From Patescibacteria group bacterium (GTDB taxonomy: Bacteria; Patescibacteriota; Minisyncoccia; Sungbacterales; JBBTQR01): 46,779 nucleotides of DNA. A model generated the notes under the pieces. That model was given only the letters and a program-made list of their open reading frames with translations, was not told where the DNA came from and did not search any database. Below are positions 1 through 46,779 of this stretch, in pieces; position 1 is the stretch's first letter, and each line of letters begins with the position of its first letter. Where the stretch lies: positions 1-46,779 of the forward strand of contig JBBTQR010000003.1 in the NCBI GenBank assembly GCA_038065595.1. Direction: 5' to 3'. Made by a program: the position numbers and the translations under genes.

Positions 1-101
1 CGCCACAGGCGGTATGAAGTTTCCCGTCAAAGCTTCCCCGAAGCTTTGACCTCGGAAGCGTATACTGCTGTATCCGCTTCCCGATCTTCGCTAGGTAATA
101 A
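1..101 (+). repeat. Family-1 multi-hairpin repeat, copy A (5' end cut by the window edge)
   Basis: About 100 nt nearly identical to 1515-1614 and 44209-44309. Contains the perfect hairpin gtcaaagctt/aagctttgac and the imperfect hairpin ggaagcg..cgcttcc, and ends in ttcgctaggtaataa. Confidence 0.85.
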
Positions 102-128
102 GCGAATATCGTTATGCGATGAAACAGT

Positions 129-164
129 ATCCCATCTTGCGCGAACAAGACGGGATTTTTTTTG
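129..164 (+). terminator. Intrinsic terminator of a plus-strand transcript entering from the left
   Basis: Stem atcccatcttg/caagacgggat pairs 10 of 11 positions, loop cgcgaa, followed by T8 (156-163). Confidence 0.6.
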
Positions 165-248
165 TTGAACTCACCGTATTTTGATTTGACGGTTAGGAAT
201 CATTGAGAGTATGGTTGTGTATAAAGGTTCATTTACAAGAGGTACGCA

Positions 249-1265
249 ATGGCGATTAAAATTGTAATTATTCTCGCGTGTTTAATCTTTGTATTTTCGT
301 CGAGCGTGAAGGCGTTTTCGCCGGAAATAATTGAAAAAGCGCAGAAGAGCGTTTTTGGAATATCTCTAGCGCCAATTGATTCGCAGAGGCCATTTTTTGA
401 ACGAAGCGATTTTAATGTGCGCGGTACCGGATTTCATATTGGCCGCGGATATGTAGCGACCAATCACCATGTAATCACAACCTATTTTATTGATAAAGAT
501 CTTCCGCCTTTTATCGCAGATGAAATTACTCTTATCTCCTTTGATCGTAAAGAATATTCCGCTAAACTTATCGGAACCGATGAGTCATATGATCTTGCCG
601 TATATCACATTCGCGGAGCTTTTCCGGAAGACATTGCAACATTTGCAGAGCAAGAGGCGCGTTCCGGAATGGAGGCGTTCGTTATTGGTTATCCCATGGG
701 GCCGGAGAGAATTTCTGATCAAAAAATTAGTTATGGATGGGTTGGGAATCCTAATAAGGAACTTAAAAATATCGGGCTTCGCCTTTTTGAGCTCAACGCG
801 GATGTTTGTCATGGTAATTCCGGCAGTCCCATATTTAACGCTCAAGGAGTTGTAATCGGGATCATTGAGAGCATTTTTCAAATCAAAGATATTCCGTGCA
901 GTAGTTTTGCTTTCGCGATTTCGTCACATCATGCGAAGAAAATTATTGAGGATATTATCCGCTATGGTAAAGCGCGGCACGCGTGGATTGGCGTTGACTT
1001 GAGGTATGAAAAATACCACGGTGAATGGTTTCCGGCGGTTGAAAAAATCATTGCCGGAAGTCCGGCCGAACGATCTGGTTTAAAAATTGGAGACATAATT
1101 CTTTCAATTTCTGGAAAACCGGTAAGAAAAATAATAGATGTGAAACGGATTATTCTTGAACAATCATATGCGGGAGAAATGCTCGTTCTTCGTGTCATAC
1201 GAGACGGACATGAACGCGCGATTACGACAATGGTTGTGGAGCGATTGGGCAAACCGCCCCAATAA
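249..1265 (+). CDS. Secreted trypsin-like serine protease with C-terminal PDZ domain (HtrA/DegP family)
   Basis: N-terminal signal peptide; catalytic triad context TNHHV, YDLAVY and GNSGSPIF; PDZ-like GLKIGDIILSISGKPV. SD-like agagg lies upstream of the ATG. Confidence 0.85.
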   Translation: MAIKIVIILACLIFVFSSSVKAFSPEIIEKAQKSVFGISLAPIDSQRPFFERSDFNVRGTGFHIGRGYVATNHHVITTYFIDKDLPPFIADEITLISFDRKEYSAKLIGTDESYDLAVYHIRGAFPEDIATFAEQEARSGMEAFVIGYPMGPERISDQKISYGWVGNPNKELKNIGLRLFELNADVCHGNSGSPIFNAQGVVIGIIESIFQIKDIPCSSFAFAISSHHAKKIIEDIIRYGKARHAWIGVDLRYEKYHGEWFPAVEKIIAGSPAERSGLKIGDIILSISGKPVRKIIDVKRIILEQSYAGEMLVLRVIRDGHERAITTMVVERLGKPPQ

Positions 1266-1284
1266 TTATTGGGGCGGTTTTTTT
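1254..1284 (+). terminator. Intrinsic terminator of the htrA-like gene
   Basis: 10-bp stem ccgccccaat/attggggcgg, loop aatt, then T7. The stop codon lies inside the stem-loop. Confidence 0.8.
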
Positions 1285-1289
1285 AATTA

Positions 1290-1614
1290 CCGAGGTCAAA
1301 GCTTCGGGGAAGCTTTGACGGGGTTCGGAATGAACTGCTTCATTCCGAACGGGGTTTATGCCAACCGCTTGGCATAAACGGGCGTTTTAGGCGGAACTCC
1401 CGTGGAGCCGTAAAGAAACGTCCAGGGCTTTTGTGAAGAACAAAAGTGAAGCGAGGAGTCCTCGACATGCGTTAAGAATTTCCCTGGGTTTTTGCGAGGA
1501 GCAAAAACTTCATACCGCCTCTGGCGGACAAAGTTTCCCGTCAAAGCTTCCCCGAAGCTTTGACCTCGGAAGCGTACACTGCTGTATCCGCTTCCCGATC
1601 TTCGCTAGGTAATA
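1290..1614. repeat. Dense hairpin array: inverted family-1 core (1290-1322), about 8 unrelated perfect hairpins, then family-1 copy B (1515-1614)
   Basis: 1290-1322 is the exact reverse complement of 1536-1568 (33 nt). Perfect stems lie at 1295-1319, 1324-1349 (11 bp), 1354-1379 (10 bp), 1428-1446, 1488-1508, 1515-1527, 1540-1564 and 1568-1595. Confidence 0.85.
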
Positions 1615-1641
1615 AAAATTCCGCGAAAATTGCATATGAGC

Positions 1642-1669
1642 AAAAACCTCCGAAATTCGGATGTTTTTA
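1642..1669. terminator. Possible bidirectional terminator (ftsH on minus, repeat-containing transcript on plus)
   Basis: Short palindrome tccgaaattcgga flanked by caaaaacc on one side and tgttttta on the other. The stem is weak (5-6 bp). Confidence 0.4.
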
Positions 1670-1690
1670 TCAATTGCACGCGTATAATTT

Positions 1691-3535
1691 TTACGCTGAT
1701 GCTATTATCGTTTCAAACTCTTCCTTCTCAATTGTTTCTTTTTCTATGAGAACTTTAGCAAGTTTATCTAAAAGCGCGCGTCGTTTAGTTAGAATTTCAC
1801 GAGCTTTTTTATACGCACCATCTATAATGCTTTTTATTTCATCATCAATCAAGCGCGCGGTTTCTTCGGAGTAATTCTTTTGGGAGACGATCTCTTTCCC
1901 TAAAAATACCGCCTCTTCGCGCTCCCCAAAAACTATTGGGCCCAATTTTTCAGACATACCGTATCGCATAACCAGGTTTCGCGCCAAATCAGTAACTTTC
2001 TGCAAATCATCACTCGCACCAGTCGTAAGCTCTCCAAAAACAATCTTTTCAGAAGCATATCCGCCAAGTGCCACAGCTAATTCATCCAAGAAATGCGAAT
2101 GTGTAAACATTTTGCGATCTTCCGCGGGAATTTTAAGCGTATAACCAGCCGCACGGCCACGCGACACAATACTGATTTTATGCACTGGATCGGCGTTTGA
2201 CAAAGACGCAGAAACCAGCGCGTGCCCTCCTTCGTGATATGCGGCGATTTCTTTTTCTTTTGAAGAAAGCAAATGGCTTTTGCGTTCAGGTCCCAAAAGC
2301 ACCTTTTCAATTGAATCCAGAAGATCAATTTGATGAACTTGTTTTTGATTTTTTCGAGCGGCAAGAATCGCGCCTTCATTGATAATATTTGCCAGATCCG
2401 CACCCGAAAACCCGGGGGTCCGTTCAGCAACACGGCGCACCGCGACATCTTCGGCAAGATTTTTATTTTTTGAATGAATGGTCAAAATCGCTTCACGGTC
2501 ATTTACATCGGGAAGATCCAAAATTACGCGCCGATCAAAACGACCCGGCCGTAGGAGCGCTGGATCCAACACATCGGGACGATTCGTCGCCGCAAAAACG
2601 ATTACCCGCTCGTCAGTATCAAACCCGTCCATCTCAACGAGAATTTGATTTAATGTTTGTTCCCGTTCATCATGACCACCGCCCATTCCCGCGCCACGAA
2701 GCCGTCCGATTGCGTCAATTTCATCAATAAAAATAATTGAGGGGGCTGTTTTCTTCGCTTGTTTAAAAAGATCGCGTGTTCGCGCCGCACCAACACCCAC
2801 AAACATCTCAACGAACTCAGAACCCGACAAATGGAAAAACGGAACATTTGCTTCACCCGCCACAGCTCGCGCGAGCAATGTTTTTCCAGTCCCGGGAGCA
2901 CCCATAAGCAAAACGCCTCGTGGAATCCGTGCGCCAATATCAAAAAATTTCTTTGGGTTTTTAAGAAAATCAACAACCTCTTCAAGCTCCTGCTTCGCTT
3001 CTTTAACGCCGGCAACATCCTTGAAAGTAATTCGTTCTTTGCCACCCGGAATCACAAGCCGTGCTTTTGACTGCCCAAAAGTAAACGCTTGCATACTCCC
3101 CCGTTGTAACTGGCGAGCCGAAAACCAAATGAAAAAAGCAATGATAGCGATTGGAGCCAAAATAGGAAGCGCCATACCAAGCCAAAACGAAAACCCTGAG
3201 GCAGACTTAACTTCCAAAGAAACAGCGGAAAGTTTTTCTGAAACAACGCCGTAATTTTTAAATGTTTCTGAAAGTCCTGCTTCAATTTCTTTTTCAGCTG
3301 ATTGTCGCGCTCCATCTTTAAGTGTAATATCAAGAGCATTTTCCCGTACAACGATTTTTTCTACCGAGCCGGCATTAATTTCCGCAACAAGCTCGGAGAG
3401 CGTTATTGTTTTTATATTTTCGCCGACTCCAACCACAAGCGAATAAATGACCGTAACAAGAAAAAGAATTCCAAATGCCCACATAATTTGGCTTGAAAAT
3501 TGTCGCAAAGGTTTTTGAATATTGTATTTTTTCAT
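1691..3535 (-). CDS. ftsH: ATP-dependent zinc metalloprotease FtsH
   Basis: Two N-terminal TM helices; AAA Walker A GAPGTGKT; Walker B IIFIDEID; zinc site HEGGHA. Start placed at MKKYNIQ (3535) and not at the upstream in-frame ATG at 3568. Confidence 0.95.
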
Positions 3536-3585
3536 AGTTAAATTACCTATAAGATAGCACTGTATCATTAAATTTTATAGAAATC

Positions 3586-3616
3586 AAAAAAAATGCCCCG
3601 ACGCCATCGTCGGGGC
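3586..3616 (-). terminator. Intrinsic terminator of the 472-aa orphan gene
   Basis: 9-bp GC-rich stem gccccgacg/cgtcggggc, loop ccat. On the minus strand it is followed by T8 (plus-strand A-run 3586-3593). Confidence 0.8.
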
Positions 3617-3634
3617 AACACACACCTCCTTTTT

Positions 3635-5053
3635 CTATTTTCGCGCTTTCCAATTCTCGACTGCTCGAGCGCGAAGATCCTCATATTTATTGCTCATTCC
3701 CTCACAAATGATCTCCGCAATTTTATCGAGCGAAAGCGAGGTTGGTGGCACATCAGGAGCCGTCAACGAGCCGTTCATAAGCCAGCCCGTGAGGCGATGG
3801 AAAAACCAGCTCCTCTCCTCCTTTGGACCGTCATCGGAAGTGAGGATGGTCCAATCCGCTGTGCAAGAAATTCCTCTCGCATTGCACTCGGCTTCACGAA
3901 CCCCAGCCGTGATATACGACATAACATGAGTAAACGGCTTTTGATCGGTTTTCAGTTTACGGCCATTGTCGTATGTAACCTCATAGCTTCCCGGGAAAAC
4001 TTGCACCTGCCCCTTACCGTTTTTCTTAACGACACAGCAGGCGTAATACCCCAAATCCCGTGCCATGAGATACGCGTGAACCCGCTCATCGTCTGATTCA
4101 ATAACGGCAACAACCCGCTTTTCACATCGCGACACGAAACCATCAAAAACGGTAAGCGTAACTTCGGTCAACCTTGCATTCTTAGCCTCCGTAGCACTCT
4201 CGGTGTGAAACCAATGCTGATCTTGAAGCTCCGCCTCAAGAATCGGCCGCACCCACTCGCGAGCGTCAACGCCATCACGAACGAGCAACATAATGCAGTC
4301 AAGGATGTCAAACGGCTGAAATTGCATATTTTCTCTCCGCTTTTCCAGCCACCTCTCAATTCTCTGCGTCGCCAGCTCGTGATACGAGCCACGCATGGCA
4401 CTAAGTTCCAAAACAAGCAAGCGAACAGCATCACGATAACGATCCTGTCGTTCTACTTTTAGAATCGGGCCTTTTGTCGCAGCGTCAAAAACCGCAGACG
4501 CGATCTCTCTAACCACATTCGCGTCATATTCGGCGCGATGAAGCGTTTTTACAACGCTTCCCAAAGAAAACGGCCGAGACCCTTTAATGTCGTCTTCCGC
4601 AACCGCTTTCAGAAGATGCGTGAGACGAGGATCGGAAACGATGAAGGTTTTTGATCGTTTTCCGTCCTTACTTGTAATCTTGAAAACTCTGCCGTCCCTC
4701 TCTAATCCGTAAAAATTATCCGACGAAACCTGATCCCGAACTAAACCAAGATCCCGTGCTACGAGCGTTGCCTCACACTCAACTTTGCCAGTGCCGTGTT
4801 CATCGTACTTCCCGCGACCGACACCAACAAAACTTACATTGCTCCTTCCTTCAAGCTCAACGCCACGAACAATAAATCGCCCTTCCCGATCGCGCAAACT
4901 CGCTCCACCATCGGTCGTGTACAAAACTTCAATGCCACGGCTTATACCAGGAAACCTTTCCTCGGTTCCACAAAACTCAATAAGTCGTTGAGCGTAAAGA
5001 TCCGACAGCTGTGAAAGCACATGTGTAACGATGGTATGCCTTTGAAAATCCAT
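3635..5053 (-). CDS. Hypothetical soluble protein, 472 aa, no recognisable domain
   Basis: Long uninterrupted ORF with a strong SD (AGGAGG 5 nt upstream of the ATG), its own promoter and its own terminator. No TM helix or signal peptide, and no nucleotide-binding or nuclease motif was recognised. Confidence 0.8.
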   Translation of the reverse strand: MDFQRHTIVTHVLSQLSDLYAQRLIEFCGTEERFPGISRGIEVLYTTDGGASLRDREGRFIVRGVELEGRSNVSFVGVGRGKYDEHGTGKVECEATLVARDLGLVRDQVSSDNFYGLERDGRVFKITSKDGKRSKTFIVSDPRLTHLLKAVAEDDIKGSRPFSLGSVVKTLHRAEYDANVVREIASAVFDAATKGPILKVERQDRYRDAVRLLVLELSAMRGSYHELATQRIERWLEKRRENMQFQPFDILDCIMLLVRDGVDAREWVRPILEAELQDQHWFHTESATEAKNARLTEVTLTVFDGFVSRCEKRVVAVIESDDERVHAYLMARDLGYYACCVVKKNGKGQVQVFPGSYEVTYDNGRKLKTDQKPFTHVMSYITAGVREAECNARGISCTADWTILTSDDGPKEERSWFFHRLTGWLMNGSLTAPDVPPTSLSLDKIAEIICEGMSNKYEDLRARAVENWKARK

Positions 5054-5125
5054 TCTCCCCTCCTTATGTGTAAATTGTAAAAGTACTTATTTTCTAAACG
5101 CCATAATCCATAAACTAATTATTAA

Positions 5126-5154
5126 TTTATATCATTTATATTACTCATTGTCAA
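5126..5154 (-). promoter_or_regulatory. Sigma70-type promoter of the 472-aa gene
   Basis: Read on the minus strand: TTGACA (5154-5149), 17-nt spacer, TATAAA (5131-5126), about 70 nt upstream of the ATG at 5053. Confidence 0.6.
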
Positions 5155-5190
5155 ATAAAATAAGCGGGGAATAAAGCGTAAAATAGGCAA

Positions 5191-5230
5191 AAGAAAAAGC
5201 CGGCACCTGTGCGTATTGCACAGTGCCGGC
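5191..5230 (-). terminator. Intrinsic terminator of the 501-aa orphan gene
   Basis: 13-bp stem with one bulge (gccggcacctgtgc / gcacagtgccggc), loop gtatt, then a T-rich run on the minus strand (plus aagaaaaa, 5191-5198). Confidence 0.8.
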
Positions 5231-5260
5231 TACTTGCTAACGCGTTTTTTTTAACGCGTG

Positions 5261-6766
5261 CTAGAAACGCCTACCGCCTCGTGGTTGAGCGTTCTTTGCC
5301 TGGCGCATCCAAGCGTGAACTCGCTTGGGAACTTCGCCAAACAGAAACTCAGACGGGACTTCGTCAAAATCCGAGTCTCCTGTTTTTCCACACTCTGCGG
5401 AGTCATGGAAAATGAGAACCGCCGCCATCGGACTGACCTCAACAACCCTGATCGTCTTGCCGTCGCTCTCTAAAAGAGCGTCAAGGAAGCCGACCTCCTC
5501 GCTACCGATTTTCCAGCCATCAACGAGGATTGGCACACGCCCCGGCTTCTTAGCCCAAAACTCCGCGATCCCCAAGGTTGCCCCTTTTGAAATCCGCAAA
5601 CGCGCGTCGCTGAAAACCTGATTGCGCTCACGGCGAGTATCTTCAAACAGCGTATTGATGTCCGTCGCCACTACCTTCGTAGCATAAGCGGCAAACCGTC
5701 GCTCAAAGAAACTCCTTAACTGAAAATTTCTGACCTCAAATGAACACTTACCCGATCCGTGATACACAATCTTTACTGGGACAGGGCCCATGACCTTCAC
5801 TTGATCTTGATTGATATATGAGAAGGCGCTTTCGGCGAACGGACGATAGGAAATGCGAGTGATAAAAAGCCTATCAGCCCATCCTTTTCGCACCATCTCA
5901 ACACCGACCGTCAACGATTTCCAGGTTTCAGTCATGACGACCGTCCCTGGTCTACCGGCAAGAACCGCAAGAAAATCTCCTGTGTCTTTTACCAAATCTG
6001 GAGACAGGAGAAATCCGGACACTTCACCGGAAACAACATCTCGCTCAAGATTTTTTGCCTCCAGTAAAGCGTTATAGAGATCTAAAGACTCCTTGTTGGA
6101 GCTTGGATCTCCATTCCGCATCGGGAATGGAACGAGAGCAAAACCTTCAAAATAGAGCTTTTTCGTAATCGCCCTATTGTGATTCGCCTCACGACCATCC
6201 ATAACATTCGCGTACGAAAGCTCAACCCCCAAACGAGCTGCGACTTCCACGGCAATCATTCCGTCTTTCAAGCCCGCCATGATTCGCACATATTCCCGTT
6301 TCCGATACGCGTGAAGCTCGTCTACCAAGTCATCGTCCTCGGCAATGCTCCCAACGGAAACAAAGTGCCGAAGATTCTTCTTTGAAAAATCAAAGAAGAA
6401 AACTCTCTTACCCTTCTCATGTCGGTCGGCCTCGCGGAGTGAATTGATCTTAACTCCGTTGAGAATTGCCTGAACATATGGAACCTTCCCATCAAGAATC
6501 ACATTCATGAGATTCTTGACTGATTTTGCATGAACAGCAAAGACATTCTTCTTTGCTCCTTGCGCCAGTTCCCCGATTTGTTTGAGCAATGCCCGCGCAC
6601 CCGAATCGCCTTGCTTCGCCGCCGCTTCAAGCATCCTCATTTTTTCTGAATCGGCGGAAACTTCAGCCGCAGTAAGCTGATCAGCGGCTTGATCCTGTTG
6701 CTTCCTAACACTGCGCAAAACTGCATTCACCCGCTCACTCAAATCCGTCGTATATTCTTCGCTCAT
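5261..6766 (-). CDS. Hypothetical soluble protein, 501 aa, no recognisable domain
   Basis: Long ORF with SD AGGAG 9 nt upstream of the ATG and its own terminator. No TM helix or signal peptide. The GSGKC stretch is not a Walker A motif. Confidence 0.8.
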   Translation of the reverse strand: MSEEYTTDLSERVNAVLRSVRKQQDQAADQLTAAEVSADSEKMRMLEAAAKQGDSGARALLKQIGELAQGAKKNVFAVHAKSVKNLMNVILDGKVPYVQAILNGVKINSLREADRHEKGKRVFFFDFSKKNLRHFVSVGSIAEDDDLVDELHAYRKREYVRIMAGLKDGMIAVEVAARLGVELSYANVMDGREANHNRAITKKLYFEGFALVPFPMRNGDPSSNKESLDLYNALLEAKNLERDVVSGEVSGFLLSPDLVKDTGDFLAVLAGRPGTVVMTETWKSLTVGVEMVRKGWADRLFITRISYRPFAESAFSYINQDQVKVMGPVPVKIVYHGSGKCSFEVRNFQLRSFFERRFAAYATKVVATDINTLFEDTRRERNQVFSDARLRISKGATLGIAEFWAKKPGRVPILVDGWKIGSEEVGFLDALLESDGKTIRVVEVSPMAAVLIFHDSAECGKTGDSDFDEVPSEFLFGEVPKRVHAWMRQAKNAQPRGGRRF

Positions 6767-7036
6767 GGCTTTAATCTCCTTCTTCCGCTATCAGCGCATA
6801 CTATTTATGTATTTGCCCCAACAGCATTTTCACGGTTAAGAAACTTATCCCTACATCCACACATCACAAAAAAGATTACAACCAAAAATCGCAAATATAA
6901 TACACAAAAAAGATGCCTAGAAACAAGCTATTTATCTCCTATAAAGACCTCCTTTGTTTAAGTTTTTAAAGTTCTCACCCACATTACAACAATCAAACAA
7001 ACTCTATTGTTATACTTGCACAGTATACTATTTTTA

Positions 7037-7067
7037 TTAAAAAAGTCAACCTTTCGGTTGATTTTTT
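7037..7067. terminator. rpsA terminator (bidirectional architecture)
   Basis: Stem tcaacc/ggttga, loop tttc, with an A-run upstream and a T-run downstream. Lies immediately 3' of the rpsA stop on the minus strand. Confidence 0.65.
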
Positions 7068-7083
7068 GTTTGCGCGTTTTTTA

Positions 7084-8292
7084 CTACTTTTTTCCTTCTC
7101 CGTGTTCTTCCTTTTCTTCTTCTTTTTTTGAAAGCGCCAAAGACATCCGATGTTCTTGCAAATCAACTGAAGTGACTATAAATTCATATTCTTTACCAAT
7201 CTCAATCGTTTCAAGCATTTTTGCTTCAGTACCAAATTCAGAAATATGAATTAAGCCCTGAATTTCGCGCGATTCTCCGTTCGGTAATACAAATACCGTC
7301 TTCACAAATGCCCCAAAAGAATTAAATTTAACAATAGTACCCTTTGCCGTATCGCCCTTCTTTATAACTTCTTGGAACGCAAGCCATGGGTCATCTTTCA
7401 ACGCCTTCAACGAAAGTGAGATTTTTGTCCCTTCAATGGTAATTATTTTTACGCGAACCTTCTCGCCAATCTTTACGACATCCCGTGGATCATGAACCAA
7501 TTGCCAATCAACTTCGGAAACATGAATCAATCCCTCAAGCCCGTCAGCGAGACGCACAAAAGCTCCAAATGGAGCGATTGCCGTGATTTCTCCATCAACA
7601 CATTCCCCGATGGTATGCTTGTTTACAAATCCTCTAAGCGCATCATTATCAAGTTCGCGTTCGGAAAAAATAAGCTTTCCTTCGTCCTGGTGAACATCAA
7701 TAATTTTAACTTTAAAATCTTTTCCCAAGAATTTCTTTAATTCTACAAAAATTTTTTCTTTATCACCTCCCTCTACGCGCGGATAATTTTTCTGTGAAAG
7801 CTGGGAAACTGGCAAAAATCCAACAACACCGCTGTGTTCCATCATAAGACCCCCGCGATTCACTTCTTTAACGCGAAGAGTAAGCGTTGCTCCTGTGCGC
7901 ATTATTTCCTGAAGATCTACCCATAACTTTTCTTTTCCCGCTTCTTTTAATGAAAGCTCGGGATACCCCTCTATAATAGAACTCTCAAGCTCCACAACCT
8001 TTGCTGTTACCGCATCTCCAATTTTTAGACCCCTGATAACATGCTGGGCTTCATAAAACTCTTTCCCAAAAACAACACCGACTCCTCGCGCGTCCATATC
8101 AATAAAAAGCCTGTTTCCTTCACGAAAAAGAATCGTACCGTCAACAATATCCCCTATCTTTATATACATGCCCGCGTCAATTTTCTGTTTTAATAGGGCC
8201 TCCATAGGATGCTTCGCAATATCGCGCTGTTTGATTTCAAAATCAGCGTCTTTTTCCGATTCAACCTCGGTTGTATTTGTATCGTTTACCAT
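7084..8292 (-). CDS. rpsA: 30S ribosomal protein S1 (multiple S1 RNA-binding repeats)
   Basis: Repeated S1-domain signatures (G..V.G.V..i..fGaFV...gl.GLiH.SE) and a Glu/Lys-rich C-terminus. Start placed at MVNDTN (8292). Confidence 0.9.
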   Translation of the reverse strand: MVNDTNTTEVESEKDADFEIKQRDIAKHPMEALLKQKIDAGMYIKIGDIVDGTILFREGNRLFIDMDARGVGVVFGKEFYEAQHVIRGLKIGDAVTAKVVELESSIIEGYPELSLKEAGKEKLWVDLQEIMRTGATLTLRVKEVNRGGLMMEHSGVVGFLPVSQLSQKNYPRVEGGDKEKIFVELKKFLGKDFKVKIIDVHQDEGKLIFSERELDNDALRGFVNKHTIGECVDGEITAIAPFGAFVRLADGLEGLIHVSEVDWQLVHDPRDVVKIGEKVRVKIITIEGTKISLSLKALKDDPWLAFQEVIKKGDTAKGTIVKFNSFGAFVKTVFVLPNGESREIQGLIHISEFGTEAKMLETIEIGKEYEFIVTSVDLQEHRMSLALSKKEEEKEEHGEGKK

Positions 8293-8464
8293 GATTGAAC
8301 GAGTATAGTAAAAGAAACAAAAAAAAGCAACCAACAAATGAACGGGCATCTGCTTTATTTTTTATTTATATAATGCTAAACTCAACGAGCTTTTAGCTTT
8401 CAGTGTATGATTTTTAGGTGCCGATGCATCTTTGTTATACACTATGCGCTATACATTATACGCT

Positions 8465-9106
8465 ATGATTATTACCTGGCACGGCGGATCGTGCGTCAAG
8501 ATTCAATCGGGAAACATGGTTATCGTCGCCGATCCCTATTCAAAAGAAGCGGGACTCGCATCGCCCCGATTCTCCGCTCAAATCGTCACACGAAGCCACG
8601 AACACTCACATCTTCAAACCGACTCTGTTGGCGGAAGTCCTTTTGTTATTGACGGGCCCGGCGAATATGAAATTGGAGGCGTCCACATCAATGGAGTTGA
8701 AACGCACCACGACAATTCCAACGGAAAAGAACGGGGATTAAATACCGCTTTCATATACGAAATTGAAGACATGCGTATAGCGCATATGGGAGACATTGGC
8801 GAAGAAAAACTTCGCGGTGAGACAATAGAAGCGCTTGAAACGATTGATATCCTCTTTGTCCCTGTTGGCGGAAAACACGCCATTGATGGGGCGATGGCAA
8901 AAAAAATAACCGATCAAATTGAACCGCGCATTGTCATTCCTATCAATTACAAACTTCCAAAAACACATGAAGCGCTTGACTCGGTTGATGTATTTCTGAA
9001 AGAAATTGGGGCGGGCAAAGCGGAAAAAATGGACAAGCTCGTTATTAAAAAAAAGGATTTACCACAAACGGAAGAAACGCGCGTCGTCGTTCTGTCTGTC
9101 GCATAA
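8465..9106 (+). CDS. Metallo-beta-lactamase-fold hydrolase (UPF0173-like)
   Basis: N-terminus MIITWHGGSCVKI and an overall pattern typical of the UPF0173 / MBL-fold family (..THEH.H.., HMGDIG). Start placed at the third in-frame start codon of the ORF, which is its second ATG (8465). Confidence 0.75.
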   Translation: MIITWHGGSCVKIQSGNMVIVADPYSKEAGLASPRFSAQIVTRSHEHSHLQTDSVGGSPFVIDGPGEYEIGGVHINGVETHHDNSNGKERGLNTAFIYEIEDMRIAHMGDIGEEKLRGETIEALETIDILFVPVGGKHAIDGAMAKKITDQIEPRIVIPINYKLPKTHEALDSVDVFLKEIGAGKAEKMDKLVIKKKDLPQTEETRVVVLSVA

Positions 9107-9182
9107 AAGCACTCCAATCTTGTCTTGGACAACAGGCATATCGCTCAAAGACATTTTCTAATTTAAAGCATCGCAAACCACA

Positions 9183-9521
9183 ATGCTCCAATGGCTTGAA
9201 AAAATACGAGGAAAATCAGAAAATACACGGCGATTGATCGTCTTATTTTGTTTTTGCGTGATCGGAGGGACGGCTTTTCTTTTATGGTATTGGACCATAC
9301 ATGGACGGCCTATCAGCGGAGGGCTCACAGAGTCATTCATTGAAATAAAGCAAACAACAACAAATGGATTCCAAAGATTTCAAAACTTTCGCATCCGTTT
9401 GGGAGAGATAAAGCGCAAATTCAACAAAATAATTCAAAACAACGAAATCTCCGATACGCTTTTTAATTCCCTCTCTTCATATGAATCGGAGGCTGTTGGC
9501 AATCAAAAACCAAAAGAATAG
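9183..9521 (+). CDS. Hypothetical single-pass membrane protein
   Basis: ORF with one predicted TM helix (LIVLFCFCVIGGTAFLLWYW). No family recognised. Confidence 0.5.
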   Translation: MLQWLEKIRGKSENTRRLIVLFCFCVIGGTAFLLWYWTIHGRPISGGLTESFIEIKQTTTNGFQRFQNFRIRLGEIKRKFNKIIQNNEISDTLFNSLSSYESEAVGNQKPKE

Positions 9522-9565
9522 CTGTTTATATCAGATATTCCGCTTGAAAAAACCTGTTAAATTTT

Positions 9566-12016
9566 ATGGAATCACAAGAAATAGGAAAAATTAAAAATCG
9601 CGAGATCGCGGACGAAATAAAAGAATCGTATCTTGATTATGCAATGTCCGTGATTGTCGCGCGCGCTCTTCCTGATGTCCGCGATGGCATGAAACCAGTG
9701 CACCGCCGTGTTCTTTTTGCCATGCATGAGCTGGGGTTAGGACGAGGGTCAAAACACATGAAATCCGCACGCGTCGTCGGCGAGGTTATGGGAAAATACC
9801 ATCCGCACGGGGACACCGCTATCTACGACTCAATAGTTCGTATGGCACAGGGATTTTCTTTGCGCTATCCGCTCGTTGACGGGCAGGGAAATTTTGGTTC
9901 TGTGGATGGAGATTTTGCCGCCGCAATGCGATACACAGAAGTTCGTATGACACCAATCGCAGAAGATATGCTCCGCGACATTGAAAAAAATACCGTTCCA
10001 TTTATTCCAAATTATGACAGCTCACAACAAGAACCAACAGTCCTTCCTGCCTTGCTCCCGAATCTCCTTCTTAACGGAACAGAGGGAATCGCGGTCGGAA
10101 TGGCAACAAAGATTCCTCCGCACAATTTATCAGAAGTGCTTGACGCGACAGCACATCTTATCAGTCATCCAAACGCATCAGCAGAAGACCTGATGGAATT
10201 CGTTCAGGGACCAGATTTTCCAACGGGTGGCCTTATGTTCAATTCAAAAGAAATTCGTGAAGCATATATTTCTGGCCGTGGCGGAATTGTAACGCGCGGA
10301 GTCGCTGAAATTGAAGAAAGTGAAGGAAAACGAGCCGGATTTCGTATTATTATCACTGAGATACCCTATCAGGTGAATAAAGCCGAAATGATTGAAAAAA
10401 TAGCGGAACTCGTACGGGACAAAAAAATGGAGGGGATTCGGGATATCAGGGATGAATCGGACAAAGACGGACTTCGCGTTGTGGTTGATCTAAAACACGA
10501 CAGCTACCCACAAAAAGTCTTGAATAATCTTTACAAGCACACGGATCTTGAACGAAAGTTTCATTTAAATATGCTTGCTCTCGTAGATGGAATTCAGCCA
10601 GAAGTCTTATCAATCAAGGGCGTTCTTCAGGAATATCTCAAGCACCGCGAGATTATCATTACCAAACGAACACAGTTTGATTTACAAAAGGCAAAAGACC
10701 GTGCGCATATTCTTGAAGGGCTAAAAAAAGCACTTGATCATATTGATGCGATTATCACCACGATTAAAAAATCTTCCGATCGCGCGACGGCACACGAAGC
10801 TCTCATAAAAAAATTCTCTTTCTCCGATCGCCAAGCCGAAGCAATTCTGGAAATGAAACTCCAGAGCCTTGCGGGTATGGAACGACAAAAAATTGAAGAT
10901 GAACTGAAAGAAAAGCACGCCCTCATAAAGTCTCTTGAAGCTATTTTAAAAGACCGGGCGAAAGTTCTTGCGATCATTACAAAAGAGATTGCAGAACTAA
11001 AAGAAAAATATGGGGACGACCGTCGCACAAAACTCGTAAAAAGCGCGGCAAAAGAATTTGCCGATGAAGACCTCATCCCAGAAGAAGACACTGTTATTGT
11101 TCTAACCAAAGATGGCTCTATAAAACGACTCAAACCGGAGAGCTACCGCGCACAAAAACGCGGAGGCAAGGGAACGATCGGCATGGAAACAAAAGAAGAG
11201 GACATCGTTCTTCATCTTTTGATTGCAAACACGCACTCAAATCTTCTCTTTTTTACCAATACCGGCAAAGTGTACCAGGTAAAAGCATACGAAATTCCCG
11301 ATGGAACACGGACTTCAAAAGGAAAAGCTATTCAAAATTTTCTTTCGCTTGGACCAACGGAAATGATTACAGCAATCCTTCCAACAGGAAAACAAACAGA
11401 AAAAACGCATTCACTCATTGTGATGGCGACCAAAAACGGTATTATCAAAAAAGTAAAAATTGACGATTTTGAAAATATCCGCCGTTCGGGAATCGTCGCT
11501 ATGAAACTGAAAGGCAGTGATTCTCTTTTGTGGGCGCGACTTACAACGGGCACAGACGACCTTATGCTCGCGACCTCCCGCGGACAAGCAATTCATTTTT
11601 CGGAAAAAGACATTCGTCCGATGGGACGGGGAGCGAGTGGTGTTAAGGCAATCCGCCTAAAAAAAGATGATTTTGTTGTCGGTATGGATGTGATATCGCG
11701 GGAACGCGTCGCAGAAGCGCTTCTTCTTGTTGTAACCGAATATGGCTTTGGCAAAAAAACATCCGTCAAAGAATACAAAAAACAAAAACGAGGCGGATCA
11801 GGAATTAAAACTGGAAAAATTACCTCTAAAAATGGAGCGATTGTTTCCGCGGAGCTTATTCTGCCAGAAAAAGAAGAGATTATCGCAATTTCCCGCAAAG
11901 GACAGGTGATCCGCACAGAATTAAAGTCAATCTCTCTTTTGTCCCGCGCGACACAAGGCGTACGAATTATGAAGCTAGAAGCAGGAGATAAAATTGCTTC
12001 AGTAACTACATTTTAG
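9566..12016 (+). CDS. gyrA: DNA gyrase subunit A
   Basis: Conserved N-terminus ([24 protein letters not shown]), active-site AAMRYTE, and C-terminal beta-pinwheel repeats including the GyrA-box-like QKRGGKG. Confidence 0.97.
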
Positions 12017-12094
12017 AATTACAAATCAAAAATCCTGAATCAGGACTAACTTTTTTTGTTTTTTAAGTCATTATGTCGTATTATTAAGAAAATA

Positions 12095-12634
12095 ATGGCT
12101 GAATTTCTCCAACCAGAAAAGGTTATACAATACTTACACGCGCGCGATGGAATGCGTATTGCTGATTTTGGCGCGGGACAAGGTTTTTTTGCCATTCTTC
12201 TCGCAAAAATAGTCGGATCCTCTGGTAAACTTACAGCGCTTGATGTCCAGAAAGAAAGCGTAGAATTTGTCCGAAGACGAGCACAGCTTGAAAATTTTAC
12301 GAATATAGAGGCTGTGTGGGCAAATCTTGAACTTCCACGAGGATCAAAACTTCCTGACAACTCCCAGGACGCTGTTATTATTTCTAATATCCTCTTTCAA
12401 GCTGATGATAAAAAAGCATTGCTTGTGGAAGCCTTTAGAGTTCTTAGAATAGACGGAACACTTCTTCTGCTTGAATGGAATGAAGACGCGCCCCCTCCAG
12501 GACCACCACGCGAATTACGAGTACCTCAACAAACAACAAAAGAATTATGCCAAGAAGTTGGTCTTTCCTTCGCTGAAAAATTGCCAGCAGGAAACCACCA
12601 CTACGGCTTTTTATTTAAGAAGCTGGTCACATAA
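12095..12634 (+). CDS. Class I SAM-dependent methyltransferase
   Basis: Motif I DFGAGQGFF and a post-I acidic residue (LTALDV). Size is typical of small methyltransferases. Start placed at the ATG (MAEFLQ). Confidence 0.7.
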   Translation: MAEFLQPEKVIQYLHARDGMRIADFGAGQGFFAILLAKIVGSSGKLTALDVQKESVEFVRRRAQLENFTNIEAVWANLELPRGSKLPDNSQDAVIISNILFQADDKKALLVEAFRVLRIDGTLLLLEWNEDAPPPGPPRELRVPQQTTKELCQEVGLSFAEKLPAGNHHYGFLFKKLVT

Positions 12635-12648
12635 TTTAAAAATCTTTT

Positions 12649-13980
12649 ATGGAAAAAGGTAAAATTGTTATTTTTGGAATTGGCGGACTCATTGTTATTG
12701 TTTTTTTGTTTATGCTTGTCGGCATTCTTCCTGGAATCAAAAAAAACCTGGGCTCTACCAACTCCGTGCTTACGGTTTGGGACTTTGAAGACTTACCTAC
12801 GGTGTGGACGGAAATTAGCAAAGCGTACAGCGCACAAAATCCAAGTATAAAAATTAAATACATACAAAAAAACCCCACAACATTTGAAAATGAGGTTATC
12901 AATGCGTTAGCGTCCGGCACAGGTCCTGACATCTGGGCATTTAAACAATCGTGGATACTAAAACATAAAAATAAAATTTTTCCTTTGCCGGAAATAGCAC
13001 TCCGATTTACCAAATCTGATTTTCAAAGAATTTTTGCCGATGTAGCGCATGTATTTATTATTGACAAACAAATCATCGCGCTCCCGACAGCGATTGATAC
13101 GCTTGCCCTCTATTACAATAAAGATATTTTCAATAGCGAAAACATCCCAAATCCACCACAAAATTGGGATGAGCTGACTGAAGTTGTTAAAAAAACAACA
13201 AAAATAAGCCCTTCGGGAAAAATAATCAGAAGCGGGATTGCTCTGGGAACCGCCGGCAACATTGATAATGTCGTTGACATAATCTCCGCGCTCTTTCTGC
13301 AAAATGAGCTTACCGTCTTAGACATTTCAAAAGAAGAGTCAAAATCAGATATCCGTAGCGGAAATAATTTCGGAGGAATTAACGCGCTTAAATTTTATAA
13401 TTCGTTCTCGAATTCAATTCACAAAAATTATTCATGGTCTGCTGTTTTACCAAATTCAATCCAAGCGTTTGCCGACTCAAAAACGGCAATGATTATAGGA
13501 TTTTCCAAAGATTACGAGAAAATTATCAAAAAAAATCCGCGGTTAAATTTTGGCATCGCCCCCCTACCCCAGCAAAAAGATCAACCTATTAAATTTAATT
13601 ATGGCATTGTTAGCGGACTTACCGTTTCCAAAAATTCACGAAATCCACTAGAAGCGTGGCGTTTTATCGTATACGCTACGACCGATTCAAATGCCGTAAA
13701 ATTTTACCTCAACGCGTCAAATAACCCACCAGCATACCGCCGATATGTAACCGCTGACTTTTTAGCCCCTTACCTTGAAGTATTCAAAGCGCAAATTCTC
13801 TCCGCCCGAACATGGGTTCAGGCAGATGAACGGGTCGTTTTAATGATATTCCAAAATATGATACAATCTATACAGGGTAGCTCATACAATTTTGATGGTG
13901 TGCTTGGCGCCACAAGTAAACAGCTTGAAGAGCTCACGAATCCGTATATAATAAAGCCGGATGATAAAGAGTCAAAATAA
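12649..13980 (+). CDS. Extracellular solute-binding protein (ABC family-1-like), membrane-anchored
   Basis: N-terminal TM anchor, then the usual pattern of sugar/oligosaccharide binding proteins (GTGPDIW..., ALYYNKDIF, W.EL). No permease or ATPase gene is adjacent. Confidence 0.7.
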   Translation: MEKGKIVIFGIGGLIVIVFLFMLVGILPGIKKNLGSTNSVLTVWDFEDLPTVWTEISKAYSAQNPSIKIKYIQKNPTTFENEVINALASGTGPDIWAFKQSWILKHKNKIFPLPEIALRFTKSDFQRIFADVAHVFIIDKQIIALPTAIDTLALYYNKDIFNSENIPNPPQNWDELTEVVKKTTKISPSGKIIRSGIALGTAGNIDNVVDIISALFLQNELTVLDISKEESKSDIRSGNNFGGINALKFYNSFSNSIHKNYSWSAVLPNSIQAFADSKTAMIIGFSKDYEKIIKKNPRLNFGIAPLPQQKDQPIKFNYGIVSGLTVSKNSRNPLEAWRFIVYATTDSNAVKFYLNASNNPPAYRRYVTADFLAPYLEVFKAQILSARTWVQADERVVLMIFQNMIQSIQGSSYNFDGVLGATSKQLEELTNPYIIKPDDKESK

Positions 13981-14563
13981 TTTTTTACGATTTTTTGGAA
14001 ATTCGTTCACGATAGCGATATCTTTTTTTGTTCTCGTTGTTCTTGTATTGGTTTTTCCGTATCAAAACTCGCATGATGCTCGCGCGCAGGGTTCTTTGAC
14101 AGATCCAGTATCAACCTTACGCGACATAGAAAGTCGCGGACTCGTTCCATGTGGGACATTAACCACAAGCTCATGCAAACTGTGCGACATTTTCCAGCTT
14201 GCCAAAAATCTAACTGACTTTTTTATATACGCGGGACTTATGATAACGGCGGGATTTATTGGATATGGTGGGTTTCTAATTCTTACTGGCTCATATTCCG
14301 AAGAAAAAACGCGCCACGGAAAAGAGGTTTTAACATCCGCCATTACGGGACTTCTCATCTTGCTTGTCGCGTGGCTTATTGTAGATACTTCCATTAAAGT
14401 CCTTAAAGATGTTCCTGTTTTAGGACCTGGAGCTGGCTCTGGAGCTTCTGAAGGGCTCCTCTTTAATCAATTAGGTCCGTGGAATGATATTCAATGCCAA
14501 AACCCTAACTTTAGCTCAGGGGGGACGAATATTGATTTGAATAATTTACTCCCCGGTCCTTGA
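13961..14563 (+). CDS. Pilin-like membrane protein (CPR-type T4SS-pilin / VirB2-like, long form)
   Basis: Signal anchor, the LVPCG...C.LCD motif, then two hydrophobic helices separated by a short polar loop (TGSYSEEKTRHG). Overlaps the preceding gene by 20 nt. Confidence 0.65.
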   Translation: MIKSQNNFLRFFGNSFTIAISFFVLVVLVLVFPYQNSHDARAQGSLTDPVSTLRDIESRGLVPCGTLTTSSCKLCDIFQLAKNLTDFFIYAGLMITAGFIGYGGFLILTGSYSEEKTRHGKEVLTSAITGLLILLVAWLIVDTSIKVLKDVPVLGPGAGSGASEGLLFNQLGPWNDIQCQNPNFSSGGTNIDLNNLLPGP

Positions 14564-14617
14564 TTTTTTTAAATTAATACGCGACAAAGAAAAATTGCTT
14601 AGAAATTAACATATGCT

Positions 14618-15004
14618 ATGATTTTCAAATTATCACAACGCGACACAGTGAAAGAAATACTCATTAAAACTATGCTTTTTATTGTCCCCGGAGTGAAAAA
14701 AACATCCCTTTGTCTTCTCTTACTCGCCCCGCTTATTTCATACGCAGTAACAATTCCAAATCCACTGGGGGATGGAACGAGCATCAGCATGATCATTACT
14801 CGCGTTACGGACTTCCTTTTCTCGTTGGGACTTGCAATCGCTGTCATTGTGTTTTTGGTTGGTGGATTTCAATACCTTTTCTCCTTCGGGTCTGAGCAAA
14901 AAACAACCCAGGCGCGCAACACCTTGATGTATGGCGTAGTTGGTACTATAATTATGCTTGTTGGAAAGGGTGTTACAGCTCTTATTGTAAGCATTATTGG
15001 CTAA
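14618..15004 (+). CDS. TrbC/VirB2-like mini-pilin, paralog 1 (start uncertain, possibly 14672)
   Basis: Signal peptide plus two TM helices around the loop FSFGSEQKTTQARN. The C-terminal 70 aa align with the next three genes. Confidence 0.7.
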   Translation: MIFKLSQRDTVKEILIKTMLFIVPGVKKTSLCLLLLAPLISYAVTIPNPLGDGTSISMIITRVTDFLFSLGLAIAVIVFLVGGFQYLFSFGSEQKTTQARNTLMYGVVGTIIMLVGKGVTALIVSIIG

Positions 15005-15016
15005 TTTAGTTTAATT

Positions 15017-15397
15017 ATGATTATGAATAACGCGATTCTAGAATTAAAGAAAACTGAGCTAAAAAATAAAAAAGTGGCACATCTTATTTTTTTAGCATCA
15101 TTTTTTTTCGCGCTCACAGTTTTTTTACCCTATAGCGTGCACGCCCAAGATGTGAGCTTTAGCAGTACAGCTGATGTAAGCAGGGTTATTGAAAATATCG
15201 CCCGATTTATGTCAACGCTCCTTATAGCGGTATCGGTTATTGTTATCATTGTTGCTGGATTTATTTACTTAACCGCGGGAGACGATGAAAAAAAGGTTAC
15301 AACAGCAACCCAAACATTAACATACGCTATCGTTGGCATCGTGGTTGGACTCGTGGCATTTTCTATTCCCCCGCTTATCAAAGCAATACTTGGATAA
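15017..15397 (+). CDS. TrbC/VirB2-like mini-pilin, paralog 2
   Basis: Signal peptide (..SVHAQD), helix-loop-helix with LTAGDDEKKVTTATQTLTY, and a C-terminal ..ILG. Confidence 0.75.
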   Translation: MIMNNAILELKKTELKNKKVAHLIFLASFFFALTVFLPYSVHAQDVSFSSTADVSRVIENIARFMSTLLIAVSVIVIIVAGFIYLTAGDDEKKVTTATQTLTYAIVGIVVGLVAFSIPPLIKAILG

Positions 15398-15448
15398 ACT
15401 AAAAATTAACTCCTGCTAATAGCCGGGGGTAATAACTAAAACTAAAGC

Positions 15449-15820
15449 ATGAAAAAACCAATAAAACATTTTTTGCTCGTTGCTTCTCTGCTGTTTATAG
15501 CGCCACTTACAGCGCTCGCAGATCCAGTCGTGCGTTATCCGATGGCGTCTGGCGGAGCCGTGAACATTGAAACTCCAGCAGCGCTTGGCGATAAGCTCGG
15601 ATTAGTTGCGCGATTTTTTGGATCACTTTTATTCGCGATAGCCGTGTTAATTTTCCTTTACGCCGCGTTTCTCTATATCACAGCGGGTGAAAACGAAGAT
15701 ACCACTACTAAAGCTCGGTTATTTCTTACCTGGGGCATTGTTGGTTTAGTGGTTGCGCTTGTTGCGTGGAGCCTCCCGCTTCTTGTAGCGAATATTTTAG
15801 GAGGAAGACCTCTTAATTAG
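15449..15820 (+). CDS. TrbC/VirB2-like mini-pilin, paralog 3
   Basis: Signal peptide (..LTALADP), ARFFGSL, loop ITAGENEDTTTKAR, and C-terminal ILGGRPLN. Confidence 0.75.
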   Translation: MKKPIKHFLLVASLLFIAPLTALADPVVRYPMASGGAVNIETPAALGDKLGLVARFFGSLLFAIAVLIFLYAAFLYITAGENEDTTTKARLFLTWGIVGLVVALVAWSLPLLVANILGGRPLN

Positions 15821-16077
15821 ATTAATAGATTAAAAATCTTGTTAGGGCAGATCTTTATACCCTGTTTAAGTTATCCACAGTTCTTAAAACGAGATTTCCA
15901 TAAAAATAGAAATATGGTATCGTTATGCACAGTGTTGCTAATGTACTAATAGATTTTAATTAAAATTAATATAGTCATCTTGTGCAAAAGCATAAGATAC
16001 CCCTTATTTATTGCGCAATTACTCTCCGCTGATTAACCACCGGATCGTAAAACGCGGTAATTAACATGCGGTTTATT

Positions 16078-16440
16078 ATGAAAAAAATACTTACAAAAAT
16101 TATGGCAGCAGGGCTTTCGCTCGCTCCAATTGCAGTATTCGCCCAAGGAACAATTAGTCCTCTAACGCCAAGCGGTGGCGTCCCCGTGGCAAATGTCGGC
16201 GCATTGTCAGGGCTTTTGCAGACGCTAGCTCGGTTTTTCGGTACTCTTATTATGGCAATTGCCGTATTTATGATTCTATATGCCGCATTTAAATTTATTA
16301 CCGCGGGAGATAATGAGGATAGCGTTGGACAAGCCCGCACTATGCTTACCTATGGCGTTATCGGAATTGTTGTCGCTTTAATCGCATTTAGCATCCCGTC
16401 TCTTGTTGCAAGCATTTTTGGCGGAGCCGTGCTTAATTAA
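16078..16440 (+). CDS. TrbC/VirB2-like mini-pilin, paralog 4
   Basis: Signal peptide (..AVFAQG), ARFFGTL, loop ITAGDNEDSVGQAR, and C-terminal IFGGAVLN. It is the closest paralog of 15449-15820. Start placed at MKKILTK. Confidence 0.75.
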   Translation: MKKILTKIMAAGLSLAPIAVFAQGTISPLTPSGGVPVANVGALSGLLQTLARFFGTLIMAIAVFMILYAAFKFITAGDNEDSVGQARTMLTYGVIGIVVALIAFSIPSLVASIFGGAVLN

Positions 16441-16460
16441 ATATTTTCTATCTGTGTACC

Positions 16461-16488
16461 AAAAAACCCCCGAAATAGGGGGTTTTTT
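16461..16488 (+). terminator. Intrinsic terminator after the last mini-pilin gene
   Basis: aaaaaaccccc gaaata gggggtttttt. Confidence 0.8.
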
Positions 16489-16526
16489 ATTCATAAAAAC
16501 TTATCCACAGTTATGGATAGGCGCTG

Positions 16527-16754
16527 TTTACAATGGACGCCGCCCTTGATAAACTATACATAGAGATAATTTTTGAACGATGAGTGAAAATGAGGACTCG
16601 GCAGTTTTTCGCCTTTTGCGGAAAATTCATCCTCACGGCATTACAATGCCACATCAACACTCACCCTCAAAAAATATCTCGCCCATTTTGCTCCTTAAAA
16701 TAAAATACTTCCTCTCTCATTATGAGCCCCGCGAAACCGCCGGGCTCTTTTTTT
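16527..16754 (+). other. Orphan promoter-to-terminator unit: candidate sRNA or 58-aa ORF (16580-16756)
   Basis: TTTACA (16527-16532), 17-nt spacer, TAAACT (16550-16555). Internal nested hairpins follow, then a strong terminator (16724-16747, 9 bp with a C-C mismatch, then T7). The only ORF has no SD and runs through the terminator. Confidence 0.3.
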
Positions 16755-16803
16755 AATAACAGCTTTTACTAATAAATTTTAGAGTTTTGTGATGTTGTTT
16801 TTG

Positions 16804-16875
16804 GGTGGCCAACGGGATTCGAACCCGTGATGAGAGCTCCACAAACTCTAGTGTTACCGCTACACTATGGCCACC
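16804..16875 (-). tRNA. tRNA-His (anticodon GTG)
   Basis: Cloverleaf folded by hand: encoded G-1 opposite C73, acceptor GTGGCCA/TGGCCAC, D-stem GTGT/ACAC, anticodon loop TTGTGGA, T-arm ACGGG TTCGAAT CCCGT. CCA is not encoded. Confidence 0.85.
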
Positions 16876-17027
16876 ATATTTTTTTACTCTTCTTTTTTCA
16901 AGCCTCTTCAAGGGTAATCCATTCGCTTTTGATGGCGAAAGTCAGGGTTTTCTTATGCCTGCTGGCACATTTGAAAACTCTTCGATTCCTATACGCGAGC
17001 AAAGCAGTTTGCTCGCTCTCGGGAGTG

Positions 17028-17099
17028 TCCCCTCGATAGGAATCGAACCCATATCAACGCCTTAGAAGAGCGCTGCTCTATCCATTGAGCTACGAGGGG
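17028..17099 (-). tRNA. tRNA-Arg (anticodon TCT)
   Basis: Acceptor CCCCTCG/CGAGGGG, D-arm GCTC AATGGATA GAGC, anticodon loop CTTCTAA, T-arm ATGGG TTCGATT CCTAT, discriminator A. CCA is not encoded. Confidence 0.85.
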
Positions 17100-17228
17100 A
17101 AAATCGCTTTCCAACACGCCACACCAACTAACAAGACGGATAGCAAAAGTGATCAAAAGATAAAAAGCTCAATACCGCGCCCACAATATCACAAAATCAT
17201 TCAAAAAACAATATAAACGCCTATTATA

Positions 17229-17519
17229 TTAAAACGGATTTTTTACCGATGGCAACTCTTTTCGCAAACGATTAAACTGTTCTGCGCGAATATCAAGAAG
17301 CTCATTAACCCTAAAAACAACTGACGCATCAAATTGCCCCCGAAACTCTTTTTCATCTATCGCTCCCACGCCACCATTGAGATTGCGTGCGGTATAAAAT
17401 ACATAAGAAGAAAATCCGATAACAACCGTAAGCGCGCTAATGAAAAACAATACATACCACTCTTCAAAAAATTTTTGCCACTGTATTTCGCTTAATTTTA
17501 TATTAAGTTTTAGATTCAT
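17229..17519 (-). CDS. Hypothetical single-pass membrane protein, last gene of the pilus operon
   Basis: 96-aa ORF with one TM helix, 10 nt downstream of the pilO-like gene on the same strand. Confidence 0.5.
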   Translation of the reverse strand: MNLKLNIKLSEIQWQKFFEEWYVLFFISALTVVIGFSSYVFYTARNLNGGVGAIDEKEFRGQFDASVVFRVNELLDIRAEQFNRLRKELPSVKNPF

Positions 17520-17529
17520 AAATTTAAAA

Positions 17530-18117
17530 TTATTTTTTAATTCGTACTATAATATCAATCGCCATTTTTGAAATCGTTGTCCGCGTAAGCCGTCCCGAAC
17601 TGCTCACACCCGGAACAGACTCCCCAGCAAATACATCTGCCATCCCAGAAGAAGACACATGCGCGCTTACAAAAGTTATCTGATATGGAAGAAGCTCGAG
17701 AACCCTTAAGTAGTGAAACAATCGCGGGAAGTCTCCTTCCGCTATAATTTGAAATTTTTGAAGTCCGTCTTTTGGAGCATCGTGAACAAGAATTTTTGCC
17801 TGAACGCCCTGCTCTCGCCCAAGCTCCTCAATAAGCTCAATAAATGGTAATGGAGAATTAATATCCAAAATCGTTTTCTCTACTCTCTTCAGAGTCGCGT
17901 CTTCCTTGTGAATTGATCGTCCGATACCGAGAAAATATTCGCGCCGGCGGTCAAAATATGCGATTTTTTTCTGCGCTTCGGAAATTTCATTTTCAAAAGC
18001 AATGATTTTTTCATATAACGGTTTCACGATAAAAAAAGCCGTCCCCGCATTTATTGTGCCGAGCAAAAGAAAAACAACCAACACTGTTTTATTTTTTAAA
18101 AATATATAAAATTTCAT
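17530..18117 (-). CDS. pilO: PilO-like type IV pilus alignment protein
   Basis: N-terminal TM helix plus a coiled-coil segment. Its position directly after the pilM and pilN-like genes supports the call, and its start overlaps the pilN stop (TAATG). Confidence 0.5.
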   Translation of the reverse strand: MKFYIFLKNKTVLVVFLLLGTINAGTAFFIVKPLYEKIIAFENEISEAQKKIAYFDRRREYFLGIGRSIHKEDATLKRVEKTILDINSPLPFIELIEELGREQGVQAKILVHDAPKDGLQKFQIIAEGDFPRLFHYLRVLELLPYQITFVSAHVSSSGMADVFAGESVPGVSSSGRLTRTTISKMAIDIIVRIKK

Positions 18118-18656
18118 TACTTTTGTACGCCAACTTTTATACTAAACGGTATATTTGAATTCAAAACAAAACTTGTAAGAGGAATGGCGATATTTTTTAT
18201 TCGTGGAACGCTCTTCATGGCGACTTCCATCTGAACAAGGGCTGATCGAGTATTTGCAAAACCGTCAAGCGAAAGCTCTAAGGCGACCGCGTCAAACTTC
18301 ATAGTAGTAACGATAATGCCTGACGGAAGCGCACGCAGAATATCAGAAAAAATACCCGAAAATGATCCAGCCGATCCAGTACCCCTTTTAATGTCTTCCG
18401 CGTTCTTGTTCAGCTCAACAAGCGAAACGCGAATTTCTTCAATTTGTTTCACAAACGGACTTTCTTCGGTAATTTTTAAATTATAAAAAATATCATCTCT
18501 TTGAAATGCTAAGAAAAAATATGACGGAATAAGAAGAAATACAGTAAGTGTGTACAAGGCAAAAATACTCCAGCCCCACACAAGAACAATCTTCGTCTTC
18601 CGATACCCATCAATTCGATTTTTTTCTTCAGGCGGAAGAATGTTAAAATTGAGCAT
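18117..18656 (-). CDS. pilN: PilN-like type IV pilus alignment protein
   Basis: N-terminal FNILPPEEK (PilN-type INLLP motif) followed by one TM helix. Lies downstream of pilM. Confidence 0.6.
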   Translation of the reverse strand: MLNFNILPPEEKNRIDGYRKTKIVLVWGWSIFALYTLTVFLLIPSYFFLAFQRDDIFYNLKITEESPFVKQIEEIRVSLVELNKNAEDIKRGTGSAGSFSGIFSDILRALPSGIIVTTMKFDAVALELSLDGFANTRSALVQMEVAMKSVPRIKNIAIPLTSFVLNSNIPFSIKVGVQK

Positions 18657-18710
18657 TAAGAATTATTAAAATATTTCTATAAAAAGCCCTAAACGCTTTG
18701 CGTGGAAAGA

Positions 18711-19811
18711 TCATGCGCTCTTTATCCCCCGAAGCGCCAAACCGAGCGCCGTTGTGAATGAAAGGGAGTCGTGTTCTAAAAGTGGGTGTTCTGATTCGTT
18801 GGAGAAAAAACGTAAAGACCTCCCAAGCTCAACATGGAGTTTCGTTCGCTCCGCAATCGCCTCCATAAGCCCAAAAAGATATGCATCACCTCCACACAAA
18901 ACAATTTTTTGTACACTATTTTCCTTTTCGTGTGTATGACGCGGATGCCGCTCAAAAAAATTAATATTTTTTTCTAGCTCATCAAGAATAATAGCAACGA
19001 GCGGCTCAAGTGCCCGAAACACCACCCCTCCCATCTCTTTTTCTGAGAGCCCGATTTTTTTCTTTATTTTTTCCGCCTCGGCAGGATCAATTGATAAAGC
19101 ATCGCGAATTGATTTTTCAAAATCGCGACCACCAATTGGAACAGTTGAAGCAAATACAAGCGATTGATCAGCGTAAATAATAAAGCCTGATTTTGTCCGT
19201 CCAACATCAACATATAACAACGCCTTCTGTCGCTCTGTGGAATCGCTCAGCGCTCGAATAATTCCATGGGACTCAAGCTCAAGTGCAACAACTCGCGTAT
19301 CCGCGTTGCGAAAAACTCGCATATAAGAATCAACAACCTCTTTCGGATACGCAACGACGGCGATATCCCGATGATCAAATATTTTCATATCAGGCGTTCT
19401 ATCTTCATAATCAAAATACATCTCTAATGCGGAAAGCGGAATACTACTTTCCGCCTCAAACCGAATCGCGTTTTTAAGCTCTTCTTTATTATCAATATGC
19501 GGAACCTGGATCGCCTTAATGAACGCTTTTTCTTCCGGCAAAGCGCCAACGATATAATGAGTTTTACCTTTTTGTACCCGCGCGAGCGATCGTTCAATGA
19601 TTTTAGAAAGCTCCTGTTCTTTCTTAATCTCTCCCAATTCAACAATCCCCTGGGGGATTGGTTCATTTCCAAAAAACTCAATTAAAGGCGGTCGTGCAAA
19701 TTGACGCCGCGCCTTTACAAAATGAATTGACGCGTCTGATATGTCCACGCCAATAACAGGAAATGAAAAAATGTCCGACTGAATATAGCGAAAATAATCA
19801 AAAAGCTTCAT
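18711..19811 (-). CDS. pilM: PilM-like actin-fold ATPase of the type IV pilus
   Basis: IGVDISDASIHFVK phosphate-1-like motif, size and pattern of PilM/FtsA-type proteins, and operon context. Start placed at MKLFDYF. Confidence 0.75.
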   Translation of the reverse strand: MKLFDYFRYIQSDIFSFPVIGVDISDASIHFVKARRQFARPPLIEFFGNEPIPQGIVELGEIKKEQELSKIIERSLARVQKGKTHYIVGALPEEKAFIKAIQVPHIDNKEELKNAIRFEAESSIPLSALEMYFDYEDRTPDMKIFDHRDIAVVAYPKEVVDSYMRVFRNADTRVVALELESHGIIRALSDSTERQKALLYVDVGRTKSGFIIYADQSLVFASTVPIGGRDFEKSIRDALSIDPAEAEKIKKKIGLSEKEMGGVVFRALEPLVAIILDELEKNINFFERHPRHTHEKENSVQKIVLCGGDAYLFGLMEAIAERTKLHVELGRSLRFFSNESEHPLLEHDSLSFTTALGLALRGIKSA

Positions 19812-19914
19812 GCTTGTTATTATACCATACTCAAAGACACACAAAAGCCCCGCGCAAAACAAAATTTTGCACGGGGCTTTTTTCTATCAATCAATTACTA
19901 TTCATAAAAAAATC

Positions 19915-21390
19915 CTACTCAACCTCCTCCCAAGAAACTACCGAATATTGATCGGATGTGAGAGGAAAATCCGGCGGAGGAGCGTAGAGAAGATTGGCAT
20001 CATAGATAATAACGCGTGTTTGATATCCTGTGCCATCCGTATATGCAAAGCCATACCGTTTACTCGTTGTAATCGCTCCGGTAAGCGTAATTGAACTTCT
20101 GATATATTCCGGACCGCATGATGACCCATAATAGTATCGTCCGATCCTTCCAGTTTTGGCAACGAGCGCCCCATCAATAAGAAGTGCGTTATTGCTTTTA
20201 AGCCCGATATTGATGTTTTCCTGTGCGATAAGCCCCAAAACATCCGCGCCGTCATACCGCGTATATGTAACATTTTTATTGATTGTAATGCTTGTGTTGG
20301 TGCTTACATTCTCCGGAAAACGCGCCGAAACGATATTTAAACGCGCCCCGTCAATTCGTCCCTCTATCCAAAAATTATCTTCAACAAAAATAATTCCATT
20401 TGCTGGAAATGTATAATTTCCAAGAAGCGTCTGCGCCAAAATGCTCCATGTTCCCCACTTTGATTGCGTACTCCCACATCCTCCCGGAGGTCCTAAAACG
20501 CTTGTTACCCGATACAAATCAAATGTATCATTCGTTTTCAAAACAATGTTATATCCCTGTGTTCCTGAATTTGCGAAATACCGACCCCCTGCTTGCGCTT
20601 TTGTTTTAAGAGCGGAGAGATCCGCAGTAAGTCCAGCAAAATCAAGTTGGGGAACGGGAAACTTTCTTCCTGCGAGAAAAATATCAGCTCTATTCGGCAC
20701 AGTGGCGGGTGGCAACGGATCAATTGGAGATACATGCGTATGAACACCAAATTCATTCCCACCGGGATGATCGGGGTCATCAAATGTGCTGACAGCGCTT
20801 GAAAGCAGATTATGAGCAAGGCCATCAAAACGGATTCCTTTATTTGAGTAAATTTCGCCAAAAACTTCAGTGCCAGGACCAAAACGCATAAAATCGTCTG
20901 CGGCAAAAGCATACTTCGCCCATGATGGAACGGCAAATTGAACTCTTATTTTTCGCTTAATGAGTGGATTAGCGAGCATAACTCCCTCGGAAAGAACGGT
21001 GACAAGCGTGGATCCTATCGGGGGCGGAGTAATGGTCAATGAAAATGTTCCTATCTGAACGCCGTTCTTATCATAATATGAATGCGTATATGGCCCAGGA
21101 CCTCCGGTGCCGTCCTGAAAATCCTGTGGCGCATGCGCCAAATGCCACCTATAATATTCAGCCCCCGCCTCGGCAACAACAACAGCCTCTCCACGAACAG
21201 AAAGCTGACGAGTTGCTTTTATATGTAGTGCCGCCCATTGCACAAGCCCGCCGATAAGAATTGTTGAAAGGGCGGAAAAAACAATAATAGGAACGACAAT
21301 CTGCCCGCGATTGTTAAAAACCGTAAAACATGAAGCGTGTTTTTTTCCGCCAGAGGCGGATAATTCATTGTTTATGTTTTTTGTGTTCAT
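19915..21390 (-). CDS. Large pilus-associated protein with a PilX-like N-terminal anchor
   Basis: N-terminal hydrophobic segment GQIVVPIIVFSALSTILIGGLVQWAAL followed by a Gly/Thr/Asn-rich, beta-rich region. Sits between the pseudopilin genes and pilM. Confidence 0.55.
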   Translation of the reverse strand: MNTKNINNELSASGGKKHASCFTVFNNRGQIVVPIIVFSALSTILIGGLVQWAALHIKATRQLSVRGEAVVVAEAGAEYYRWHLAHAPQDFQDGTGGPGPYTHSYYDKNGVQIGTFSLTITPPPIGSTLVTVLSEGVMLANPLIKRKIRVQFAVPSWAKYAFAADDFMRFGPGTEVFGEIYSNKGIRFDGLAHNLLSSAVSTFDDPDHPGGNEFGVHTHVSPIDPLPPATVPNRADIFLAGRKFPVPQLDFAGLTADLSALKTKAQAGGRYFANSGTQGYNIVLKTNDTFDLYRVTSVLGPPGGCGSTQSKWGTWSILAQTLLGNYTFPANGIIFVEDNFWIEGRIDGARLNIVSARFPENVSTNTSITINKNVTYTRYDGADVLGLIAQENINIGLKSNNALLIDGALVAKTGRIGRYYYGSSCGPEYIRSSITLTGAITTSKRYGFAYTDGTGYQTRVIIYDANLLYAPPPDFPLTSDQYSVVSWEEVE

Positions 21391-21463
21391 TTCGCAAGTT
21401 ATATTATTTGATATTTTTAAACTCGAAATTTTTTATTCATCGTTCCTTATTTGGAATACGCGT

Positions 21464-22069
21464 TCATTGAAAACGGAGATTTCTTATGTTTACTTGAGTT
21501 GAAAACATGACCTGTCCTGGTGGTTTCGGGCCATTTGGATCAAGGCTCATCGTCATTCGTATAAATCGTATAAGCGAAACATCAATTGGTACTGAAAGTG
21601 GCGTTGAGGTTGAGGTGGTTAAATTATAATACGAAAAGACGGTTGTTGTCGCGACAAGATCAGAAACGATATCCGAGATAATTTCGTTTGCCGGATTATA
21701 CGCCAAGGGAAGCCCCGTCGGCTTTATGATTCCTTTTTTTAATATCGCACCCGAAAGAAAATACCGAATCCGCTCCTTGAGCGCGTCATTATCAATATCC
21801 GCAAAAAACGAAAGTTCTGTACCGTTTGCCGACTCAATAAGATACCCACCAACACTTGACGGGGACGCTGACCGAACTTCATCAGTAAAACTTTTAAAAA
21901 TTTTTCGTATCTGATTTTCACGCGAGAGCCCTCCTTCAACGAGCCTATTAAGTTGAAAAAAATCACTTTGAAATCCAACGAGAGCCATCGCAATAAGACT
22001 AAAAATCCCAACAGCAATAACCGCCTCAATTAATGTCATGCCGTCTATGTTTTGCTTCTTCTGTTCCAT
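21464..22069 (-). CDS. Prepilin-type N-terminal cleavage/methylation domain protein (minor pilin-like)
   Basis: Class III signal: basic leader ..NIDG followed by MTLIEAVIAVGIFSLIAMAL, with Glu at +5. Confidence 0.8.
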   Translation of the reverse strand: MEQKKQNIDGMTLIEAVIAVGIFSLIAMALVGFQSDFFQLNRLVEGGLSRENQIRKIFKSFTDEVRSASPSSVGGYLIESANGTELSFFADIDNDALKERIRYFLSGAILKKGIIKPTGLPLAYNPANEIISDIVSDLVATTTVFSYYNLTTSTSTPLSVPIDVSLIRFIRMTMSLDPNGPKPPGQVMFSTQVNIRNLRFQ

Positions 22070-22088
22070 ATGTGTATACGCGGATGCA

Positions 22089-23870
22089 TTAAGGATTCAG
22101 CAGTACATCCAGCTTTTGAAAATCAGGATTAATTTCTATTGCCGTACTCATTGCCTGATATGACGGGTGCGTAATGTCAATGGTATATGCTCCACCCACA
22201 AGACCATTAAAGAACGCCTGTCCGGGCGGTATGCACGAAGTTGTAAAAGTAAATGAAACATCAGAAACAAGCGGTGTTGAAGTCGCGGTCACAGTAGAAA
22301 GAAAGGCCTTGTACCGCATATAGCGACTACCGTTGTGATTACTAATATCGGTATTCATGGTTGTGTAATATGTACCATTCGTAGAATCCGGACCAACAAA
22401 ATTCCATGTCGCATTATCAACATTCGTCGCTATTTGAAATTTCACGGAATTAAGACCTGTTTCTGGTGGTTGGCTTATAGATACCCACGAAATATTGTGA
22501 AAATTGCTCGCACTTCCAAGATCAAACGCAGAAGATTCAAGCCATCCGAACGGTTGATAATCCCCCCCCAGACTTACAAGTTTGATTTCTCCAGCCGGTG
22601 GACCGATGTATATATTGCCATCAGATGTCCAAAATTTGGTCATATCGGTCGTCGTCGCTTGTCCCGACCCACCTGACCAGTCGGTCTGGGGAATTGATCC
22701 TCTGCCTGTGATTACCTGCGTTGAAAATCCTGTTTTTGAAAGAGCAACTGTCGCTCCAGTAACGGGAAGGCTCGTCCCGGAATCTTTGACTGTTACAAGA
22801 ACGCTCTTTGGATTTTTTGTTTCAATGAGTAGTTGAAGGTTTTGTGTAGTATTTGGTGAAATGGTAATCGGAGTAAGCGGAATAGCGCCGGCGAGATCAT
22901 ACGCAGAATCAATAATTGAAAATTCATAGGTATCCCACTCAAGATTTGGAAAAATTCGCGAGCCCGTCATATCCGTAATACTTGTCGTTGAATATTTTAA
23001 AACATCAGGAACGCCAGTGCCGATCAATTTTGATCCATCAATATGAAAATCAACACCGGCTACTGATCCGCACACCTGATTTCTTGTTGAAAGATTTATC
23101 GTGCTTGTGCGATCAATGGCAAAAGTTGCCTGTGTAACAACCCCCGCATCAACTGTTGCGTCTGCTTTGATTGGATTGGGATTCCCCACCCCCGGAGCGT
23201 GTGTTTTATCGGTAGAGTAGCCTAATTTCGTTGCAGTAATCCCGTATCCGCCGACAGACGGCGGAACATCAACAAGCTGGAGCATTCCCTGATTATTCGT
23301 CACATCATCAATCACAAGGTCTGGATTTAATATTGTGTTTTCAACACGAACGGTTGCCTGCGGAACAGGAGACCCATTCGCGTCAATAACTTGAATAAAT
23401 AAAGCGCCTCCCCCCGATGAAAGCTCAAGGTCTTTAGGAGCTATAGTTGTCGTCTGCCGAACTGGAATAAAATTTTTGCAATTCGCGCATGTGATTTCAA
23501 CCTCAAACAATCTATAATCCGCGGGGGCTGTGTCATTATTTGTCGTGCTTCCGATTGTCCCGTCAAACAGATCGTCAATATTTCGCACCGTTCGCATAAC
23601 GGTAAACTGCGTGCCATTTTTTATTACAACGCTGGATGAAGCGAATTGACCCGGTGGATACCCGCCAAGAATACCAACATTTTGAAATTGAGCATTACGC
23701 GCAAGCTCAATTTCATCATTTACAACCGACAACGCCGTATTTTTTATCTTAACACCACGAACGCTTTCTGAAATTGTAAAATACCCACGATACACACCTA
23801 TAGCAACAATTGCCAAAAGTGCCCCGCCGATAACAGCTTCTATTATAGTAAACCCACGCGTTTGACGCAT
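22089..23870 (-). CDS. Giant prepilin-type protein (593 aa) with repeated beta-sandwich, carboxypeptidase-regulatory-like segments
   Basis: MRQTRG followed by FTIIEAVIGGALLAIVAIGVY (Glu +5). Repeats of the type G.PV..ATV.V... occur further on. Start placed at MRQTRG. Confidence 0.8.
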   Translation of the reverse strand: MRQTRGFTIIEAVIGGALLAIVAIGVYRGYFTISESVRGVKIKNTALSVVNDEIELARNAQFQNVGILGGYPPGQFASSSVVIKNGTQFTVMRTVRNIDDLFDGTIGSTTNNDTAPADYRLFEVEITCANCKNFIPVRQTTTIAPKDLELSSGGGALFIQVIDANGSPVPQATVRVENTILNPDLVIDDVTNNQGMLQLVDVPPSVGGYGITATKLGYSTDKTHAPGVGNPNPIKADATVDAGVVTQATFAIDRTSTINLSTRNQVCGSVAGVDFHIDGSKLIGTGVPDVLKYSTTSITDMTGSRIFPNLEWDTYEFSIIDSAYDLAGAIPLTPITISPNTTQNLQLLIETKNPKSVLVTVKDSGTSLPVTGATVALSKTGFSTQVITGRGSIPQTDWSGGSGQATTTDMTKFWTSDGNIYIGPPAGEIKLVSLGGDYQPFGWLESSAFDLGSASNFHNISWVSISQPPETGLNSVKFQIATNVDNATWNFVGPDSTNGTYYTTMNTDISNHNGSRYMRYKAFLSTVTATSTPLVSDVSFTFTTSCIPPGQAFFNGLVGGAYTIDITHPSYQAMSTAIEINPDFQKLDVLLNP

Positions 23871-23971
23871 AATATTCACCAATTTATTTGTAAAACACAC
23901 GAATGCATAACCCGCTTCTCACAAGCATCTTTTACCAAAGACTGTCCTTCTTTGACGAAAGATGTTTCTAA

Positions 23972-25201
23972 TTAAATACTTCCCAACGAAGAATAAATCG
24001 GTTGCATAACGGAAATCGCAAAAAATCCAACCGCACCCCCGATAAAAACCATAAGAAACGGCTCAATAATGGATGAAAGATTTTTTGTGGTCTCGGTAAT
24101 ATCCTGTTCAAAAAAAATGGCTATATCTAAAAGCAATTCTGATGTTTTGCCGGTTTCCTCTCCCGCCGAAACCATCTCGGCAACAAGTGGATCATAAAGA
24201 TCGCTATGCGCGTGAAAAAAGCTTCCCATTGTTTTTCCCTGCGTAATCTCTTTTGAAAGCTCTTCAAGAGAAGCCTTATAGCGCGCGCTTCCGACAATAT
24301 CCCGAGCGATTTCAAGCGAGCGAATAATTGGCGTTCCGCTCGCAAGAAGATACGAAAGCACGCGCGTGATGCGCGCAACATTCATTTTTCTAATAAGCCC
24401 CCCAAACAAGGGGATGCGAAGCGCAAAACCGTCCCACAGTGGTCTTCCGAATTCCGAACGAATAAACCGCACGAAAAGAAAAATAAAAAATATGATACCA
24501 ATGAAAATAAAAAACGCATACCCGACAAACGCATCACTTAATCCTATAATAAGGCGCGTTGAAAGCGGAAGCTCAACATTCAAATCTGTAAGAGATTGCG
24601 CCAAAGTCGGTACCACATACACCATCATTAAAGCTCCAATAATAAAAAGAATGGCAAGGATAATCGTTGGATAAAGCATTGCACCGCGAACACGCGCCCG
24701 AAGATCATGATCCTTTTTTATCTGTCGCGCCAAAAGAAGCATTATGTGATCAAGCTTTCCAGAAGCTTCTCCTGCCTGAACCATATTCACGAAAAAATCA
24801 CCAAAAATTTTATTGTACTGTGATAGCGCTTCAGAAAATGGCTTGCCCTTAACAACATCCTCCATTACGCGCATGATGACATTTCTAAAATTTTCGCTTT
24901 TTGTTTCTTCCCCAATCGCCGAAAGCGCGCGCGTCAAAGGAAGTCCAGCGTGAATCATAACCGAAAGATTTTTTGTGAACACAAGCCGTTCAAACAAGCT
25001 CACCCCCCGAAGATTTTCAAACCATGTCGCAACGCGCGTCCATGCGTCTTTCTTGCCAACGCTCATGTCTTCACTAACATCAACAACAAGAAATCCCTCT
25101 TCTTTTAGCGAATTCCTTAGCTCTTCCTTGTCTTTTGCTATTTTTTCGCTTGAAAACTGTTTTCCGATGCGATTAATGACCGTGTATGAATAGAGTGGCA
25201 T
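23972..25201 (-). CDS. pilC: Type IV pilus / T2SS platform protein (GspF/PilC family)
   Basis: Duplicated T2SSF-type cytoplasmic domains and three TM segments, with a typical C-terminus (..EPFLMVFIGGAVGFFAISVMQPIY). Start placed at MPLYSY. Confidence 0.9.
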   Translation of the reverse strand: MPLYSYTVINRIGKQFSSEKIAKDKEELRNSLKEEGFLVVDVSEDMSVGKKDAWTRVATWFENLRGVSLFERLVFTKNLSVMIHAGLPLTRALSAIGEETKSENFRNVIMRVMEDVVKGKPFSEALSQYNKIFGDFFVNMVQAGEASGKLDHIMLLLARQIKKDHDLRARVRGAMLYPTIILAILFIIGALMMVYVVPTLAQSLTDLNVELPLSTRLIIGLSDAFVGYAFFIFIGIIFFIFLFVRFIRSEFGRPLWDGFALRIPLFGGLIRKMNVARITRVLSYLLASGTPIIRSLEIARDIVGSARYKASLEELSKEITQGKTMGSFFHAHSDLYDPLVAEMVSAGEETGKTSELLLDIAIFFEQDITETTKNLSSIIEPFLMVFIGGAVGFFAISVMQPIYSSLGSI

Positions 25202-25292
25202 ACACGCAGTATACCACATACAAATCAATTTTCCGCGCTATCACAATCCTTTTGCTGAAAAAATAAAATGCGGTATACTTTATAGACGCGCT

Positions 25293-26276
25293 ATGAGACT
25301 CTCAGATCAAAAATTAAATATTTTCACGGAATGCAGGATTGAGAGATTGGGCATCTTAGAATGCCCGCCGTTTCTTTTTATTTTGATGGGAGTTGTCAAT
25401 ATCATCTCTATTTTCGCAACATATCAAGTTGCGACTCGTGCGTCCGATGAACCGGAAATTGCGGCTCTCGCGGCAACTATCGTTGCGGCTATGGTTTTTT
25501 TAATTGGAAACTCCGTTGTATTTGGTTTTAATAAAGTCGTTGAAGCGAATAAGATGAAAAGCGAATTTATTGGCATTATTTCTCATCAATTGCGTTCACC
25601 TCTATCAATTTTTAAATGGACGCTTGGCGCCATTGAAGAAGACCTTCAAAAAGAACTCGTAAAAACGGGTACCCAAGCGTCTATTCTTACGCTCAACGAA
25701 ACAAATCAGCGAATGATCAACCTTGTCAACATCCTCCTTGAAGTCAACCGCCTTGAATCAAACCGCTTTTCATTAAACAAAGAATTGTTTTCGCTTGAAA
25801 CCCTAACAAAAGAACAAGTTGCGGGACAAAAAATGTACGCCGAACCGATGGGACTTCAAATTGAGCTTGTGTCTGAATATTCGGATGTCGTGAACGCCGA
25901 TACCAACAAAATTCAAATGGTCATTCAAAACCTACTTGACAATGCAATTCGCTACTCAAAAACCGGCGGGCTCATTACCATACGAATTGAGCGTGATAAA
26001 AAATCCATCATATGGAAAATAATTGATATGGGGCTTGGCATTTCACCGGAAGACAAAAAACACATCTTTACAAAATTTTATCGGGGAGCAAATGCCCGCG
26101 CCTATCAATCCGAGGGTAACGGCATTGGTCTTTATATCGCAAAAACAATTATTGAAAATCACGGCGGAAGCATTGGATTTTTCTCAAATAAAGGGATCGG
26201 AACGACTTTTTGGTTTACCCTTCCAATAAACAACACCGCTAAAAACGCGAATTCTGCTTTTTTTCATAAAATTTAA
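25293..26276 (+). CDS. Membrane sensor histidine kinase with minimal extracytoplasmic loop
   Basis: Two TM helices separated by about 9 residues. H-box FIGIISHQLRSPL, N-box LLDNAIRYS, G-boxes IDMGLGI and GNGIGLYIAK. Confidence 0.9.
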   Translation: MRLSDQKLNIFTECRIERLGILECPPFLFILMGVVNIISIFATYQVATRASDEPEIAALAATIVAAMVFLIGNSVVFGFNKVVEANKMKSEFIGIISHQLRSPLSIFKWTLGAIEEDLQKELVKTGTQASILTLNETNQRMINLVNILLEVNRLESNRFSLNKELFSLETLTKEQVAGQKMYAEPMGLQIELVSEYSDVVNADTNKIQMVIQNLLDNAIRYSKTGGLITIRIERDKKSIIWKIIDMGLGISPEDKKHIFTKFYRGANARAYQSEGNGIGLYIAKTIIENHGGSIGFFSNKGIGTTFWFTLPINNTAKNANSAFFHKI

Positions 26277-26296
26277 GGTTAGCGCATTATAAAAAA

Positions 26297-26668
26297 ATGA
26301 ACATTCTTTTTATTGAAGACGAGCCAAACCTCCAACAAATTCTTTCAAAAGCATTTGCGAAAGAAGGGTTTTCAATTGTACAAGCGTATGACGGAGACCG
26401 TGGGCTCCAGCTTGCGCGAGAAACAAAGCCAGATCTCATCCTTTTAGACATTATTCTTCCTAAAAAAGATGGTTTTGCGGTTCTTACAGAATTAAAAAAG
26501 ACAGACGAAACAAAGAATATACCGGTTGTTGTGCTCACGAACCTAGACAGGGACGAGGACATTGAACGCGTTCTTGAATTAGGAGCTCTCACCTATCTCA
26601 TTAAAACAAACTACGAAATAAAAGACATCGTTCAAAAGGTCAGAAAGATTTTGGAGTCAAAGGCGTAA
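26297..26668 (+). CDS. Single-domain response regulator (receiver only)
   Basis: Receiver signatures: acidic DE near the N-terminus, phospho-acceptor context LILLDIILP, TNL, and LIK. At 123 aa it has no output domain. Confidence 0.9.
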   Translation: MNILFIEDEPNLQQILSKAFAKEGFSIVQAYDGDRGLQLARETKPDLILLDIILPKKDGFAVLTELKKTDETKNIPVVVLTNLDRDEDIERVLELGALTYLIKTNYEIKDIVQKVRKILESKA

Positions 26669-26831
26669 TTCTTTATTACGGCTAGCGATGAGCGAAATGA
26701 AGCCAGCAAGGATTCATTTCGTCAGCGCGAAGACGGAACAAGGGTCAATACCGCGTGGCTCTGCCACGCGAGAAAACGAACGAAGCGAGTTCCGACGATA
26801 CCTCGGGACTTTGCCCCGAGGAGCTTTATTT
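26665..26831 (+). repeat. Family-2 multi-hairpin element (series of perfect hairpins)
   Basis: Hairpins lie at 26665-26681, 26691-26720 (9 bp), 26751-26769 (8 bp) and 26800-26821 (7 bp). The segment 26780-26827 matches the reverse complement of 46731-46779 at about 46 of 49 positions. Confidence 0.8.
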
Positions 26832-27068
26832 CTTATCCCTTATCCCCTATTCATTATTTTTCAGCGTTTCACGATTCAAATTAATACCATTTATCCGCAT
26901 AATCTAAAATTTCGTACAAAGCTTACGCGCGGGATGAATCCTACGCACATAAGAACAACTGAGTATACTGTGTTTTTTGTTTTATATAAACCAATGTATA
27001 TGCACGCATATTATACAATCTAATAAGAGAATGGCGCATGCAAAGCGCGTATCGTTCTTATATGTGGG

Positions 27069-28841
27069 ATGAATAAAATTGATAATTCACAACTCCGATC
27101 TTTTTTGGAAGATGTAGGTAAAATTTCCCCCGAACAACTTGACGGGCTTTTTCGTGAAGCAAAAAAATCAAACACATATCTCGGCATGCTTCTTTTAGAA
27201 AAAAAATTAATCTCTGAGGAAGAGCTACAGAAGCTTGAAGCGTATATTCTCGGAATTCCGTTTATTGATTTCGCGCATGAACGAATAGACGAAGAAACTC
27301 TTCACCTCATTCCCGAGTCAATTGCAAAAAAATATAATATTATTGCGTATAAAAAAACGGCGACAGATCTTCAAATCGCGATGCTTGATCCAAGCAACAT
27401 TGAAGTAATTGAATTTATTAAAAAGACCACAAATTTAAAAATTCTTCCACGACTTACAAATATAGAATCAATCCGAGAAGCTCTAAAACAATACAGAAAA
27501 TCTCTTGAGATTGAATTCGAAGAAATTCTTGGCGATACAGGCGAGACACGCGGAGCCGATATCACGCATATTCAAAAAGAAAATGCCAACGGCGAAGAAC
27601 CAAATACCGAGGAATTAAAAAAAATCGCAGAAGACCTGCCGATTGTAAAAATCGTTGACACGCTCATACAGCACGCGATTCTTGAACGCGCAAGCGACAT
27701 ACATATAGAACCAAATGAACAGGATGTTATCGTTCGCTACCGCGTTGACGGGATTCTTCATGACGCGATGACTCTTCCAAAAAAAGTAGCACGCGGAGTC
27801 GTCGCCCGCATCAAGGTAATGTCAAATTTAAAGATTGACGAACACCGCCTTCCACAAGACGGGAGATTCAAGCTAGAAACGCGCGAACATAAAGTTTCGT
27901 TCCGCGTTTCAATACTTCCGATTTTTGACGGTGAAAAAATCGTTATTCGCCTCCTCCCGGAAGATGCGAAAGGATTTTCTTTGACCGAAATTGGCTTCCG
28001 AGGAGACGCACTAGAAAAAGTCCAGCAATACATCAAGAAGCCTACGGGAATCATTCTTGTCACAGGGCCGACAGGCTCAGGAAAAACAACAACGCTCTAT
28101 ACCATTCTGGACATCCTAAACTCACCCGATGTTAATATTTCAACAATTGAAGATCCGATAGAATACCGCATGCCACGCGTAAACCAAACGCAAGTAAAAC
28201 CAGAAATCGGACTTTCTTTTGGATCTGGATTGCGCGCACTCCTGCGTCAAGACCCGAATATAATTATGGTCGGAGAAATTCGTGATGAAGAAACGGCGAA
28301 ACTTGCAATCAACGCCGCACTCACCGGTCACCTCGTTCTATCCACTATACACACAAACTCAGCCTCAGGAACTCTTCCGCGCCTTCTTGAAATGGGCATT
28401 GAACCGTTTCTTATCGCTTCAACCGTAAATCTCATTATTGCACAACGGCTCGTCCGACGGCTCTCTGGAGCAAAAAAGCGCATTCCAATAGAAAAAAACG
28501 CGATTCCCCACATCACACAACGGATCAACATAGAGCGCGTTGTAAAATTCCTTCAGAAAGAACGCGTGATTGATCAAAAAACGTCATTTGAAAAAATTCT
28601 TTGGTCCGAACCAGAAAAAACAGAAGAAGTCCCAACGGGTTACAAGGGACGAATCGGCATCTACGAAGTTTTAGAAGTTACTGAAGCAATCAAAGAAATC
28701 ATTACAAAACAAGGAACCGCTGACGCTGTTGAAAAAAAGGCCCGCGAAGAAGGAATGATTACAATGCTTGAAGACGGAATTTTAAAAGCCGCCGAAGGAG
28801 TAACAACGCTTGAAGAAATCTTGCGCGTTACTTCTGATTAA
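27069..28841 (+). CDS. pilB: Type IV pilus assembly ATPase (GspE/PilB family)
   Basis: N-terminal GSPII_E_N-like domain, Walker A GPTGSGKTTT, Asp box, Walker B IIMVGEIRD, and His box TGHLVLSTIHT. Confidence 0.93.
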   Translation: MNKIDNSQLRSFLEDVGKISPEQLDGLFREAKKSNTYLGMLLLEKKLISEEELQKLEAYILGIPFIDFAHERIDEETLHLIPESIAKKYNIIAYKKTATDLQIAMLDPSNIEVIEFIKKTTNLKILPRLTNIESIREALKQYRKSLEIEFEEILGDTGETRGADITHIQKENANGEEPNTEELKKIAEDLPIVKIVDTLIQHAILERASDIHIEPNEQDVIVRYRVDGILHDAMTLPKKVARGVVARIKVMSNLKIDEHRLPQDGRFKLETREHKVSFRVSILPIFDGEKIVIRLLPEDAKGFSLTEIGFRGDALEKVQQYIKKPTGIILVTGPTGSGKTTTLYTILDILNSPDVNISTIEDPIEYRMPRVNQTQVKPEIGLSFGSGLRALLRQDPNIIMVGEIRDEETAKLAINAALTGHLVLSTIHTNSASGTLPRLLEMGIEPFLIASTVNLIIAQRLVRRLSGAKKRIPIEKNAIPHITQRINIERVVKFLQKERVIDQKTSFEKILWSEPEKTEEVPTGYKGRIGIYEVLEVTEAIKEIITKQGTADAVEKKAREEGMITMLEDGILKAAEGVTTLEEILRVTSD

Positions 28842-29640
28842 ATAACTTTTTTGTAAACAAAAACCACTGCTCAAGAGAAAGCTCGCTCGCGCGAGCCTTT
28901 TCATTAATTCGCAATTCTAAAAAAAAACTGCTCATTTCTTCCATTGAACGACTCAGGGAATGTGCAAAATTTCGAATAAGAAATTTTCTTGGATGCGAAA
29001 AACCCGCACGAAGAACTATAAAAAAATTATCTTGGGAAACGCAATGTTTCAAAAATTGCTGCCGTGAAATACCTGAAACAGAAAGAACGGCAGAATCAAC
29101 CTTCGGGGAAGGGAGAAAGTGCTGTCGTGGAACATCCACAATGATCCGCGGAACGCCAAACGCCTGAATTGAAACGGACAAAAGTGAATTGTGGGGCTCG
29201 TTTGCGATAATTCGGTCTGCAACCTCTTTTTGAACCATAAATATAATTTCTTGTGGCAAAACCTTCTCATTTTCAAATGTTTTTCTAAAAATATACGCGG
29301 TAAGGTAATATGGGATATTTCCGATAAGACTATATGGATTTCCTTTCGCATATTCGGTGAACGAAATATCGCGCGCGTCTGCGTTCACAAGCACGCAATT
29401 TTTTATATTTCGTTTTTTGATTTCTTTCCGTAAGGACTCTGCCAAAAACCTATCCTTCTCAATTATGATGAGGCTTTTTGCGCGAGCGACAATACGAAAA
29501 GTCAAAACCCCCTCCCCCGGTCCAATTTCAATAATCGCATCGCTTGATTCATAGTGAATCGCGTCTGCGATTAAATCCGCAATCTCCGGCGATTGCAAAA
29601 AATTCTGCCCAAATTTTCGTTGATGAGAGTAGGTTGACAT
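28828..29640 (-). CDS. rsmA: 16S rRNA (adenine1518/1519-N6)-dimethyltransferase
   Basis: KFGQNFL motif, SAM site EIGPGEGVLT, and NIPYY. Start placed at MSTYSHQ. The 3' end overlaps the 3' end of pilB by 14 nt (convergent). Confidence 0.9.
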   Translation of the reverse strand: MSTYSHQRKFGQNFLQSPEIADLIADAIHYESSDAIIEIGPGEGVLTFRIVARAKSLIIIEKDRFLAESLRKEIKKRNIKNCVLVNADARDISFTEYAKGNPYSLIGNIPYYLTAYIFRKTFENEKVLPQEIIFMVQKEVADRIIANEPHNSLLSVSIQAFGVPRIIVDVPRQHFLPSPKVDSAVLSVSGISRQQFLKHCVSQDNFFIVLRAGFSHPRKFLIRNFAHSLSRSMEEMSSFFLELRINEKARASELSLEQWFLFTKKLFNQK

Positions 29641-29765
29641 ATACACAAAATACCAATATGAATAACAATAGAACCTTACCAAACACAATCTAAAAAAGCG
29701 AGGTGACGCGTGGGCATTATTATTTTGGTTATTGTTATTTTATGCGCGTTTTTCTTTTTCGAGCA

Positions 29766-30506
29766 ATGGACGAGGAAACAATAATGACGCTTTCAAAAAG
29801 TTGCAGAACTATCACACAAAGATACGAACAGCCCATGGCTTTTCTTCTCGAAAGATACCTTGAAACGAATCGTTGTGCACAAGCGTTCTTTGAGTGTGGA
29901 TACGAAAAAGATATTTATATTGATCATATTACTCCGCGAACAAAGCTTCCTTTGCAAGAAAAAGCAAAAATATTTGAAAGAATCGGATACCGCTTTATAT
30001 GTCGTTATTCGTATCCGAAAGATGGGTGGTTCGCATATGTTTATACATTTGAAAATCAAGAAAATCGTCCGCTTTCATATCCCTATCATCCCGTTATTTT
30101 CACGGATAAAGCTTATTCATTTCACGGCGCATATGGACAAGCCGCACGAAAAAACCCCATTCCTAATTGGATCGATGAATTCCCAGAAAATAATCGAGAA
30201 AATTTTCTTCTTCATCATGTCGCATGCCGTGTGTACAACATCGAAAACGCTGTCAAAAAAATGGAATCGGACGGACACATGTTTGCGAGAAAATCCGATG
30301 GCTCACTTGCCATCCTTTCTGGATATGCTGGAAAATTAAAACAGATATTTTCAAAACCAGAAATGCTCATTGGCGCCAAAAGCAAAAAGCTTATATCTGG
30401 CACAGCATTTGAACTGATATACCGACACCAATCGCTCAACGGCTGGGACTTTATAAAATCTCAAGCGAGCGATCTTATGATGAAACAATCAGTCGAAAGT
30501 TTATGA
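29766..30506 (+). CDS. Hypothetical protein, possibly a VOC-fold / DUF1338-like metalloenzyme (start uncertain: 29703, 29766 or 29784)
   Basis: Spaced motifs DHITPRT, HHVACRVYNIE and FELIYR recall the His/His/Glu metal triad pattern of DUF1338-type dioxygenases. This assignment is from memory only. Confidence 0.5.
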   Translation: MDEETIMTLSKSCRTITQRYEQPMAFLLERYLETNRCAQAFFECGYEKDIYIDHITPRTKLPLQEKAKIFERIGYRFICRYSYPKDGWFAYVYTFENQENRPLSYPYHPVIFTDKAYSFHGAYGQAARKNPIPNWIDEFPENNRENFLLHHVACRVYNIENAVKKMESDGHMFARKSDGSLAILSGYAGKLKQIFSKPEMLIGAKSKKLISGTAFELIYRHQSLNGWDFIKSQASDLMMKQSVESL

Positions 30507-30546
30507 GCGTTGATCTGACTTTCATTTTCAATCATCCGTACTCATA

Positions 30547-30577
30547 TAAAAATCCCCTCTTGCGAGGGGATTTCTTT
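30547..30577. terminator. Bidirectional terminator between the convergent 29766-30506 gene and the HU gene
   Basis: 8-bp stem atcccctc/gaggggat, loop ttgc, with an A-run before and a T-rich run after. Confidence 0.8.
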
Positions 30578-30584
30578 GTGCTGG

Positions 30585-30857
30585 TTAGAGAACAGCTTCT
30601 TTCAATTGCTTTGCCGCACGAAACTTTGGGGCGGTCTTTGCGTTAATATGGATCTTTTCGCCCGTCTTCGGGTTAATGCCCTCACGAGCTGCGCGCTTCA
30701 TAACCTTGAAAACGCCAAATCCCGCGACTTTAACCTGATCGCCACTGACCATCGCTTTCTGGATCGCGTCAAAAATCATATCAACGAGCTCCAATGAATC
30801 TTTCTTTGTACCATTCGTCTTCGCCATAACGAGTTCAGCAAGTCCTTTTTTGTCCAT
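30585..30857 (-). CDS. hup: HU-family DNA-binding protein
   Basis: 90 aa with canonical HU motifs (GFGVFKV..RAAREGINPKTGEKI.I.A...PKF.A.K.LK). Confidence 0.93.
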   Translation of the reverse strand: MDKKGLAELVMAKTNGTKKDSLELVDMIFDAIQKAMVSGDQVKVAGFGVFKVMKRAAREGINPKTGEKIHINAKTAPKFRAAKQLKEAVL

Positions 30858-31027
30858 TTTTTAGTAACAAGCAAAACGCGACATGAGACAAGGGGTTTCC
30901 GCATCTCTTGGTGGGTATTTCTTGTTGCTTTTTATATTATAACTTTTAATTTTTCTGCCAAAGGCAGATAATTTCTAAAAACGAAGACCGTTTCTTCAAT
31001 GAAAACATTTTAGCAATATGCGAGTAT

Positions 31028-31837
31028 TTACGCAACTTTTTGTGCAAGCGACTTATCAACAACCTCCCTTAAGCGTTTTACACTGATAGCGCGCCCCGTT
31101 TCATTGTTGATGTCAATAAGTACCGCGTTAATTTCATATGGAGGCGCAACGGCAATATCTGTTTTTGCTGAAAGCTGGGAAACAAGGCGTCCAAGATTCA
31201 ATTTTACATCTTCTCCGATAATAGAAATATGCGGTCCAACCATTCCAACATCTGAAATAAATGCCGTCCCCTTACTCAAAATCCGCTCATCAGCCGTCGG
31301 CGTATGCGTATGGCTCCCCACAACAGCAGAAACTCGCCCATCCAAATACCACCCCATAGCAATCTTCTCCGAAGTAGCTTCAGCGTGCCAATCAACAAAA
31401 ATATGTTTTATATCGGAATATTTCGCTAAAACAGCGTCAACGACAGGAAAAGGCACCTGATACACTTTTTTCATGTGGACATTTCCGATGGCGTTGATAA
31501 TAAGAAGTTTTTTGCCTACCACTTCGCGAATTAAAAAACCCCGCCCGGGTATATGGGGCTGAAAATTAATTGGTCTAATAAGAGCAAGCGATTCATCTGC
31601 AAGAATTTTAAGCGCGTCAGGACCATCGGTCGCGTGATTACCCGTGGTAACGACATCAATACCCGCTTCAAAAATTTCTTTAATTGTTCGCTCGCTGATT
31701 CCCTTCCCATGAGAAACATTCTCACCGTTGGCAATAACAATATCGGGGCTATATTCTTTTTTCCAGAGTGGAATGATATAGCGAAGCGCCTCTCTCCCCG
31801 GCCGTCCCACCACATCTCCAAAAAAGAGTATTTTCAT
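31028..31837 (-). CDS. ymdB: YmdB-like metallophosphoesterase (2',3'-cyclic-nucleotide phosphodiesterase family)
   Basis: N-terminus MKILFFGDVVGRPGR, plus GENVSHGKG and GNH. Lies downstream of rny, as in Firmicutes. Confidence 0.88.
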   Translation of the reverse strand: MKILFFGDVVGRPGREALRYIIPLWKKEYSPDIVIANGENVSHGKGISERTIKEIFEAGIDVVTTGNHATDGPDALKILADESLALIRPINFQPHIPGRGFLIREVVGKKLLIINAIGNVHMKKVYQVPFPVVDAVLAKYSDIKHIFVDWHAEATSEKIAMGWYLDGRVSAVVGSHTHTPTADERILSKGTAFISDVGMVGPHISIIGEDVKLNLGRLVSQLSAKTDIAVAPPYEINAVLIDINNETGRAISVKRLREVVDKSLAQKVA

Positions 31838-31892
31838 AATTGCTTAGTGTTCCATTCTAAAATTAAAGGTTGGGAACAAAAAATTGAAAAGT

Positions 31893-33422
31893 TTATCGTG
31901 CGTATTCAATCGCGCGCATTTCGCGGATGACATTTACTTTAATTTCTCCCGGGTATTTAAGATCCTGCTCAATTTTAAGAGCAATATCCCGCGCAAGAGT
32001 CCGCGCTTCAAGATCGCTTATCTTTTCCGGCGTTACGAACACGCGAATTTCACGACCCGCCTGAATCGCGTATGATTTTTCAACGCCTTCAAAAGAATTG
32101 GTAATCGCTTCAAGTTCCTGCAAACGGCGAAGATAATTTTCTACTGAATCGCGCCGTGCTCCGGGACGCGACGCAGATATTGCGTCAGCTGTTTGAACAA
32201 TAATTGATTCCAAAGTTTCATATGGATACTCTTCGTGATGCGACTGCATGGCTTGAATAACGGGCTTTTCAACGCCAAATTTCGCGAGAATACGCCGACC
32301 AATTTCAACATGCGTTCCCTGTATTTCGTGATCAACTGCTTTCCCGATGTCGTGTACGAGCGCGCCAAATTTTGCAATACGAATATCTCCACCCAATTCT
32401 TCGGCGAGCATTCCAGAAATATGCACCATTTCCATAGAGTGCATAAGAACATTCTGTCCATAGCTTGTGCGAAACTTCAGACGCCCAATAAGATGAAGAA
32501 GCTTTGGATCAAGATTAAAAATTCCCGATTCATATGCGGCCGCCTCTCCGATTGATTTCAGTTGTTTCTCCATTTCCGCCTTTGATTTTGCCACCACCTC
32601 TTCAATGCGAGCCGGCTGAATGCGTCCATCTACGACAAGTATCTCAAGCGCTGCGCGCGCGATCTGCCGTCGCACAGGGTCAAACCCCGAAATAACGACT
32701 GCTCCGGGGGTGTCGTCAACAATAATCTCAACGCCCGCGGCGCGCTCAAGGGCACGGATATTTCTCCCCTCGCGACCTATAATCTTCCCCTTGATATCAT
32801 CGTTGGGGATAGCGACAACAGTCGTTGTTACCTCGGAAGCAGTTGAGGTCGCCAATCGTTGAATAACCGTTGAAAGAATGTTTTTAGCTCTCCGTTCCAA
32901 ATCTTCAATACCCGTCGTTTCAAGCTTGCGCAGACGAAGCATGAGATCATCCGCATGATTCTGCTCAATTTTCCGGAAAAGCTCTTTCTGAGCCTCTTCT
33001 CGCGAGAGCATTGCAATTCGTTCAAGCTCTTTTGAAATTTTCTCTTTTTCTGTCTCAAGTTCTCTTTTTAGTCCAGTAGCCTTTTCAATCTTTTCTTCGG
33101 CGTCCTTATTCTTTACATCAAGATCGTTCAGTTTCTTATCCAAAAATACCTCGCGCGACTGCACCCGTTCCTCTGTTTTTCGAACCTGCGTTTCACGGTC
33201 ACGAATTTCGTTTCGTGCTTCTTGGAGAAACTCCGAAGCGTTATTTTTTGCCTTAAAAATTATTTCTTTTGCCTCTTGTTTTGAATCCTCAACAAATTTC
33301 TGAACTTTTGCTTCAATTGAATTTTTTCGTTTACGCACGACAAGCTGTCTAACAATATAACCAACAAAAAACCCAACCGCAATTGAGGCAATACTTATAG
33401 CAATAATAATTGGTAGTGACAT
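31893..33422 (-). CDS. rny: Ribonuclease Y
   Basis: N-terminal TM helix, long coiled coil, KH domain (GKIIGREGRNIRALE) and HD domain (HDIGKA...H). Confidence 0.95.
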   Translation of the reverse strand: MSLPIIIAISIASIAVGFFVGYIVRQLVVRKRKNSIEAKVQKFVEDSKQEAKEIIFKAKNNASEFLQEARNEIRDRETQVRKTEERVQSREVFLDKKLNDLDVKNKDAEEKIEKATGLKRELETEKEKISKELERIAMLSREEAQKELFRKIEQNHADDLMLRLRKLETTGIEDLERRAKNILSTVIQRLATSTASEVTTTVVAIPNDDIKGKIIGREGRNIRALERAAGVEIIVDDTPGAVVISGFDPVRRQIARAALEILVVDGRIQPARIEEVVAKSKAEMEKQLKSIGEAAAYESGIFNLDPKLLHLIGRLKFRTSYGQNVLMHSMEMVHISGMLAEELGGDIRIAKFGALVHDIGKAVDHEIQGTHVEIGRRILAKFGVEKPVIQAMQSHHEEYPYETLESIIVQTADAISASRPGARRDSVENYLRRLQELEAITNSFEGVEKSYAIQAGREIRVFVTPEKISDLEARTLARDIALKIEQDLKYPGEIKVNVIREMRAIEYAR

Positions 33423-33517
33423 ATTCTTCCGGCAAAGAAGGTTTGGAAGAAATTGAGAAACCTACATGTGTGTGTCGTGCCTAACGGTGAAGATGTGATT
33501 GTCCGTAGAGATACGCA

Positions 33518-33589
33518 TCAATCAAGTTCCGTTCTAATTCCCGACATATTACAAGGCGTTATCAAGATTATCAAATCAACGGTCTTCAT
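33518..33589 (-). other. Candidate 23-codon mini-ORF with a very strong SD in the rny upstream region
   Basis: Minus strand reads GGAGGAGGGG tag ATG AAG ACC ... TGA, giving MKTVDLIILITPCNMSGIRTELD. No homology can be assessed for a peptide this short. Confidence 0.2.
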
Positions 33590-34019
33590 CTACCCCTCCT
33601 CCGTGTTGCGAGAGAATCAGAACAACGACACCTATCCGCCACGAGCAGACAAAAAACTTAATGCAATTTACTAAATTGACATTTTTTTGTGTGAAAACAT
33701 GTTTAGGTTTGTGGGATGCGTTGTGAAAATAAATACGAACACTATTCATCCCACACATAGGTTCTATGCGAAATCTTTTTGATCTTGCAAATACTACTAT
33801 GTGTGGAATTCACGAAACGTTCCGAATATCAACTTCTGAAAACTTCTTTGTTTGTATAAAAATTAAAAATAATACACCATAAGTGTACTAAAAATTAGTC
33901 AAAAAAGCAATACGGTGTATGCGTCCAGCGCATATGGCGTATTGTGAGTTCAAGAAACCTGTATGACGGCATAGAGTAGAAAACGCACTACATAGATTGT
34001 TTTTAGGAAGGAGCATACA

Positions 34020-34466
34020 ATGAAAATTGCTCGTTTCATAGGCGTTACTATTGGAATAGTGCTCATATCAAGCGCGGTTGACATGGTTTACGCGCCTGAA
34101 AAATTTATTTACGGGATTTTGATTGGGGGTACGGGACTGTGCTGTATAGTCATATTCGCATATCGCGATGTCATTATATTTCGCGCAGAACATATCCACG
34201 GAGGACTCACAGAACTAGATCCTTTAAAAGTATACGAACGATTGTTTATTCGCAAAGAGCTTAGCGTTAAAGAGCCTTGCCTCGTCGTATTTAGAATCCT
34301 TAACGAGAAAAAACGCTATAAAACATTCACGATGCATGCGCCTCCAAGATACTTTAAAGTTACGGACAATGGCGATACCATCCCATATCTTTGGCAGATC
34401 AAGGGTGGAAAAAAAACACTTCCAAATCTCGCAAAAATATATTTGTTTCCAAAAAACCGTCCGTAA
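34020..34466 (+). CDS. Hypothetical membrane protein (two TM helices plus a soluble C-terminal domain)
   Basis: Strong SD AGGAAGGAG 6 nt upstream of the ATG. Its own terminator overlaps the stop codon. Confidence 0.7.
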   Translation: MKIARFIGVTIGIVLISSAVDMVYAPEKFIYGILIGGTGLCCIVIFAYRDVIIFRAEHIHGGLTELDPLKVYERLFIRKELSVKEPCLVVFRILNEKKRYKTFTMHAPPRYFKVTDNGDTIPYLWQIKGGKKTLPNLAKIYLFPKNRP

Positions 34467-34490
34467 GCGCACAGCTTACGGATTTTTTTT
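34461..34490 (+). terminator. Intrinsic terminator of the 34020-34466 gene
   Basis: 8-bp stem ccgtaagc/gcttacgg, loop gcaca, then T8. Confidence 0.85.
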
Positions 34491-34599
34491 ACCAAAAACA
34501 AAGAATTTAAGAGTAATTATTATGCTTTTTTGTACTTACGGTAGGAAAAAGATTCGTTATGCAAAAACCCAAAAAATAAGGTATAATAAAACAACGCAC

Positions 34600-36228
34600 A
34601 TGAACGAAAGTCAATTATCTAAAAAAATATATCGCACTATCGTCCTGCTTGTCTTGGACGGTTTTGGAATATCAAATGAAAAATACGGCAACCCAATTTA
34701 TGAAACCCCGAAGCCAAATCTTGATTTTATTGAAAAAAAATTTCCTTTTACAACCCTTCAGGCATCAGGAACTGCCGTCGGTCTTCCGTGGGGAGAGTCG
34801 GGAAACTCCGAAGTCGGGCACTTAACGATTGGCGCGGGCACGGTAGTCTATCACCACCTTCCACGGATCGTTTCTGCGATTCAAGATCAATCTTTTTTTT
34901 CAAACGAAGCACTTGTTGGGGCCGCGGAGCATGTTAAAACATTTAAAACTCGCTGCCATATCATTGGACTTGTTTCATCAGGATCTGTGCATAGTTATAT
35001 CGATCATTTTTACGCGCTTTTTGAATTTGTAAAACTTCAGCAATTGCCAGAAGTTTTTTTACACATCATTACAGATGGAAAAGACGCGCCTCCAAATGAA
35101 GGCGGAAAATTTATTCCCCAAATTGAAGAACGGCTCAAAAAACTCTACCCGAATATAAAAATCGCGAGCATCATCGGCAGAACATTTGCGATGGATCGCG
35201 ATGAAAGGTGGGATCGTATTAAAAGCGCGTACCAGCTTTTCGTAAATGGCACAGGAACCCCAATTACCATTGCATCTGAATATGTTAATGATTCCTATAA
35301 AAAAGAAGTTTATGATTCGTTTATTGAGCCGGCCTTTATTGCGGATATCAGCGGAAAGCCAGTCGGAACGATTCAAGATGGGGACGCCGTCATATTCTCA
35401 AACTTTCGCGAAGACAGTATGCGGGAAATCACCGAACCATTTATTAAAGATTCATTTGATAAGTTTCCGCACGCACGCCTTATGAATCTCTACATCGCGA
35501 CAATGACGGAATATTCAAAAATGCTACGCACGCATGTTGCGTTCCCGTCTATTGAAATTAAATACCCCCTCGCGCGTGTCATTAGCGAAGCCGGAATGCG
35601 CCAGCTTCACACCGCAGAAACGGAAAAATACGCTCATGTAACATATTTTTTTAATGGCGGAAATGAAACGCGCCATACAGGAGAAGAGTGGGAACTCATT
35701 CGCTCAATCGCGACGGCACGATACGATGAAGCTCCGCGCATGCGTACGCATGAAATTACCGACCTTATCATTCAAAACCTCCCGACATACCAATTCATCC
35801 TGGCAAATTTCGCCAACGCTGATATGGTCGGACACACGGGAAATTATGAAGCGATTAAAAATGCAATCACCAGTATTGATGAAGAAATTGGTAGAATAAC
35901 AGAAGCTGTCCTAAATACCGATAGCACACTAATCATTACAGGAGATCATGGAAACGCCGAACTAAAAATAAGTAAAACAACTGGCGCGATGTTAACGGAA
36001 CATACCAATAATCCCGTTCCCTTCTATCTTATTGGAAAAGATTTTATTTTGAAAAATGATAGACCGCAAACAAAAATAAAAAAAATGCGTGAAGAAATCG
36101 GTGGCGTTTTAACCGACATTTCGCCAACGATTATTGAATTATTCGGCTTGCGCGCGCCATCTGAAATGATCGGTAAAAATCTTTTGCCTTTGCTCATTAA
36201 ACAAATTGATGAAAACTCATCAATTTGA
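34600..36228 (+). CDS. gpmI: 2,3-bisphosphoglycerate-independent phosphoglycerate mutase
   Basis: LLVLDGFG, catalytic-Ser context GNSEVGHLTIGAG, HIITDGKD, TEKYAHVTYFFNGG, NFANADMVGHTG and ITGDHGNAE. Start moved to 34600 because the upstream extension overlaps another gene and its terminator. Confidence 0.93.
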   Translation: MNESQLSKKIYRTIVLLVLDGFGISNEKYGNPIYETPKPNLDFIEKKFPFTTLQASGTAVGLPWGESGNSEVGHLTIGAGTVVYHHLPRIVSAIQDQSFFSNEALVGAAEHVKTFKTRCHIIGLVSSGSVHSYIDHFYALFEFVKLQQLPEVFLHIITDGKDAPPNEGGKFIPQIEERLKKLYPNIKIASIIGRTFAMDRDERWDRIKSAYQLFVNGTGTPITIASEYVNDSYKKEVYDSFIEPAFIADISGKPVGTIQDGDAVIFSNFREDSMREITEPFIKDSFDKFPHARLMNLYIATMTEYSKMLRTHVAFPSIEIKYPLARVISEAGMRQLHTAETEKYAHVTYFFNGGNETRHTGEEWELIRSIATARYDEAPRMRTHEITDLIIQNLPTYQFILANFANADMVGHTGNYEAIKNAITSIDEEIGRITEAVLNTDSTLIITGDHGNAELKISKTTGAMLTEHTNNPVPFYLIGKDFILKNDRPQTKIKKMREEIGGVLTDISPTIIELFGLRAPSEMIGKNLLPLLIKQIDENSSI

Positions 36229-36253
36229 AAATATTTAAAACGGTAAAAATAAC

Positions 36254-36291
36254 TTGACTTTTGTTTCTACAACGCGTATGCTCGCGTTGTA
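36254..36291 (+). promoter_or_regulatory. Promoter with a palindrome embracing the -10 box (candidate operator)
   Basis: TTGACT (36254-36259), 17-nt spacer, TATGCT (36277-36282). The 9-bp arms tacaacgcg (36268-36276) and cgcgttgta (36283-36291) flank the -10 hexamer exactly. Confidence 0.5.
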
Positions 36292-36309
36292 TTGTAAGCA
36301 CTTGTACAT

Positions 36310-36567
36310 ATGCTTTCTAAAGAATTAGAATATCTGCTCGCGGCCACAAACATTCCAAAAACAGAATGGCGTTATTGGCGCGGGATGATTTCGTTGCCAG
36401 AAGCGCAACGGGAAAATCTTTTTAAAATACTCCAAACAGCTGATGACTCCGAAATCCAAACTATGCACACGCTGATTAAAGAAAAAACCGATCTTTTACA
36501 ATCGCGTGACAAGAAAGGGCTTGGAAAACTTCTCGCTCTGGAAAATAATCTTCTTAAAAATATATGA
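36310..36567 (+). CDS. Hypothetical small protein (85 aa), translationally coupled to the S41 peptidase gene
   Basis: ATGA stop/start overlap at 36564-36567 and a promoter directly upstream. No family recognised. Confidence 0.6.
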   Translation: MLSKELEYLLAATNIPKTEWRYWRGMISLPEAQRENLFKILQTADDSEIQTMHTLIKEKTDLLQSRDKKGLGKLLALENNLLKNI

Positions 36568-38132
36568 CAGAATATCCGCCGTTTCCTTTTGAGAAAATAA
36601 TGCAAAAATCCGAAACATCCGAACAAAAAAATTCACTGGAGGCAGAAATGCTGGAACAGGAAGAGGCGATTGTGGACAAAACGAGAGACGCAATAGAAAA
36701 AGAGCGCGATCCGAAAAAACAATCGCGGCTTTTGAGCATGGTGACCGCAATTACGCTTAGCACCGCTATTGCTACTGGCAACATGAACGGCGCTTTCGCG
36801 GAAGAAAAAACATATCAATCGCAACAAGAAAAATCAACAATTGAAAGCGTTCTAATCATGTCGGAAGAAGAAGAAAGAGAAAAAATAGACACCGCCGTAC
36901 TCGCTCTCGTTGAACGCGCCTATTACAAATCGATAGATATGGGCTCATGCAAAAACGAAATCACTCAATTCATACACACCGAACAAGAGCGGCAAAAATC
37001 TGAAGCAAAGGAGAACAAAAATATTCCCTGCTTAGATCAGTATTCAAAATATGTTTCGGCAGAACGGGCTGAACAACGTGAACAAAATATGTCATCATCA
37101 TATGCGGGCGTGGGGGTTTACTTAAAGGCTGTAAACGAAGGCGTAGTAATTGTATATGTATATGATAACTCCCCAGCAGAACACGCGGGATTAAAAGCGG
37201 GAGACAGGATTATTTCAATCCACGATAACGAAAAAGAGTCGCGATTTGAAAAATCAAACAACATAGTGCCATCGGAAGTAACCGACAAATTCCGAGGAAA
37301 ACCAGGAACGGTTATCAGCGTTATTGTTGAGCGGGAAGGAAAAACTATAACCATTCCATCAATAGAGCGCGTGCCACTTGAAAATCAGTCCATTTTAAAA
37401 AAACGATTTTCTCCAAATGTCGGCTACGCGCGCATTACCCGTTTTGGAAACGGCACCACGCGTCAATTTATACAAGCCGTACACACCATGAACAAAAACG
37501 GCGAACTTGCCTCACTTATTATCGATGTGCGAGACAATGGTGGCGGAAAAAACACAGAAGTTTTGGAAATTTTGCGCCTCTTTACAAAAAATCCGAATGC
37601 CACTGTCGAATCAATTGTACATCGCAATGCCGAAAATAATTTCACGATACGAGCACAAGATATTACGCCTGATAATAATAATCAAATTACCACACAACCT
37701 TCACAATCCGCTGAAACAGCAAAACCCGAACTCGGCTCTTTTACTAATATTCCACGCATTATTGTCCTCATAAACCACGACAGCGCCTCCGCTTCGGAAG
37801 CGCTCGCGGCAGTTCTCCAAGAATGGAAAGCGTTGGTCATCGGAGAAAAATCATTTGGGAAAGCGGTTGCGCAATTCGTTTACCGAATTTTGGACGGATC
37901 AGAGCTTTGGCTCACAACTAGCCAACTCTTATACGGAGAAGCGCGCCGAGATATTAACGAAAAAGGCATCGCGCCTGATATAGAAGTAAAATGGGAAAAG
38001 CGCAATAATCAAACGGATGAAAATTTTATACTGGAGCGTATGAACGCGCTGGGAGATCCAAAGCGCGACCCCCAACTCCAAAAAGCATTAGAAATTTTGC
38101 AGGAAAAAATTACACAATCACCTGTTCAATGA
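36564..38132 (+). CDS. S41-family C-terminal processing peptidase with PDZ domain
   Basis: PDZ GLKAGDRIISI, S41 core DVRDNGGG, catalytic-Ser context SASASE, and Lys context GEKSFGKA. The N-terminal region is long and acidic, with one TM helix. Confidence 0.85.
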   Translation: MTEYPPFPFEKIMQKSETSEQKNSLEAEMLEQEEAIVDKTRDAIEKERDPKKQSRLLSMVTAITLSTAIATGNMNGAFAEEKTYQSQQEKSTIESVLIMSEEEEREKIDTAVLALVERAYYKSIDMGSCKNEITQFIHTEQERQKSEAKENKNIPCLDQYSKYVSAERAEQREQNMSSSYAGVGVYLKAVNEGVVIVYVYDNSPAEHAGLKAGDRIISIHDNEKESRFEKSNNIVPSEVTDKFRGKPGTVISVIVEREGKTITIPSIERVPLENQSILKKRFSPNVGYARITRFGNGTTRQFIQAVHTMNKNGELASLIIDVRDNGGGKNTEVLEILRLFTKNPNATVESIVHRNAENNFTIRAQDITPDNNNQITTQPSQSAETAKPELGSFTNIPRIIVLINHDSASASEALAAVLQEWKALVIGEKSFGKAVAQFVYRILDGSELWLTTSQLLYGEARRDINEKGIAPDIEVKWEKRNNQTDENFILERMNALGDPKRDPQLQKALEILQEKITQSPVQ

Positions 38133-38136
38133 AACT

Positions 38137-38161
38137 AAAACCCGCCAACTGGCGGGTTTTT
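38137..38161. terminator. Bidirectional terminator between the S41 peptidase gene and clpP
   Basis: aaaa cccgcc aact ggcggg tttt. Confidence 0.8.
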
Positions 38162-38170
38162 AAATGAATT

Positions 38171-38791
38171 CTATTTAACGCTTTTTCTCTTAATAATCTC
38201 ATCAACAATTCCGTATTTTTTTGCTTCTTCGGCAGTGAGCCAGTAATCGCGGTCTGTGTCTTGTTCAATTTTGCTTTCTGACTGACCCGTGTGCTTTGCG
38301 AGGATTTCGTTCAGATGTTTTTTCATTCGCTCAATGTGCTTAGCGGCGATTAAAATTTCCGTTGCCTGCCCTTCTGCGCCACCCATGACCTGATGAATGA
38401 GAACTTCTGAATTAGGAAGCGTAAATCGTTTACCCTTTGCTCCCGCCGCGAGCAGTACCGCGGAAGCGGATGCCGCGATACCGATACAAATAGTTGAGAT
38501 ATCGGCTTTCACGAACTCCATCGTGTCATAAATCGCCAATGCCGCGGTAACCGAACCGCCGGGAGAATTAACATACAATTTAATGTCTGCTTTTGAATCT
38601 TGTGAATCAAGAAATAAAAGCTGGGCAATAACGGCATTTGCCATTCCATCGGTAATTGGGCCGGCAAGAAAAACAATCCGCTCTTTTAAAAGTCGTGAAT
38701 AAATGTCGTATGCGCGCTCACCATACGGCGTTTTTTCAATAACGGTCGGAACGAGATATTGCGCGTATTGTTCTTTATGTTCTTTTTCCAT
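38171..38791 (-). CDS. clpP: ATP-dependent Clp protease proteolytic subunit
   Basis: Canonical ClpP sequence ([15 protein letters not shown], catalytic-Ser context [16 protein letters not shown]). Confidence 0.96.
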
Positions 38792-38808
38792 GTGTGTAGT
38801 CGCGTTGA

Positions 38809-40089
38809 TTATGACTGCTTTTCTAAAAACTCAAATACTTTTTTATTTCGGAGGACACTTCTACTATAATCCGCAAGAGCGTTTTTGTCTATTTTTTCAA
38901 CATTGTGTCCTTCGGCGCGAAACATATCAAGGTTTTTATTCATATGCGCTTCAATATCTTCTTCGGATGGCTCAATGTGTTCTATGGTGGCAATAGCGCG
39001 AAGCGCTAACGCGATAACGACCCTTCGCTCTGCGTCTGTGCGCCATTCTTTTTTCAAGTCCTCTTCGGTTTTTTTACTATGTTCAAGATATTTCCCAATT
39101 TCCATTCCCATATTCTTAAGATTATCCTCAAACTCTCGCATCATCTTATTAAGCTCCGAATCAATCAAAACATCCGGCACTTCAACTTTTGATTTTTCGG
39201 CAATCTGATGAGCGATTGCCATGTCAATTCTTTGCCGTTCTTTTTCTTCCTTTTCCTTTTTTAATCCATCACTAATACTAAGTTTCATTTCTTCCACACT
39301 TTTAAAATTCCCAACACCAATTGAAAAATCGTTGGTTAATTCCGGCAGTTTTCGTTCCTGTACCAATTTCATAGTTACCGAAAAGTCCATTTTCTTACCG
39401 CCAAAACCATTTGCGCGCTCTTTTGGCATAACCAATTGAAAATTTTTAATTTCACCCGCCTTCATTCCGAGTAATTGATCTTCAAATCCCGCCACGAACT
39501 TTCCAGACCCCACTATGAGCGGATGGTTTTCGGATTTTCCGCCCTCAATTATTACGCCATTATCCTTTACGACAAAATCTATTTCCACGCGATCATCTTT
39601 TTGAGCAGTGCGCGGAACGGTGATTATTTTCGCGCGCGATTCACGAAGCCACTGTACGGATTCATCGATTTCTTTTTTATCAACGAAAATTTCTTTTTTT
39701 TCTTGCAATGTTTTTTTTGCAATTGCTCCATAATCCGGCGGAAGTGTTATCTCTGGAAAAACCGTTGCCCTAAGGGTGAAAGAAATATTGGGTTCGTGTT
39801 TTATTGCCTGAACATTGGGCTTCTCAATAATATCAAGCTTTTCTTTGGCGACAATCTCTTCATAATATTTTTGTATTGCTAATTCCATCGCAAGCGCCTG
39901 TATACGCTCCTCCCCAACGCGCTCTTTTACCATCGCGTGAGGCGCCTTGCCAGGACGAAATCCTTCAATATGAGCTTCTTTCACGGCATCAACAACCGCT
40001 GTTTTCAAAAACACATCAAATTCATCCTTAGACAAGGAAACTAAAATTTCTATTTGCGCTTTTGGGATTTTTTTTATAGTGTAATTCAT
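38809..40089 (-). CDS. tig: Trigger factor
   Basis: N-terminal ribosome-binding motif GFRPGKAP and a central FKBP-like domain. Lies upstream of clpP, as in many bacteria. Confidence 0.92.
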
Positions 40090-40114
40090 AGAACCTTTTT
40101 ATAGGAGGGATACT

Positions 40115-40405
40115 ATGGCATCAGAAGAACCTCGTCTTGGTAGATTATTGCGTAAGCAGGAAATCTGTATCGGATCCATTCAAGCGTTTTGTGATATATG
40201 CGGAATACTTGCCGATATAAATGATACTCGTGAAGCCTCTGTGCTTGATTATAAATCAGAAGCCGCGTGGAAAAATAAGTCGCATCCCCGTCAACTTTTT
40301 ATTCTTGCGTGCACTCCCTGCTGGAACGCGCGAATGTTTTTTGAAACAATAAACGGAAAACTCTATCCACCCCCGCCACAGTCAGACGATCGCCCCCGCA
40401 TATAA
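40115..40405 (+). CDS. Small zinc-ribbon-like protein (CxxC...CxxC)
   Basis: SD AGGAGG 6 nt upstream of the ATG. The Cys pairs CDIC and CTPC lie about 45 residues apart. Its own terminator overlaps the stop codon. Confidence 0.6.
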   Translation: MASEEPRLGRLLRKQEICIGSIQAFCDICGILADINDTREASVLDYKSEAAWKNKSHPRQLFILACTPCWNARMFFETINGKLYPPPPQSDDRPRI

Positions 40406-40419
40406 CGGGGGTATTTTTA
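40393..40419 (+). terminator. Intrinsic terminator of the zinc-ribbon gene
   Basis: cccccg catataa cggggg followed by tattttta. Confidence 0.7.
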
Positions 40420-40590
40420 TATCAAGTTCCTAATACCACCAATACATATACTATGAACAAAAGTCGCGAAAATTTATAAATGAAGCGACAAAGAAAAAGT
40501 TGGTCGTGTCCGTGAATGTATGCGCGTTTTTCTTATCGCCGTAGTAATAATTTTTAAAATTTTAGATTCAAAAATTAATTAGGGATAGCA

Positions 40591-42579
40591 TCACATCAAT
40601 CGCGCCAAAAGCAATGCGACAATGTTTACAATTTTAATCATTGGATTTATCGCTGGACCAGCCGTGTCCTTGTATGGATCGCCAACGGTATCACCGGTAA
40701 TCGCCGCTTGATGTGCCAAAGATTTTTTACCGCCGTAATTTCCCTCTTCAATAAACTTTTTCGCATTATCCCACGCCGCTCCTCCGGCTGTCATTGAAAT
40801 AGCGACAAAAATTCCCGAAATAATTGAACCCATCAAAAGCCCGCCAATGACTTCGGCTGCGTGCGCTCCCATAAGAAAGAAAATTACGATAGGAACCACA
40901 ACAGGAAGAAGTGCGGGCGCAATCATCTCGTGAATTGCCGCTTTGGTAACAATATCAACAGTCCGTGCATAATCGGGTTTTGAGGTTCCGTCCATAATCC
41001 CTTTATTTTCACGAAATTGCCGACGAACATCTTCAACGACTGCCTTTCCTGCACGCCCAACAGCTTTTAGCGCCATTGAAGAAAAAATATATGGCATAGA
41101 CGCTCCGAGAAAAAGTCCAACCACAATATATGGATTCGTAAGATCAAATTTTGTTTCAAGTCCAAAAAGTTTAAGGTCTTGGACATACGAGGCGAACAAA
41201 ACCAAACTCGCAAGACCAGCTGAACCAATTGCGTATCCCTTTGTGATTGCCTTCGTTGTATTTCCAACTGAATCAAGGGCATCCGTAACCCGTCGCACAT
41301 CTTCTGAAAGCCCCGACATCTCCGCAATGCCTCCTGCGTTATCTGTAATTGGCCCAAACGCATCAATGGCAATAATCATACCCGCGAGCGAAAGCATTGC
41401 CATAGCGGCAACTGCAATCCCAAAAATACCAAAAATCCAATACGCCGAAAGAATCCCCGCGCAAATTACGAGTACTGGCGCAATAGTTGCCTCCATTGAA
41501 ACTGAAAGCCCCATGATAATATTGGTCGCGTGTCCCGTGGTGGATGCGTGCGCAATAGACCTGACAGGACGAAATTGCTTTGCTGTATAATATTCAGTGA
41601 CAAGAATCAAAAGCCATGTCACAACCAATCCAACGATTCCCGCCCCGTATATTTGACTAGAAATTTCTCGCGGAAAAAACGCTAATGACACAGGCAGAAA
41701 AAGAATAGCTGAAATAACCGCAGACACGGCAAGACCCTTATAAAGTCCGTTCATAATCTTTTCGGCGTCATCCCTTACATACACAAAAAAAGTTCCAATA
41801 ATTGATGCAAAAATCGCAACCGCCCCAATCATAAGCGGGAAATAAGCAATGGCATCATTCTCGGGAAAAAGCGATGATCCTAAAAGCATCACGGCAATTG
41901 CCGTTACAACATAAGTTTCAAAAAGATCAGCCGCCATTCCAGCATCATCGCCAACATTATCCCCGACATTATCGGCGATAACAGCAGGATTTCTTATATC
42001 ATCTTCCGGAATTCCAGCCTCAATTTTTCCAACAAGGTCAGCACCAATATCAGCGCCCTTCGTATAAATACCCCCCCCTAATCGCGCAAAAATAGAAATC
42101 AGCGAACCGCCAAAACCAAGACCAATAAGAGCGGTGAGGTCTTTAAAATACGCAAAAAATACCGTGGTAATAAAAAGCGCTATACCAACAACAAAAAAAC
42201 CGGTAACCGATCCGCCACGAAACGCGATTTTGAAAGCGCCTGATATTCCTCCGCGCGCTGCCTCCGCTGTCTTCGCGTTTGTTTCAACGGCAGTCATCAT
42301 GCCTAAGTACCCAGCAAGCCCGGAACCGAACGCACCAACAAGAAAACCGAAAGCGGTCGTAAAATTAAAAAAATACCAGATAAGCAGGGCGATGACGAGA
42401 GAAACCCAAAAAACCGTTTTATTTTGGCGCGAAAGATACGCGCGAGACCCTTCGCGAATCGCGTTTTGAATTTCAATCATTGTTTCGTTCCCGCAACTTT
42501 TGTTTTTAAGAGAACGAATAAGGTATATGGCAAAACCAATGGAAACAAATGAAGCAAACAACGGAATAATTATAAACAT
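40591..42579 (-). CDS. hppA: Membrane-integral H+-translocating pyrophosphatase, K+-independent signature
   Basis: About 16 TM helices, the DNVGDNVGD motif, and [16 protein letters not shown], where the Lys/Thr pair is associated with K+-independent enzymes. Confidence 0.93.
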
Positions 42580-42618
42580 ATATTTTAAATTATGGAATAA
42601 AAAAGCGCGACATCATAT

Positions 42619-43968
42619 TTAGACCTCGTCTTCTTTTTTACTATTCTTTTTTTTACGCGGCGCTTTTTGGTCCGTGCTTTTTGCTTTTGATTTTTCTTCC
42701 GGTTTTTTTTCTTGTTTTTCAACCTCTGTCTTTTTCTCTAATTCCGCAGACGCACCCTCTTCCAAAATAATAGCAGGCTCGCTCGGCTTAGCATCAGACC
42801 GAAGGTCTATTTTCCAGCCAGAAAGCTTTGCGGCAAGACGGACATTCTGCCCCCTTTTTCCAATAGCAAGGGACAGCTCATCATTTGGAACGAGAACTCG
42901 CGCCTCTTTTCGTACGGCATCAAGTTCAACGCTTACCACTTTTGCCGGTGATAAAGCGTTTCCAATGAATGTCGCCGGATCATCAGACCACTCAATAATA
43001 TCAACTTTCTCGCCCCCAAGTTCATTAATAACCGCCATTACACGAACTCCTTTTTGTCCAACAAGAGAACCAACGGGATCAACTCCTTCCTCATGAGAAA
43101 CAACGGCGACTTTTGATCGTGACCCGGCTTCGCGAGCTATTGAACGAAGCTCAACCGCTCCAGACGCGACTTCGGGCACCTCAACTTCAAAAAGATTGAG
43201 GAGGAGTTTTGGATGCGAACGAGAAAGAAAAATACCGGGTCCGCGTGGATTTTCTTGCACCGAAAGAATAATACATTTAATGCGTCCTCCAACGCGATAC
43301 TGTTCAAATGGAATCTGTTCTTCCGGCGGAAGAACCGCAATCGTCCGCCCAATGTCAACAAAAATAATGCGCCCTTCAACCCGTTGAACAAGGCCCGAAA
43401 CAATTGTCCCTTCTTTTGATTTAAATTCAGTGAAAATTGACGATCGCTCTGCCTCGCGAATCCGCTGAATAATGACCTGTTTTGCGGTTTGCGCCGCGAT
43501 ACGACCATAATCAATATGAGACTCCAGAGAAAATGCGACTTCGTCGCCAATCTTCACATCGCTCTGCGTTTTTTGCGCTTCATCAAGCATGATGTGTTTC
43601 TCCGGATTAAATCGCACCTTTTTTTCTCCCTCGCCGATCGGCTCATCATCGTCGTCGTCCGTTCTTCGCGGACGGCGCCCTCCCTCCGCAAGAGCGGCTT
43701 CGGCATCAATAAGTTTGCGTTGCTCCTCTTCCGCGATCTCTTCTTCTGTTTTCAGCATTGACTCATCAATAACAATTTTAATCTGCCGAAAAGCAATGTT
43801 TCCGGTTTTTTGATCAAATGAAACGCGAATAATCTGTCCGCGCTTTCCATAATCTTTTTTATACGCCGCGGCGATTGCCATTTCTACCGTTTCTAAAACT
43901 CTCGCGACATCGAGGCCCTTTTCCTCGGCAATCTGTTGAAGGGCGATTTGCATTGATTTTAGATCCAC
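42619..43968 (-). CDS. nusA: Transcription termination/antitermination factor NusA
   Basis: N-terminal domain, S1 domain and two KH domains (GQKGVRV.., IGKRGQNVRLA). It carries an acidic/basic insertion and a Lys-rich C-terminal tail. It has a GTG start; the alternative ATG is at 43953. Confidence 0.92.
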   Translation of the reverse strand: MDLKSMQIALQQIAEEKGLDVARVLETVEMAIAAAYKKDYGKRGQIIRVSFDQKTGNIAFRQIKIVIDESMLKTEEEIAEEEQRKLIDAEAALAEGGRRPRRTDDDDDEPIGEGEKKVRFNPEKHIMLDEAQKTQSDVKIGDEVAFSLESHIDYGRIAAQTAKQVIIQRIREAERSSIFTEFKSKEGTIVSGLVQRVEGRIIFVDIGRTIAVLPPEEQIPFEQYRVGGRIKCIILSVQENPRGPGIFLSRSHPKLLLNLFEVEVPEVASGAVELRSIAREAGSRSKVAVVSHEEGVDPVGSLVGQKGVRVMAVINELGGEKVDIIEWSDDPATFIGNALSPAKVVSVELDAVRKEARVLVPNDELSLAIGKRGQNVRLAAKLSGWKIDLRSDAKPSEPAIILEEGASAELEKKTEVEKQEKKPEEKSKAKSTDQKAPRKKKNSKKEDEV

Positions 43969-44086
43969 AATTTTTAGCTTTGTTGACCATCACTTCGTTA
44001 GCTTTTTAATACCCCTAAAAAACCAGAAGTTGAAAGCCATTAGCCTTTAAAAAAAGAAAATCCCGTTTTCATACGGGTCTTTTTAT

Positions 44087-44114
44087 AGCATAGCACCCAT
44101 AAAAAAGATGTCAA
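44087..44114 (-). promoter_or_regulatory. Candidate nusA promoter
   Basis: Minus strand: TTGACA (44114-44109), 16-nt spacer, TATGCT (44092-44087), about 110 nt upstream of the nusA start. Confidence 0.45.
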
Positions 44115-44131
44115 ACAAAAATAAGCGTACA

Positions 44132-44309
44132 TTCGCTAGGTAATAAAGAGTACTTTGTTCCCGTCGCTTTTCGCCTCCTCGGCGAAACACAGGGAAACAC
44201 TTTTTGTCCGCCAGAGGCGGATAAAGTTTCCCGTCAAAGCTTCCCCAAAGCTTTGACCTCGGAAGCATACGCTGCTGCGTACGCTTCCCGATCTTCGCTA
44301 GGTAATAAA
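44132..44309 (+). repeat. Family-1 multi-hairpin repeat, copy C (44209-44309), preceded by an extra tail motif and more hairpins
   Basis: The copy matches copies A and B over about 100 nt. The tail ttcgctaggtaataa also occurs alone at 44132-44146. Additional hairpins lie at 44170-44186 and 44209-44221. Confidence 0.85.
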
Positions 44310-44335
44310 AACGCCGGTTGTTAAGAACAACCGGC
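44305..44335 (-). terminator. Intrinsic terminator of the CPBP protease gene
   Basis: 10-bp stem gccggttgtt/aacaaccggc, 3-nt loop. On the minus strand it is followed by gttttta. Confidence 0.75.
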
Positions 44336-44351
44336 AAACCTACTTGATGTT

Positions 44352-45083
44352 TCAGACTGCGCGTATCGTCAGAATAAGAAGAAGAAGTACCAACAAGGAG
44401 TTGTATAGCGTGTGGTAAGCGGTACTCGTCATTACTGCCTCATCCTCCAAATCTGATACTACCCCTACTCTGATTTCGCCCCTTACACCAACATCTCTAG
44501 CTCGCTCTTTGACTTGCTGTGTTTCTTCCAAAAAAGAAGCGAAAACCTTATTCTGATTGCGTAATGCAGTTCGATACTTACACGCATAGAAGAAACCGAC
44601 ACCAATGAGCGCGATAGCCGCTGCCAATGGAACGCCAACAAAAAGATGAATTAACCCAAACTTCACGGATTGAATCCAAATCTCTCTCCACTCATGATAG
44701 CCCCGTCTAAAAACCCTCTCTTCATAATGAGCCATAAACGGCAGTGCTATCAATAGGGTAGCGAAGAATAGCGGTGGCAGAAGCCGAACAAAGACGCTCG
44801 GCGATCCAGAACTTTCCAATACTGGCGCGATGATAATGTTGCCACCGCCTTTAATAAAGAGATTGAGCCAACCCCAACGAAAAATAGGAACATACTCCCA
44901 CAGAGCAAGAAAAGCGATGCTCGTCAGCGACAAAGCGCCAAGAACCTCAAAGAACATCTTAAAACGAAACATTTTCCACACAGACCAGACAAAACTCATA
45001 CGGTCCCTGTTGGAATAGAGTTGATAAACAACACTGCCTATTGCCAATATAGCCAGCGGTAGCTTGAAATCAGTCCAAACCAT
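44352..45083 (-). CDS. CPBP-family intramembrane glutamic endopeptidase (CAAX protease-like)
   Basis: Multi-TM protein with motif 1 EERVFRRG, motif 2 FGLIHL and motif 3 YHTLYN. Confidence 0.8.
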   Translation of the reverse strand: MVWTDFKLPLAILAIGSVVYQLYSNRDRMSFVWSVWKMFRFKMFFEVLGALSLTSIAFLALWEYVPIFRWGWLNLFIKGGGNIIIAPVLESSGSPSVFVRLLPPLFFATLLIALPFMAHYEERVFRRGYHEWREIWIQSVKFGLIHLFVGVPLAAAIALIGVGFFYACKYRTALRNQNKVFASFLEETQQVKERARDVGVRGEIRVGVVSDLEDEAVMTSTAYHTLYNSLLVLLLLILTIRAV

Positions 45084-45209
45084 CGCGTTCCATGCCCCCT
45101 ATTGGTTGATTTTAAATGTTAAAGATGAGAATCCTAATCTGCTAAGATTTCAGCATATAATATTCACCAAATCAAATCAATCAAAAAATGCTACAATTTT
45201 ATCTACTAT

Positions 45210-45911
45210 ATGATTAAAAAAATATCATCTCATATTGAACGACATTTTAGAACGCCAAAAACACTAAGAAATATAGTTTTGGGGATTGCTGACGGCTTAA
45301 CCGTGCCTTTCGCTCTTGCCGCAGCAATTTCCGGCGCTTTATATTCAAATAATATCGTCATCGTTGCAAGCTTAGCGGAAATCGCAGCGGGAACAATTTC
45401 TATGGGATTAGGAGGGTATCTTGTGGCAAAAAGTGACGCAGAGCACTATAAAAACGAAGAACGGCGAGAACACAAAGAAGTAAAAGAACTACCCGAAACA
45501 GAACTAGCGGAAGTAAAAGGAATACTTCGCTCGTATGGATTGCAAGACGCGGAAGCAAATCTTGTGGCGACTGCTTTGCAAAACCGTCCGCAAGATTGGG
45601 TTGATTTTATGATGCGCTTTGAATTGGGATTGGAGCATCCACATCCGCGAGAAGCTCGCAATTCCGCCTTTACTCTCGGGATCTCGTACGCAATCGGTGG
45701 AATTATTCCGCTCTCTCCGTATTTTTTTATTGATAATACGCAGTCGGCCCTTATTGCGTCTTCGCTTTTAACGCTATCAGCGCTTTTTGTTTTCGGCTAT
45801 GTAAAAGGAGTCTATACGAGCAACGCGCCATTCAAAAGCGCCATTCAAACAACGGGTATTGGCGGACTCGCTGCCGCGACGGCCTTCACTATAGCAAGGC
45901 TTATTACTTAA
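45210..45911 (+). CDS. VIT1/CCC1-family iron/manganese transporter
   Basis: N-terminal VLGIADGLTVPFALAA, a central acidic soluble helix region, and C-terminal TM helices ending ..GGLAAATAFTIARL. Confidence 0.8.
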   Translation: MIKKISSHIERHFRTPKTLRNIVLGIADGLTVPFALAAAISGALYSNNIVIVASLAEIAAGTISMGLGGYLVAKSDAEHYKNEERREHKEVKELPETELAEVKGILRSYGLQDAEANLVATALQNRPQDWVDFMMRFELGLEHPHPREARNSAFTLGISYAIGGIIPLSPYFFIDNTQSALIASSLLTLSALFVFGYVKGVYTSNAPFKSAIQTTGIGGLAAATAFTIARLIT

Positions 45912-45995
45912 AATCTACCAAAAAAGTTCCGTGGGGGTTTTCTTTTTTTCTAAAATCAGTATTATGAAAAGCAACGCATAAACAATGAAACTGAC

Positions 45996-46250
45996 ATGAC
46001 TAATTTTGAAAAAGACCCATTATCGCACGAGGCAAATGAACTTTTTGCTGAACACCAAAAAGAAAAAACGGCCGAGCGACAACGCGAAGAAAGTCTGATT
46101 TTCTTCGCAGAAAAAGCACGCAAATGTATGCTGTGGTTTCTTGATCAGGGGCTAATTTCTGGTCGCATGACACTTGATGATGTTCTCGGAATTCTAGAAA
46201 CAAGAAGTGCGGAAGCTAAAGAAAAAATTAAAGACGAAGATCAAAAATAA
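45996..46250 (+). CDS. Hypothetical small protein (84 aa)
   Basis: ORF only: charged helical sequence with no obvious SD. Confidence 0.4.
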   Translation: MTNFEKDPLSHEANELFAEHQKEKTAERQREESLIFFAEKARKCMLWFLDQGLISGRMTLDDVLGILETRSAEAKEKIKDEDQK

Positions 46251-46274
46251 TCAGCGCCAAAATACTGCAAAAAT

Positions 46275-46487
46275 CTAAGTCATGAGTGTTTGAAAATCCA
46301 TGTTCATCTCTGGCATCGCAAAAAGTGTTTCGAGATGTTTTATCTCAGCATTCTTTGCTTTATCCCCCACATCACCAGCAAGCTCGCTTCCATATTCTTT
46401 GCACACACTCAAAACAAACTCATATTCCTTTTTATACTTTTCTTTTGCGATTTCCCGTTTTTGTAAAAAAACATCATGTCTTCTCAT
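46275..46487 (-). CDS. Hypothetical small protein (70 aa)
   Basis: Strong SD AAGGAGG 5 nt upstream of the ATG. Convergent with 45996-46250. Confidence 0.55.
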   Translation of the reverse strand: MRRHDVFLQKREIAKEKYKKEYEFVLSVCKEYGSELAGDVGDKAKNAEIKHLETLFAMPEMNMDFQTLMT

Positions 46488-46645
46488 GTGTTCCTCCTTG
46501 TATTAGTTAACTTAAAGGCATGTATTGCGTGTACCACTATACATATACATGCACATGCAAAAACTTTATAACGCAAGAAGTCTCACACGATCAAAACCCG
46601 CCCTCCAATTTCAAAAACCCTAAACAAGACGCCTCATTTATTTTG

Positions 46646-46689
46646 CCAAAACAAAAACAACGGCATGGTGCGCCGTTGTTTTTGTTTGG
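46646..46689. terminator. Long A/T-plus-GC hairpin (possible terminator)
   Basis: 13-bp perfect stem caaaaacaacggc/gccgttgtttttg, extendable to about 16-18 bp, with loop atggtgc. Which transcript it would terminate is unclear. Confidence 0.4.
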
Positions 46690-46730
46690 GTTCATAATTT
46701 CAGTCAAAACCGCTTTATGAAAAATAAAAT

Positions 46731-46779
46731 AAAGCTCCTCGGGGCAAAGCCCCGAGGTATCAGTCGGAACTCGCTTCGT
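46731..46779 (-). repeat. Family-2 repeat copy, inverted, truncated by the window end
   Basis: Its reverse complement matches 26780-26827 (about 46 of 49 positions) and includes the hairpin cctcgggg..ccccgagg. Confidence 0.8.

Follow-up and report, generated by a model that had tools for sequence, protein, structure and literature searches.

On the 46,779-nucleotide stretch of DNA analysed here (the window), two minus-strand ORFs were found to lie between ftsH (1691-3568, minus strand) and rpsA (7084-8349, minus strand). Gene A (3635-5053) encodes a protein of 472 amino acids and gene B (5261-6766) one of 501 amino acids. Shine-Dalgarno sites read from the sequence are situated 5 nt 5’ of the ATG of A at 5053 (AGGAGG, 5059-5064, minus strand) and 9 nt 5’ of the ATG of B at 6766 (AGGAG, 6776-6780, minus strand). 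A promoter-like site for A was identified at 5154-5126 (minus strand), consisting of TTGACA (5154-5149), 17 nt and TATAAA (5131-5126), and a TG at 5134-5133 turns this site into an extended -10 (TG-n-TATAAA). It was omitted by the consensus scan, as its -10 ends in A and not T. Both genes are followed by an intrinsic terminator on the minus strand. That of B (5186-5231) is formed by a GC-rich hairpin (5198-5231) and a T-run (dG -30.4 kcal/mol, z -5.5), and that of A (3586-3617) by a hairpin (3594-3617) with a 10-bp stem containing 8 GC pairs, followed by T8. An initial annotation of this DNA had described both ORFs, their Shine-Dalgarno sites, the two terminators and the promoter-like site, and all of these were located. 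Furthermore, a putative promoter-like site 5’ of B (7022-7049, minus strand; TTGACT, 16 nt, TATACT) agrees with the consensus at 10 of 12 positions and overlaps the rpsA terminator (7046-7061). If used, it would give B a leader of approximately 250 nt (6767-7015), for which no match to an Rfam family was obtained.

Conservation and inheritance of the gene pair

A terminator equivalent to that of the window was also found 3’ of B at loci L005, L006/L013, L012, L027 and L008, while an extended -10 (TGnTATAAT) was identified at the matching position 5’ of A at L005, L006, L012, L027 and L001. The resulting spacer, in the order B, terminator, extended -10 and A, is common to all lineages examined, the exception being the closest relative, in which the pair is split. 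As described in the initial annotation, A and B each have expression signals of their own, and this layout is kept across these lineages.

Comparison with the closest relative gave dN/dS values of 0.175 for A and 0.109 for B; both are genuine genes under purifying selection. The dS of A and B is similar to that of neighbouring genes, the outer junctions of the cassette are identical in the two genomes, and no bounding repeats were found at the cassette, indicating vertical inheritance since the two relatives split. Its initial description as inserted was therefore overstated. Rearrangement has unlinked B from A in the closest relative, showing that their adjacency is not obligatory. The sole part of the cassette absent there corresponds to window positions 5094-5188. 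A has an integrase and dispersed repeats next to it in this rearranged genome, the only one in which an integrase was found near A.

Protein A belongs to a family found only in Patescibacteria, which exists in a short and a long form. The short form (approximately 350 amino acids) is encoded by a stand-alone gene and possesses a basic C-terminal tail with four cysteines (Cys4) and an intact TH.RPH.DE motif. The long form (approximately 470 amino acids) is without the Cys tail and contains three insertions, located in A at about residues 105-139, 194-276 and 355-375, with two motif-I residues altered in the alignment (H15 to Q and D17 to S). The unnamed stand-alone short forms (e.g. P0008, L014-L026, L033-L035) show 24-34% identity to A (HMM E 1e-50 to 1e-121) and share its conserved core motifs, while being some 120 residues smaller.

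B was found directly 5’ of every long-form A for which enough upstream sequence was available (the window, L005, L006/7/13/32, L012 and L031) and at none of the approximately 16 short-form loci. The co-occurrence check proposed in the initial annotation identified the order B, A in three or more further divergent lineages of Patescibacteria, and A and B are a real accessory pair. Between lineages, identity is 24-31% for B and 36-40% for A, values low enough to indicate that their linkage is old. The distribution of the pair is rare and patchy, with flanking genes that differ in every lineage.

Fold and sequence relationships of proteins A and B

Searches of A and B against Pfam, NCBIfam, PADLOC and PHROGs returned nothing with E < 0.07, and profile searches of the PDB with A were empty. 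Neither protein falls into an ordinary housekeeping family, in keeping with the initial annotation. Its statement that the proteins have no recognisable domains applies to sequence libraries only, given the DHH/DHHA1-type fold predicted for A and the relationship of the family’s N-domain to ChrB_C described below. Structure prediction, which the same annotation had recommended for both, succeeded for A, with a confident AlphaFold model (pLDDT 86.1, pTM 0.79) and DHH-type matches, and failed for B, the model of which was unusable (pLDDT 32.5).

The top structural matches of A identified with Foldseek were DHH/DHHA1 phosphoesterases, a fold class that takes in NrnA, pAp phosphatase, RecJ and MYG1. 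In the BFVD viral library, matches ranked 1-10 covered 373-428 columns (probability 0.66-0.96, E 5e-4 to 1.3e-2), and all five of those with a functional name belong to the DHH superfamily, including two phage ‘exopolyphosphatases’ and two DHH phosphohydrolases; AR9 NrnB appeared at rank 17. Second among the distinct PDB matches was the DHH-family pAp phosphatase 8a8k (E 3e-2). As Foldseek TM-scores were low (0.2-0.39) and E-values modest, these matches constitute moderate evidence at the level of the fold, on which A is predicted to be of the two-domain DHH/DHHA1-type fold class.

No match to Pfam DHH (PF01368) or DHHA1 (PF02272) was obtained at E <= 1 for A, eight members of alignment A2 or ten short forms. 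Alignments showed that the residues invariant in the A family include T10, H11, G77, G81, D84, H86, D155, N427 and G428, and that its motifs form a variant set in which the canonical DHH/DHHA1 set is not intact. Motif I reads H11-x3-[HQ]-x-[DS]-[ED] and not DxD, the motif II position is occupied by the invariant G77 with the canonical Asp absent, and motif III reads D84-E85-H86 (DEH) and not DHH. D155 is a candidate motif IV, and NGSLT occupies the position of the DHHA1 GGGH. In the N-domain of A, strands 1 and 3 have acidic and His residues grouped at their C-terminal ends. With its motifs altered in this manner, and two motif-I ligands lost from the long form, A could have a binding role and not an enzymatic one.

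ChrB is a chromate-responsive regulator of chr operons, and ChrB_C is its oxyanion-sensing domain. The domain is a sensor and not an enzyme, and ChrB depends on its conserved C-terminal region to respond to chromate (PMC3817168). Among ten short-form proteins of the A family, six matched Pfam ChrB_C (PF09828) with E 3.5e-5 to 0.09, the best scoring 24.6 bits against a gathering cut-off of 25. Comparison of an A-family profile with seven authentic ChrB proteins using hhalign gave a probability of 86.2% (E 4.9e-6, 127 columns), and 10 of 14 weak tblastn matches in PLSDB lie in genes annotated as ChrB. The window protein A and other long forms gave no ChrB_C match on their own. These results support the A-family N-domain being a distant homologue of ChrB_C, with homology at the superfamily level and not family membership. 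Of the known families, ChrB_C alone shows a sequence homology to the A family that is supported statistically, the two sharing the pattern VT[HR]....[LV]D[ER]IA..WL[IL]R[RK]F ... FD ... C..[TF][LE] ... GL.DPAL ... D[IL]. No solved structure for ChrB_C was found by sequence search.

Relatives of B were restricted to five clusters among 1.84e9 representative proteins, and no Pfam, PHROG, PADLOC or NCBIfam family was identified for any B member; B is without detectable relatives outside the Patescibacteria group. Its N-terminal part is helical and is followed by a conserved C-terminal core with the motifs D.W.., DALLE.DG..I and P.R..AW, and by a basic tail (RGGRRF). It contains no conserved catalytic-looking residues, and no DNA-binding motif was confirmed.

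Codon composition and mRNA structure

The GC3 of A (0.482) and B (0.512) was found to exceed that of the other 29 ORFs of the window (0.372 +/- 0.030), the excess over the window mean being 3.7 SD and 4.7 SD, respectively. The atypical composition noted in the initial annotation was also confirmed against the host genome, and its hand counts (about 44 Arg and 26 Lys for A, about 17 and 45 for S1) were close to the computed values of 44 and 25 for A and 17 and 41 for S1. Across the families, gene-specific GC3 reaches 0.77 in genomes with a GC3 of 0.31-0.47. B genes, and to a lesser extent A-family genes, combine GC-rich third positions with an excess of mRNA structure in AT-rich hosts, and short-form genes show the same tendency.

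Compared to synonymous shuffles, the mRNA structure of B gave z values of -4.25 and -5.7. Values for A-family genes, B and a gene for an NYN nuclease adjoining a B-like gene (L028) ranged from -3 to -10. Those of approximately 30 neighbouring genes mostly lay between -2 and +2, with four outliers (-2.7; -2.2, in the block shuffle only; +3.4; and -5.8 for one unidentified ORF). The excess of mRNA structure offers indirect support for an RNA-directed activity. The GC3 bias has persisted through long divergence without decaying, which argues against a simple recent import.

Possible functions and comparison with known systems

The cassette is predicted, at a probability of approximately 45%, to be a two-component, DHH-like phosphoesterase or RNA-processing module specific to Patescibacteria. 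A would be cytoplasmic, comprise two domains and belong to the DHH/DHHA1 phosphoesterase fold class, with a conserved His/Asp/Glu cluster at the place where DHH proteins bind metal (TH...[HQ].[DS][ED] after strand 1 and G.GGG.[YF]DEH after strand 3). From this cluster, binding of a phosphate-containing substrate by A is most likely and its hydrolysis probable, the candidates being a nucleotide, short oligonucleotides or the 3’ end of an RNA. The short form, presumed ancestral, would act alone, its basic Cys4 tail being zinc-knuckle-like. The long form would have lost this tail and gained the three insertions along with the two changes in motif I. As it occurs only with B, the most likely role of B is that of a partner without catalytic activity, docking on the insertions. 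B, which likewise has a basic tail, may supply substrate recognition or regulation. The arrangement of B, terminator, promoter and A as separate transcription units would allow the dosage of each to be set independently.

A further proposal, which we consider speculative and improbable as it stands, is that the A family is a Patescibacteria RNase or phosphoesterase attacking unstructured, AU-rich RNA, and that its own and partner genes (B and the L028 NYN gene) have been selected for G/C-ending codons and mRNA structure so that their transcripts escape. If true, this would be self-immunity written in synonymous sites and would explain GC3 values of up to 0.77.

The initial annotation had likened the cassette to anti-phage or host-interaction modules, but no indication of either role was found. 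In an anti-phage or conflict system, B would sense infection and A would be a nuclease or nucleotide-degrading effector, in a cassette mobile among Patescibacteria. The patchy distribution with differing flanking genes, a GC3 far from the host value, the faster evolution of B than of A, the separate promoters, and the integrase and repeats beside A in the close relative are consistent with such a role. However, neither protein matched a PADLOC family at E <= 1, and the neighbours of the pair loci were housekeeping or unrelated genes, with no known defence genes or islands among them. Searches of 2.9 M viral contigs and 72,556 plasmids yielded no relatives either, and the lack of bounding repeats and of a tRNA integration site, vertical inheritance with an ordinary dN/dS in the window lineage, and the long retention of the GC3 bias all weigh against mobility and conflict, making this function unlikely. 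A mobile-element or prophage remnant, in which B would have degenerated from a virion or packaging protein and the pair would serve no cellular function, is far less probable still. It would draw on a base composition foreign to the host, a weak match of the B profile to a phage portal protein (66 residues, E 0.007) and a weak match of two B members to a terminase PHROG (E 0.13-0.19), but these matches are below significance and limited to Ala/Gln-rich helices. This reading is largely refuted by the purifying selection on two intact genes and by the pairing, which is conserved between lineages and is not accompanied there by further phage genes; relatives on viral contigs are likewise absent.

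The homology of the A family to ChrB_C raises another explanation, namely a ligand-sensing regulatory module in which long-form A is a non-catalytic oxyanion or nucleotide sensor, via a ChrB_C-like pocket, and B its output or regulatory partner. The requirement for the C-terminal region in the chromate response of ChrB (PMC3817168) would fit such a role, as would the loss of two putative metal ligands from the long form (H15 to Q, D17 to S) and the lack of catalytic-looking residues in B. A chromate transporter adjoins seven of seven reference ChrB genes, whereas no chrA was found in the window or at any pair locus, nor was another transporter found nearby. A has no ChrB_N domain, B is unrelated to ChrB and has no confirmed DNA-binding motif, and the A family keeps D84-E85-H86, H11 and D155, which ChrB does not possess. 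With a second, DHHA1-like domain in A that fits an enzyme, a sensor module is doubtful, and the phosphoesterase or RNA-processing module is preferred.

The genomes of Patescibacteria are tiny, and little is understood of how these bacteria turn over RNA and nucleotides. The uncharacterised, Patescibacteria-restricted family newly defined here forms a link between the ChrB_C sensor domain and the DHH phosphoesterase fold, and a two-gene version of it has evolved with B. If A is an analogue of a nanoRNase or of pAp phosphatase, a housekeeping gap of Patescibacteria would be filled. Both the gene-specific, long-held preference for GC-rich codons and the excess of mRNA folding can be measured with nothing but the sequence; should they stem from an escape from the enzyme’s own activity, they would represent a new kind of self-protection and a signature for finding other RNases.

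Among known systems, ChrB differs from A in its ChrB_N domain and neighbouring chrA, and A differs from ChrB in its extra DHHA1-like domain and its TH and DEH residues. Comparison with members of the DHH/DHHA1 superfamily (the nanoRNases NrnA and NrnB, pAp phosphatase, RecJ, GdpP and family II pyrophosphatase/exopolyphosphatase) showed that A shares their two-domain architecture, with the best Foldseek alignments covering approximately 375-425 columns. Unlike these proteins, A has neither a sequence-profile match nor the canonical motifs, and carries three large insertions and an orphan partner gene.

Another DHH protein, MYG1, is a DHH-motif 3’-5’ RNA exonuclease (PMC6582341). MYG1 was absent from the top 50 Foldseek PDB matches of A, in a library that may predate the MYG1 entries, and Pfam UPF0160 was matched by neither A, members of alignment A2 nor short forms. 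MYG1 chains in the PDB include variants with E-to-A in the HCDE motif and D-to-A in the DVGG motif, the Asp of the latter being Gly in the A family. Alignment A5 and the human MYG1 sequence (PDB 24ah) were placed with their motifs in register by hhalign, at a probability of 2.4% and E 0.02, which is not significant. MYG1/UPF0160 and the A family share the order and spacing of TH...H.DE, [DG]VGG, YD[HE]H and D..G, and MYG1 is the DHH protein closest to A in motif spacing.

Gene content, expression signals and composition

Two large ORFs were confirmed between the housekeeping genes rpsA (7084-8349) and ftsH (1691-3568), as reported in the initial annotation, namely those of a 501-aa orphan protein, here termed B (5261-6766), and of a 472-aa protein, here termed A (3635-5053), with all four genes on the minus strand. 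The minus-strand expression signals previously attributed to the two genes were all found as described. Sequence inspection located Shine-Dalgarno sequences 9 nt upstream of the B ATG (AGGAG) and 5 nt upstream of the A ATG (AGGAGG), and the promoter-like TTGACA-17-TATAAA at 5154-5126 possesses a TG dinucleotide that makes it an extended -10 element. B is followed by a terminator consisting of a hairpin and T-run (5198-5231; dG -30.4 kcal/mol, z -5.5) and A by a hairpin with a T8 run (3594-3617). A further promoter-like site upstream of B (7049-7022, minus strand) overlaps the rpsA terminator. Were it used, B would possess an AT-rich leader of approximately 250 nt (6767-7015), in which no Rfam families were matched.

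The spacer between B and A ranges from 152 to 333 nt across all lineages in which the pair was identified, and in each of them B is immediately followed by a strong intrinsic terminator, with an extended -10 promoter-like TGnTATAAT between this terminator and A. The autonomous expression signals thus characterise the pair in general, being kept in every lineage.

The earlier hand counts contrasting an arginine-rich A with a lysine-rich S1 were essentially right (44 Arg and 25 Lys against 17 Arg and 41 Lys), and the suspected compositional difference was also borne out by GC content at third codon positions (GC3), being 0.482 for A and 0.512 for B compared to 0.372 +/- 0.030 for the other 29 ORFs of the window. 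Another compositional outlier is a 243-aa ORF (44352-45083, minus strand; GC3 0.455, Arg/(Arg+Lys) 0.67), which adjoins a copy of a dispersed repeat (44258-44309).

Distribution, pairing and inheritance

Relatives of both proteins are rare. Only eight were found for A and two for B in a collection of 5.8 billion proteins, while an exhaustive HMMER search of 1.84 billion representatives placed the B family in five clusters, and a B profile search did not extend the family past the relative P0010. Examination of genomic contexts showed the pair to recur in three further lineages, with B followed by A and both genes sharing one strand; the groups listed with this arrangement are L005/L012/L031, L006/L007/L013/L032 (including a Niyogibacteria MAG) and the lineage of the window itself. 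Identity between lineages is 24-31% for B and 36-40% for A. All named genomes encoding relatives belong to Patescibacteria, and three relative-bearing contigs labelled Gammaproteobacteria are probably mis-binned.

A genome scan revealed that the A family also exists in a short, stand-alone form of 349-371 aa (13 genome loci and 3 metagenome loci). Short forms bear the motif TH-x-R-P-H-L-D-E and a basic C-terminal tail with four cysteines, C..G.C...C.WY..GL.RCR (for example at approximately residues 300-345 of P0008; loci L014-L026), and this conserved motif (C-x3-G-x-C ... C-x-W-Y-x2-G-L-x-R-C-R) resembles a zinc knuckle or ribbon. Long forms such as A read TH...Q.SD, all lack the Cys tail and carry three confidently modelled insertions at approximately residues 105-139 (beta), 194-276 (helical) and 355-375 (beta). 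B was present upstream of every long-form A for which sufficient upstream sequence was available, while none was found within the fetched flanks of short-form loci. The case for a joint function of B and long-form A rests mainly on this strict association, which also points to the insertions of the long form as the likely interface with B.

In the closest relative (GCA_964365285.1, a MAG from Hainich groundwater), B and A are separated on different contigs (L008:10001-14609 and L001:1-11419). There, B is followed downstream by rpsO, an NYN gene and pnp, and A is preceded by genes for LeuRS, TsaD, PhoU, a 685-aa unknown protein, an integrase and a CARDB/PG-binding protein, together with dispersed repeats. 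The breakpoints of homology correspond to window positions 5189 and 5093, exactly within the B-A spacer, and because of this the adjacency of the two genes is judged ancestral, though not obligatory. Between these two genomes, dN/dS was 0.175 for A and 0.109 for B, compared to 0.046 for ftsH, 0.126 for rpsA and 0.023 for gyrA, with dS of A and B within the range of neighbouring genes. Given the low dN/dS and the neighbour-like dS, this comparison indicates that A and B are functional genes that have been inherited vertically since the split from the closest relative. Neither att-like or bounding repeats around the cassette nor a tRNA integration site were found.

The dispersed repeats are short, with an 85-nt unit and a palindromic core (GTCAAAGCTTCCCCGAAGCTTTGAC), and resemble a REP/MITE-like element. 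In the window (17-101, 1290-1322, 1531-1615 and 44258-44309; also 26735-26831 and 46727-46778) they flank an HtrA-like gene and are found again elsewhere. In the closest relative (L001:9661-9867, 13732-13783) copies are situated upstream of A, exactly where the rearrangement joins, and others follow ftsH on its downstream side. Three assemblies were found to break approximately 160-220 nt upstream of A, which these repeats probably explain.

Searches with Rfam identified no elements inside the cassette itself and none evidently linked with the pair across the pair loci. A group I intron (L005:762-1040, 86.9 bits) and a LOOT RNA (L006:2535-2650, 72 bits) lie within a few kb of the pair with no evident connection to it. 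A third conserved ORF, F12 (L005:3442-3858, L012:98-559; 138-153 aa), precedes B by 42-52 nt and is confined to a single lineage, with 66% identity between the two loci. It carries two small beta-barrel-like repeats (GDRLIVRKGG..., GKEYRGRV...GECLV.FRD) and has no significant Pfam match; it was rejected as a general third gene of the cassette, the window having no counterpart.

Fold and homology of A and B

For the two proteins of the window, nothing with E < 0.07 was found in Pfam, NCBIfam, PADLOC or PHROGs, and across all family members these libraries returned nothing significant apart from sub-threshold matches to ChrB_C. The earlier statement that neither protein has recognisable domains thus holds for library searches; it does not hold for A, given its DHH/DHHA1-type fold model and the ChrB_C homology of its family.

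The AlphaFold2 model of A, built from an eight-sequence alignment, is confident (pLDDT 86.1, pTM 0.79). Foldseek comparison with predicted viral structures gave, for ranks 1-10, 373-428 aligned columns with probabilities of 0.66-0.96. Five of these ten are functionally named, all belonging to the DHH superfamily, including 'exopolyphosphatases' of Bacillus phages Bobb and Hakuna and DHH phosphohydrolases of PaBG and Harvfovirus, with the other five uncharacterised or unnamed; ranks 17-18 were NrnB of AR9 and a Hokovirus DHH phosphohydrolase. Among PDB structures the best match was 6mtz, an uncharacterised H. pylori protein (E 1.5e-3), followed by the DHH-family pAp phosphatase 8a8k (E 3e-2). 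TM-scores were low (0.2-0.39), which limits the strength of the fold evidence, although low values are expected as A is a two-domain protein with large insertions.

At the sequence level, none of the profiles for DHH, DHHA1 and UPF0160 matched A. Profiles of A against PDB sequences gave chance matches only (PhnH; gp120 'LLNGSL'), nothing useful was obtained from a sequence-profile search of PDB with P0008, and the ChrB profile described below found no solved relative there. Membership of A in the MYG1 family was rejected as unproven, with hhalign against human MYG1 (PDB 24ah sequence) giving a non-significant probability of 2.4%, albeit with motifs in register; comparison of ChrB with MYG1 was likewise not significant.

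Short forms repeatedly scored just under the threshold for Pfam ChrB_C (best 24.6 against 25 bits, E 3.5e-5), and 10 of 14 weak tblastn matches in 7.3 Gb of plasmid sequence lay inside annotated ChrB genes. A profile of seven aligned ChrB proteins, each encoded beside a chromate transporter, matched the A-family profile with a probability of 86.2% (E 4.9e-6, 127 columns), aligning A residues 5-196 to the ChrB C-terminal domain, while the long forms alone gave no significant match to it. Based on the ChrB_C homology of the family and the fold of the model, A belongs, as a derived member, to an unnamed family whose N-terminal domain is ChrB_C-like and whose overall fold is of the DHH/DHHA1 type. 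Alignment showed T10, H11, G77, G81, D84, H86, D155, N427 and G428 to be invariant. The family differs from canonical DHH proteins in that motif I is replaced by H-x3-[HQ]-x-[DS]-[ED], the motif II position is Gly, motif III reads DEH rather than DHH, and NGSLT takes the place of the DHHA1 GGGH.

No library family matched any member of the B family, and no conserved residues of catalytic appearance were identified. A relationship of B to A, or as an analogue of ChrB/ChrB_N, was rejected for lack of similarity. A single weak match of the B profile in the PDB, to a portal protein, was limited to Ala/Gln-rich helices and judged compositional, and a helix-turn-helix at residues 166-183 was unsupported, its sole match being a SHOCT-like motif in one member (E 1e-4). 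The AlphaFold model of B, based on two sequences, was unusable (pLDDT 32.5).

Two further loci encode relatives of B. At L028:164-4440, the gene of a 329-aa NYN-domain protein is directly followed by that of P0014, a B-like protein shortened to 391 aa with the middle third missing; ftsH and tRNA-Ile(tat) adjoin the two genes, and the contig stops 34 nt past the B-like gene. At L027:1982-2308, a partial gene downstream of the B homologue P0011, with A-like spacing (NRSPLDKIA ... VDLGENKYH ... CAGSATEFVVKLCGV), lacks the TH and DEH residues and has no significant A-profile score; it possibly represents an A-like partner that has degenerated.

Synonymous-site anomaly and interpretation

In the other lineages, B possesses a GC3 of 0.76-0.77 compared to 0.31-0.47 for neighbouring genes, with A intermediate (0.51-0.57). 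The anomaly starts and stops at the limits of the B ORF and is concentrated in third codon positions; in L012, AAG makes up 98% of the lysine codons of B, compared to 25% of those of a neighbouring gene. Between L005 and L012, synonymous sites of A and F12 are saturated (pS 0.71-0.77), while pS of B is 0.54 despite its greater protein divergence; the GC bias is therefore maintained rather than being the fading trace of an import. An overlapping antisense gene was rejected as its cause, no conserved antisense ORF being present.

When synonymous codons were permuted with protein and codon usage held, whole-gene z values (negative indicating more mRNA structure than the shuffles) were -4.25 (window), -9.93 (L005), -5.85 (L006) and -6.10 (L012) for B, and -3.49, -0.65, -3.51 and -2.90, respectively, for A, compared to -1.8 to +1.65 for ten neighbouring genes. 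Block-limited shuffles upheld the result for B and ordinary GC-rich control genes gave z of approximately -1.1, excluding an artefact of GC content or local heterogeneity. The excess structure of B is distributed along the ORF, with the 5' end open. Short-form A genes often have a GC3 above that of their neighbours, with z of -3 to -10 in four of six, and the B-like gene of L028 and its adjoining NYN-domain gene share these features (z -5.7 and -7.9). A gene near a short-form A (L034:13714-14946) has a z of -5.8, yet an ordinary GC3 of 0.36. A testable idea is that transcripts of the A family and its partners are selected for resistance to RNase, possibly to their own activity.

Our preferred reading, held tentatively at a probability of roughly 45%, is that the pair constitutes a Patescibacteria-specific two-subunit module in which A, DHH-like and related to ChrB_C, would form a phosphate-binding and probably hydrolytic core, with B as the non-catalytic partner of the long form. 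The ChrB_C relationship also bears on a reading in which A is a ChrB-like ligand sensor and B provides the output, which we regard as unlikely. The anti-phage or host-interaction role first suggested for the cassette, a defence or conflict system, is similarly improbable, as PADLOC, gene neighbourhoods, viral contigs and plasmids yielded nothing positive for it. The suggestion that the pair is the decayed remnant of a mobile element is contradicted by the purifying selection on both genes, and we give it very little credence.

There is so far no evidence for a new mechanism. B is a true orphan, and the synonymous-site and mRNA-structure anomaly is unusual and directly testable. The A family, its long form, B and their pairing match no family in the libraries searched, while the fold class of A is already known.
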